Shown here: in pieces, positions 1 to 26,612 of the stretch
How the letters are laid out: each line of letters opens with the position of its first letter
Position numbering within the stretch: position 1 is the stretch's first letter
DNA from: Thermodesulfovibrionales bacterium
GTDB lineage: Bacteria; Nitrospirota; Thermodesulfovibrionia; Thermodesulfovibrionales; Dissulfurispiraceae
Length of the DNA: 26,612 bases
NCBI GenBank assembly: GCA_041653575.1
Contig: JBAZFD010000001.1
Location: 1-26,612, forward strand
Direction of reading: 5' to 3'
Made by a program: the position numbers and the translations under genes
The notes under the pieces: model-generated
The model's input: only the letters and a program-made list of their open reading frames with translations
Told to the model about the DNA's origin: nothing
Databases searched by the model: none

Positions 1-1005
1 CACCCCCTGTATCGGGAAGGCTGAAGGCTGAAGGCTGAAGTCGGCGAGACCGGGCAGATTAAAACGGATGACCCCGTCTTTAAACCATGCGCCCTTCACC
101 TCTTTCTCCCTGCTGAAGAAATAGATCTCAGGCATTCCCTGGCCCCTATTTTTTTCCTCCTGGACCTTTGACCCTTGCCCCTTGACCCTTTTAACGATCT
201 CCCCGGTCATCGGGTCGTCTGCATTGAGCAGCAGGAAATCCCCTGCCCCCTGGTTCATGAAGACCCTGCACTTCGCATCAGTATACTCCTCCATGGAGCT
301 GTACCTGTCGAGGTGATCAGGGGTGATGTTCAGGATAGTCGCCCCTTTGGGCCTGAAGGATGCTATTGTCTCCAGCTGAAAGCTCGACACCTCGGCGATG
401 ATAAAGAGAGGGTCAAGGGGCAAGGGTCCAGGGTCCAGGGAAGACAAAGAAAGAGGGGCAAGTTCTCCCTTGCCCTCATCTTCTTCTTTCTTGACCCTTG
501 ACCCTTGACCCTTGACCCTTTCATAGATCTCCTCTGTCAGGGCATAGCCGATGTTGCCGCCCAGGAGGGTATTAAAACCTCCGGCCTTCATCATCTCTGA
601 GACCAGCATGGTGGTGGTGGACTTCCCGTTCGTCCCTGTGATGGCCAGGAATTCCGCTCTCTGACTGTCGACTGTTGCCTGTGGACTGTTGACTGTCATA
701 TAGGCCAGCTCCAGCTCGCCGATGATGGGGATACCCCTCTCGGCAGCCCTTTTCAAAGGCGGTATGGAGAGGGGGACTCCGGGACTGATGACAATAAGAT
801 CAGCCTCGGTGAAGAGCTGCTCAGGATGGCCTCCTGCCTCTTTTTTCACCTCCGGTAAAAGCCTGGACAGGAACTCCTCCAGCTCATGGGCAGGCCTCCT
901 GTCCGTTACCGTTATCTCTGCGCCCAGACTGCTGAGGAGGTTTGCAGCCCCTGCCCCGCTCCTGGCTATACCCACCACTGTCACCCTTTTCCCTCTGAAA
1001 TCCAT
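1..1005 (-). CDS. murD: UDP-N-acetylmuramoyl-L-alanine--D-glutamate ligase MurD, 3'-truncated by the window edge
   Basis: Hand translation of the minus strand is open from ATG 1005 (alternative ATG 1011; AGAAAGGA upstream) to position 1. MurD motifs: VVGIARSG, ISPGVP, IIGELELAY, AITGTNGKSTTT (P-loop), GGNIG, EVSSFQLE, LNITPDHLDRY, LNADD, IQGV(HN). Absent from the ORF track because there is no stop in the window. Confidence 0.96.
   Translation of the reverse strand, partial: MDFRGKRVTVVGIARSGAGAANLLSSLGAEITVTDRRPAHELEEFLSRLLPEVKKEAGGHPEQLFTEADLIVISPGVPLSIPPLKRAAERGIPIIGELELAYMTVNSPQATVDSQRAEFLAITGTNGKSTTTMLVSEMMKAGGFNTLLGGNIGYALTEEIYERVKGQGSRVKKEEDEGKGELAPLSLSSLDPGPLPLDPLFIIAEVSSFQLETIASFRPKGATILNITPDHLDRYSSMEEYTDAKCRVFMNQGAGDFLLLNADDPMTGEIVKRVKGQGSKVQEEKNRGQGMPEIYFFSREKEVKGAWFKDGVIRFNLPGLADFSLQPSAFPIQGV
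16..40. repeat. (GAAGGCT)x3.5 tandem heptamer inside murD
   Basis: gaaggct gaaggct gaaggct gaag at 16-40; on the coding strand encodes FSLQPSAF. Confidence 0.9.
160..190. repeat. Degenerate (CTTGACC)x4 tandem heptamer inside murD
   Basis: ctggacc tttgacc cttgccc cttgacc ctt; encodes RVKGQGSKVQ on the coding strand. Confidence 0.9.
409..520. repeat. Inverted pair of heptamer arrays forming a long imperfect hairpin inside murD
   Basis: 411-438 ggtcaag gggcaag ggtccag ggtccag is the degenerate reverse complement of 490-517 (CTTGACC)x4, which is perfect. Inner arms gaggggcaag / cttgccctc close a short loop. Reading frame is preserved. Confidence 0.9.
663..697. repeat. Degenerate (GACTGTY)x5 tandem heptamer inside murD
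   Basis: gactgtc gactgtt gcctgtg gactgtt gactgtc; encodes TVNSPQATVDS between ELELAY and the P-loop strand. Confidence 0.88.
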
Positions 1006-1040
1006 TGTCATCCTTTCTCTGATATCCTTTTATACTGCTT

Positions 1041-2210
1041 CTATGACCTGCCCTCAGTCTCCCTGTTCTGGACGGAAAGCCCCTTGCCTGAGGGCTTCTT
1101 CTTTGCCTTCTTCTCGGAGACCGAGACAACAGCCTTCTTCTTATTCTTGCCAGCCTTTGCTATGGCTTTTTCCTTTTTGTACTTCTTCTTTATTTTGGCT
1201 AAAGCCTTGCTCTTTGCAGATGCCTTCTTTGCCTTGGCGAGCCGCGCCCTCCTGTCGGCCTTCTTCCCTGTGAGCTTGTGCGAGACCTTTTTCTGGGGTG
1301 TGTAGGAGGCATGGACAACGCCCGGTCTCTTTACTGGACTGAAATAGATCATGGGCTCAGACTTCTGGGCCATGATATCCTCACCGCGGGAGAGGAGGAA
1401 GGCGGTGTCATCCCAGAGCCTGCTCCTTACGCTCTCACCGAGGAGCACGGTAATAAGCGTCTCACCCTCCTTCTCCCCGGCGCAGACGAGGCAGTGGCCT
1501 GCGGCCCTTGTGTACCCTGTTTTTCCTCCCAGGACCTCGGCGTCGGACCAGAGGAGCTCGTTGGTGTTTTTGAAGAAGAGCCGCCTCCCCTCCATGGTGT
1601 ATATGTCCTTGGTCCTGGTGTTGATGATCTCCCTGATGATGGGGTATCTCAGGGCTGTCTTCATGATGAGGGAGAGCTCATAGGCTGTGGTGTACTGCTC
1701 TCCCGGACCGGGAAGCCCTGAGGCGTTGATGAACCGGGTGTTCTCCAGGCCCAGACGGCTGACCTTATCGTTCATCATCCTGGTAAAGCCCTCCTCACTC
1801 CCTGCCGATGCCTCGGCGAGGGCAACGGCAGCGCCGTTCACGGACCTCATGAGGGCGATATAGAGAAGGTCGTGCACCTTCAGCCTCTCCCCCTCTCTCA
1901 GGTGAGGACTGACCGAAGGAGTCTCAGCAGCGTTTTTGCTTATGGTAACAACGGTCTCGGGATGGAGCCTGTCGAGGGCAACCATGGCTGTCATCACCTT
2001 CGTGGTGCTGGCAGGGGGGAGCTTGGTATTGGGGTTTTTGGCATAGAGGATCTTCCCCCTGCTGCCTTCCATCACAAGGGCGGCGCGGGCGCTCACCTCA
2101 TCGGCTGAGGCGTTTTGAGCAATAAAAAAAAGGCAGAGGAGAGAAAAAAGACCCGTCCATGCCCCCCATGACCGATTATCCATGACCTTCAACCCATGCC
2201 GCTTACCCAT
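1041..2210 (-). CDS. D-alanyl-D-alanine carboxypeptidase (peptidase S11, low-MW PBP) with Lys/Ala-rich C-terminal tail
   Basis: SxxK (PASTTK), SxN (RSVN), NASGL and KTG (GGKTGYT) motifs; N-terminal hydrophobic signal or anchor; SD AAGGAGGT 5 nt before ATG 2210. Confidence 0.92.
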   Translation of the reverse strand: MGKRHGLKVMDNRSWGAWTGLFSLLCLFFIAQNASADEVSARAALVMEGSRGKILYAKNPNTKLPPASTTKVMTAMVALDRLHPETVVTISKNAAETPSVSPHLREGERLKVHDLLYIALMRSVNGAAVALAEASAGSEEGFTRMMNDKVSRLGLENTRFINASGLPGPGEQYTTAYELSLIMKTALRYPIIREIINTRTKDIYTMEGRRLFFKNTNELLWSDAEVLGGKTGYTRAAGHCLVCAGEKEGETLITVLLGESVRSRLWDDTAFLLSRGEDIMAQKSEPMIYFSPVKRPGVVHASYTPQKKVSHKLTGKKADRRARLAKAKKASAKSKALAKIKKKYKKEKAIAKAGKNKKKAVVSVSEKKAKKKPSGKGLSVQNRETEGRS

Positions 2211-2237
2211 GGCTTACCTCCTTACGGTTTCCACTGA

Positions 2238-3320
2238 TCACCTCAGCTTGAGTGTAGCGAGGCTGAAGAGAGCAAGGATGATCCCCACTATCCAGAACCT
2301 CACAATTACCTTTGGTTCAGGCCACCCCTTCAGCTCAAAGTGATGATGAATGGGCGCCATCCTGAATATCCTTTTCCCGGTGAGTTTGAAGGATGCAACC
2401 TGCATGACAACGGAAAGCGTTTCTATTACAAATATACCACCTACAACGGCAAGGACGATCTCATGCTTTGTTATGACCGCCAGGGTCCCTAGGGAACCGC
2501 CCAGGGAGAGGGAGCCCACGTCCCCCATAAAAACTTCTGCCGGATGGGCGTTGTACCAGAGAAAACCCAGAGCAGCGCCGAGCATGGCGCCGCAGAAAAC
2601 AGTAAGCTCCCCGATGCCGGGGAGATAGAGGACCTGGAGATACCTGGCAAAGAGGGCATGTCCCGAGATATAGACGAGGGCCACGTTGGCTATGGTGGCG
2701 ATTGCCACAAGACCTATGGCCAGGCCGTCTATCCCGTCGGTAAGGTTCACTGCATTGGATGAGCCCACGATCACAAAGACCGAAAAGGGGATGTAGAAGT
2801 ATCCCAGGTCAATGAGCCATTTTTTGAAAAAGGGAATGCTCAGGACGGAGCTGTAAGGGTCCTGGGGATTGAAATAGAGGAACATCCCTATGGCAAGGGC
2901 AATGACGAACTGGCCTCCGCTCTTGTACAGGGCGCTCAGCCCCTTGGGGTTCTTCTTCACCGCCTTCAGGTAATCATCGAGGAACCCCACAGCCCCGAAC
3001 CCGAGGAGGGAGAGGAGGATTATCCAGATATAGGGATTGCGGAAGTTTCCCCACATGAGCATGGAGAGGGCAATGGAGGCGATGATGATAACCCCTCCCA
3101 TGGTGGGTGTGCCTGCCTTGGAGTAGTGCGTCTTGGGGCCGTCATCCCTGATCTGCTGGGTCATACTGATCTGCTTGAGCCACCTGATGACAGGGGGGGC
3201 GATGATAAAGGTCAGAATGAGGGAGGTGAGCGCAGCCAGGGATGTCCTGAAGGTGATGTACTTGAAGACATTCAGGGGCGAAAAATGGGGGATAAGCCGG
3301 AGGAGGAGCTCATAGAGCAT
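2238..3320 (-). CDS. mraY: Phospho-N-acetylmuramoyl-pentapeptide transferase MraY
   Basis: [45 protein letters not shown] motifs; polytopic membrane protein; dcw position. Confidence 0.98.
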
Positions 3321-4692
3321 GGTCTGCCTCCCTTATCCCCTCACCGGCCATCCAGGTGTCGAAAACCTTCTCCATCCTCATTCCCCGCGAACCCTTTATG
3401 AGCACTACATCTCCCTCCTCTATGATCTCTTTCAGGAGGACTCCGGCGTCCTCTGATTTCTCTGCCATGATTCCCCTGCCGCTGAACTCCTCTACAGCCA
3501 GGGACATAAGAGGACCGACGCCGATGAAGACCTGGACAGGAATGCCCGAGAGCCTCCTGCCCAGCTCCCTGTGGCTGGAAAGGGCGTATTCGCCCAACTC
3601 CCGCATATCCCCGAGCACAGCCACTGCCCTTCTGAACTGTCCTGTTGCCATGAGCCTTTCCAGCTCCCTCACCGCCTGTTCCATGGATGAGGGGTTGGCA
3701 TTGTACACATCATTCAGGAAGGTAGCCCCTCCCTGTTTTCTTATCTCAAACCTCATTCCCACCGGTTCCAGGGAGGCAAGGCCTTCCTGGACCGCCTCAA
3801 GGTCAACCCCTGCAAGGAGGGAGGCCGAGACCGCTGCCAGGGCGTTCAGGACATTGAATCTTCCGTGAAGCCGTGTCTGCACAGGTATCTGCTCATCCCC
3901 CCGGCAGAGGAGAAAGGAGGTGCCCCTCTCGGTGTCTCTGATGTCACGGGCTGTCAGGTCGGCCTCCTTTTCAATGCCGAAGGTAAAAAGCTCTCCTGAG
4001 AACCCGCTCTCTTTTATCCCTTCCATGAGGAAGTCGTCGTCGGCATTGACCACCAGCCTGCTGAGGTAGGGGAGGATCTCCAGCTCAGACTCCCGCACCC
4101 CCTCAAGGGAGCCGAACCCTTCCATGTGCTCATAGCCGATATTCGTTATCACCCCTGTTTCAGGCCGGGCAATGCTGCAAAGGAGCTCCACGTCACCGGG
4201 CCGGTTCGTCCCCATCTCAAGGACCATCACCTTGGTATCGTCGTCCATGCGGGAGATGCAGAGAGGCATCCCGATATGGTTGTTCAGGTTCCCTGTTGTC
4301 TTCAGTACCTGACCTCTCATGCTGATGATGCCGGAGAGGAGCTCCTTGGTGGTGGTCTTGCCGTTGCTTCCCACAACGCCTATGACAGGGCCGGTGAAGC
4401 CCTTCCTCTTTGCAGCTGCTATCTGCTGGAGTGCTGTCAGGCTGTCCTCCACCCTGATGACCGTCCTGCCGGGGATCTCCCAGTCTGTTCCCGAATCCAC
4501 AATCGCCCCGCTGCCCCGCTGAAGTGCCTCTTTCACAAAGGCGTGGCCGTCAAGCCTTTCCCCTTTTATGGCGACGAAAACCTCTCCCTCGCCGATGCTG
4601 CGGGAATCAATGGAAAAGCCGCTGAAGGAGGAAGGTCCTGAAGAGAGGATCTTTCCGCCTGTGCCCTCTATGATCTCATTGAGAGTTACCAT
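3310..4692 (-). CDS. murF: UDP-N-acetylmuramoyl-tripeptide--D-alanyl-D-alanine ligase MurF
   Basis: [58 protein letters not shown] motifs. Confidence 0.97.
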
Positions 4693-6227
4693 CCTGCCCC
4701 TCCCGGCTCCCCGGCGCAGGGGACGGAAGCAGACTTTTTCCTGATGGCATCCTCAAGGACCTCACGGTCGCTGAAATGATGCCGCTCCCCGCTGATCTCC
4801 TGGTAGTCCTCATGCCCCTTGCCCGCCACCACCACCATATCGCCCGGCGCTGCCATAGCCACCGCCCGCCTGATCGCCTCTGCCCTGTCGGGGAGAACAA
4901 TGTAATCTGCCGCGTCTATCCCCTCCTCTATCTCCCTGATGATGGCCATGGGCTCCTCATCCCTCGGGTTGTCGGAGGTGACAATGACCAGATCGCTCAG
5001 GCCTGAGGCGATCCGCCCCATCTCCGGCCTCTTTCCCCGGTCCCTGTTTCCGCCGCAGCCGAAGACCGTGATGAGCCTGCCTGGGGAATGACAGGATTCG
5101 AGGAGCTGCCTGCCGGTCAGGAGGAGCCCCTCCAGTGCGTCGCCTGTGTGGGCGTAGTCCACTACCGCAAGGAATCCCTGGCCCAGGTCCACCCGCTCAA
5201 ACCTTCCCTGCACATTCCCGAAGGAGGATATGGCAGCTGCAATGAGATCCCAGGGGATGCCGAGAGAGACTGCCGCTGCAATGGCAGAGAGGCAGTTGGA
5301 GACATTCTTCATCCCAACAAGGAGGGATTCCATGGGATGGTCGAGGCCGTCATAACGGACCGTAAAGGAGGTTCCCCTGAAGGACATCCTGATCTCCGTG
5401 GCCGTCAGATCGGCAGCCGCTCCCTCTGCGCTGTAGGTGAGAACCTTCCTGCCCATCGCCTTCAGCTCCGCTGCGAGCCTCTGCCCGTAGGGATCATCGG
5501 CATTGATCACCGCTGCTCCATGAGGAATGAGGAGGTCGGTGAAGAGTCTCTTCTTTGCCTGGAAGTACTCCTCCATGGAATGGTGAAAGTCCAGATGGTC
5601 CCTGGTGAGATTGGTGAAGAGGGCAGCGCTGAACCGGGAATGGTCCACCCTCTTCTGTGCAAGGGCATGGGATGAAACCTCGGTCACCACGCAGTCGCAG
5701 CCCTCATCCACCATCCTCCTGAGGAGGGACTGAAAATCCGGGGCCTCCGGCGTGGTGTGCGGTGCGGAACAGGCGCTGTCCTTTATGATGTAGGAGATAG
5801 TCCCGATGAGCCCCACCGCCTTGCCCCATGTCTCTGCAATGGACTTGATGAGATAGGAGGTGGTGGTCTTGCCGTTGGTCCCTGTGATCCCGATGAGGGT
5901 CATATCCCGTGAAGGCTCCCGGTAAAACCTGTCGGACAGGGCAGCCATGGCATCCCTGGGGTCGGCGACCGGTATCCAGGCAGCCTGGGGATGAGCCTCC
6001 CTGACGGCAGCAACCCGCCCCTCCTCTGCCTCATCAAAGACTATTGCCGCAGCGCCTCTCCTGAGGGCATCGGCAATAAACCCATGGCCGTCCATATGCT
6101 CCCCCCTGGTGGCCACAAAAAGCTCCCCGCCTTTGATGCTCCGTGAGTCGTAGGCTATGCCGGTGATATCCCGCCCGGTCTCACCTGAAACCCTCATTTC
6201 TCCTGTAATGACTTCCCTCAGATCCAT
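4686..6227 (-). CDS. murE: UDP-N-acetylmuramoyl-L-alanyl-D-glutamate--2,6-diaminopimelate ligase MurE
   Basis: YDSR, GITGTNGKTTT, HTTPE, EVSSHAL, FTNLTRDHLDFH, DYAHT, FGCGGNRDRGKR, SDNPR (meso-DAP-type motif), GKGHEDYQ. Confidence 0.97.
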   Translation of the reverse strand: MDLREVITGEMRVSGETGRDITGIAYDSRSIKGGELFVATRGEHMDGHGFIADALRRGAAAIVFDEAEEGRVAAVREAHPQAAWIPVADPRDAMAALSDRFYREPSRDMTLIGITGTNGKTTTSYLIKSIAETWGKAVGLIGTISYIIKDSACSAPHTTPEAPDFQSLLRRMVDEGCDCVVTEVSSHALAQKRVDHSRFSAALFTNLTRDHLDFHHSMEEYFQAKKRLFTDLLIPHGAAVINADDPYGQRLAAELKAMGRKVLTYSAEGAAADLTATEIRMSFRGTSFTVRYDGLDHPMESLLVGMKNVSNCLSAIAAAVSLGIPWDLIAAAISSFGNVQGRFERVDLGQGFLAVVDYAHTGDALEGLLLTGRQLLESCHSPGRLITVFGCGGNRDRGKRPEMGRIASGLSDLVIVTSDNPRDEEPMAIIREIEEGIDAADYIVLPDRAEAIRRAVAMAAPGDMVVVAGKGHEDYQEISGERHHFSDREVLEDAIRKKSASVPCAGEPGGAGW

Positions 6228-6317
6228 GATTTCCCCTGAAAAATAATTCTTTTATACGGCATTATTGTCTCATAAAAGCTGAACTACTGGAAGGGTCACC
6301 AGCGACCCAAAAGGTGA

Positions 6318-8024
6318 TCAGGACCTCTTTTTCTCCGACACAAGCAGGAGTCCCTTGTCGCTGGCATCATCCCTGAGCACTCCCAGGTAGGAGAGAGACT
6401 CGTCGGCTATCTTCCTGAAGACCGGCCCTGCCACGATACCGCCGTATATCTGCCCCTTAGGCTCATGGAGGACAACGATCATGGCGATTCTCGGCTGATC
6501 GGCAGGAACAAAACCGACAAAGGAGCTCACAAACTTATCCCTGGAGTATCTCCTCGTCGCCGGGTCTATCAACTGGGCTGTCCCTGTCTTGCCTGCCACC
6601 TGGTTGCCGTCCACCGCAGCCTCAGTTGCAGTGCCTCCCTCTTCGGTCACAGTCTTGAGGATCTCCCTGAATCTCCGGGCAGTCTCCGCTGAGATGACCC
6701 TCTTTTTCTCAGGCTCTGCCCTGAAAAGGGTTCCTCCCGAAGGGCTGCGTATCTCGGACACCAGATGGGGCTTCACAAGACTGCCGCCGTTTGCAATGAC
6801 AGCGTAAGCCCTCAGGACCTGGAGGGGGGTGACTGCCACCTCCTGCCCGATGGCTATTGCGCCGATGGACATACCGGACCACCTGTCAGGAGGCCTCAGC
6901 AGGCCCGAGACCTCGCCGGGGAGATCAATGCCGGTCTTGTTGCCGAAGCCGAATTTCCTGATGTAGTCATAGACCGTATCCTTGCCCAGCTTCAGTGCGA
7001 TCTTGATGGTTCCCACGTTGGACGACTTCTGGATGACCTCCTGGAAGGTGAGAACGCCGTGCCTGTGGGCATCCTTGATCCTCCTGCCGCCGACCTCTAC
7101 CGAACCGGCGCTGCAATCGAACCGCATACCCGGCGTGACAGCCTTCTCTTCCAATGCAGCTGCGCCGACTATTATTTTAAAGGTTGAGCCCGGCTCATAG
7201 CAATCCGTGACCGCCCGGTTTCTCCTCTGGCCGGGTTTGACATTGCCGGGACTGTTGAGATCAAAATCAGGTCTGCTCGCCATGGCCAGTATCTCGCCGG
7301 TATAGGGGTTCATCATAATGGCGGTGGCTGAGGCGGCCTTCCAGTGGGTAGCAGCCTCCTCAAGGTTTTTCTCCAGGATATACTGGAGACCTTCATCAAG
7401 GGTAAGGATCAGGTCATTCCCTTGGATATCCTTTGTCTGTCCCTCGGAGAGGTGATGCCCTTTTGCATCCCTCTGGACATAGAACTCTTCCGGACTGGCG
7501 GTGAGATAGCTGTTGTATTTACTCTCAATCCCCTCAATGCCGCTGTTGTCTATATTCACGTACCCGATGATGTGGGAGGCGAGGCTCCCTTTCGGATAGT
7601 ATCTCTTCATCTCCGGCACAAAGCCGATCCCGCTGAGCTTGAGGCACTTGATCCTCTGGGCCTCAGCCCTGTCCATCTTCCGCTCCAGCCAGATGAATCT
7701 CTTTTTCCCGCTGATTTTCGTGATGATCTCATCAGGCCGCCGGTTGATCTCCCTGGAGAGGGCGCGGGCCATATCAGCAGGAGCCGAGACATCCCTGGGA
7801 TTGCAGAAAAGGGACTCAGTGTCTATATTGATGGCAAGATCCCTGCCTGTCCTGTCCAGGATCATACCCCTCCTGACAGGAATTGACTCCTTTTTTATCT
7901 GCTGCGACTTCGCCCTGGCTGAGTACTTCTCATGATTGAAGAGCATCACATCCACAAGGCGAAGGGAGACGGAAAGGAAGCCGATGAGAACAGCGGTCGT
8001 AAGAAGCAAGGCCCTCGTATTCAT
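6318..8024 (-). CDS. ftsI: Class B penicillin-binding protein FtsI/PBP3
   Basis: RGMILDR, RYYPKG, GIEGIE, YEPGSTFK (SxxK), KSSN (SxN), IAIGQE, AGKTGTAQ (KTG); N-terminal TM; dcw position. Confidence 0.95.
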   Translation of the reverse strand: MNTRALLLTTAVLIGFLSVSLRLVDVMLFNHEKYSARAKSQQIKKESIPVRRGMILDRTGRDLAINIDTESLFCNPRDVSAPADMARALSREINRRPDEIITKISGKKRFIWLERKMDRAEAQRIKCLKLSGIGFVPEMKRYYPKGSLASHIIGYVNIDNSGIEGIESKYNSYLTASPEEFYVQRDAKGHHLSEGQTKDIQGNDLILTLDEGLQYILEKNLEEAATHWKAASATAIMMNPYTGEILAMASRPDFDLNSPGNVKPGQRRNRAVTDCYEPGSTFKIIVGAAALEEKAVTPGMRFDCSAGSVEVGGRRIKDAHRHGVLTFQEVIQKSSNVGTIKIALKLGKDTVYDYIRKFGFGNKTGIDLPGEVSGLLRPPDRWSGMSIGAIAIGQEVAVTPLQVLRAYAVIANGGSLVKPHLVSEIRSPSGGTLFRAEPEKKRVISAETARRFREILKTVTEEGGTATEAAVDGNQVAGKTGTAQLIDPATRRYSRDKFVSSFVGFVPADQPRIAMIVVLHEPKGQIYGGIVAGPVFRKIADESLSYLGVLRDDASDKGLLLVSEKKRS

Positions 8025-8071
8025 CTCTTTATGACTCCATACAGGCTGTTTATACCCTCTCCCGGACCGGA

Positions 8072-8386
8072 CTACGGACGAAAGGATGCCTTGTATGTCC
8101 CTCCGTCCTCCACCCGCTTCACATAGACTACCTTCATCCTGTCGGGAAATACAAACCCGTTGGCAGAGGCGGTCTCGAACTTGTCCACCGAAAGGAGGTG
8201 TGACTTCTGAGCGCCAAGGAGCTTTCTGTCTCTCAGCAATTCCGCCTTTTTTTCCTCAAGCCTGCTGATGGAATACTCCAGAGATACCACGCCGGACCTC
8301 AGCCAGACAAGGGAAAAAACCAGAAAGAGCATGGTAACAACAAAAAAAGGTTTCAGAAATGAGACCGATCTATTTCTCTTTCTCAT
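8072..8386 (-). CDS. ftsL: Cell division protein FtsL-like (bitopic membrane protein with coiled coil)
   Basis: Basic N-terminus, one TM, then leucine-heptad segment; ATGA overlap with rsmH stop; canonical position between rsmH and ftsI. Confidence 0.75.
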   Translation of the reverse strand: MRKRNRSVSFLKPFFVVTMLFLVFSLVWLRSGVVSLEYSISRLEEKKAELLRDRKLLGAQKSHLLSVDKFETASANGFVFPDRMKVVYVKRVEDGGTYKASFRP

Positions 8387-9273
8387 ACCCTCGCTCCTCG
8401 CTTTTCTCCGACCCTGAGCTTTGCGCTCCGGGAAGCCGGATTTCTCCTTACCTCCTCGCGGGACGGAGGCAGGGGCTTTTTGGTTATCAGTTCGATGAGG
8501 CCTCCCCGCGCCTCTTCACGCATGAAATTCTTTACAATCCTGTCCTCAAGGGAATGGTAGGAAATGACGCAGAGCCTCCCTCCCTCAGAGAGAATATCCA
8601 GAGCTGCTGCAAGCCCCTTCCGGAGCTCATCCATCTCACCGTTCACCTCTATTCTCAATGCCTGGAATGTCAGGGTGGCGGGATGGCTCTTTCCTCTCCT
8701 TCTGGAGACCCTGGCAATTAGGTCGGCCAGCTCCTTGCAGGTCTCTATGCGGGCCTTCTTTCTCTGGCTGACGATCTCCCTGACGATCCTCCTGGCAAAG
8801 GGCTCCTCGCCGTACTCCCTGATGACCCTCTCCAGGTCGGCCTCGGGATAGCCGTTCACCACCTCCCAGGCGCTCAGATCCTGGGTCTTGTCCATCCGCA
8901 TATCCAGCCTCTCCTGGGAGAGGAAACTGAATCCCCTCTCCATAGCCTTCAGCTGGAGCATGGAAACGCCGAGATCAAGAAGGACACCGTCAACAGCCTT
9001 TATGCCCAGAGAGGAGACGATCTCCGAAATATTGGAAAAGGCCCCCTTCCTGAGAAAGACCCGCTTGTCGCCCAGAGTCTCCGCTGCGTGCCTGAGCGCG
9101 TCATCATCCTTATCTATACCAATGAGCACACCCTCAGGGATCCTGCTCAGGATCTCCGAGGAATGACCGCCCAGCCCGACTGTACCGTCCAGATATACCC
9201 CGTCAGGTCTGATCCGGAGCATATCCAGAATCTCATCCAGAAGGACAGGGACATGGATCTTCTCATGATTCAT
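8383..9273 (-). CDS. rsmH: 16S rRNA m4C1402 methyltransferase RsmH (MraW)
   Basis: HVPVLL, DGTVGLGGHS, DLGVSMLQL, LDMRMD, FQALRIEVN, ISYHSLEDRIVK, NPASRSAKLR. Confidence 0.98.
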   Translation of the reverse strand: MNHEKIHVPVLLDEILDMLRIRPDGVYLDGTVGLGGHSSEILSRIPEGVLIGIDKDDDALRHAAETLGDKRVFLRKGAFSNISEIVSSLGIKAVDGVLLDLGVSMLQLKAMERGFSFLSQERLDMRMDKTQDLSAWEVVNGYPEADLERVIREYGEEPFARRIVREIVSQRKKARIETCKELADLIARVSRRRGKSHPATLTFQALRIEVNGEMDELRKGLAAALDILSEGGRLCVISYHSLEDRIVKNFMREEARGGLIELITKKPLPPSREEVRRNPASRSAKLRVGEKRGARV

Positions 9274-9418
9274 AAAACTCTCCCTCCCTGCTGCCTATGG
9301 CAGCCTCCTTCTCTATCCGGCAGAGAAGATACTTCACCAGCACCTGCCGCTCTTTCAGGGGGATATCCAGGTAGATAGGAGACTCCAGAAGGACGCTGAT
9401 GATGTCTTCCCTATCCAT
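9263..9418 (-). CDS. Unannotated 51-aa small protein between mraZ and rsmH (MDREDIISVLLESPIYLDIPLKERQVLVKYLLCRIEKEAAIGSREGEFYES)
   Basis: ATG 9418 with GGAG 5 nt upstream, directly after the mraZ TAA; open for 52 codons to TGA 9265-9263; overlaps the rsmH start by 11 nt and fills the whole intergenic gap. Below the 60-aa ORF-track cutoff. Confidence 0.7.
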   Translation of the reverse strand: MDREDIISVLLESPIYLDIPLKERQVLVKYLLCRIEKEAAIGSREGEFYES

Positions 9419-9427
9419 TCTCTCTCC

Positions 9428-9880
9428 TTATAACCCGTATCCTGCAAGAGCGGCCTCAAAGGCCTTTGCGTCAACCTTTGTCGGATCTGTCACAGCATCC
9501 CATTCCGCCCTGTTCCATATTTCTATCTTGTCCAGCTGTCCGACGATAACCAGATCGCCGGATATCCCTGCGTCCTGCCTCAGCTCATAGGGGACCATGA
9601 ACCTTCCCTGCTTGTCAGCCTCACATTCCTGGGCTGAGGCTATAACCCTCCTGAGGTAGAACTTAACTGCCGGATCGGACTTGGGCAGGGCCCTGATCCG
9701 CTCCTCCTGCCTGCCCCACTCCTCAAAAGGATAGACATGGAGGCACTTGTCAAAAGGGGCATTTGTGATATATAGTCGTGAATCGTTGTACTGGGCCAGA
9801 GCATTGCGCAGGGGGGCAGGGATGATGAGCCTCCCCTTCGGGTCCAGAGTGTAGTAATATTTTCCGAGGAAGGACGGCAA
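9428..9880 (-). CDS. mraZ: Division/cell wall cluster transcriptional repressor MraZ
   Basis: Two AbrB-like repeats (LDPKGRLIIP...LR; DKQGRFMVP.ELR), VIVGQLDKIEIWN; TTG start with GGAGG upstream; heads the dcw cluster. Confidence 0.97.
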   Translation of the reverse strand: MPSFLGKYYYTLDPKGRLIIPAPLRNALAQYNDSRLYITNAPFDKCLHVYPFEEWGRQEERIRALPKSDPAVKFYLRRVIASAQECEADKQGRFMVPYELRQDAGISGDLVIVGQLDKIEIWNRAEWDAVTDPTKVDAKAFEAALAGYGL

Positions 9881-9890
9881 TGCTGATCCT

Positions 9891-9916
9891 CCACTTTATG
9901 GCACTTTTTTCCACTT
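9891..9916 (-). promoter_or_regulatory. MraZ-binding direct repeats
   Basis: AAGTGG / AAGTGC / AAGTGG on the minus strand at an exact 10-bp period (9911, 9901, 9891), between promoter and RBS. Matches the known GTGG/TGGG three-repeat MraZ operators. Confidence 0.8.
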
Positions 9917-9918
9917 CA

Positions 9919-9948
9919 ATCTTAGGGATTGAGAAGGCGGGTTGTCAA
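9919..9948 (-). promoter_or_regulatory. sigma70-type promoter of the dcw operon
   Basis: TTGACA (9948-9943) - 18 nt - TAAGAT (9924-9919). Confidence 0.7.
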
Positions 9949-10035
9949 GATTTTTTTTAGGGGAGAATACCGCCCCATATAATGTGGTCAAATTACCACT
10001 GCAATACAATATGATGTACCCTGGAGACCAAAAAG

Positions 10036-11193
10036 GTGTTTTCTGATGAGCTGGCAAAACTCCGATCTTCCTGTCTGTACAGGGAGATCCTGGACAGGGG
10101 GCCCGGCGGATCAACCAGCCGCATCCTTATAGGCGGGAAGGAGCTCATCAGCTTCGCCTCCAATGACTATCTCGGACTCAGCCACGACCCCAGGCCGGCA
10201 GAGGCTGCACGGATGGCTGCTGAAGCATACGGCTTCGGCGCAGGCTCCTCCCGTCTCCTCTCAGGCGGAACAGAGCTCCATGGGCAGCTGGAAGAGGCAA
10301 TAGCCGGATTCAAGGGGACAGAGAAGGCGCTCTGCCTCAACTCAGGGTATACCGCCAATGTGACAGCCATCCCTGCCCTTGCCGGAGCGGGAGACATGAT
10401 TTTCAGCGACGAGCTGAACCATGCCAGCATCATCGACGGCTGCCGCTTGAGCAGGGCGCAGACCGTCATCTACCGGCACAGGGAATGGGAACAGCTCTCA
10501 GCGCTCATGAAGGAACATCAGGGGAGAAAAACGATGGTGGTGACTGACACCGTCTTCAGCATGGACGGCGACATAGCCCCCCTGAGAGAGATCAATGAGC
10601 TCTGCCGCACCCATAGGGCGCTCTTCTACCTTGATGACGCCCACGGCACAGGTGTCCTGGCGGAAGGGAAAGGAGCCCTGGCGCACGCGGGCCTTCAGCC
10701 TGAGCCGCACATCATCCAGATGGGCACCTTTTCCAAGGCCCTGGGCTCCTTCGGCGGCTTTATTGCAGCAGAGGAAAGGATCATCCAATGGCTTGTGAAC
10801 ACAGGAAGGGGTTTTATCTACTCCACCGCCCTCCCTGCGCCGGTCGTCGCAGCATCCCTGAAGGCCTTGAGGATCATCATGGATGATCCCTCTGTGGTGA
10901 AAGGGCTCTGGCGGAAGAGGGCAATGCTCATGGAGGGGATCAGCAACCTCGGGTTTGAGACCCTAAGCACGGAGAGCCCCATAATCCCCCTTGTCCTTCC
11001 CGAACAGAGAGAGAACCCCGGAGACCCTACTGTGACCATTGCCTTTTCCCGACGGCTCAGGGATCTCGGGCTCTACGCGCCCTGCATCAGACCGCCCACG
11101 GTCAGACTGCCGATGATCAGGATATCCGTCACAGCAGCCCACAGAGAGGAGGATATCAGAGCCCTCCTGCAGGGCCTCTCATTTGCGAAATAG
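10036..11193 (+). CDS. bioF: 8-amino-7-oxononanoate synthase (PLP class II aminotransferase family)
   Basis: FASNDYLGL, GAGSSRLLSG, SGYTAN, SDELNHASIIDG, VFSMDGD, DDAHG, GTFSKALG (PLP Lys), IRPPTV, RISVTAAH. Confidence 0.9.
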   Translation: MFSDELAKLRSSCLYREILDRGPGGSTSRILIGGKELISFASNDYLGLSHDPRPAEAARMAAEAYGFGAGSSRLLSGGTELHGQLEEAIAGFKGTEKALCLNSGYTANVTAIPALAGAGDMIFSDELNHASIIDGCRLSRAQTVIYRHREWEQLSALMKEHQGRKTMVVTDTVFSMDGDIAPLREINELCRTHRALFYLDDAHGTGVLAEGKGALAHAGLQPEPHIIQMGTFSKALGSFGGFIAAEERIIQWLVNTGRGFIYSTALPAPVVAASLKALRIIMDDPSVVKGLWRKRAMLMEGISNLGFETLSTESPIIPLVLPEQRENPGDPTVTIAFSRRLRDLGLYAPCIRPPTVRLPMIRISVTAAHREEDIRALLQGLSFAK

Positions 11194-11211
11194 GGTTGTT
11201 TCTGGTATATT
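11183..11211 (+). promoter_or_regulatory. sigma70-type promoter for gpsA overlapping the bioF 3' end
   Basis: TTGCGA (11183-11188) - 17 nt ending in TGG - TATATT (11206-11211); extended -10. Confidence 0.6.
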
Positions 11212-11249
11212 CTTGTGTCAAAACCCTGAGTCCTCAAAGGAGAAGACCG

Positions 11250-12260
11250 CTGAAACAGTTTAGCAACTACATCTCCGTCATCGGAGCCGGAAGCTGGGGA
11301 ACGGCCCTTGCAGCCCTCCTTGCAGAAAAGGGGTACGATGTGGCAATCTGGGCCCGGCAGGCTGATCTCGCCCATGAGATCAACAAGGAAGGGACCAACA
11401 GCCTCTACCTTCCGGGGGTCAGGCTCCCTTCTTCCCTGAAGGCAACGCCCTACCTCAAAAAGGCTGTAACAGGCGCGCGGTACATCCTCAGTGCCGTCCC
11501 CACCCAGTATATCAGGTCCGTTTTCGGACCGGTATCGGACAATCTGAGATCCGATGCAGTTGTTATCAGCGCATCCAAGGGAATAGAGATCGACACCCTC
11601 ATGACGCCGTCCATGATCCTGAAAGAGATCCTCAACAGGCCTGTCTCCGTCCTCTCAGGCCCCAGCTTCGCCGGGGAGATGGCGGGAAAGCTCCCCACAG
11701 CAGTCACCCTGGCGGCAGAAGAGAGAAAGACAGGGCTCATCCTCCAGGAGATCTTTGACTCGGACTACTTCAGGGTCTACACCCATGACGACATGACAGG
11801 CGTGGAGATGGGAGGAGCCTTGAAAAACGTCATCGCCATTGCAGCGGGCATCTCTGAAGGCCTCGGCCTGGGCAACAACTCCAGGGCGGCGCTTATCACG
11901 CGGGGCCTCTCAGAAATCAGGAGGCTCGGCCTCAGCATGGGCGCCCACGAGGTCACCTTTTCCGGCCTGAGCGGCCTCGGGGACCTTGTCCTCACCTGCA
12001 CAGCCCACCTGTCGAGAAACTACACCGTAGGCTACAAGCTGGGACAGGGAATGAGCATTGCAGAGATCACCGGCCAGACGAGGTCTGTGGCAGAAGGCGT
12101 AACCACCACCCTTTCGGCCCACCAGCTCTCGCGGAGACAGAACATAGACATGCCCATCACCGAGCAGGTCTACCTCACCCTTTATGAAGGGAAATCCCCC
12201 CGGGAGGCGGTGAGAGACCTCATGACCCGCTCCCTCAAATCGGAGTTCTACAGTTATTAA
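11250..12260 (+). CDS. gpsA: NAD(P)H-dependent glycerol-3-phosphate dehydrogenase
   Basis: VIGAGSWGTALA, SKGIE, LSGPSFA, GGALKNVIAIAAG, GLGDLVLTC, SRN, AEGV, MPITEQV. Start placed at CTG 11250 (SD AAGGAG 7 nt upstream); the ORF track uses TTG 11196. Confidence 0.95.
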   Translation: MKQFSNYISVIGAGSWGTALAALLAEKGYDVAIWARQADLAHEINKEGTNSLYLPGVRLPSSLKATPYLKKAVTGARYILSAVPTQYIRSVFGPVSDNLRSDAVVISASKGIEIDTLMTPSMILKEILNRPVSVLSGPSFAGEMAGKLPTAVTLAAEERKTGLILQEIFDSDYFRVYTHDDMTGVEMGGALKNVIAIAAGISEGLGLGNNSRAALITRGLSEIRRLGLSMGAHEVTFSGLSGLGDLVLTCTAHLSRNYTVGYKLGQGMSIAEITGQTRSVAEGVTTTLSAHQLSRRQNIDMPITEQVYLTLYEGKSPREAVRDLMTRSLKSEFYSY

Positions 12261-12297
12261 AAAAGGGAGGGCCTGGGCCCTCCCTTTTTTAATAACT
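12252..12297. terminator. Bidirectional rho-independent terminator
   Basis: Perfect 21-bp inverted repeat AGTTATTAAAAAAGGGAGGGC-ctgg-GCCCTCCCTTTTTTAATAACT with T6 tracts on both strands, between convergent genes. Confidence 0.92.
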
Positions 12298-12309
12298 ATC
12301 GGCTGACGG

Positions 12310-12642
12310 CTAAAAATCCGGGAACATCTTGAGGGAAAGGTCCTTGCCGTCGCTGGTCTTTGCCTGGGCCGTGAGTATCCCTCCCTCCACATACTGGAGC
12401 TTGAAGTTCGTATATCCTGTCCGGACCACTCCCATGGCATCGGCAGGGCAGCCTCCCTCGCAGCCCGCTATCCCCCGCACCAGCTTGGGGAGGAGACCCT
12501 TCACATCCAGCCCCTGGAGGGATGCCCCCCTCTCCGACACAAACCCCTCTATCTGCCGCTCAATCGCCTCTGCGTCCAGTTTGAAGGGGTTGGTGATAGG
12601 AATGGACAAAGAATCCTTGTCAAGACTCACATCGAGTTCCAT
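12310..12642 (-). CDS. Hypothetical 110-aa protein with a CxxxC (GCEGGCP) motif
   Basis: SD GGGAGG, own promoter, convergent terminator, globular-looking composition; no family recognised. Confidence 0.8.
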   Translation of the reverse strand: MELDVSLDKDSLSIPITNPFKLDAEAIERQIEGFVSERGASLQGLDVKGLLPKLVRGIAGCEGGCPADAMGVVRTGYTNFKLQYVEGGILTAQAKTSDGKDLSLKMFPDF

Positions 12643-12727
12643 GGGTTGCCTCCCGTTGTTTGTTTTGGATTCTGCTGATAATGGATCGGAATGATCATTT
12701 ATGCAGATTGTTCAGTGCTTCAGAAAG

Positions 12728-12756
12728 ATTTTAACCGATTAACGGGAAATACTCAA
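12728..12756 (-). promoter_or_regulatory. sigma70-type promoter for the 110-aa gene
   Basis: TTGAGT (12756-12751) - 17 nt - TAAAAT (12733-12728). Confidence 0.6.
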
Positions 12757-12776
12757 GCTGCCGCCAACGAGGAACA

Positions 12777-12806
12777 TTGAAGGCATCAGGCCTGAACTGG
12801 TATCAT
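12777..12806 (+). promoter_or_regulatory. Extended -10 promoter for the HD gene (probably leaderless)
   Basis: TTGAAG (12777-12782) - 18 nt ending in TGG - TATCAT (12801-12806); ATG follows 8 nt later with no SD. Confidence 0.55.
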
Positions 12807-12814
12807 TTCTGTCT

Positions 12815-13399
12815 ATGATCAGAATAGCCAACTTTCTCTTCGAGGCGGGGATGCTCAAGAGGACTCCCCGGTCCGGGTTCCAGTTCCTCGGCTCAGGCGC
12901 CGAGTCCGTGGCAGAGCACATCTTCAGGACCGTTTACATAGGGTACGCCCTTGGCCGCCTCGCCGAGGGTGTGGACACCGACAGGCTCATCAAGCTCTGC
13001 CTCTTCCACGACCTCCCGGAGGCCAGGACAGGGGACCTGAACTACGTGAACAAGAAGTACGTGAAGGCAGACGAAATGAAGGCTGTTGATGACCTCACCG
13101 AGCCCCTCCCCTTCGGCGCAGAGATCAAAGAGCTCATTATGGAGTACGAAGAGGGCAAGACCCTGGAGTCCCAACTGGCTCATGACGCAGACCAGCTGGA
13201 GATGATCCTGGCGCTCAAGGAATGCAAGGACCTGGGGAACAAGTACGCAGACGAATGGCTTGAGTTCGCCCTCAGGAGACTCAGGACGGATATCGCCAAA
13301 GATATGGCAACCAGCATCCTTGAAACGGACTCCTCCCTCTGGTGGTTCTCGGACAAGAGCGACTGGTGGGTCAGCGGAGGGAAGAAAAGGCCGGAATGA
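12815..13399 (+). CDS. HD-domain phosphohydrolase (YfbR/HDDC2-like 5'-deoxynucleotidase family)
   Basis: LKRTPRSG, ESVAEH, LFHDLPEARTGD, HDADQLE metal-binding motifs. Confidence 0.88.
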   Translation: MIRIANFLFEAGMLKRTPRSGFQFLGSGAESVAEHIFRTVYIGYALGRLAEGVDTDRLIKLCLFHDLPEARTGDLNYVNKKYVKADEMKAVDDLTEPLPFGAEIKELIMEYEEGKTLESQLAHDADQLEMILALKECKDLGNKYADEWLEFALRRLRTDIAKDMATSILETDSSLWWFSDKSDWWVSGGKKRPE

Positions 13400-13641
13400 T
13401 ACACATAACCTTCTACTACAAGCCGGGCTGCTGGTTCTGCGACATGGCCGAGGATACCCTCAATGGCCTTGAGGAGAAATATTCCCTCGTGGTGACAAAG
13501 GTAGACATCACCACCGACGACGACCTCTACGAGCTCTACAGATTCGACATCCCCGTCTTCGAGTTCAAAGACGGCTCAGCCCTCCACGGCAGGATAAAGA
13601 AAAAGGATCTGCTCCAGAAGCTGATGGAGAACGAGGAGTAA
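13396..13641 (+). CDS. Glutaredoxin-like protein (DUF836 type)
   Basis: YYKPGCWFC active site, VDIT, YRFDIPV (cis-Pro); ATGA overlap with the HD gene stop; 81 aa from ATG 13396. Confidence 0.88.
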   Translation: MIHITFYYKPGCWFCDMAEDTLNGLEEKYSLVVTKVDITTDDDLYELYRFDIPVFEFKDGSALHGRIKKKDLLQKLMENEE

Positions 13642-13672
13642 TATAATCTCCCGCGCTCACAGACAAGCCTCC

Positions 13673-13858
13673 TCAGCTCTTCACTGTCAAAAAATATATA
13701 ATGGCACAAAAAATTATCAGTTCTATGAATAAATAGAGGAACCACTTGCCAGTGCCGAGCCTCTGACGCAGTGTGGTGTATGACCAGGCTTTTGACATAA
13801 ATCCCAAAATGACAAAAAGGATCACCGCCAAAATTGCGAGAATTGATTCCAGGCTCAT
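13673..13858 (-). CDS. Small two-TM membrane protein (61 aa)
   Basis: Two hydrophobic segments flanking a basic linker; GAGG 5 nt upstream of the ATG; AT-rich. Confidence 0.6.
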   Translation of the reverse strand: MSLESILAILAVILFVILGFMSKAWSYTTLRQRLGTGKWFLYLFIELIIFCAIIYFLTVKS

Positions 13859-13893
13859 CTTTGCCTCATCACACCGCTTTGAGTTTCATCCCC

Positions 13894-14133
13894 TCATTTA
13901 CTGCCCATCATAAAAATTAAGAATAAAATAAAGGAACTAGTGCCGATTATCGCCATTGTTATATCAAAGGAATCAACTTTTATTTGACGCCACTTTTCAT
14001 AAACGTCATGGCCAAAGAGAGGAATGTCTCCCTTGATGATTCGTCTGATTTGTATTGCTGAAAGAGAGACCGCAGCAATAGCGCCAAAAAGACCATCGAG
14101 AATAGCGGCAATTTCCTTATGTGTGGTCAACAT
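13894..14133 (-). CDS. Small two-TM membrane protein (79 aa)
   Basis: Hydrophobic N- and C-terminal segments; ATG 14133 lies just downstream of a near-consensus promoter. The ORF-track TTG at 14172 is that promoter's -35 box. Confidence 0.6.
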   Translation of the reverse strand: MLTTHKEIAAILDGLFGAIAAVSLSAIQIRRIIKGDIPLFGHDVYEKWRQIKVDSFDITMAIIGTSSFILFLIFMMGSK

Positions 14134-14143
14134 GGCTAACGAA

Positions 14144-14172
14144 AGTATAGAAGGCAATAGGGGTGAAGTCAA
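14144..14172 (-). promoter_or_regulatory. Near-consensus sigma70 promoter for the AT-rich islet
   Basis: TTGACT (14172-14167) - 17 nt - TATACT (14149-14144). Confidence 0.8.
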
Positions 14173-14209
14173 GAAAGGGCCTTGAAAATGCCAAAAAGAT
14201 CAGGCAATT

Positions 14210-14236
14210 GAGGTAGGGGGCATAGCCCCCTACCTC
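14210..14236 (-). terminator. Terminator-like hairpin downstream of icd
   Basis: 12-bp perfect stem GAGGTAGGGGGC-ata-GCCCCCTACCTC 10 nt after the icd stop; U-tract is weak. Confidence 0.7.
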
Positions 14237-14245
14237 GCGGAAAGA

Positions 14246-15466
14246 TCAGACCAGGGAAATCGCCTTTTTCAGGCCGTCGGCAACGGCATCTATGAAGCCT
14301 TCGGTGCTTGCGTACTCGGTTATGCGGGGCTCGGCTATGAGCATCAGGTCCTTGGTCATCACGCCTGACTCAACGGTCTTTATCACCACGAGCTCAAGAA
14401 GCTTGGCGAACTTCACCACTTCAGGGGTGTTGTCCAGCTCTCCCCTCTTGGCAAGGGCGCCTGTCCAGGCGAAGATGGAGGCTATGGAGTTGGTAGAGGT
14501 GGGATTGCCCTTGAGGTGCTCGTAGTAGTGCCTCATCACCGTGCCGTGGGCGGCCTCGAACTCGTACTTCCCATCGGGGGAGACGAGGACAGAGGTCATG
14601 AGACCGAGGCTGCCGAAGCCCGTGGCCACCATGTCCGACATCACGTCGCCGTCGTAGTTCATGCAGGCCCACATCATCCCGCCCTCTGACTTGACCACCT
14701 GGGCCACGGCATCATCAATGAGGAGGTACCGGTACTGGATGCCCGCCTCCTTGAGCCTCTCCTTCTCCTTTTCCACCTCTTCGGCGAAGACGTCCCTGAA
14801 GAAGCCGTGGTACTGCTTGGAAATGGTGTCCTTCGCGCCGAACCAGAGGTCCACCTTCTCGCTGATGGCGTAGTTGATGCAGGACTGGGCAAAGCTCCTG
14901 ATGGACTTCTCTGTGTTGTGCATCCCCATGACAACCCCTGCGCCCTTGAACTCATGGATCTTCAGGACCTTTTTCTCACCGCCGCCCTGGGGGGTGAATA
15001 CGATCTCTGCCGTGCCCGGCCCGTCGATGATGCACTCAACGGCCTTGTAGATGTCACCGTAGGCGTGACGGCCTATGAGGATAGGCTTCTTCCAGAAACG
15101 GACAGCAGGAGGGATGTTCTTTATGATGATCGGCTTCCTGAAGACCGTGCCGTCAAGGATGGACCTGATCGTGCCGTTGGGGCTGGGCCACTGCTTCTTG
15201 AGATCGTACTCCTTCACCCTGGCGGCATTGGGTGTGATGGTGGCGCACTTCACGCCCACGCCGTGCTCCTTTATGGCGTTGGCCGCATCCACCGTAACCT
15301 GATCGTCGGTATCGTCCCTGTGCTTCATGCCCAGGTCATAGTATTTCAGGTCAACGTCAACAAAGGGGAGGATGAGCCTCTCCTTGATGAGCTGCCAGAT
15401 GATGCGGGTCATTTCGTCGCCGTCCATCTCCACGATGGGGTTCGTCACTCTGATTTTATCGGACAC
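14246..15466 (-). CDS. icd: NADP-dependent isocitrate dehydrogenase
   Basis: [57 protein letters not shown]. Start placed at GTG 15466 (SD GAGGAG); the ORF track starts at 15484. Confidence 0.97.
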
Positions 15467-15499
15467 GTCTCCTCCTCGATGCAAAAAAGTGTGAATGCT

Positions 15500-15529
15500 A
15501 ATTTAGCGTGAGGGGGAGTTTGTTGTCAA
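15500..15529 (-). promoter_or_regulatory. sigma70-type promoter for icd
   Basis: TTGACA (15529-15524) - 18 nt - TAAATT (15505-15500). Confidence 0.55.
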
Positions 15530-17380
15530 ATCAGGAAAGGAAAGGAGGGAGGGGCGGAGGCCCCTCCCTGAAGAAAGAAGAGAAAGATGCTGCTGTGCCG
15601 GCAGTTGCTGTTTCTGAAGCTGCCCTTTTTTGAAAATCATATCCCGAAGAAGGCCGGATACTTTGGCGGCAATGGCCTTTTTGTAGGGATTGTCCTGACC
15701 CGGAAGCGCGATAATCCAGTCGCTCAGTCTCACAACTTCGGGATCAGCTCCTTCCGTTATTCTCACGATGTAACATCCCTTGGAGGCGTACCTCTGCCCC
15801 TGCCCAAAGCTGAGACGGGGATAGGAAATAGCCGTATGAACCTGGTCCCGGAGGGAGTCCAGGGTGTCGAGGAGATAGTCCCTGTAAAGATAGGGTCCCA
15901 TAGACCGGATTGCCCCTGCCACAATCCGTACGGAGGAGAGGACCTGCATTTGCAGATCAGCCTCTCCCACGGGTATTCCTTTTGTCTTCAACCAGGCTGT
16001 CATGACGTCTTTGCTTTGGCCGTATTCCTTCGGGAGCTTGCGGGGATAGGTGGCATAGGTGAATCCCCGGATTGTATCGGGCAATGAAGACAGCTTCATG
16101 TTCATAAGGGTTGAAGAGACAAAGACGCAGAAAGGCCTTTCAGGGATCTCGCCCAGAATCTTCATGGAAGGGATATCCTGCTCATCCAGCCAGAGGACAA
16201 AAACGCCGCCCTTGTATTGCCTTGCCAGTTTCTTCCAGAATGTCTCTGACAGCTTCTCCTCCTTTGCCAGGACAACGGTTTTGAGGAGCTCCGTTGGTCC
16301 ATCCCAGCTCTCCCGCAGCCCCCTGTCAAGGAGAGCGCCTTTTTCTCTGTCACGGTAAACCTGGACTACAGGCGTGCCGCCGGTTTTGACAGCCCTGTTG
16401 AGATACCTCGCCACGGTAACGCCCTCCTGGTAGAGCCCCCTGGAGGAATAGAGGGTATACCAGTCTTTTTCTGCGATGACAGGCAGGTCGGTAAGGGGAA
16501 AGAGGCTGGGAATCCGCTGCTCCTCGCTGAACCTGTGAATCGGCTCCCAGTCACCCCTGACTCTCCCGCTCACAATGGCAAAGACAGGCTCCTTTTTGTA
16601 ATACTCCTCAAGCTGGCCCTTCCATGTCTCGCGGGCCCCTTTCAGCTCCCAGAGGGAGAGCGTCACTTTCCCCCCATAGAGCCTGTTGCTCTCCGGGTCT
16701 AAAAACGACCCTTTCCATTTCTTTGGTCCGGGAGGCGCGTTGATGAGGTCAAAATAGCCTTGCAGGGTTTTCACCAGTGACGCCTTTTCCCCGGGGCTCA
16801 CGCCATCGCTGACCACTGTGGCGAACCGGAGGGTCTGTTCCGTTGCTCCCGGTGACAGCTCTGCTGAAAGGTTTCTGAGGTAATAGGAAAGGATCTCCAT
16901 ATCCCTGTCAGAGAGTGGATACATAGGCATGGCCAGGTTCAGCTCTCTCCCTGTAGGATCAATCCCCTCCCTCAGGGCCATTGCAAGCCTTTCGTCAGTA
17001 TAAGCGGGACGCGGGTGGCCGGTCTTCAGCCCTTTAAGAAGCGCCTCCCCAAAGGGCTGGACAGACTCCACCCCTGTCTCCACGGGGCTGAAGAGCCTTG
17101 GCCCGGTAATCCTTGGTGAAAAAAGAGACCCCTCCAAAGACCCCAGCCCGCTCCTCAGGTGACAGCTTCCACAGGTGAACATCTTTCCGTCCACCGTCAC
17201 CCCACCTCCAACAACCGCCTGCATGGGCTCTCCTGAGGAAAGAATCCCCTCGCGGTACATTCTTTCTCCCAAACGCAGTGCCTCATCATCAGTCAGTCCT
17301 GCTATCATAACGCACTCACCGAAGGAGAGGGTGCCAAGGAGAAAAACAAAAGCGGAGAGAAGTAAAACTATTTTTCCCAT
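15503..17380 (-). CDS. Exported monoheme cytochrome c fused to a periplasmic-binding-protein-like domain
   Basis: Signal peptide; single CxxCH (CGSCH); candidate distal Met (AMPMY); long C-terminal alpha/beta region resembling type I (branched-chain amino acid-like) substrate-binding folds (inference). Confidence 0.8.
   Translation of the reverse strand: MGKIVLLLSAFVFLLGTLSFGECVMIAGLTDDEALRLGERMYREGILSSGEPMQAVVGGGVTVDGKMFTCGSCHLRSGLGSLEGSLFSPRITGPRLFSPVETGVESVQPFGEALLKGLKTGHPRPAYTDERLAMALREGIDPTGRELNLAMPMYPLSDRDMEILSYYLRNLSAELSPGATEQTLRFATVVSDGVSPGEKASLVKTLQGYFDLINAPPGPKKWKGSFLDPESNRLYGGKVTLSLWELKGARETWKGQLEEYYKKEPVFAIVSGRVRGDWEPIHRFSEEQRIPSLFPLTDLPVIAEKDWYTLYSSRGLYQEGVTVARYLNRAVKTGGTPVVQVYRDREKGALLDRGLRESWDGPTELLKTVVLAKEEKLSETFWKKLARQYKGGVFVLWLDEQDIPSMKILGEIPERPFCVFVSSTLMNMKLSSLPDTIRGFTYATYPRKLPKEYGQSKDVMTAWLKTKGIPVGEADLQMQVLSSVRIVAGAIRSMGPYLYRDYLLDTLDSLRDQVHTAISYPRLSFGQGQRYASKGCYIVRITEGADPEVVRLSDWIIALPGQDNPYKKAIAAKVSGLLRDMIFKKGQLQKQQLPAQQHLSLLSSGRGLRPSLLSFPDLTTNSPSR
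15546..15569 (-). terminator. Terminator-like hairpin at the end of the MCO-SCO-cytochrome unit
   Basis: 10-bp stem AGGGAGGGGC-ggag-GCCCCTCCCT followed on the minus strand by a pyrimidine run (CCTTTCCTTTCC); lies inside the 3' end of the 625-aa ORF. Confidence 0.6.
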
Positions 17381-17955
17381 ACCTTATGATATTCCTCCTT
17401 CAATTCCTGAGTACTCATAAAACCAAACAGCCTTATCCAGTAGCCGTCATCAGGAGAGCGCAGAAGGGTGAGGGGGTAGTGGGACATTTTGTTTGGCACA
17501 TCGGTATAGAAGGCCTTCATAACAGCCTTGATCTCATCGCGCGATCCGGTGAGAAATTCCCACCCAGGCTTTGCATTGTACCTTTTCAGATATTCTTTCA
17601 TGACCTCAGGAGTATCATGATCAGGATCAATGGTTATGGAGACAAGCCGTATGTTTTTCAGATCCTGCCCCATCCTGTTCTGGAGGTTTGCATATCCTGC
17701 CGAAAGGATAGGACAGATAGTTGTGCATGTGGCATAAATGAACTGGAGGAATACAGGCTTTTCAGAGATGAGGATCTCTCTGAGCCGTACCCTTTGCCCA
17801 TTCTGGTTTGTCAGCATCAGATCCGGAACCTGATAGCTCGCAACGGTCCTTTCATACTTTTTCTTGTCCGCACCATGGGAGTCGCGGCTCCACAAAAGAA
17901 GCGATGGGACCAGCATGAGTATAATGACAAGGTTGATGAGACGCATCCTTCTCAT
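17368..17955 (-). CDS. SCO1/SenC family copper chaperone
   Basis: LTNQNG, FIYATCTTICP (CxxxC), VSITIDPDHDTP, WEFLTG, distal His (SHYP); N-terminal signal or anchor; SD AAGGAGG before ATG 17955. Confidence 0.92.
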   Translation of the reverse strand: MRRMRLINLVIILMLVPSLLLWSRDSHGADKKKYERTVASYQVPDLMLTNQNGQRVRLREILISEKPVFLQFIYATCTTICPILSAGYANLQNRMGQDLKNIRLVSITIDPDHDTPEVMKEYLKRYNAKPGWEFLTGSRDEIKAVMKAFYTDVPNKMSHYPLTLLRSPDDGYWIRLFGFMSTQELKEEYHKVWEK

Positions 17956-18023
17956 GAAGCCCTCCTTACTGTCCATTTAATCTATCTTTGGGTTCAAGGG
18001 CAGAAACGACGCTTACAAAATAG

Positions 18024-18049
18024 GCGGGGAGGGATCTCTCCCTCCCCGC
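18024..18049 (-). terminator. Hairpin after the multicopper oxidase gene (terminator or mRNA-stabilising stem)
   Basis: 11-bp stem GCGGGGAGGGA-tctc-TCCCTCCCCGC followed by CTATTTT on the minus strand. Confidence 0.65.
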
Positions 18050-18064
18050 TGAAGCCTTTACGAC

Positions 18065-21000
18065 TCAGGGCAGTGTCGTAGCTGAAACCACATTACTGAA
18101 GGCAGAATTCCCGTCAGCATTAAATGCCCTGACACGGAACCAGTAGGTCGTGTTCGGTGTCAGGGTGCCGACGGTGAAGGTCGTTACGTCTGCTCCAACT
18201 TTAAACGACCTCACTACTGTCGTGAAACCGGAATCCCTCGCCCTCTGAATCCTGAAGCCGGTCTCGTTAGTAGAATTGTCCGTCCAGCTGATGTCAACAG
18301 AGGTGCTGGTCACAGTGCCTACGGTCAGATTACCCGGCTTCTGAGGCATCACGCCCGGAGTTGTGGCAGTGGCGGTATTTGACCATGCAGAGGCGCCTGC
18401 GACGTTAACGGCCTGCACCCTGTAGTAGTATGTCGTCTTGGGCGCAACCGTCGTATCAGTGAATGCCGTGACATTCACGCCAACCGTAAAGGTCGTCAGT
18501 CCCGCCGCGAAGCCTGCGTCAGTCGCCCTCTGAATCGTGAAGCCTGACTCGCTGGTGGCGTTGTCAGTCCAGGTCAGGCGCACTCGCGGCGGGTTCGAAC
18601 TGAGGGCAGAGGGAGTGGCAACCAGTCCCGTGGGCGCTGCCGGAATTGCAATTGTGATTGTGACTGTTGCCGTTCTTGACCATACGGAATCAGCAGACTT
18701 GGTCGGAAATCCGACAGACGGAGCCGCGTACTGATAGGTGTCTCCCACAAGGTTAGAGGCCCGCACCCTGTAGTAATAGGTCGAGCCGGCCGTTACGCTT
18801 CCGTCCCTAAAGGTAGTTGCATTGGCTGCAACCGTAACCGTTCTGTCAATCACCGCAAAACCGGCATCCTGCGACCTTTCAATGGTGAAGACTGTCTCGT
18901 TCAGAGAGTTGTCCTTCCAGGTCAACCTTATGTTCCCCGCAGCGGTCATGGCGGCGGAAAACCCGGAAGGGGCCTTCGGCGCTACCGCAAACACCAAGGA
19001 GTGCATCATGTCCATCTCTTCGTGGCTCAGGATGTGGCAGTGCCAGACGTATTCCCAGCCGAAGTTGACGTAATGATTTGTAACGGTCACCCCTTTTGCC
19101 GCCGGGTCCTTGAAGCCTCCAGGCGGTGTCGCTAAGACAGCGCCCTCAGGCATGGTAGGGTCTATCAGGCGGATGCTGTTGGGAATGTCGAAGGGTTGGG
19201 TAGGAGCAACCGGCCTCATCGCCACGATTGTATCCTCCAGCGGATTGACACGGACGGTTTCCTTCCAGCCCAGTTCGTTGGGATCGGGAGGCATGAGGAA
19301 ACCATCCCAGGCCACCCGGTTAATCAACTGCACGTTGAACAGATGGAAGTGAATTGGATGGGTGTCCACACCGTTGTGTGTGATCTTCCAGATCTGGGTC
19401 CCATCCGAAAGCGTCCCGATGGGGGTCATGGAATCCTGCATGACATCAACGGGCGGGCTGGAGTACCCGTAAAGCATGAAATTCTGGTTTACGTTGTTGG
19501 TGCCCGGCAGCTCGAGTCCCATCATTCCACTCATCCGTCCATACCCGGTGTCGTACGATTCGCCCATCTCGTCCTGGATCGCCTTTGGCTGGAAGGGAAT
19601 CGTCACCGGCGTTGCCGAACCGATTGGAGTAAAGGTTTTGGAGGTATCATAAATCTGTGCATATGCTCTATAATCGGCGGGGAAAGTCCCATTGTAGGCT
19701 GAATTATAACCGGCCTGGGGGATAATGACCGGGTCCTGTGAAACCTCCAGGACGCCTCTCTTATCAACTGTTTTCGCAAATGCCGCCCTCAGGGCATTCA
19801 GATCATAGGGGGTGGCAGCAGTTGAAGCAGCCACCCTGATCTGCATGATCGTGCGGGTGTTGGGACCATAGCCCGGCTGCGTTGTGGGAGCGCCGCCCGT
19901 GTCGGTCTGGTCGGGATTGCCCATGTAGTAGTCATAGCGCGGGTCGAGGGCCGGGAAGGCTGCTGGAGCGTCGTTGTAGACAATGATGGTTTTGCCTGCA
20001 TACTGCGAGAAGTCAACGATTACGTCCGCCCGCTCCGCAGGTGCGATGAGCAGCGAATGGTCCGTGACATTCCCGAAATTGAAGGCTGTTGCGTTCCTGT
20101 TCCAGTTGACCGGCTGGTTGGGAAGCACAACAGGAGCCGGCAGGAAACCGCCTTCTGTTCCGATCTGTACCCACGACGGGCCTGCTGTAGCAGGATCCGG
20201 CACACCGCCTGCCCTGCCGTCAGTTGGCCACTTTGCCGGGAAGCCGGGCGTCTGTACAGCCGGGACCATCTTGACCTCTGTATCAGTCCTGCCATCGGAG
20301 GTTGTGACAGCAGAGTCAGCCACGTACATCTGCAGGTTGAAAAACCGGTCATTTGCGGCGTTCAGTACCCGGAAGCGGTAAGCCTTGGGCTCCACATCCA
20401 GATAGGGGTAAACAGCGCCGTTCACGACAGGGGTGTCCATGAATGCCTCCATACCCATGGAAGGATCGGGCATGTCGGGCCTCATCGGCGGCTCACACCA
20501 CGTTACAGAAGGATCACAGTTGGGGTCGTAGTGTTCGTTCGGGACCGGCCCGTGGGCGATACCTGTGGTGGGCGGCCAGAACCATGGACCATACATCCAA
20601 CGGCCAAAGGCGTTTGCCCCGGTAATGTCATAGGGGTTCTGTGCCGGCATATAGACAGAAGGCAGCCAGAGGTCACCGGTCATCGCCATTCCCGGCATGG
20701 TCCCCCATCTCCAGGTGGGATCCTGGGCGGCTATGGTGTTGCTGTCCACGAAGGTCTTGTCCTGGATGATCAGCGGAATACCGGTACCGGGGAGAACACT
20801 GACTCCTGTGGGGTTGACGCCGGTCATATTAGTACCATTGATCAGGTCTTGCTCCACATTATCCGTCAGCAGGTACCCTGCTGCCTCTCCCGCATAGACA
20901 TTAAGGCGGGTAATGCCATAGGCATGGTCGTGGTAGAACATCAGCCTGGCGCTCTGCTGATTGTTATAGTAGAAAGTCAGCGACCCGTCGCCGGGATCAT

Positions 21001-22141
21001 TCGTCGCTCCCGCTGTTCCAGCCGGGACCGGCGCGTGAGTCACCGGATCAAACCACATGTCAGGGACGTATTGGACACTGACGCCCTTGGGATAGGAAGT
21101 GGTTTCTCCAGCCGGGGTGATCCACTGGTGGGGCGTACCGTCGCTGATCCAGGGAACCATGCCGCCGTGCAAATGAAGGGTGGCGCGATTCTGGGTGTAC
21201 ATGCTTCCATCAGGCGCCATCCCGGCTCCCATGACGGAGGTGTCCACCGGGAGGAAAAGGTCTCCGCCGGTACCGGTGGAGAGCTTGTTGGTGAACTTGA
21301 TGCGCACCGGGGTGTCCCGCTTGGCGACGATCAGGGGGCCCAGATAGTGAAACTGGCTTACGGTCGCATCTGTTGTATTGGTCTGCCTGTAGCCCCGCAG
21401 TGTGGTCGCAGGCAGATCGGAATGCAGCTGCTCGGAGTACTGGCCGAGCTCGATCTCGTAATAGTCTGATCCCGGATAGGTCGTCGTATCCGGGATCGCC
21501 ACAGGAATATATTTTCCAAGGGGGGTGCTTGCTCCGGCAGCCGTAAGACCAGGCAGTGAGTCAACGAATTTCCGGATGCCGCCAGAGAGAGCCCCACCTA
21601 TTGAGGCTGAGGCAATAGCGCCTGTTCCGGCGGTATCAGAGATAGCAACAACGGGAGCGGTATACCCGCTGCCGCCGGCATCAACAGTGATGCCGGTAAT
21701 GACACCACCTGCCACTGTTGCGGTAGCAGTAGCACCCGAGCCTGTGCCGTAAACATCAGAGATAGTGACAACCGGAGCGGTGTATCCGCTGCCCCCGGCG
21801 TCAACAGTGATGCTTGCTACCGCGCCCGTAGGCATCGGGCTGTTTGCGTAGTTGGCATAGGGACCGAAATAATGGGGTATCGGGCTGGTAGCGGGCATGG
21901 CCATGCCAAAGGATACGATATTACCTGAACCTGTCTTGGTTGCAGCTGCCCCAGGTTGAAAGCCGTGGGCTGCGGCATTATCTGCTGCGGCCTGCCGTTG
22001 AGCAGGCGTTATCCTCTTCATCTGTTCGGGGGATGAGGTATTGCCGGTAGCTGCTTGCGTGCTGGCAAAATCGAATCCCAGGAAAAGAGCCGCTACTGTC
22101 ACTATAAAACTCGTGAAGATCGAAAATTTGCGCCTCTTCAT
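18065..22141 (-). CDS. Large exported multicopper oxidase with three C-terminal fibronectin type III domains (Geobacter OmpB / Leptothrix MofA-like architecture)
   Basis: All four MCO copper motifs: [31 protein letters not shown] (T1 Cys, His and axial Met intact). Signal peptide with RRKF; three FN3 repeats (LTWxDNS/A...F.I.R...YYYRV.A.N); SD GGGAGGAG. Confidence 0.93.
21635..21812. repeat. Two ~58-bp direct repeats (120-bp period) encoding [18 protein letters not shown]
   Basis: 21635-21692 and 21755-21812 differ mainly at synonymous positions. Confidence 0.9.
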
Positions 22142-22335
22142 ATTCTCCTCCCTTTTTGTTTTCTCTCAAAATTGACCCTGCTGGCATCCATTTAGCCCTC
22201 TTTCATGAGCAGATCCGGACTTCACCTCACCACCTCCTGCCATTTTTATTGAGAACCTGCTTCATGAACGCCTCGTTAAACAACTTCTTCCTCTTTTTTC
22301 TTTGAAAAGGATTGTGATTATTGGGGCAAATAGAC

Positions 22336-22351
22336 AGCAAATAAAGCACCA
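22336..22351 (-). promoter_or_regulatory. Putative sigma54 (-24/-12) promoter of the MCO operon
   Basis: TGGTGCTTTATTTGCT: TGG and TTGCT with exact GG-N10-GC spacing; the CAC after GG is not conserved. Confidence 0.6.
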
Positions 22352-22369
22352 CCTCAATATTTCTTTGAA

Positions 22370-22382
22370 TATCAACACTTTG
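22370..22382 (+). promoter_or_regulatory. IHF-binding site
   Basis: TATCAACACTTTG is an exact match to WATCAANNNNTTR, in AT-rich DNA about 20-30 bp upstream of the -24 element. Confidence 0.6.
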
Positions 22383-22492
22383 CTTTTTATTACTCGTAAT
22401 ACAGGACTAATTCAGTCCATTTTGAATGATTCATTTTGAACTGCTCGGTGCTGGCGGAGAAACAAAGCATGCAGGCCTGTGACCGGCGGAAG

Positions 22493-22527
22493 GGGCCTCC
22501 CCGAAAAGTCAGAAGACGGGGAGGCCC
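22493..22527. terminator. GC-rich hairpin downstream of the response regulator
   Basis: 11-bp stem GGGCCTCCCCG / CGGGGAGGCCC with a 13-nt loop; no clear U-tract on the minus strand. Confidence 0.45.
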
Positions 22528-22578
22528 TGGAGTTTTACAGAAGGAGAAAAATCAGAAGACTGCGAGCTGTTGATGAGC

Positions 22579-22953
22579 TCAGGCTGCGCCAATGAATCGT
22601 TCAACCACCTCCAGCACTTCCCTTATGTCAAGAGGCTTTGCGATGTAGGCGTCGCAGCCTGACTCAGCCATTAGCCTCTCACGGTCTCCCTTCATTGCCG
22701 ATGAGGTGATAATAATGACAGGCACCGACTTTGTCGGTTCTTCAGACTTCATTATCCGTGTCGCCTCGATGCCGTCCATCACAGGCATACGGATATCCGT
22801 GAGAACGAGATCCGGGGGCTCTTTCCGCGCGATCTCGACGGCATCCCTTCCGTCGACTGCCTCTTTCACCTCGTACCCCTTCTTCTCCAGGATAATTTTT
22901 AAAAGCTTTCGGTTCTTGTCGTTATCGTCGACCACCAGGACCAGTTTACCCAT
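22579..22953 (-). CDS. Single-domain (CheY/DivK-like) response regulator
   Basis: VLVVDD, DLVLTDIRMPVMDG (phospho-Asp), IITSSAMKGD, YIAKP; no output domain. Confidence 0.95.
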   Translation of the reverse strand: MGKLVLVVDDNDKNRKLLKIILEKKGYEVKEAVDGRDAVEIARKEPPDLVLTDIRMPVMDGIEATRIMKSEEPTKSVPVIIITSSAMKGDRERLMAESGCDAYIAKPLDIREVLEVVERFIGAA

Positions 22954-25840
22954 TCCCTTTTTCCTCCTTCAGTATGGGGAGCACAAAGACAAATCTGCTG
23001 CCCTTCCCCAATTCACTTTCAACCCAGATCCTTCCTCTGTGGAGCTCAACCATTCTTTTACTCAGCGAAAGTCCAAGCCCTGTGCCTGCATATTTTCTCG
23101 TAAGAGAGCTTTCCAGCTGCTGAAAGGGCTGGAACAGTTTTTTGAGGTCATCCTTCGACATCCCGATCCCGGTATCGGCAACGGCAACCTCAATCCCAGC
23201 CTCTCCGTCAGAGTTCACCTTCCGGGCCGTTACGGTGATCTTTCCGCCGTCAGGGGTGAACTTGACGGCATTACCCACGAGGGTGAAGAGAATCTGCCTG
23301 AGCCTCCTCTCATCAACAACCACCCTCTCCACCTCATCATCCACCACTGCCGTCAGCAGGAAGCCGTGTTTTAACGCCTTTTCCCTGAAAAGAGCGATAC
23401 TGCCGGTTACAACCTCCCTGAGAGAGACCTCCCGCAGATCCAGCTCAACCTTCCCTGACTCTATCTTGGCCAGGTCGAGGAGATCATTAATAAGGCTCAG
23501 GAGGTGTTTTCCGCTATCATAGATATCGGAGAGATACTCCAACTGCTCGGGGCTGACAGGGCCTGCCATGTCGGAGCGCATCAGGTCTGAAAAGCCTATG
23601 ATTGAATTGAGGGGAGTCCTCAGCTCATGGGACATATTGGCCAGGAATTCACTCTTGGCGCGGCTGGAGGCCTCAGCCACCAGGGAGGCATCGCGCAGTT
23701 TCTCCTCCATTGCCTTCCGCTCAGTGATATCCCGCATAATAGTGGCAATGAAATCCACCTCGCCCTCTGCTGTCTTGTAAATAACAATGACCTGCGAGAC
23801 AGGGACCTCCCTGCCCTGCCGGTCCCTGATCGCTGTTTCATGATGCCATGTGCCCTGGCTGAGGGCAGTGGGTATTCCCACGCTCCAGATGGCCGGGAAT
23901 GCCCATTCAGGGTAGAAGCCGGAGATCTCAAGGCTGTTGATCGCCTCATCATCAGGGATACCCATCATCGCTCTGCCGGCCTTGTTGAGATAGATCACGC
24001 GGCCATCCCTGTTGCTGATGGCCACGAAGTCGGAGGTTGCGTCAAGGAAGGCGCTCAGCTTCAGCCTCATCTCCTCAGCCTGCTTCCTGCGGGTGATATC
24101 CATGAGGGTAACAATGGCTGCGCCGGAGCTTGATCTCCTCTCAGGAGCGAGCCGCCTCTCAGGCAGGAGCATGGTGAGAAGGACGTAGACAGGCTCTCCC
24201 TGCAAGGTCTTCAGGGTCATTTCCGTCTTGTAAAGCGGCTTCCCCTCTTCCAGAGCCACCAGCTCATCAATGAAAAGCCGCTTTGACTCCTCAGTGGAGA
24301 AAATTGCAGCAAGAGAGGAGCGGACCTCAGCCTTGTCCCTGGCGCCGAACATGGCTACCGCTTCATTATTGATATCGAGAATCCGCACCCTGGCCGACAG
24401 CTTCCCGGCTGACTCAGGGTTCTCATCAAAGAAACGGGCAAAGTCCTTCACCCCTCCATGGCGCAGCTCCTTCATTTCCGAAAGCACTTCAGACCAATCC
24501 TCCTCCCAGATGGAGACCGGCGCAGACTCGAAGATATTCCGGTAGCGCCGCTCACTGTCTCTCAGCGCATCCTCCAGGTGTTTTCTCTCTGTTATGTCGC
24601 TGCAGGCCCCGACCATCCTGTAGGGTCTGCCTTCTCCGTCAAAAAGGGCTGTGCCTCGGTCCAGCCAGAAACAGAGACTCCCGTCCTTCCTCACTACCCG
24701 GTATTCTTCACGGTAAGGCCTGTGCATCCTGAGATGCTCCTCAAGACTCGCAATGATCCTCTTATAGTCCTCGGGATGAACTATCAGGTCCCAGGCCTTG
24801 AGGGTCCGGGGAAACTCCTCAGGCGCATACCCGAGATAGGCATCAACGGCGCCGTACCAATCCAGGGATCCCTGCGCAATGTCCCATTCCCATATAAAAT
24901 CGGTTGTGCTCTCGGCTGCTACCCTGAAACGCTCCTCGGAGCGGTGAAGATTACCGAGCGCTGTCTTCCGCTCACTGTCGATGCGGTCCAGGATCCGGAC
25001 AGTGATAAAGGTGATGAGGAGAAAGGCGCTGGCAATGACGATGCTGTGCAGCACCGGTTCAAAGACACTGCTGTAAAGCCCCCAGTACCCACCCAGTTCT
25101 ATCAGGAGGTCAAGCAGGGGTGGGATGAAAATGACGACAAAGATAAAGCGCCGAGCCAGGAGTCCTCCGAGGGTATCGCTGGTAAAGACCTTCATCACCC
25201 CCTGCGTGGGACGGGCAAAGAGTATCCCCATGGAGACAAGGATGAAGGCCATGACCGTATTCACCGCTATACCGGTATAGGTGACAACACGATAGGGTTG
25301 CGGTACGCCGTAGATATACCCGCTCAGGAGCGTGAGTGAATAAAGCCCCACAAGAATAATCAGAAATTGCGAGGGCCTTTTCCCGGTCCCGGTCTGCCGG
25401 TCCAGGAGGATAAGGGCAATGCCTGAAAGGAACAGATTCAGCGCTGATTTGGGCGACATCCGTCCGGGATGGGAAGTGCCCACCGTACCAAGCGCCTCTT
25501 TGAAGAGGAGCTGATCAATGCCGAAATCCGTTTTCAGTATGTATTCAATGAGGGTGAGGAGGCCGATGAACGAGACCATAAAGGAAAAGACCCAGGCAAT
25601 GCGGCGGGTTCCCGGTGTAAGCCGCCTCTCCTGAAGAAGCCATATCGAAATACCGAGGAGGACGAAGCAGACTGCGGTATTCGCCTTCATTGACACCAGG
25701 TGGGGATAGACACTCTTCAATGCCGCGATATCAAAAACCCATCCTGTAAGAGCAAGAAGGCCGCCGGCTGTCACGGCAATCCCCATTCCTTCGGAAAGGG
25801 CGGTAAACCGGGCTGCCAGCTGATTTATAACACTGCTCAT
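22946..25840 (-). CDS. Membrane-bound multi-PAS sensor histidine kinase
   Basis: Polytopic N-terminal domain, three PAS/PAC-like segments (VHPED..., DITERK), H-box FLANMSHELRTPLNSIIGFS, N-box QILFTLVGNAVKFT, G-boxes DTGIG and GTGLGL. Start placed at ATG 25840 (SD GGAGG); the ORF track starts at 25858. Confidence 0.95.
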   Translation of the reverse strand: MSSVINQLAARFTALSEGMGIAVTAGGLLALTGWVFDIAALKSVYPHLVSMKANTAVCFVLLGISIWLLQERRLTPGTRRIAWVFSFMVSFIGLLTLIEYILKTDFGIDQLLFKEALGTVGTSHPGRMSPKSALNLFLSGIALILLDRQTGTGKRPSQFLIILVGLYSLTLLSGYIYGVPQPYRVVTYTGIAVNTVMAFILVSMGILFARPTQGVMKVFTSDTLGGLLARRFIFVVIFIPPLLDLLIELGGYWGLYSSVFEPVLHSIVIASAFLLITFITVRILDRIDSERKTALGNLHRSEERFRVAAESTTDFIWEWDIAQGSLDWYGAVDAYLGYAPEEFPRTLKAWDLIVHPEDYKRIIASLEEHLRMHRPYREEYRVVRKDGSLCFWLDRGTALFDGEGRPYRMVGACSDITERKHLEDALRDSERRYRNIFESAPVSIWEEDWSEVLSEMKELRHGGVKDFARFFDENPESAGKLSARVRILDINNEAVAMFGARDKAEVRSSLAAIFSTEESKRLFIDELVALEEGKPLYKTEMTLKTLQGEPVYVLLTMLLPERRLAPERRSSSGAAIVTLMDITRRKQAEEMRLKLSAFLDATSDFVAISNRDGRVIYLNKAGRAMMGIPDDEAINSLEISGFYPEWAFPAIWSVGIPTALSQGTWHHETAIRDRQGREVPVSQVIVIYKTAEGEVDFIATIMRDITERKAMEEKLRDASLVAEASSRAKSEFLANMSHELRTPLNSIIGFSDLMRSDMAGPVSPEQLEYLSDIYDSGKHLLSLINDLLDLAKIESGKVELDLREVSLREVVTGSIALFREKALKHGFLLTAVVDDEVERVVVDERRLRQILFTLVGNAVKFTPDGGKITVTARKVNSDGEAGIEVAVADTGIGMSKDDLKKLFQPFQQLESSLTRKYAGTGLGLSLSKRMVELHRGRIWVESELGKGSRFVFVLPILKEEKGNG

Positions 25841-25896
25841 CCTGCCTCCTTCGATCACCCGCAGAAAGCCTCCCGCGCGGCCAGAGGCATAAGCAA

Positions 25897-25925
25897 AACC
25901 TAACAGATTTGCAGAACCCTGTCAA
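25897..25925 (-). promoter_or_regulatory. sigma70-type promoter for the kinase/regulator pair
   Basis: TTGACA (25925-25920) - 17 nt ending in TGT - TAGGTT (25902-25897). Confidence 0.65.
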
Positions 25926-25930
25926 GCAGC

Positions 25931-26087
25931 CTTATCCGCCCAGAATCCACCATCAACTTTGCGCGGGGATGCCTTCGAACGGTTTCAGCGGGCCGTCACG
26001 GCCCGGTGCCTCGGAGCGAAGCGAGAATGAGTGAGAATGCGTACCCGCGCAAACACAGAGTTTTTTTGATGGTGGATTCTTATCCGC
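25931..26087. mobile_element. MITE/REP-like non-autonomous inverted-repeat element (~140 bp)
   Basis: Perfect 15-bp terminal inverted repeats at 25942-25956 and 26066-26080; inner 10-bp inverted repeat at 25958-25967 / 26044-26053; hairpin at 25989-26005; 9-bp direct repeat CTTATCCGC at 25931-25939 and 26079-26087. No ORF. Confidence 0.55.
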
Positions 26088-26138
26088 AGAAACCCTCTCT
26101 CTTTATTGATCTGTCAGGAGTGTCCAGCCGGAGGCGCT

Positions 26139-26167
26139 TTGCATTCCCTCACTATTCGGGTTACAAT
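26139..26167 (+). promoter_or_regulatory. sigma70 promoter for the PHP gene (probably leaderless)
   Basis: TTGCAT (26139-26144) - 17 nt - TACAAT (26162-26167); ATG follows 7 nt later with no SD. Confidence 0.7.
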
Positions 26168-26174
26168 TAATGGT

Positions 26175-26612
26175 ATGTCATTCAGGATTGACCTCCACAT
26201 CCATACCCGGTTCAGCGGGGACAATGAAGCAGACCCGGAAGCAATTGTCGAAAAGGCCATTAACAAGGGACTCCATGGGATAGCCTTCACAGAGCATTAT
26301 TCCTACGCCGCCTCTGAACACGCGGAAAAGCTCAGGGAGAAATACAACAGAAGGATCATGATCTTCAGGGGCGTTGAGTTTTCCGCGGCTGAGGGCCACT
26401 GCCTTGTCTTCGGCGTGGACACGGACCCCCTCCTCCTCAAATATGCCCCGGTGGAAGACCTCAGCCGTATCGTGAACGAGCTGGGCGGCGTCCTCATCCC
26501 CTCCCATCCCTACAGGGGCTCAAACAGCCTGAAAGAACTCGTCCGGGAGCTCAACGGCATCTGCGCACTGGAAGGCTTCAACGGCTGCACCATGCACAGC
26601 CTCAACGAACGG
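26175..26612 (+). CDS. PHP-domain metal-dependent phosphoesterase, 3'-truncated by the window edge
   Basis: Hand translation: MSFRIDLHIHTRFSGD...IAFTEH...RGVE...GHCL...SHPYR...LEGFNG; open to the end of the window; absent from the ORF track. Confidence 0.9.
   Translation, partial: MSFRIDLHIHTRFSGDNEADPEAIVEKAINKGLHGIAFTEHYSYAASEHAEKLREKYNRRIMIFRGVEFSAAEGHCLVFGVDTDPLLLKYAPVEDLSRIVNELGGVLIPSHPYRGSNSLKELVRELNGICALEGFNGCTMHSLNER

What the first reader, a model, noticed from the sequence alone, without database searches (positions are those of the whole stretch)
16..697. Essential murD carries four in-frame tracts from three different heptamer-repeat families
Seen: within ~700 bp of murD lie (GAAGGCT)x3.5, two CTTGACC-family tracts and (GACTGTY)x5, and no comparable heptamer arrays were noticed in the rest of the 26 kb. 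Each sits between conserved MurD motifs (after ELELAY, after GNIG, after NADD, before G.HN) and leaves the frame open. Known analogies: STRR heptamer repeats in heterocystous cyanobacteria and Rickettsia palindromic elements inserted in-frame in housekeeping genes. Inference: a repeat-seeding or spreading process adds peptide to surface loops of an essential enzyme; a 7-nt unit would frameshift on slippage, so selection should favour degenerate, frame-preserving arrays, as seen here.
Basis: partly seen in the sequence, partly recalled or inferred. Interest (0 to 1): 0.75.

Follow-up and report, generated by a model that had tools for sequence, protein, structure and literature searches.

The report
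In-frame heptamer-repeat modules in murD
The cell-wall gene murD of an uncultured groundwater Nitrospirota bacterium really carries five short runs of 7-base repeats, two of them forming a long hairpin, all read through in frame. They are local copies of a genome-wide repeat class already seen in other bacteria, not something peculiar to murD.

Summary
murD (window 1-1011, minus strand, cut by the contig end) holds five period-7 arrays, not four. The arrays at 409-440 and 490-520 are inverted and form a ~120-nt hairpin. Independent assemblies from three other studies recover the tracts, so they are not artefacts. One strain differs by exactly 21 nt (3 units).

The tracts are not special to murD. 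This 2.3-Mb MAG has about 115 such arrays, most about 32 nt long and 83% inside ORFs (cbiD, carB, leuS, purL, uvrC and others).

In related genera the same four MurD positions carry heptamer arrays with different but related units. This points to old, inherited arrays that turn over in place.

Three sites add or vary loop length. The 38-aa hairpin insert is modelled as disordered. The fourth tract (16-40) replaces a native strand and adds no length.

Arrays occur only in relatives that also have PF05635 (rRNA-IVS protein) genes. Those genes are themselves bracketed by inverted 6-8-nt arrays.

Partial prior art exists: Geobacter metallireducens 4-5x heptanucleotide elements within genes (PMC2700814), Coxiella IVS heptamers (PMC4990558) and Xanthomonas/Nostoc heptamers (PMC4692102). 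This scan has found the same class before, including in Nitrospirota. The mechanism is unknown.

The parts
1..1011 (-). murD, first 337 codons. The gene runs off the contig start and continues on contig C98 of the same MAG, giving a joined length of 507 aa.
   Evidence: ORF list; Pfam PF21799 and PF08245. C98:3-149 overlaps at 98% aa identity. AF2 model matches solved MurD 3LK7 with TMq 0.71.
16..40 (-). Site 4 array, sense unit CTTCAGC x3.6, perfect, encoding FSLQPSAF just before the G.HN motif. It adds no net length compared with relatives that lack an array.
   Evidence: TRF; cross-genus DNA and peptide comparison. This unit occurs nowhere else in the genome. L021 has the same unit at the same site.
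140..190 (-). Site 3 tract. The core array at 159-190 has sense unit AAGGGTC x4.6 (peptide RVKGQGSKVQ), with degenerate units continuing to about 140. It is a copy of half of the site 2 hairpin, including flanks.
   Evidence: TRF. 94% complementary to 409-439 with the same order of variant units. Aligns with 471-546 over about 75 nt. A soil strain has a 21-nt deletion at 147. Two haplotypes differ at 141-149.
409..440 (-). Site 2 hairpin, arm in the stop-prone orientation. It is degenerate and encodes LDPGPLPLDP.
   Evidence: TRF; inverted repeats I1 and I3.
441..489 (-). Hairpin spacer. It is itself self-complementary, purine-rich then pyrimidine-rich.
   Evidence: RNA fold of 395-535: -75.7 kcal/mol, z = -6.3, with the stem running through the spacer.
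490..520 (-). Site 2 hairpin, perfect arm with sense unit AAGGGTC x4.4 (peptide RVKGQGSRVK). The whole insert is about 38 aa (residues 165-202), is absent from most relatives and solved MurD structures, and is modelled as disordered.
   Evidence: TRF; alignments; pLDDT below 50 for residues 170-199.
663..697 (-). Site 1 array with sense unit (G/A/C)ACAGTC x5, i.e. five ACAG cores separated by variable 3-nt spacers. It encodes TVNSPQATVDS between the N-terminal domain and the P-loop strand, and is a 10-aa insert relative to solved MurD structures.
   Evidence: TRF; phmmer against PDB; pLDDT 68 for residues 111-120. A related strain has 5 of its 25 substitutions inside this 35-nt array.

Best explanation
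The five tracts belong to a lineage-restricted, genome-wide class of short tandem-heptamer modules. A typical module is about 32 nt, roughly five conserved cores spaced 7 nt apart. Modules occur singly or as inverted pairs that form long hairpins, and they are tolerated inside genes as long as the frame stays open.

In MurD they occupy four positions that tolerate sequence change: the link between domains 1 and 2, two positions in the central domain, and the strand before G.HN. These positions carried arrays already in the common ancestor of this Nitrospirota family.

Since then the arrays have turned over in place. Units mutate, are re-homogenised within each array, and are sometimes copied within the gene. 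Length changes survive only in multiples of 3 nt, such as 21 nt (3 units). Selection removes in-frame stops, which is why the arm in the stop-prone orientation is degenerate.

The arrays are translated as low-complexity loops. The hairpin gives a disordered 38-aa loop.

Shown: the arrays are real, genome-wide and in frame; the sites recur across genera; units are related at a given site; strains differ by 21 nt; arrays co-occur with PF05635 cassettes that have the same arm build.

Inferred: vertical inheritance with in-situ homogenisation, and translation of the loops. What generates the 7-nt periodicity and the roughly 5-unit length is not known.
For: - Genome-wide class: 118 period-7 arrays of 3 or more copies, against 3-43 for periods 5-12. 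After merging there are 115, with 95 inside ORFs (ORFs cover 87% of the genome). The modal length is 31-33 nt.
- Housekeeping hosts include cbiD, carB, leuS, purL, nadE and uvrC.
- Inverted pairs are common. The murD hairpin folds at -75.7 kcal/mol, z = -6.3.
- No conserved flanks surround the arrays, so they are not part of a larger element.
- Variable positions cluster within the unit: 60% fall within a 3-nt arc against 48% under the null, p = 0.002.
- The same four MurD sites carry arrays in most of 20 relatives.
- Units at the same site in different genomes are closer (cyclic Hamming distance 2.54) than units at different sites (3.36); 0 of 5000 permutations reach this.
- Independent assemblies span the tracts. 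One has a 21-nt deletion in tract 140-190. Another has 5 of 25 substitutions inside the 35-nt array 663-697 (Fisher p = 0.009).
- The MurD fold and all catalytic motifs are intact, and the insert has low confidence. murD is the only copy in the MAG.
- PF05635 link: the only PF05635 gene of this MAG has inverted 8-mer arrays around it. In 16 of 17 PF05635 loci from relatives the gene is bracketed by inverted 6-8-nt arrays.
- Seven genomes without PF05635 have 1 array in 580 kb sampled. Six genomes with it have 46 in 600 kb.
- In print: 4-5x heptanucleotide elements within and between genes of G. metallireducens, including MTYCTGA, the reverse complement of this genome's top family (PMC2700814). 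GACAGAT/GACAGAA heptamers sit next to the PF05635 ORF in the Coxiella IVS (PMC4990558).
Against: - All relatives belong to different genera (MurD 50-63% identical), so orthology of arrays rests on position and unit similarity, not on traceable descent. Shared constraints of a site could also make units similar.
- Kin are not independent, so the permutation and Fisher values overstate significance.
- The narrow 31-33-nt length mode is not what simple slippage predicts and remains unexplained.
- The PF05635 association comes from small samples (60-200 kb per genome). One genome with 4 PF05635 genes had no array in its 60-kb sample although its murD has six.
- The own MAG has only one PF05635 gene, with 8-mer arms unlike the murD units.
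- No transcript or protein data show that the loops are translated.
Confidence: 0.7

Rival explanations
1. A mobile hairpin element (MITE- or RPE-like) has recently and independently inserted into permissive MurD loops in each lineage. The sites recur only because few positions tolerate insertion.
For: - The 409-520 insert is a near-perfect 120-nt palindrome absent from most relatives.
- The site 3 tract is a copy of half of it, including flanks.
- Perfect arrays look young.
- PF05635 cassettes with the same arm build resemble autonomous partners.
- One sediment contig may lack 57 nt between the arms (weak, only 21 nt of support on one side).
Against: - Copies share no conserved termini, flanks or target duplications.
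- Units differ between sites within one genome but are related between genomes at one site.
- The site 4 unit is unique in the genome yet shared with a relative that is about 51% identical in MurD.
- No transposase-like activity is known for PF05635 (own knowledge).
Confidence: 0.2
2. The arrays are functional nucleic-acid sites kept by selection: binding sites for a multimeric protein or regulator, G-quadruplexes, or RNA hairpins that modulate mRNA stability or translation speed at domain boundaries.
For: - Periodicity persists over family-level divergence, where neutral arrays should decay.
- The fixed length of about 5 cores and the conserved-core/variable-spacer pattern fit a binding site.
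- AAGGGTC arrays have four or five G3 tracts, like the G4-forming GGGAATC repeats (PMC4692102).
- The Geobacter authors read such elements as global regulator sites.
- CspB binds heptamer repeats, one protein per unit (cited in PMC4679880).
Against: - Dozens of different units coexist in one genome, so no single sequence-specific reader fits.
- The most common family, CAGAAGN, cannot form a G4.
- Arrays are spread through unrelated genes in proportion to coding density, with no positional pattern.
- Related families of the same order lack arrays entirely.
Confidence: 0.15
3. The tracts are phase-variable contingency repeats that switch murD on and off by slippage of 7-nt units.
For: The unit length is not a multiple of three, and two arrays are perfect.
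Against: - murD is the single-copy essential ligase of this MAG.
- The arrays are short (3.6-5 units).
- Four assemblies from different studies all keep the frame, and the only indel in a heptamer tract is 21 nt.
- The same arrays stay in frame in about 20 genera.
Confidence: 0.02
4. The tracts are assembly artefacts of a fragmented MAG.
For: The contig ends 15 nt from one array. C1 and C98 overlap across it, and assemblies break at the tracts.
Against: - Contigs from rhizosphere, soil and sediment studies span the arrays at 88-100% identity without frame-breaking indels in the tracts.
- Relatives from independent projects have arrays at the same sites.
Confidence: 0.01

Closest known systems
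Multicopy 4-5x tandem heptanucleotide elements of Geobacter metallireducens (Aklujkar et al. 2009, PMC2700814: GGACCGG family of 49; MTYCTGA class-3 paired sites)
   Same: Modules of four to five tandem 7-nt units. [quoted passage not shown] Some are paired on opposite strands. MTYCTGA is the reverse complement of this MAG's commonest family, TCAGAAG.
   Different: They come from a different phylum and were interpreted as regulator or RNA sites. The paper gives no analysis of reading frame, orthologous sites, turnover or PF05635. The murD units here (AAGGGTC, CTTCAGC, ACAGTCN) are not the Geobacter consensus.
STRR heptamers of heterocystous cyanobacteria, and GGGAATC / GGGGAYT heptamers of Xanthomonas and Nostoc (Rehm et al. 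2015, PMC4692102)
   Same: Dispersed tandem 7-nt repeats in several families, with a preference for about four units. Convergent inverted pairs are frequent, and there are G-tract-containing units. The unit AACAGTC of tract 663-697 is a cyclic permutation of STRR3 CAACAGT (own knowledge of the STRR consensus).
   Different: Those repeats are over-represented between genes and under-represented in coding regions. Here 83% lie inside ORFs and are read in frame.
23S rRNA intervening sequences carrying an S23p/PF05635 ORF (Coxiella burnetii, Warrier et al. 2016, PMC4990558)
   Same: A long stem made from inverted repeats. Tandem heptamers GACAGAT/GACAGAA vary in copy number between strains, and this is the same unit family as this MAG's AAGACAG/ACAGATG arrays. 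In this bacterial family PF05635 genes are bracketed by inverted 6-8-nt arrays.
   Different: The murD hairpin has a 49-nt spacer and no ORF. It lies in an mRNA, not in rRNA, and it must be translated rather than excised by RNase III.
Rickettsia palindromic elements (RPE; own knowledge)
   Same: Palindromic DNA inserted in frame in essential genes and read through as extra surface peptide.
   Different: RPEs are families of conserved 100-150-bp sequence. Here the copies share only the architecture (tandem 7-mers), not sequence or termini.
TAACTGA direct repeats of Beggiatoaceae, cyanobacteria and Bacteroidetes (MacGregor 2015, PMC4679880)
   Same: Heptamer direct repeats of 2-6 copies with a patchy cross-phylum distribution. 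A stop-containing orientation restricts their coding use.
   Different: A single unit dominates, and the repeats lie mostly in 5' untranslated regions.

Membership tests
Dispersed 4-5x tandem heptanucleotide modules (Geobacter metallireducens type / STRR-like) | Tandem 7-nt unit, about 4-5 copies per module | tested here: met
   TRF gives 3.6-5.0 copies in murD. The genome-wide length mode is 31-33 nt.
Dispersed 4-5x tandem heptanucleotide modules (Geobacter metallireducens type / STRR-like) | Many copies across the genome, both within and between genes | tested here: met
   115 arrays: 95 in ORFs, 4 at ORF edges, 16 intergenic. Period 7 far exceeds other periods.
Dispersed 4-5x tandem heptanucleotide modules (Geobacter metallireducens type / STRR-like) | Frequent pairing on opposite strands | tested here: met
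   The murD pair 409-440/490-520. Further pairs occur in cbiD, carB and other ORFs.
Dispersed 4-5x tandem heptanucleotide modules (Geobacter metallireducens type / STRR-like) | Same unit consensus as the published families (GGACCGG, MTYCTGA; STRR1-3) | tested here: inconclusive
   The genome's top family TCAGAAG is the reverse complement of MTYCTGA. Of the murD units, only ACAGTCA matches a published consensus (STRR3, from memory).
IVS-type PF05635 hairpin cassette | PF05635 ORF in the loop of the hairpin | tested here: not met
   The murD hairpin spacer is 49 nt and holds no ORF. The only PF05635 gene of the MAG is on C102.
IVS-type PF05635 hairpin cassette | Stem formed by inverted tandem short repeats | tested here: met
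   Arms at 409-440 and 490-520. 16 of 17 PF05635 loci in relatives, and the own C102 locus, have such arms.
IVS-type PF05635 hairpin cassette | Excision from the RNA by RNase III | not testable with these tools
   No RNA data could be laid. The open frame through the hairpin argues for translation, not excision.
Rickettsia palindromic elements | Copies share a conserved consensus of about 100-150 bp | tested here: not met
   Flanks of about 40 arrays of one family show no shared sequence, and units and spacers differ between copies.
Rickettsia palindromic elements | In-frame residence in housekeeping genes as extra surface peptide | tested here: met
   A 38-aa insert with pLDDT below 50 sits in an otherwise confident MurD fold. 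Other hosts are listed.
Phase-variable contingency SSR | Copy number differs between strains by single units, shifting the frame | tested here: not met
   Four assemblies keep the frame. The only indel in a heptamer tract is 21 nt; the other indels listed are compensating single bases at 297-301, outside the tracts.

The most novel reading that the evidence does not exclude
The heptamer modules may not be passive junk. They may be written or re-homogenised by a dedicated system linked to the PF05635 (Avd/IVS-protein) four-helix-bundle genes. The idea is that a pentameric protein reads five 7-nt-spaced cores, which would explain three things: the fixed module length of about 32 nt, the persistence of perfect periodicity at the same sites of essential genes across a whole bacterial family, and the restriction of arrays to genomes that carry PF05635. 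That would be a new kind of genome-shaping element acting inside essential genes. The pentameric state of Avd is from memory and was not tested here.
Probability: 0.2. Interest if true: 0.8.

Novelty: new member of a known kind. Interest (0 to 1): 0.5.

Why it matters
The finding shows that an essential enzyme can carry a 120-nt perfect hairpin and four other 7-nt repeat arrays in frame, and that such arrays stay at the same protein positions across a bacterial family while their unit sequence drifts.

This gives a natural system for three questions. How is short-repeat periodicity maintained (concerted evolution versus selection)? How do low-complexity loops arise in conserved proteins? What are the long-puzzling rRNA intervening-sequence proteins (PF05635) and their heptamer arms doing?

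There are practical consequences too. These arrays break short-read assemblies, as this contig end shows. They also inflate apparent loop insertions in MAG-derived proteins.

Tried and rejected
- Assembly artefact: rejected, because independent contigs span the tracts.
- Phase variation: rejected, because there are no +/-7 variants, only a 21-nt indel, and the gene is single-copy and essential.
- Larger conserved element around the arrays: looked for shared flanks or target duplications in about 40 CAGAAG-family arrays and found none.
- G-quadruplex as the unifying principle: it fits the AAGGGTC arrays but not the dominant CAGAAGN family.
- Peptide-level selection as the origin: rejected, because a 7-nt unit is read in three frames, so DNA periodicity cannot come from an amino-acid repeat. 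Only site 4 shows a conserved peptide pattern.
- Register shift in a related strain: the 5 substitutions in array 663-697 could be read as a one-unit register shift. That reading saves only about 3 changes and is left open.
- 57-nt skip between the hairpin arms: seen in one sediment contig with only 21 nt of support on one side, so it is not used as evidence.
- Naming close relatives: the search for related loci gave only one useful hit, MAG 'Nitrospiraceae bacterium SURF_23'.
- Literature: searches for heptamers in Thermodesulfovibrio or Nitrospirae found nothing relevant.
- Full-length MurD structure: the joined C1+C98 protein was not sent for prediction because it is not encoded letter for letter by one locus. 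Only residues 1-337 were modelled.

Full report
**What is there**

The window is the whole of contig C1 of a fragmented MAG (2.33 Mb, 390 contigs, 78% complete, 54.8% GC). Its nearest named relative is 'Nitrospiraceae bacterium SURF_23'. The best-holding run, probably the source sample, is a groundwater metagenome.

murD lies on the minus strand at 1-1011 and runs off the contig start. It continues on contig C98, which overlaps the first 149 nt. That overlap has four differences, three of them in the outer units of a heptamer tract, so two haplotypes coexist and the assembly broke there. The joined protein has 507 aa, and murD is the only copy in the MAG.

Upstream in the window lie a Peptidase_S11 carboxypeptidase, mraY, murF/murE-type ligases, ftsI and rsmH, a normal dcw cluster.

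**The observation**

Tandem Repeats Finder finds five period-7 arrays: 16-40, 159-190, 409-440, 490-520 and 663-697. It finds no other in the window. A strict lag-7 test finds 3 segments in murD, none in the other 25.6 kb, and none in 2000 codon shuffles.

This array is the inverted partner of 490-520. Together with a self-complementary spacer they fold into one hairpin of about 120 nt (-75.7 kcal/mol, z = -6.3).

Array 159-189 is 94% complementary to 409-439 and has the same order of variant units. Tracts 140-215 and 471-546 align over about 75 nt including flanks. The site 3 tract is therefore an intragenic copy of half of the hairpin.

**Not an artefact, and how it varies**

Logan contigs were laid on 1-1100.
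- A groundwater run, probably the source, matches exactly.
- A rhizosphere contig spans 366-1004 with 25 substitutions and no gaps. It carries the hairpin and array 663-697, and 5 of its substitutions fall in that 35-nt array (Fisher p = 0.009).
- A soil contig spans 1-344 with a 21-nt deletion at 147, exactly three units, inside tract 140-190.
- No +/-7-nt variant was seen.

**Not special to murD**

The genome has 118 period-7 arrays of three or more copies, against 3-43 for periods 5-12. After merging there are 115: 95 inside ORFs, 4 at ORF edges and 16 intergenic, with ORFs covering 87% of the genome. The length mode is 31-33 nt.

Two unit superfamilies dominate: CAGAAGN, and (A/C)AGGG(T/G)C. 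In coding DNA the sense strand almost always carries the stop-free orientation, giving peptides such as QKSEVRS and KGQGSRV. Inverted arms, which would contain in-frame TGA if perfect, are degenerate.

Hosts include cbiD (6 arrays), carB (4), leuS, purL, nadE, uvrC and transporters. Flanks of about 40 arrays share nothing, so the array is the whole element. In imperfect arrays the variable positions cluster, which suggests a conserved core plus a variable spacer.

**MurD in relatives**

I aligned the protein with 19-20 orthologues from other genera of the same family and order (50-63% identity) and with solved MurD structures.
- Tract 663-697 is a 10-aa insert between the N-terminal domain and the P-loop strand.
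- The hairpin is an insert of about 33-38 aa after the GNIG helix.
- Tract 140-190 lengthens a variable helix and loop after NADD.

An AlphaFold model of residues 1-337 has mean pLDDT 82.7 and matches solved MurD (3LK7, TMq 0.71). It has pLDDT below 50 at residues 170-199 and 287-289, and 68 at residues 111-120.

Tract 16-40 is different. Order-level relatives without arrays have a segment of the type 'L-I-x-x-D-E-I-x-I-K-G-V-H-N' of equal or greater length. The array therefore overlays a native strand and adds no loop.

**The same four sites recur**

TRF on the relatives' murD genes shows arrays at the same four positions in most genera of the family, each with its own unit.
- Site 4: CTTCAGC in this MAG and in SURF_23, CCTTCAA, AACCTTC, CTTCCGA/CTTCTGA, GGACTTC.
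- Site 3: AAGGGTC, AGAGTCA, TCAAAAA, AGTTAAA, which track genome GC content.

Units at one site in different genomes are closer (mean cyclic Hamming distance 2.54) than units at different sites (3.36). None of 5000 permutations reaches this difference. Units at different sites within one genome are not close either (3.11).

The site 4 unit occurs nowhere else in this genome. I read this as old arrays inherited at fixed positions and homogenised locally. Kinship inflates the statistics, and shared site constraints are an alternative explanation.

**Distribution and the PF05635 link**

Leads from earlier notes of this scan were tested here.

Sampled DNA from relatives gave these array counts:
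- G008: 24 period-7 arrays in 200 kb.
- G006: 16 in 100 kb.
- G019: 3 in 100 kb.
- G001: 2 in 80 kb.
- G025: 1 in 60 kb.
- G002: 0 in 60 kb.
- Seven genomes with no PF05635 gene: 1 array in 580 kb in total.

A Mann-Whitney test on these densities gives p = 0.003, uncorrected for phylogeny.

In 16 of 17 PF05635 loci from three relatives, the gene is bracketed within tens of nucleotides by inverted arrays of 6-, 7- or 8-mers, and the unit differs between cassettes. The single PF05635 gene of this MAG has inverted 8-mer arms. In G008 and G006 the cassette arm units (AGGCTGA/AGGCTAT; TGAATAG; GCAAAGG) are also among the commonest dispersed units.

**What is in print**

- Warrier et al. 2016 describe tandem GACAGAT/GACAGAA heptamers, variable between strains, next to the PF05635 ORF in the Coxiella 23S IVS. 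This is the same unit family as AAGACAG/ACAGATG here.
- Aklujkar et al. [quoted passage not shown] They also list five-unit MTYCTGA sites, presented as strand-paired, which is the reverse complement of TCAGAAG.
- Rehm et al. 2015 report a four-unit preference and convergent pairs for GGGAATC, mostly between genes.
- MacGregor 2015 reviews heptamer excess and TAACTGA repeats.

The kind of element is therefore known, though never explained. I found no paper on it in Nitrospirota. This scan has reported the same class before in Omnitrophota, Patescibacteria and Nitrospirota.

**Mechanism**

The most likely reading, at about 0.7, has four parts:
- These are resident, inherited heptamer modules.
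- They turn over in place.
- Selection lets through only stop-free, frame-keeping states.
- They are translated as tolerated loops.

A dedicated PF05635-linked process that writes or homogenises five-core modules is possible (about 0.2) but untested.

Recent mobile insertion (0.2) and a nucleic-acid function under selection (0.15) remain open. Phase variation and artefact are excluded.

Two things are unexplained: why 7 nt, and why about 32 nt.

Noticed in passing
G000 contig C39:10600-10698 (not in window): A perfect 14-copy CCTGACT array runs into the contig end. It is the longest heptamer array in the MAG and another case of an assembly break at such repeats.
   Followed up: no
G000 contig C32:11339-11614 (not in window): A 276-nt array of 7-8-nt units (CCTCCAAC / CCTTCAAC), about 33 copies, far longer than the usual 32-nt modules.
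   Followed up: no
G000 contig C102:1351-1840 (locus L032): The only PF05635 (23S rRNA IVS protein) gene of the MAG. An 8-mer array TTGGTGAA lies at 1351-1386, its inverted partner at about 1408-1435, then the gene, then a further TTCACC-type array at 1811-1840.
   Followed up: partly
window 1041-2210 (-): A Peptidase_S11 D-Ala-D-Ala carboxypeptidase sits between murD and mraY in the dcw cluster. It has a C-terminal tail of about 90 aa that is very rich in lysine and alanine.
   Followed up: no
window 15506-17383 (-): A 626-aa ORF with a good coding score but no Pfam match at E <= 1e-5.
   Followed up: no
window 18068-22165 (-): A 1366-aa protein with a C-terminal fibronectin type III domain and weak multicopper-oxidase matches.
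   Followed up: no
window 141-149 versus C98:1-9: Two haplotypes of the outer units of tract 140-190 coexist in the source assembly...ATAGGGGCCAGGG... versus ...CAAGGGGCAAGGG... on the sense strand.
   Followed up: yes
L057 (G006:C5:268154-271468), locus coordinates 1387-2327: A PF05635 gene is surrounded by about ten short AGGACTG / CTCAGTC arrays spaced about 45-55 nt apart, a denser and more regular arrangement than a simple pair of arms.
   Followed up: no

Follow-up and report, generated by a model that had tools for sequence, protein, structure and literature searches.

A translated palindrome of opposed heptamer arrays in murD of a Thermodesulfovibrionales bacterium, probably a tolerated copy of a dispersed repeat

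The stretch of DNA analysed here (26,612 nt, called the window throughout) is the entire contig C1 of a MAG that amounts to 2.33 Mb in 390 contigs and is 78% complete. On its minus strand, positions 1..1011 hold codons 1-337 of murD, coding for UDP-N-acetylmuramoyl-L-alanine--D-glutamate ligase, recognised by its ORF, by the Pfam domains MurD-like_N and Mur_ligase_M and by its homologs, which put the genome with Nitrospirota of the Thermodesulfovibrionales type. The gene is truncated by the contig start and its remainder was found on contig C98, which shares the first 147 nt of the window and encodes the C-terminal part of MurD, giving a complete gene of 507 codons. The assembly break adjoins repeat arrays in murD, a gene that contains five of them on its own. 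Closest to the contig end is a (GAAGGCT)x3.6 array at 16..40 (minus strand, in frame; found by TRF and compared with the relatives and an AF2 model), encoding the peptide DFSLQPSAF that is conserved among relatives and falls in an ordered region of the model. Another in-frame array, of the GACTGTC type, occupies a separate murD loop at 663..697 (minus strand, from TRF and the murD alignment of relatives). At 159..190, again on the minus strand, repeat comparison and TRF revealed a second array of the GGGTCAA family that is a half-element with no opposed arm. The segment around it (136-209) is 80% identical to 466-539, native EEI/GEI codons included.

The complete element lies at 409..520 (minus strand). 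It is an imperfect heptamer-armed palindrome of 112 nt, in frame and about 37 codons long (residues ~165-202), as delimited by sequence, fold, TRF and homologs. Read in coding sense, its 5' arm (490..520, minus strand) has 4.4 perfect GGGTCAA units with 100% matches in TRF, corresponding to 4.4 perfect CTTGACC units on the plus strand. This arm encodes RVKGQGSRVK, shows no stop in any frame and includes four GGG tracts (GGG-N4 x4), a pattern of the G-quadruplex type judging from the letters only. The 3' arm (409..440, minus strand) is formed by CCTGGAC, CCTGGAC, CCTTGCC and CCTTGAC, all variants of the complementary unit, which TRF reads on the plus strand as 4.6 AGGGTCA-type units with 88% matches. 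It encodes SLDPGPLPLDP, and the unit in which a TGA could have fallen in frame reads GGA. Between both arms there is a core of 49 nt (441..489, minus strand) that runs from a purine-rich tract through a GC hairpin to a pyrimidine-rich one, these parts pairing with one another. The centre of the core (455..476) consists of a GC stem of 7-8 bp closed by a 6-nt loop, behind which each strand has a T-rich tail; it fits a simple intrinsic-terminator pattern in either direction although located in the middle of an ORF. As inverted repeats, 406-438 and 490-522 are 88% complementary, and 415-451 and 484-520 are 81% complementary. The left half of the element, i.e. the array plus its purine-rich tail, was found again at 136-209 and near position 1193 of contig C276. 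The murD frame stays open through the whole palindrome and yields the 37-residue peptide given in an earlier, sequence-only reading of this DNA, which had proposed a coding palindrome of opposed heptamer arrays at 409-520; the sequence, TRF and the inverted-repeat arms all agree with that proposal.

That reading had also suggested that the mRNA could form one long hairpin, and here too the results are in its favour. The coding strand of 395-535 folds as a single long hairpin with an MFE of -75.7 kcal/mol. None of 200 dinucleotide shuffles was as stable (mean -48.1, sd 4.4, z -6.3). A more demanding comparison was made with 300 synonymous recodings of the insert peptide, for which the MFE of the natural sequence was -73.4 versus -53.6 for the recodings (sd 7.9, z -2.5), a stability exceeding 99% of them. 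The folding is thus better than both types of controls, as expected in the earlier reading, although the excess over synonymous recodings is modest, so that most of the pairing in the hairpin follows from the peptide.

In the protein, the palindrome adds a loop. The insert site is a linker in the central domain, bounded by the helix that comes after the GNIG motif and by the strand whose end reads ...AEVSSFQ. In the ortholog described below, residues 163-213 (51 residues) replace chain residues 156-159 of 3LK7, the solved structure of Streptococcus agalactiae MurD. An AF2 model of this full-length ortholog (mean pLDDT 83.8, pTM 0.82) gave a pLDDT below 50 for insert residues 173-211, between a helix at 158-166 and a strand at 216-221, and also for residues 302-313 that correspond to the second array site. 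According to the model, then, the murD insert is predicted to be a disordered, solvent-exposed surface loop of about 37 residues. Its translation as an extra MurD loop, likewise part of the earlier claim, is upheld by the open frame and by comparison of the insert with homologs and with 3LK7. Among 30 MurD genes only two carry the long insert, the one in the window and that of the sister assembly L001, while in the other 28, from relatives of the same family or order, the insert site is occupied by about 8-20 variable residues.

The nearest MurD (P0002, from assembly GCA_013335375.1) is 68-72% identical and carries a homologous insert with the layout seen in the window plus one additional 3' arm, which folds too. 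At the nucleotide level, the insert is 79% identical between both genes (77.5% in the rest of the gene), and at the amino acid level 66% (80% in the rest). The lower identity of the peptide at a similar nucleotide identity indicates that the peptide is less constrained than the enzyme and that the DNA is no more conserved. A two-sequence consensus fold of the window and the ortholog keeps 40 pairs, three of them with two-sided changes, and the hairpin includes three wobble changes as well. The 5' arm of the ortholog has C at position 6 in all four units, where the window has A, and several of the partner units have G, indicating that the arms have changed in concert. The excess of stability over synonymous recodings is smaller in the ortholog (z -1.5), and its core appears by reading of the sequence to have no terminator-like pattern. 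The retention of the hairpin and its excess stability would fit either selection on the structure or conversion from arm to arm. On the side against a mere passenger, the hairpin has outlasted a nucleotide divergence of ~21% with three two-sided pair changes.

Variation among strains was followed by aligning Logan contigs from four metagenomes to the window. One contig of 639 nt, taken from an independent rhizosphere sample, covers 366-1004 with 25 substitutions and no indel. Two of the substitutions fall within the palindrome: a synonymous change at 436 (C>A) re-forms a pair; the other, 473 C>T, turns Gly into Asp and disrupts a pair of the core. No length polymorphism was detected in this contig, the single one from another sample that spans the palindrome, nor did we find any recent presence/absence polymorphism. 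A 57-nt 'skip' joint seen in run X3 was discarded as a length variant, since it has one side of just 21 nt and probably derives from another locus. Depth spikes across 471-517 reveal that the metagenomes contain further copies of the array at other places. The presence of the palindrome in the independent rhizosphere contig and in the separate assembly GCA_013335375.1 indicates that it is not an assembly artefact.

The murD element belongs to a class of repeats found all over the genome. Exact arrays with at least three copies numbered 21 for period 7, versus 0-7 for the periods from 5 to 12, and TRF gave 186 rows of period 7. There were 102 arrays with at least three copies, of which 83% lay within long ORFs (at least 150 aa, with flanks on both sides), versus 82% of random 32-nt windows, indicating that coding sequence is not avoided. 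The units belong mainly to two families, GGGTCAA and CAGAAGT; the GGGTCAA-family pattern gave 25 matches in G000 (overlapping ones counted) versus 0 for its reversed control. The earlier reading had also looked to similar inverted arrays elsewhere, and they are present both in this genome and in relatives. We identified 19 opposed array pairs at 18 distinct loci, at least 12 of which lie in frame within ORFs where Pfam recognises a domain. The hosts of the in-frame pairs are a Zn-dependent dehydrogenase (Zn-ADH), NadE, TrpE, LpxK, CarB, RibF, LptD, a SurA-like protein, a tetrapyrrole methylase and CbiD, the last with three near-identical elements in its gene. Most of the GGGTCAA-family arrays are one half of such a palindrome. 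The arms of the pairs are 81-94% complementary, similar in this to the terminal inverted repeats of MITEs, and are separated by 10-53 nt of a core that varies from copy to copy. The purine-rich arm is 5' in all 19 pairs, including the nine close pairs of the GGGTCAA family (9/9). Arm length has a sharp mode at 31-33 nt (~4.5 units) in families both with and without G-tracts, and the elements cluster by gene, with 12 neighbouring pairs within 1.5 kb versus 3.4 expected (sd 1.8). The same array-encoded peptides occur in unrelated enzymes.

The way in which stop codons are handled is informative about what limits these elements. The complementary units CCTTGAC and CTTCTGA both contain TGA. Out-of-frame unit positions retain this triplet in 19 of 67 cases for one family and in 52 of 118 for the other (28-44%), but a potential in-frame TGA is replaced by GGA, TGC, TGT or TGG. 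Hence translation, and not perfect pairing, sets the limits, and part of the periodic mismatches of the hairpin are there because in-frame TGA units have been replaced. Units at out-of-frame positions vary too.

In many genera of the family, in-frame heptamer arrays occupy the same murD loops (four or five of them), with units that differ from those of the window (AAATTTC, GAGTCAA-like, AATAGGC and CTTCNNN types). Three cbiD loops likewise have arrays in relatives, with other units. Genomes with AAATTTC at the murD site have it as a dispersed family: of the five checked, four gave 19-62 matches and one gave 2 (controls 0-1). GGGTCAA arrays were found in 11 of the 41 relatives searched. Positions that persist with units proper to each genome suggest either concerted evolution or permissive loops that were colonised again and again. 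A search of the literature for links between heptamer repeats and Nitrospirota or Thermodesulfovibrio found none among the papers listed.

Taking all this together, we consider it reasonably probable that the murD palindrome is one copy of a heptamer-armed palindrome dispersed in the genome, translated and tolerated where it lies, with its upkeep taking place in the DNA and selection asking for nothing beyond an open frame. The class of elements is defined by a purine-rich array on the 5' side (~4.5 units of 7 nt, ~32 nt), a variable core and a complementary array on the 3' side. The arrays would arise and stay uniform at the level of DNA, slippage or copying between arrays being candidate processes, and the second arm might originate by inverted duplication or by conversion from arm to arm. 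Local spread within genes is a further candidate process. Selection would do no more than keep the frame open, the TGA-bearing unit giving way to one-base variants where it is in frame, and the RNA hairpin would be a by-product and not a device specific to murD.

Some of the regularities fit less easily with free slippage. The sharp mode at 31-33 nt and the uniform 5'-purine polarity are unlike its expected outcome and hint at a dedicated mechanism or function. We regard as rather unlikely an active element whose sequence-specific machinery (an HUH/Y1 transposase, an RT together with an Avd-like partner, or a protein that binds the arrays) writes or copies arrays of ~32 nt with fixed polarity. 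Such machinery would account for a length mode that G-tract and non-G families share, for the polarity of 19/19 pairs and for the clustering of elements, as well as for one half-module at two murD sites and for the near-identical elements repeated three times in cbiD. The CTTCTGA and GGACC-type unit families are also reported in Geobacter (PMC2700814), and among the genes of the present genome there are four matches to Y1_Tnp and a single RT. But no arrays of the heptamer families were found beside the Y1 or RT genes in this fragmented assembly, the cores are not conserved and the copy in murD is both old and stable. The lone RT adjoins an integrase-family gene, at a place with no arrays. Neither is there a target-site duplication beyond chance: the longest direct match between flanks averaged 3.44 nt versus 3.36 (sd 0.20) for shuffled pairings, and a single copy, on contig C194, has a flank match of 7 nt. 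A classical MITE was therefore rejected, since there is no such duplication, the cores are variable and no transposase with matching ends was seen. A REPIN/RAYT link was also set aside, with Y1 genes lacking adjoining arrays in the fragmented assembly and repeats that are mostly intragenic.

A more general form of this idea is that heptamer-armed palindromes are written or copied by sequence-specific machinery common to several phyla. The arm of ~32 nt, the 5'-purine polarity, the fixed positions with changing units and the units shared by Nitrospirota and Geobacter all point to a writing machinery, and we hold this proposal as tentative and on the whole unlikely. Such a polarity is what one would predict from the addition of purine-rich repeats at a break, on both of its 3' ends, or from arms that form the two ends of one element.

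Another alternative, which we find distinctly unlikely, is that the hairpin has a function as RNA or ssDNA, by slowing the ribosome, by marking a site of RNase processing or by attenuating uncoupled transcription, and thus tunes the expression of murD and of the downstream dcw genes. The hairpin is indeed very stable, more so than synonymous recodings, it is kept in the ortholog with its compensatory and wobble changes, the strain substitution at 436 restores a pair without altering the protein, and the core is terminator-like on both strands. Nevertheless, similar hairpins are found in about a dozen unrelated housekeeping genes, and with about 18 such hairpins in unrelated genes a role specific to murD is weakened. 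Pairing gives way to coding at the TGA-bearing units, the excess in the ortholog is just z -1.5, and the other strain substitution, at 473, breaks a pair of the core. The bidirectional terminator-like core is confined to the murD copy and is not conserved. As a family trait, terminator function was rejected, the pattern being found in 2 of 18 pairs, which is the background level. The G-quadruplex was discarded as the cause of the four units because the mode of 4.5 units is also seen in CAGAAGN families that have no GGG. In Rfam 15 no family reached its gathering threshold for the palindrome, the best matches being sub-threshold hairpins of eukaryotic miRNA precursors with at most 36 bits versus thresholds of 62-120. 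All in all, the murD hairpin is probably not a murD-specific RNA switch.

Selection at the protein level, by which a charged and then proline- and leucine-rich loop would have been adopted for a role of MurD such as divisome interaction or solubility, appears very unlikely. The insert is in frame in two lineages and one strain, and the nearby DFSLQPSAF peptide shows that an array-encoded segment can be conserved and ordered in the model. The insert itself is predicted to be disordered, shows lower conservation than the remainder of MurD (the 66% versus 80% given above) and is missing from 28 relatives; the repeat unit determines its sequence, and unrelated enzymes contain the same peptides. 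Finally, the suggestion made from the sequence that the palindrome is what is left of an inverted-array-flanked cassette with its cargo gene lost, perhaps of the four-helix-bundle (23S-rRNA-IVS-type) kind, is extremely improbable: the one such gene of this genome does have flanking repeat arrays, and another is quoted, unchecked, between GGGTCAAGG repeats in another genome, but the arrays around the gene of this genome are octamers of a different family, a search of all GGGTCAA-family arrays for distant inverted pairs gave none enclosing more than 53 nt (9/9 close pairs are 10-53 nt apart with no gene inside), the core is itself palindromic and the element of the sister lineage is equally compact.

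Taken alone, the hairpin in murD is probably a harmless passenger. Its interest lies in being a clean and datable case of repeat DNA that has joined an essential enzyme in a free-living, uncultivated lineage. Similar elements were recorded in the Geobacter genome paper of 2009 (PMC2700814), and palindromic elements have been analysed in detail in Rickettsia. Three features have no account in the literature cited here: the use of the same loops across genera with units proper to each genome, the mode of ~4.5 units and the uniform 5'-purine polarity. If a dedicated mechanism were true, it would bear on how proteins acquire loops and linkers. There is also a practical side, since arrays of this type break metagenome assemblies (the contig of the window ends at one) and inflate the differences in length between proteins.

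Tandem heptamers have a history in other bacteria. The STRR heptamer arrays of cyanobacteria were reportedly described by Mazel in 1990, and the small dispersed repeats of the same group by Elhai et al. in 2008. Heptamer SSR arrays such as GGGAATC (PMC4692102) and TAACTGA (PMC4679880) are known from cyanobacteria, Xanthomonas and Beggiatoaceae, and are reported to be mainly intergenic and under-represented in coding regions, those of Xanthomonas and Nostoc (PMC4692102) included. As in our case, tandem units of 7 nt are over-represented with a preference for about four units, and in Xanthomonas there are inverted pairs able to form stem-loops (PMC4692102). Unlike them, the arrays studied here are not depleted in coding sequence, and their length mode holds for units devoid of G-tracts.

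REPINs, in the 2011 work of Bertels and Rainey, are said to be extragenic, to be built of REPs that are each a small palindrome and to be tied to a REP-flanked RAYT gene. REPINs are defined as doublets of REPs that form hairpins (Bertels and Rainey 2011, PMC3116915). By this definition they share with our elements the two inverted short repeats that with a spacer make a long hairpin and the many dispersed copies (PMC3116915), but the repeats here are mostly intragenic and no RAYT link was found.

The closest description, by structural likeness, appears to be that of the tandem-heptanucleotide elements of Geobacter metallireducens, the Gmet_H4 family and the paired 'class 1-3 global regulator sites' (Aklujkar et al. 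2009, PMC2700814). In the passages of the paper devoted to them, these sites have three to five tandem units of 7-9 nt, are 'mostly found in pairs' whose members lie on opposite strands and are variably spaced, and are interpreted as regulatory RNAs or IHF/HU sites (PMC2700814). The number of units of 7 nt per site (four to five) and the pairing on opposite strands are as in our genome, and the consensus sequences MTYCTGA and GGACCGG-type match, by their description, its CTTCTGA and GGACC-type arms (PMC2700814). The elements analysed here agree with the STRR and Gmet_H4 types in having ~4-5 units, dispersed copies, pairs on opposite strands and intragenic copies. Geobacter belongs to another phylum, and the same passages (PMC2700814) make no mention of in-frame translation, stop avoidance, age or loop location.

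The nearest functional analogue would be the Rickettsia palindromic elements or RPEs (Ogata et al. 2000, 2002), which a later source describes as palindromic repeats of ~100-150 bp that sit in the reading frame of metabolic genes unrelated to each other and yield, on translation, an extra peptide apparently compatible with the fold and function of the protein (PMC10969869). Judging from that description, each RPE family is conserved over its full length, is not made up of tandem heptamers and comes from an obligate intracellular genus; among our elements only the arms are shared, and conservation of sequence and peptide over the whole length is not found, the cores differing among copies. What the heptamer-armed pairs do have in common with RPEs, as these are described there (PMC10969869), is a palindromic repeat translated in frame within unrelated genes.

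The only gene of the 23S-rRNA-IVS type in the genome, coding for a four-helix bundle (PF05635; C102:1462-1776, minus strand), lies within C102:1351-1840 (locus L065) and has GGTGAATT/AATTCACC-family octamer arrays on both sides. One flank is an opposed octamer pair and the other an extra copy of the AATTCACC-type arm; the gene appears to lie within a repeat palindrome. Among the 18 pairs of opposed heptamer arrays, a flank resembling a target duplication was found in one only, the palindrome at C194:98-207, which sits between 7-nt direct repeats (TGCTGAA). The genome also codes for a reverse transcriptase (RVT_1, 497 aa; C99:4844-6337, equivalent to L064:1345-2838) downstream of a phage-integrase-family gene, and no arrays lie near it.

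The cbiD gene contains three CAGAAGN-family hairpin elements (C361:1270-1819, locus L042), which occupy three separate loops and have similar cores. All three cores include CAGATAWT followed a few bases later by AGTCTG, and this similarity suggests copying inside a single gene.

In murD, the (GAAGGCT)x3.6 array at 16-40 of the window encodes DFSLQPSAF. In the aligned MurD column, relatives carry related CTTCNNN-type arrays that code for a conserved PSxFxLxPSxF segment. This segment is modeled with confidence (pLDDT 85-91), and a peptide derived from an array may here have turned into an ordered part of the enzyme.

The rest of murD is found on contig C98, whose positions 3-149 overlap 1-147 of the window. 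In its first bases, C98 departs from the window's contig a short way into the 159-190 array (GGGGCAAGGG versus GGGGCCAGGG, and GAAATC versus GAGATC), which indicates a fork in the assembly graph at this repeat; the difference is probably strain variation. A perfect CCTGACT array of 14 copies (C39:10600-10698) reaches the end of its contig, so longer arrays occur and halt the assembler.

At the centre of the murD palindrome (455-476) there is a GC hairpin with a T-rich tail after it on each strand. Intrinsic terminators that act in both directions have this layout, which here falls midway through an essential ORF.

Follow-up and report, generated by a model that had tools for sequence, protein, structure and literature searches.

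A gene for a small protein of a dispersed family between mraZ and rsmH in the dcw cluster of a Thermodesulfovibrionales bacterium

The mraZ-rsmH junction

The DNA analysed here is a single stretch of 26,612 nt from a Thermodesulfovibrionales bacterium (GCA_041653575.1 JBAZFD010000001.1:1-26612), referred to as the window. It contains the head of a dcw cluster, in which mraZ is followed by a small open reading frame (ORF), rsmH, a 104-aa ORF, the gene of an FtsI-type penicillin-binding protein, two Mur ligase genes and the genes of MraY, a D-Ala-D-Ala carboxypeptidase and MurD. Its gene order and families are those of the canonical dcw head mraZ-rsmH(mraW)-ftsL-ftsI, but the window adds a packed 51-codon gene at a junction where mraZ and rsmH are adjacent or overlapping in 22 of 29 related genera. 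The features concerned, running from the promoter-like site to the ftsI-type gene, are as follows.

9919..9948 (-): sigma-70-like promoter site, TTGACA-18-TAAGAT, upstream of mraZ (consensus match only)
9428..9880 (-): mraZ, first dcw gene, 150 aa, TTG start, TAA at 9430-9428; Pfam MraZ 2.4e-27
9419..9427 (-): 9-nt spacer GGAGAGAGA from the mraZ TAA to the small-ORF ATG, with GGAG 5 nt ahead of the ATG
9263..9418 (-): small ORF, ATG at 9418, TGA at 9265-9263, 51 aa plus stop; family A mini-protein (defined below)
9284..9412 (-): predicted three-helix part, residues 3-45 (helices 3-11, 14-18 and 21-45; AlphaFold2, AF2)
9266..9283 (-): acidic C-terminal tail GEFYES, residues 46-51, low confidence (pLDDT <50); tails vary across the family
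9278..9288 (-): Shine-Dalgarno (SD)-like run GGGAGGGAGAG of rsmH, inside the small ORF, 4 nt ahead of the rsmH ATG
9263..9273 (-): 11-nt overlap of the small-ORF 3' end and the rsmH 5' end, ATGAATCATGA
8383..9273 (-): rsmH/mraW, 296 aa, 16S rRNA methyltransferase family, ATG at 9273-9271; Pfam Methyltransf_5 6.8e-106
6318..8386 (-): 104-aa ORF in the FtsL position (no Pfam match) and 568-aa FtsI-type penicillin-binding protein

The promoter-like site is the probable start of the operon transcript, and a search of 8900-10200 returned no terminator-like sites. The MraZ protein of the window is 53-73% identical to its counterparts in the 29 related genera. The initial annotation had described an ORF that fills the gap between mraZ and rsmH, with an SD sequence directly past the mraZ stop and a stop codon overlapping the rsmH start; its coordinates, SD, start and stop signals are all as described there, and the quoted peptide is confirmed, with EDIISVLLESPIYLDIPLK as a tryptic peptide of the product. 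The GGAG begins 1 nt past the mraZ stop, and the TGA ends 8 nt past the ATG of rsmH, for which a more upstream start is impossible, a stop lying 7 codons ahead of that ATG. With a 9-nt spacer containing GGAG, an 11-nt overlap and a gap devoid of terminator-like sites, the small ORF appears packed as if translationally coupled to both neighbours, as had been proposed.

At the Rfam thresholds the mraZ-rsmH gap gave no match, the sole one at E<=1 being Clostridiales-2 (18.3 bits against a gathering threshold of 58.6), and the covariance model of the mraW RNA motif (RF01746) likewise found nothing in the gap. This motif occurs in Actinomycetales just upstream of rsmH/mraW (Weinberg et al. 2010, PMC2864571); the insert of the window resembles it in being a lineage-specific element just upstream of rsmH, but differs in being a protein-coding gene of a dispersed family. 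The literature, searched for small genes at the mraZ-rsmH junction, yielded nothing specific.

Coding evidence and predicted fold

On their own, 51 open codons in DNA of ~52% GC constitute weak evidence of a gene. Searched with the peptide, 41 related genomes yielded short ORFs sharing a common motif, 16 of which were aligned, each with an SD-like sequence; alignments A1 and A4 define what is named family A in this analysis. The core, which corresponds to residues 2-40 of the window protein and is N-terminal to a variable tail, has the motif (K/R)EI(I/V)SILMES(P/S)LY(F/L)xLxLxERxxL(V/I), in which S13 and R24 are invariant and L10, Y16, E23 and L27 are conserved in at least 90% of members; the window core, EDIISVLLESPIYLDIPLKERQVL, has all six as well as E12. 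A family A profile built without the sequences of the window and of L074, a contig described below, matched the window frame with 51.3 bits (E 2.8e-15), the only match among the 719 frames of the window, whereas the best of 2000 shuffled peptides scored 12.5 bits against the same profile. The GC content of the small ORF by codon position (0.59/0.29/0.67) resembles that of the adjoining genes, and SD-like sequences stand ahead of nearly all family A members checked. Codon-level conservation is also evident: between orthologues of one family A subfamily the differences by codon position are 130:50:208, with synonymous-only differences in 12-17 of 41 codons, and between the window and L074 they are 18:9:22, second positions changing least. 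We conclude from these sequence patterns that 9263-9418 (-) is a real protein-coding gene and not a chance ORF, in agreement with the initial annotation, which had taken it for a genuine, unannotated small-protein gene.

Contigs of other metagenomes were compared with the window in order to follow change within the frame. Near-identical strains keep the ORF, and the flanking parts of mraZ and rsmH are almost invariant among them. One strain contig, covering 9161-9643 (483 nt), carries 11 substitutions, 8 of them in the 156-nt ORF; 2 of these are synonymous and 6 non-synonymous (D2E, R3M, D18E, V26A, Y30H and R44M), no residue conserved in the family is affected, and the ORF runs through with neither stop nor frameshift. 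The SD spacer of nearby strains has an A>G substitution and a 1-nt insertion, with the GGAG kept. A relative ~82% identical to the window reads TAG-GAGGATCTCA-ATG at this place; it retains SD, start codon and, with 10 differences over 63 nt, the N-terminal core, while its C-terminal half has been replaced in frame, measuring 97 nt instead of 88 (+9 nt). As the strains and the ~82% relative keep frame and core, we conclude from their sequences that the small gene is maintained, evolving faster than the adjoining genes. A dN/dS comparison had been suggested as a check: the frame is kept, but with 2 synonymous against 6 non-synonymous changes the strain-level ratio lies near 1 on very few events, which would fit weak constraint or a fast-evolving protein equally.

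An AF2 model computed with a 121-sequence family alignment has a mean pLDDT of 86 for the window protein, with values of 92-97 over residues 1-40. The product had been expected to be helical with turns at an SP and an IP, and the predicted structure is indeed helical with breaks at S13-P14 and I19-P20. According to the model, ~40 residues form a three-helix mini-domain that folds autonomously, and a short acidic tail comes after it. Of the polar residues, the conserved E12, S13, Y16, E23 and R24 fall where the modelled helices meet (S-P-x-Y and P/S-L-x-E-R) and may be capping or packing residues. Searches by PDB sequence profile, Foldseek PDB, Atlas shape and wide VIA-align returned generic helical matches only (Z <=5).

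Family A and the contents of the mraZ-rsmH slot

Neither Pfam nor NCBIfam has a family for the window protein or the 16 family A members, and public records read 'hypothetical protein' (Dissulfurispira, Thermodesulfovibrionales), so that the term 'unrecognised' used in the initial annotation was apt. Its companion, 'lineage-specific', has to be given up, because the family A profile finds 606 clusters (50% identity) at E<=1e-3 among 1.84 billion proteins, 53 of them at E<=1e-10, and 56 of 301 sampled Nitrospirota genomes carry the family, with 1-3 copies each. Lengths among the best 150 of the 606 clusters are 35-120 aa; the window protein, at 51 aa, has the build of a stand-alone member (~35-75 aa, N-terminal core, variable tail), and a search for fused or longer forms of 129-2000 aa found none, which is weak evidence. 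Named contigs assign carriers to Thermodesulfovibrio, Thermodesulfovibrionales, Dissulfurispiraceae, Nitrospiraceae and two 'delta proteobacterium' metagenome-assembled genomes. Judged by these matches, family A occurs in Thermodesulfovibrionales, other Nitrospirota and some other bacteria, with one copy in the dcw operon in the window lineage. A word-index search with the single sequence returned the query itself only, the ESM Atlas feature search gave no usable match, and relatives were found in neither viral contigs nor plasmids.

Across ~90 loci, each family A subfamily keeps its own neighbourhood and none is common to all subfamilies, so that sequence is all that defines the family. Among the neighbours are a cobalamin operon, histidine kinases with sigma-54 regulators and Mo-oxidoreductases, and further an ECF sigma factor, an SLT transglycosylase and an ABC-F ATPase, distributed as follows.

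NWC-ending subfamily: ~80 nt past the tmRNA gene, ahead of a cobalamin riboswitch and cobU/T/S
KY..LL-ending subfamily: adjoins histidine kinase and sigma-54 regulator genes
GYESSW(A)GI-ending subfamily: adjoins genes of an SLT lytic transglycosylase and a sulfite-oxidase-type molybdoenzyme
Other family A loci: adjoin genes of a molybdopterin oxidoreductase, an ECF sigma factor, a polysaccharide deacetylase or an ABC-F ATPase

Taken over all its loci, family A has no recurring partner. Because the neighbours differ from one subfamily to the next and none is family-wide, the pattern argues for a general-purpose small module and not a dcw-specific factor. Radical-SAM genes among the neighbours were considered as a hint of RiPP biosynthesis and rejected, their orientation and frequency looking like background (an estimate, not a computed value).

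Several loci bear observations of their own. The NWC subfamily is found at L054-L057, L046 and L044; at L055, for example, all on the minus strand, the tmRNA occupies 4240-4583, the small gene 4038-4160 and the riboswitch 3538-3727. A 5' element, CCGATAACTAAAGCAAGAAAGGATTCGAAGGAG, is conserved in this subfamily. Between the tmRNA and the small gene of L046 there are ORFs that resemble toxin-antitoxin genes by eye, and in L044 one such ORF lies directly upstream of the small gene; an att-like repeat, that is, a duplication of the tmRNA 3' end ahead of the small gene, was sought in L046 and not found. GYESSW(A)GI tails preceded by an acidic linker occur at L039, L119-L123, L129, L131 and L136-L138.

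We located mraZ and rsmH in 29 related genera.

Gap of -14 to +69 nt between mraZ and rsmH: 22 of 29 genera, nothing between the two genes
Gap of 202-523 nt between mraZ and rsmH: 7 of 29 genera, without a family A member

The tally of genes between mraZ and rsmH that the initial annotation had called for thus went against a fixed association: family A occupies the slot in none of the 29 related genera, the ~90 other loci have unrelated neighbours, and although mraZ is present in all 41 genomes searched, nearly all family A members lie far from it, the copies of the related genomes being on other contigs or at a distance from mraZ. Genome and metagenome collections supplied 65 further loci, of which exactly one repeats the arrangement, the Logan contig L074, where the mraZ TAA is followed by 1 nt (g) and the ATG of a 59-codon ORF whose TGA lies 17 nt inside rsmH. 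Its small protein is 51% identical to that of the window over 39 aa, and its RsmH 60%; a quick, poorly resolved RsmH tree does not group the two. Since L074 repeats the arrangement despite this deep divergence (RsmH 60% identical), the order mraZ-small ORF-rsmH is either old or has arisen twice.

A different conserved ORF of 58 aa, family B, occupies the slot of 5 of the 7 long-gap relatives (at least 5 sister genera). Its sequence pattern is MLTVEEVKEAxKxSPFYEKWG..EEIIxRI..IDPFSLYN..GEVYxG, and it has an AGGAGG-type SD.

Family B loci: L011:2030-2203, L016:2029-2202, L020:1996-2169, L021:1250-1423 (-), L022:1234-1407 (-) and L139-L145

Family B is single-copy and lies within the slot at every locus examined. 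A sampled order-level search found it in two genera only (g9, 5/5; g19, 2/2), to which the slot survey adds three, and it forms 19 clusters in a large protein collection, the named ones being 'hypothetical protein' (NCBI, JGI); the genome of the window itself, 78% complete, gave no match. The AF2 model is of modest confidence (pLDDT 62), with helices at 4-13, 15-20 and 23-36. Family B is like the window protein in slot, bacterial family, small size, strong SD, the SP-(F/L)-Y junction and the order of predicted helices, but unlike family A it is single-copy, restricted to the slot and to few genera, and carries an additional conserved C-terminal part, IDPFSLYN..GEVYxG. Homology between the two families is unsupported, with hhalign probabilities of 3.8% (A1 vs A2) and 7.4% (A4 vs A5), and of the two, family B arguably makes the clearer example of a dcw mini-protein specific to the slot. 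Of the other long gaps, one genus has 219 nt between mraZ and rsmH without an ORF. In another genus (G004), L023:1970-2143 (+) is a candidate third type of slot ORF, 58 aa long with a GAGGAGG SD and without relatives in the 41 genomes searched. Short inverted and direct AGCTCAT-like repeats lie directly past the family B stop in the long gaps of L020 (2170-2210), L021 and L022.

Possible roles of the small protein

In order to rationalise these observations, we consider it reasonably probable that the small ORF is a real gene for a family A three-helix mini-protein, likely coupled in translation to its neighbours and acting as a modulator with a target probably outside the dcw cluster. The gene would probably be transcribed from the mraZ promoter. 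Because its SD begins 1 nt past the mraZ stop, its 3' end overlaps rsmH by 11 nt and the rsmH SD lies within it, ribosomes finishing mraZ would start the small ORF and those finishing the small ORF would restart at rsmH, so that the small protein would be made in step with MraZ and RsmH. That the three-helix protein acts as a small protein-binding modulator is a guess from its size and fold, as is the idea that placement in the dcw operon mainly supplies division-linked expression and does not define the target; the target is probably not dcw-specific, because other family A members adjoin unrelated operons. A role in cell division is possible, though for the MraZ partner or divisome modulator initially envisaged we found evidence of neither function.

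A dedicated component of the dcw operon, binding MraZ, RsmH or a divisome protein and thereby tuning the MraZ repressor or the MraZ/RsmH balance, strikes us as rather unlikely. A family A gene, equally tightly packed, does occupy precisely this slot in two divergent lineages, family B occurs only there, in at least 5 sister genera, with a like helix order and SP-x-Y junction, and the junction is by analogy a plausible site of regulation: MraZ is a repressor of its own operon, and its toxicity in E. coli is relieved when the gene that follows mraZ is co-expressed (bioRxiv 10.1101/2022.02.09.479790, the latter reviewed there). This is outweighed by nearly all family A members lying far from an mraZ that is present in 41 of 41 genomes, by a homology of families A and B that is undemonstrated (hhalign 4-7%), and by the window and L074 standing apart in the poorly resolved RsmH tree. 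With a similarly low probability, the mraZ-rsmH junction of this Nitrospirota family would host a dedicated division-operon mini-protein of either kind, A in the window and L074 or B in at least 5 genera; if so, its task would be tied to the slot, for instance the modulation of RsmH or of MraZ as repressor, and it would be a new dcw regulator, either replaced or no longer recognisable after divergence.

The inserted gene could instead serve in cis as a coupling spacer that ferries ribosomes to the rsmH start, its peptide being nearly neutral here, a reading to which we give a small chance as well. Direct coupling of mraZ and rsmH looks ancestral, because 22 of 29 relatives have -14 to +69 nt between the two genes; the 9-nt spacer, the 11-nt overlap and the rsmH SD within the insert would serve such a function, and the changes among strains are concentrated in the ORF with a dN/dS near 1. 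Against this reading, the window, the strains and L074 all retain every family-invariant residue, although the RsmH proteins of the window and L074 are only 60% identical, and second codon positions are the least changed between these two.

We regard it as very unlikely that family A members are RiPP-like precursor peptides, with a conserved N-terminal leader and a variable C-terminal core for modification or export. Such a design would account for 35-40 conserved N-terminal residues, for C-termini varying with subfamily motifs (NWC, GYESSWAGI) and for 1-3 copies per genome at dispersed sites, but no modifying enzyme, protease or exporter recurs beside the members, no cleavage motif was seen, and for the conserved part the prediction is a compactly folded domain. 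That the spacer is non-coding and open by chance, or that it encodes a structured RNA, is hardly credible: 51 open codons at ~52% GC are not rare, but the profile match (E 3e-15 against at most 12.5 bits for shuffles), a motif common to a large small-protein family and the pattern of substitutions by codon position contradict this, and the Rfam result (best 18 bits against a gathering threshold of 58.6) also speaks against it.

As to how a family A mini-protein could work, Sda (PF08970; PDB 1PV0), a 46-aa helical-hairpin inhibitor of the sporulation histidine kinases of Bacillus, could serve as a model by analogy. It is of similar size, shares a helical hairpin and a local LIES/LMES-YF resemblance with family A, and finds a parallel in the one subfamily adjoining histidine kinase and sigma-54 regulator genes. 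Homology to Sda was considered and rejected: with the Sda sequence checked against 1PV0, hhalign of A4 vs Sda gave 0.3% over 4 columns, PF08970 matched 0 of 16 family A members at E<=5, and Sda was absent from the PDB sequence search, from Foldseek (E<=10) and from the best 50 VIA-align matches.

What is new here is a dcw operon variant with a member of an undescribed mini-protein family. The analysis adds a family of ~40-residue mini-proteins, confidently folded in prediction and comprising hundreds of clusters, that is without a Pfam or NCBIfam model and appears in databases as 'hypothetical protein' or is not called, and it reveals an otherwise rigid mraZ-rsmH junction into which, in a single bacterial family, small genes have repeatedly been inserted. 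Should one of the slot proteins act on MraZ or RsmH, it would offer a route into the relationship between the two; if not, the locus illustrates cleanly how an essential operon can capture a dispersed small gene and preserve its translational coupling.

Minor observations concern both ends of the small gene. An alternative frame is open across the mraZ 3' end in the window (9355-9474, minus strand) and in L074 (38-250), reading MNPCLQDM.../LRPLLQDTGY..., and one public record (P0056, 70 aa) calls the small gene from a start within mraZ, which is a gene-caller artefact. At the other end, the tails of the window protein (GEFYES) and of L074 (GTGYEQWI) resemble a shortened GYESSW(A)GI, a likeness in sequence that hints at a C-terminal docking motif.

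Follow-up and report, generated by a model that had tools for sequence, protein, structure and literature searches.

The window, by which the whole analysed stretch of 26,612 nucleotides is meant, comes from a groundwater Nitrospirota genome. Its minus strand carries three co-oriented open reading frames, encoding a giant multicopper oxidase (MCO), a Sco1/SenC-type protein (Sco) and a MofC-type fusion protein. The set had been proposed from the letters alone as a trio of exported copper and haem proteins, and all three reading frames were confirmed. The features are the following.

15503-17380, minus strand: MofC-like fusion of a cytochrome c and a binding protein (homologue alignment, AlphaFold model, Foldseek)
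15546-15569, minus strand: GC-rich hairpin at the operon end (-22.1 kcal/mol, z -5.1)
17368-17976, minus strand: Sco1/SenC copper chaperone (PF02630, conserved C84/C88/H166)
18024-18049, minus strand: GC-rich hairpin with an 11-bp stem and a weak T tail (-28.6 kcal/mol, z -4.5)
18065-22141, minus strand: giant MCO of 1358 amino acids (translation, Pfam, CotA alignment)
22336-22351, minus strand: sigma-54-type -24/-12 box, TGGTGC-N5-TTGCT (read from the letters)
22579-25858, minus strand: 970-aa PAS histidine kinase and 124-aa response regulator of the CheY-only kind, directly upstream of the trio

No synteny of this block with relatives was detected beyond icd. The original prediction that cytochrome oxidase genes are missing nearby holds for the window, where none was found, but not for the genome, which has COX1 (contig C345) and a COX2 domain (contig C290). 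Another Cu-oxidase_2 gene lies on contig C12.

The MCO starts with a signal peptide containing a twin-arginine-like KRRKFS motif. Two GGSGYT repeats near the N-terminus and three C-terminal FN3 modules were read from the translation, and Pfam detected Cu-oxidase_2 (30.5 bits, cut-off 20.4) as well as fn3. A CotA-like core of three cupredoxin domains, with large insertions inside, extends approximately from residue 190 to residue 1040. The copper motifs are HLHGG at 323, HDH at 404, HPIHFH at 928-933 and a 13-residue motif at 1034-1046, whose ligands are H1034-C1035-H1036, H1040 and M1045. All four could be aligned to the copper ligands of CotA (E 1.8e-38, six aligned stretches), in agreement with the intact four-copper site that had been claimed. 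Both the copper motifs and the homology to characterised MCOs place the protein among the three-domain laccase/CotA-like MCOs, and with more than 1000 residues, an export signal and FN3/surface domains it has the size and architecture of the OmpB/MofA type. Its sequence and fold are those of an exported, CotA-like oxidase with four coppers and FN3 surface modules. More than 7000 homologues were found, with core identities of 65-79% across bacteria and archaea; a homologue in Methanoperedens has an FKBP gene downstream. Candidate substrates or roles of the oxidase include Mn(II), Fe(II), organic substrates and the removal of trace O2.

The second protein matched PF02630 with 76.4 bits (cut-off 22.8). 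Its thioredoxin-like domain has the CxxxC motif (C84-TTI-C88) and the distal histidine (H166) of the Sco1/SenC family, invariant or nearly so in 33 homologues, and an N-terminal membrane anchor precedes it. The translation start is probably M8 at 17955, 6 nt after AAGGAGG. By sequence and fold, the CxxxC/His Sco of the original prediction is a membrane-anchored copper chaperone.

The third protein consists of a signal peptide, a class-I monohaem cytochrome c and, at residues ~172-560, a type-I periplasmic-binding-protein fold. The haem-binding C70-GS-C73-H74 and the M151-P152 dipeptide are invariant in 70 homologues. In the AlphaFold model (pLDDT 86) residues ~172-560 matched LivJ/LivK-type binding proteins (Foldseek, E 1e-13), which bore out the suggested fusion of a monohaem cytochrome with a ligand-binding-like domain; sequence and fold identify a periplasmic monohaem cytochrome c joined to a LivJ-type clamshell domain. 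PF00034 matched 41 of the 70 homologues and missed the window copy, PF13458 matched 67, and a profile search of the PDB returned no sequence relatives. The protein is called MofC-like for its matching architecture and its Geobacter-clade homologues (39-45% identity), the comparison being with these and not with MofC of L. discophora or GSU1397. The last 68 codons of the reading frame (15503-15706) have no counterpart in any homologue; the conserved part stops near 15707, and the hairpin at 15546-15569 sits within the non-conserved tail. A long branch, the absence of any Pfam match and the read-through tail had raised the suspicion that the window copy is degenerate. This was ruled out: all 49 invariant residues are kept, and only 6 of the 102 columns with high conservation deviate (median 2, maximum 7).

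Both hairpins that had been noticed in the sequence are real by their folding energies and z values. The one at 18024-18049, a candidate terminator or attenuator, lies in the 88 nt that separate the MCO stop from the start of Sco; a promoter scan of this gap gave nothing convincing. The hairpin may lead to an excess of MCO transcript, as originally proposed, or just as well terminate an MCO gene that was acquired separately. The second hairpin is followed by a promoter-like site for icd (15529-15500). The sigma-54-type box is ~195 nt upstream of the MCO start, within an AT-richer intergenic region of 437 nt. The PAS kinase and response regulator genes end in a hairpin of their own, and the two proteins are possible regulators of the trio. 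Co-transfer of the kinase with the MCO was considered and dropped as unsupported: compared with kinases of relatives or with those next to homologues of the MCO, kinase and response regulator showed only generic domain similarity.

The genomic surroundings of MofC homologues were compared in 79 loci from different species. Sco directly adjoined MofC in 69 of them, mostly with a 4-nt overlap between the genes. An MCO gene, belonging to one of at least four unrelated families, was present within 10 kb of the pair in 37 loci, and an MCO or a NosL/ABC copper module in 55; sigma-54 activators were encoded nearby in 15, and directly upstream of two close homologues of the window MCO. A giant MCO was mostly missing near the pair, whose neighbours were often MCOs of other families or the NosL/ABC module. 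The ABC component of this recurring module belongs to the FtsX/MacB type and is accompanied by NosL; the fold of its 336-aa membrane protein had no match in the PDB and matched only uncharacterised AFDB clusters. Permease/ATPase partners of the LivHMGF type were found neither in the window nor in the 79 loci, so the fusion protein was not assigned to the Liv-type ABC importers.

Among 61 related genomes, Cu-oxidase_2 genes were detected in all eight MofC-positive but only in 11 of the 53 MofC-negative ones, and a CuA/COX2 domain in only four of the eight MofC-positive ones. MCO-type matches numbered 37 in the 61 genomes, well below one per genome on average. The chaperone role originally ascribed to Sco fits this phyletic pattern (MCO 8/8, CuA 4/8), and copper delivery by Sco to a client would fit the genomic association. 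The idea that Sco is dedicated to the CuA centre of cytochrome oxidase was ruled out, as four fully complete MofC/Sco-positive relatives lack a COX2 domain. Judged from gene neighbourhoods, Sco-MofC is the conserved core, a self-standing pair across phyla, and it resembles less a new system than a widespread pair of helpers for oxidases of this kind. The original prediction of a dedicated metal-redox system stood in so far as the three genes do occur together elsewhere, in Nitrospirota and Geobacter and in two gene orders. The pair, however, is not dedicated to the window MCO.

In the MCO tree, in which, as in the sequence comparison, the OmpB type is represented by the enzymes of Geobacter triads and not by G. 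sulfurreducens OmpB or L. discophora MofA themselves, the MCOs of the Geobacter/Nitrospirota triads formed a separate clade (SH-aLRT 100). The window MCO fell outside it, in a cosmopolitan sister clade, where it nests among Chloroflexi-type sequences; its identity is 47-54% to the triad MCOs and up to 79% to the Chloroflexi-type homologues. Nor does the window MofC belong to the clade whose members are linked to OmpB-type MCOs. Sco and MofC were absent in all six contexts of cosmopolitan-clade homologues examined, the closest relatives of the window MCO. Two relatives (G037 and G060) pair an MCO of this clade with Sco-MofC as the window does, and linkage to Sco-MofC changes at least three times on the tree. 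Since the cosmopolitan clade lacks Sco and MofC in these six contexts, the window triad was probably assembled independently of the OmpB-type triads. The phylogenetic and synteny comparison showed a recurring trio whose MCO in the window is of another clade.

Structure prediction suggested that Sco and MofC form a complex. The score was 0.64 (median of three runs), the best of three controls giving 0.00; in the calibration, which contained no riding haem and no user-supplied alignments, 58 of 80 solved complexes and 2 of 110 mismatched pairs attained this mark. The three runs share at least 93% of the contacts, with a partner pLDDT of at least 85, and solved relatives of the complex were not found. 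In the predicted interface MofC residues 67-75 (the CxxCH region), 149-150 and the loop 522-535 contact Sco residues 83-90 (CxxxC) and 161-168 (H166), so that the haem edge faces the copper site of Sco. Conserved Sco residues were enriched at the interface (p 0.009), these being residues conserved in all Sco proteins; for MofC the enrichment was not significant (6 conserved residues against 3.4 expected, p 0.11). The fusion had been thought to couple ligand binding to electron transfer. The predicted complex instead sets the haem beside the Sco copper site, a geometry that, if correct, speaks for a redox partnership of MofC with Sco rather than for a ligand-gated route of electrons to the MCO.

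The reading that we prefer, with a probability of roughly 55%, is that Sco and MofC are a redox-assisted copper-supply pair for the secreted oxidase. Sco would bind MofC with the haem edge turned toward its copper/thiol site, and an electron donated by the MofC haem would keep the Sco cysteines or the bound copper reduced. While still in the periplasm and not yet secreted or displayed, the copper-free oxidase could then receive Cu(I) from Sco. The pair would be a general helper module for secreted MCOs, recruited here by a horizontally gained oxidase. Besides the neighbourhoods, the phyletic pattern, the trees and the predicted complex, published findings support this reading: the cytochrome Slit_1812, the Sco protein Slit_1813 and three cupredoxin proteins increase jointly on magnetite (10.1101/2024.09.20.614158), and in Pseudomonas Sco genes belong to the mnxG and mcoA operons while Mn oxidation depends on cytochrome c maturation (PMC13689576). 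Against the copper-supply reading it counts that the model leaves the role of the clamshell domain unexplained, that COX1 and COX2 in the genome are other possible Sco clients, and that Sco-MofC was missing beside close homologues of the MCO in 6/6 contexts; a strong hairpin also stands between the MCO and Sco-MofC, so that they may not share a transcript. A more far-reaching version is tentative and, in our estimate, somewhat short of even odds: Sco and MofC would be a dedicated two-protein, haem-driven metallochaperone for exported MCOs, in which the cytochrome docks on the copper site of Sco and gives the electron required for Cu(I) loading, and the clamshell captures copper or the client. 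Independent recruitment of the pair would then have taken place in at least four unrelated families of oxidases, found in Nitrospirota, Desulfobacterota, Acidobacteriota and Proteobacteria.

MofC might instead be the electron partner of the oxidase, wired between the periplasmic pool and the surface MCO for metal oxidation or reduction, with the clamshell sensing or binding a substrate and Sco only loading copper. This is the older published role of MofC and GSU1397 (PMC5566968), and it agrees with the induction of Sideroxydans MCO cluster proteins on a solid Fe(II) mineral (10.1101/2024.09.20.614158), with the requirement of Pseudomonas Mn oxidation for cytochrome c maturation (PMC13689576) and with the MCO genes always held by MofC-positive relatives (8/8). 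We consider it unlikely. MofC is tied to Sco, its direct neighbour in 69/79 loci and mostly with gene overlap, far more tightly than to any one MCO family, it accompanies NosL/ABC copper modules also at loci that have no MCO close by, and the predicted interface would set its haem edge on the Sco copper site; moreover, a secreted or surface MCO of a diderm cell would be beyond the reach of a periplasmic cytochrome.

The three genes could also be neighbours by chance, a horizontally acquired MCO having landed, with the hairpin as its terminator, beside a Sco-MofC pair that was already there to serve other copper enzymes of the genome. The Chloroflexi-type homologues without Sco-MofC neighbours, the strength of the hairpin between MCO and Sco, the lack of synteny beyond icd and the additional Cu-oxidase_2 (C12) and COX genes of the genome would all suit such an event. 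However, MCOs stand beside Sco-MofC in 37/79 loci, in both gene orders and far above chance, the same combination with a cosmopolitan-clade MCO recurs in G037 and G060, and no convincing promoter was recognized in the 88-nt gap, which makes mere coincidence improbable. Least credible, with only slight odds, is a generic copper-detoxifying cuprous oxidase of the CueO type, independent of Sco and the cytochrome. MCO relatives do have Tat-type signals, as CueO has, and there is weak NCBIfam similarity, but its 55 bits are far below the equivalog cut-off of 525, so the protein is not a member of that family. It has no methionine-rich insert, cop/cus genes were not found nearby, and its size, its FN3 modules and its nearest solved relative, CotA, point elsewhere, as does the recurrent link of MCOs with Sco-MofC.

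Giant surface MCOs are recurrent candidates for the enzymes by which microbes oxidise or reduce Mn and Fe. The copper-supply reading would turn the 'electron transfer' annotation of MofC into a specific, testable maturation mechanism, and a helper role of Sco-MofC would aid the heterologous production of active oxidases. Should the more far-reaching version be true, the pair would be a maturation system comparable to NosL/NosDFY for N2O reductase or Sco/PCuAC for cytochrome oxidase. Added here are indications of Sco-MofC as the constant element and of its repeated recruitment by different oxidase families, together with the predicted haem-on-copper-site complex.

Among solved structures, CotA laccase of Bacillus subtilis (1gsk) is closest to the window MCO, sharing the three-cupredoxin core and the four copper motifs. 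The core comprises ~850 residues in the window MCO, whereas CotA has 513; the large insertions, N-terminal repeats, three FN3 modules and export signal are additions. For the predicted Sco-MofC interface, a counterpart is reportedly the work of Banci and colleagues in 2011, in which a c-type haem domain is said to accompany a Sco domain, with a proposed role in reducing the copper/thiol centre; both are said to be fused in one Pseudomonas protein whose client is cytochrome oxidase. The interface predicted here would share the geometry of such Sco-cytochrome c electron transfer, but in the window Sco and the cytochrome are separate proteins, a binding-protein domain is added to MofC, and MCOs seem to be the clients.

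In Geobacter sulfurreducens ompB (GSU1394) is found with a MofC homologue (GSU1397) and Sco (GSU1398), similar clusters occur in iron and manganese oxidisers, and MofC/GSU1397 was proposed as the electron partner of the oxidase (He et al. 2017, PMC5566968). The giant secreted FN3 MCO, the cytochrome c with a periplasmic binding domain and the adjoining Sco1/SenC (for the GSU genes by description) correspond to the window trio, and two Geobacter MAG loci (L075 and L095) have the same three components, although the window MCO is of the sister cosmopolitan clade and its MofC outside the OmpB-linked clade. The likeness to OmpB and MofA that had been noticed is right in kind, and the trio was already in the literature (PMC5566968). 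In the mofA-mofB-mofC operon of Leptothrix discophora, going by the part of its description summarized there (Brouwers et al. 2000, via PMC5566968), a large MCO linked to Mn(II) oxidation is likewise followed by a cytochrome c-containing MofC; compared with the operon as summarized, the window lacks a MofB-type peptidyl-prolyl isomerase and has a Sco gene instead. In Sideroxydans lithotrophicus ES-1 (Slit_1812-1818) a cytochrome and a Sco1/SenC protein adjoin extracellular cupredoxin/MCO proteins and are co-regulated with them at the protein level, Slit_1812 (cytochrome), Slit_1813 (Sco) and three cupredoxin proteins increasing jointly on magnetite (10.1101/2024.09.20.614158). This layout (Sco, MofC, small ORFs, a giant protein and two small MCOs) was found in 14-16 of the 79 loci; in contrast to the window, its oxidases are small MCOs and a giant adhesin-like cupredoxin protein, with no CotA-like giant MCO. 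The mnxG and mcoA operons of Pseudomonas resemble the window as MCO operons with Sco1/SenC genes, their regulation is of the sigma-54/IHF type, and Mn oxidation is lost when cytochrome c maturation is mutated (PMC13689576), but the hosts are aerobes and the MCO families differ. The cluster type has already been described in Geobacter, Leptothrix and iron oxidisers, and the window locus is one more member of it, not a new class.

The window comes from an assembly of 390 contigs with a completeness of 78%. Family-level relatives of this genome belong to the Nitrospirota (G024, contig JBFMCP010000008.1; G001, contig C10, likewise Nitrospirota), and conserved gene order with family members extends no further than icd. 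The genes are arranged as follows.

left half of the window: dcw cell-wall cluster, bioF, gpsA and an HD-domain gene
14246-15484 (-): icd, followed on the same strand by the trio
15503-17380 (-): MofC-like cytochrome c/binding-protein fusion (P0003)
17368-17976 (-): Sco (P0002)
18065-22141 (-): giant multicopper oxidase (MCO, P0001)
437 nt: intergenic region between the trio and the response regulator gene
22579-22953 (-): CheY-only response regulator
22946-25858 (-): PAS histidine kinase

The N-terminal signal of P0001 (1358 aa) includes a twin-arginine-like KRRKFS; in several close homologues the Tat motif is of the textbook form (e.g. RRVFLK, RREFLK). Two '[13 protein letters not shown]' repeats in the N-terminal part precede a core of ~850 residues, whose closest solved relative is CotA (E 1.8e-38, six aligned stretches); three FN3 modules lie C-terminal to it. 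The four-copper site was indeed intact, as all four motifs (HLHGG, HDH, HPIHFH and [13 protein letters not shown]) could be matched to the CotA ligands. The core is strikingly conserved: more than 7000 homologues were found, and the best 120 of them (P0125-P0244), at 59-77% identity, belong to Chloroflexi, Actinobacteria, Aminicenantes, Clostridia and archaea (Methanoperedens, Methanoregula, Thermoplasmata); between distant bacterial phyla and archaea, core identity was 59-79%. Among these 120 the C-terminal surface domains differ (FN3, PKD, Big, cohesin-like). A conserved core with varied surface domains suggests wide horizontal spread of the MCO across lineages most of which are anaerobic. 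On a Methanoperedens contig (L104 8001-14808), downstream of the homologous MCO come two hypothetical genes and one for an FKBP-type prolyl isomerase, reminiscent of MofB in the mofABC operon of Leptothrix. The giant MCO is broken into two or three overlapping ORFs in three related triads (L012 5302-9961, L038 3371-6993, L091 2169-8608); frameshifts, faulty assembly or gene decay could each account for this.

P0002 matches PF02630 (76 bits) and has a hydrophobic N-terminal anchor. Its C84-TTI-C88 and H166, the CxxxC/His signature, are invariant in 33 homologues, as are K163 and M164. The start is probably at 17955, since the second Met has a strong Shine-Dalgarno sequence in front of it.

P0003 itself gave no Pfam match, and no solved relative was detectable by sequence. 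It has more than 1100 homologues (41-49% identity); among 70 that were aligned, Peripla_BP_6 was found in 67 and Cytochrom_C in 41, and CxxCH, the distal ligand Met-Pro and 44 further positions were invariant. In the AlphaFold model (pLDDT 86, pTM 0.82) a small helical haem domain is packed against a two-lobed domain resembling LivJ/LivK-type binding proteins (Foldseek E 1e-13, identity 10-15%). P0003 is thus a MofC-like protein, and its reading as a monohaem cytochrome fused to a ligand-binding-like domain was borne out by both the alignment and the fold. A C-terminal tail (15503-15706 (-), 68 codons past the usual family end 'SDWVIH') is absent from all homologues, is modelled as a low-confidence helix and suggests either loss of a stop codon or an extension specific to the lineage. 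Apart from the tail P0003 is intact: of 102 highly conserved columns, it departs from the family at 6. A second, partial MofC paralogue of the same genome (contig C368, L002 3-893), whose 5' part is off the contig end, is 61% identical over the part present and ends at the canonical '...SDWVIH'.

The two hairpins were confirmed as strong structures (-28.6 and -22.1 kcal/mol; zero shuffles folded equally well). The first (18024-18049 (-)) occupies the 88-nt gap between MCO and Sco. The second (15546-15569 (-)) is terminator-like and falls in the C-terminal part of the MofC ORF that homologues lack, so that the ORF runs through it; a promoter-like site for icd comes after. Upstream of the MCO there is a sigma-54-type -24/-12 box, TGGTGC-N5-TTGCT (22351-22336 (-)). 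The only candidate regulators in the window are the PAS kinase and the CheY-only regulator; a sigma-54 activator is present in 15 of 79 Sco-MofC loci. Two close MCO homologues (L103 3062-7286, L105 2896-7755) adjoin a PAS kinase and a sigma-54 activator.

The core of the cluster type is the Sco-MofC pair. A scan with one genome per species yielded 289 stretches with MofC relatives, and the best 79 loci were analysed (Nitrospirota, Geobacteraceae/Desulfuromonadales, Desulfobulbaceae, Holophagae/Acidobacteriota, Gammaproteobacteria and others; cultured carriers include Geomonas silvestris, Citrifermentans bremense, Desulfopila and Desulforhopalus). Sco directly adjoins MofC in 69 of the 79. Within 10 kb of MofC the giant MCO was found in 12, an MCO gene belonging to one of at least four sequence families in 37, and a module of hyp103, FtsX/MacB permease, ABC ATPase and 336-aa membrane protein, often with NosL, in 29-31. 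Either an MCO or the NosL/ABC module was present in 55; the other 24 are mostly short contigs. MofC occurs in 8 of 61 relatives (6 genera). Cu-oxidase_2 genes were found in 8/8 MofC-positive versus 11/53 MofC-negative relatives, counts that are descriptive since related genomes are not independent; only 4 of the 8 have a COX2/CuA domain. In 11 of the 79 loci (L026, L032, L037, L043, L048, L067, L069, L082, L085, L087, L094) the 10 kb around Sco-MofC also contain a gene for a secreted subtilase (Peptidase_S8 plus Ig-like domains).

The membrane protein of the module (331-336 aa, polytopic) gave no Pfam match and no PDB fold match. Invariant M87-C88, C168-C169 and H250-C251 were seen in its family alignment (A4; the window's genome has a copy on contig C64, L108, 5264-6259 (-)). 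Its gene always comes after NosL, a small ORF, FtsX/MacB permease and ABC ATPase, often before Sco-MofC, and in the window's genome is directly followed by tatA/B and tatC. As a set, these genes resemble a copper-handling module, as yet uncharacterised. The short contig C387 of this genome carries two NosL genes in tandem (L102 758-1558); together with the MofC copy on C368 they probably represent a second copper locus fragmented in the assembly.

Co-occurrence of the trio elsewhere was confirmed, in two gene orders: MCO-Sco-MofC (G019, L078, L095) and Sco-MofC-MCO (G037, G060, L075, L074). In the MofC tree the giant-MCO-linked MofCs fall in one clade (support 100; 13 of its 16 rows), and the window's MofC is a long branch outside it. 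In the MCO tree the Geobacter/Nitrospirota triad MCOs form a separate clade, and the window's MCO lies within Chloroflexi-type sequences (identity up to 79%). Sco and MofC were absent from all six examined genomic contexts of this latter, cosmopolitan clade, and linkage to Sco-MofC requires at least three changes on the tree. Judged from sequence, the window's triad is an apparently independent assembly, in which a foreign-type oxidase came to adjoin a Sco-MofC pair. Since pairings of this kind recur with several oxidase families, they argue for function over inheritance.

A complex of MofC (26-560) and the Sco soluble domain (38-202), with the haem riding along, was predicted in three runs with three controls. 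The median score was 0.64, versus 0.00 for the best control; in a rough calibration, made without own alignments or the riding ligand, this mark was attained by 58/80 solved complexes and 2/110 mismatched pairs. At least 93% of contacts were common to the runs, and partner pLDDT was at least 85. The predicted interface comprises, on MofC, the CxxCH segment (67-75), residues 149-150 near the Met ligand and the invariant C-terminal loop FGxGQRYxxKG (522-535), and on Sco, C84xxxC88 (83-90), D117-P118 and K163-M164-x-H166. The interface is enriched in conserved Sco residues (9 versus 4.2 expected, p 0.009); for conserved MofC residues enrichment was not significant (6 versus 3.4 expected, p 0.11). 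The modelled geometry fits electron exchange between the haem and the copper/thiol centre of Sco. Sco-cytochrome c fusions, reportedly treated by Banci et al. in 2011, offer a precedent for the idea of such exchange.

The predicted complex, taken together with the NosL and ABC neighbours, including the 336-aa polytopic protein with its MC, CC and HHC motifs, leads us to favour a model, with a probability of about 0.55, in which the Sco-MofC pair would deliver copper, with redox assistance, to exported oxidases. Its main rival, the longer-standing view that MofC links the oxidase to respiration, seems a good deal less probable. Chance adjacency of MCO and Sco-MofC is rather improbable. That the MCO is a CueO-like detoxifier is very unlikely. 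The observation behind the original prediction was thus confirmed, and its interpretation as a dedicated metal-redox system was supported in part. The value lies in a testable Sco-MofC mechanism rather than in the locus itself. Geomonas silvestris Red330 (L033 4700-11600) and Citrifermentans bremense R1 (L080 3000-9750) carry, on one strand, MCO (~485 aa), MCO (~730 aa, Y_Y_Y domain), Sco and MofC; both are cultured and would be tractable test organisms for the pair.

He et al. 2017 (PMC5566968) described the ompB cluster of G. sulfurreducens, in which ompB (GSU1394) is accompanied by a MofC homologue (GSU1397) and a Sco gene (GSU1398), and reported like clusters, with putative functions, from Gallionellaceae, Ferriphaselus, Leptothrix and Sideroxydans. 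In Sideroxydans ES-1 a cytochrome, Sco and three cupredoxin proteins (Slit_1812-1818) were higher on magnetite than on Fe(II)-citrate (10.1101/2024.09.20.614158). The Pseudomonas mnxG and mcoA operons include Sco genes and show sigma-54/IHF-type regulation, and Mn oxidation is lost in cytochrome c maturation mutants (PMC13689576). The window's locus is a further member of this known, uncharacterised cluster type.
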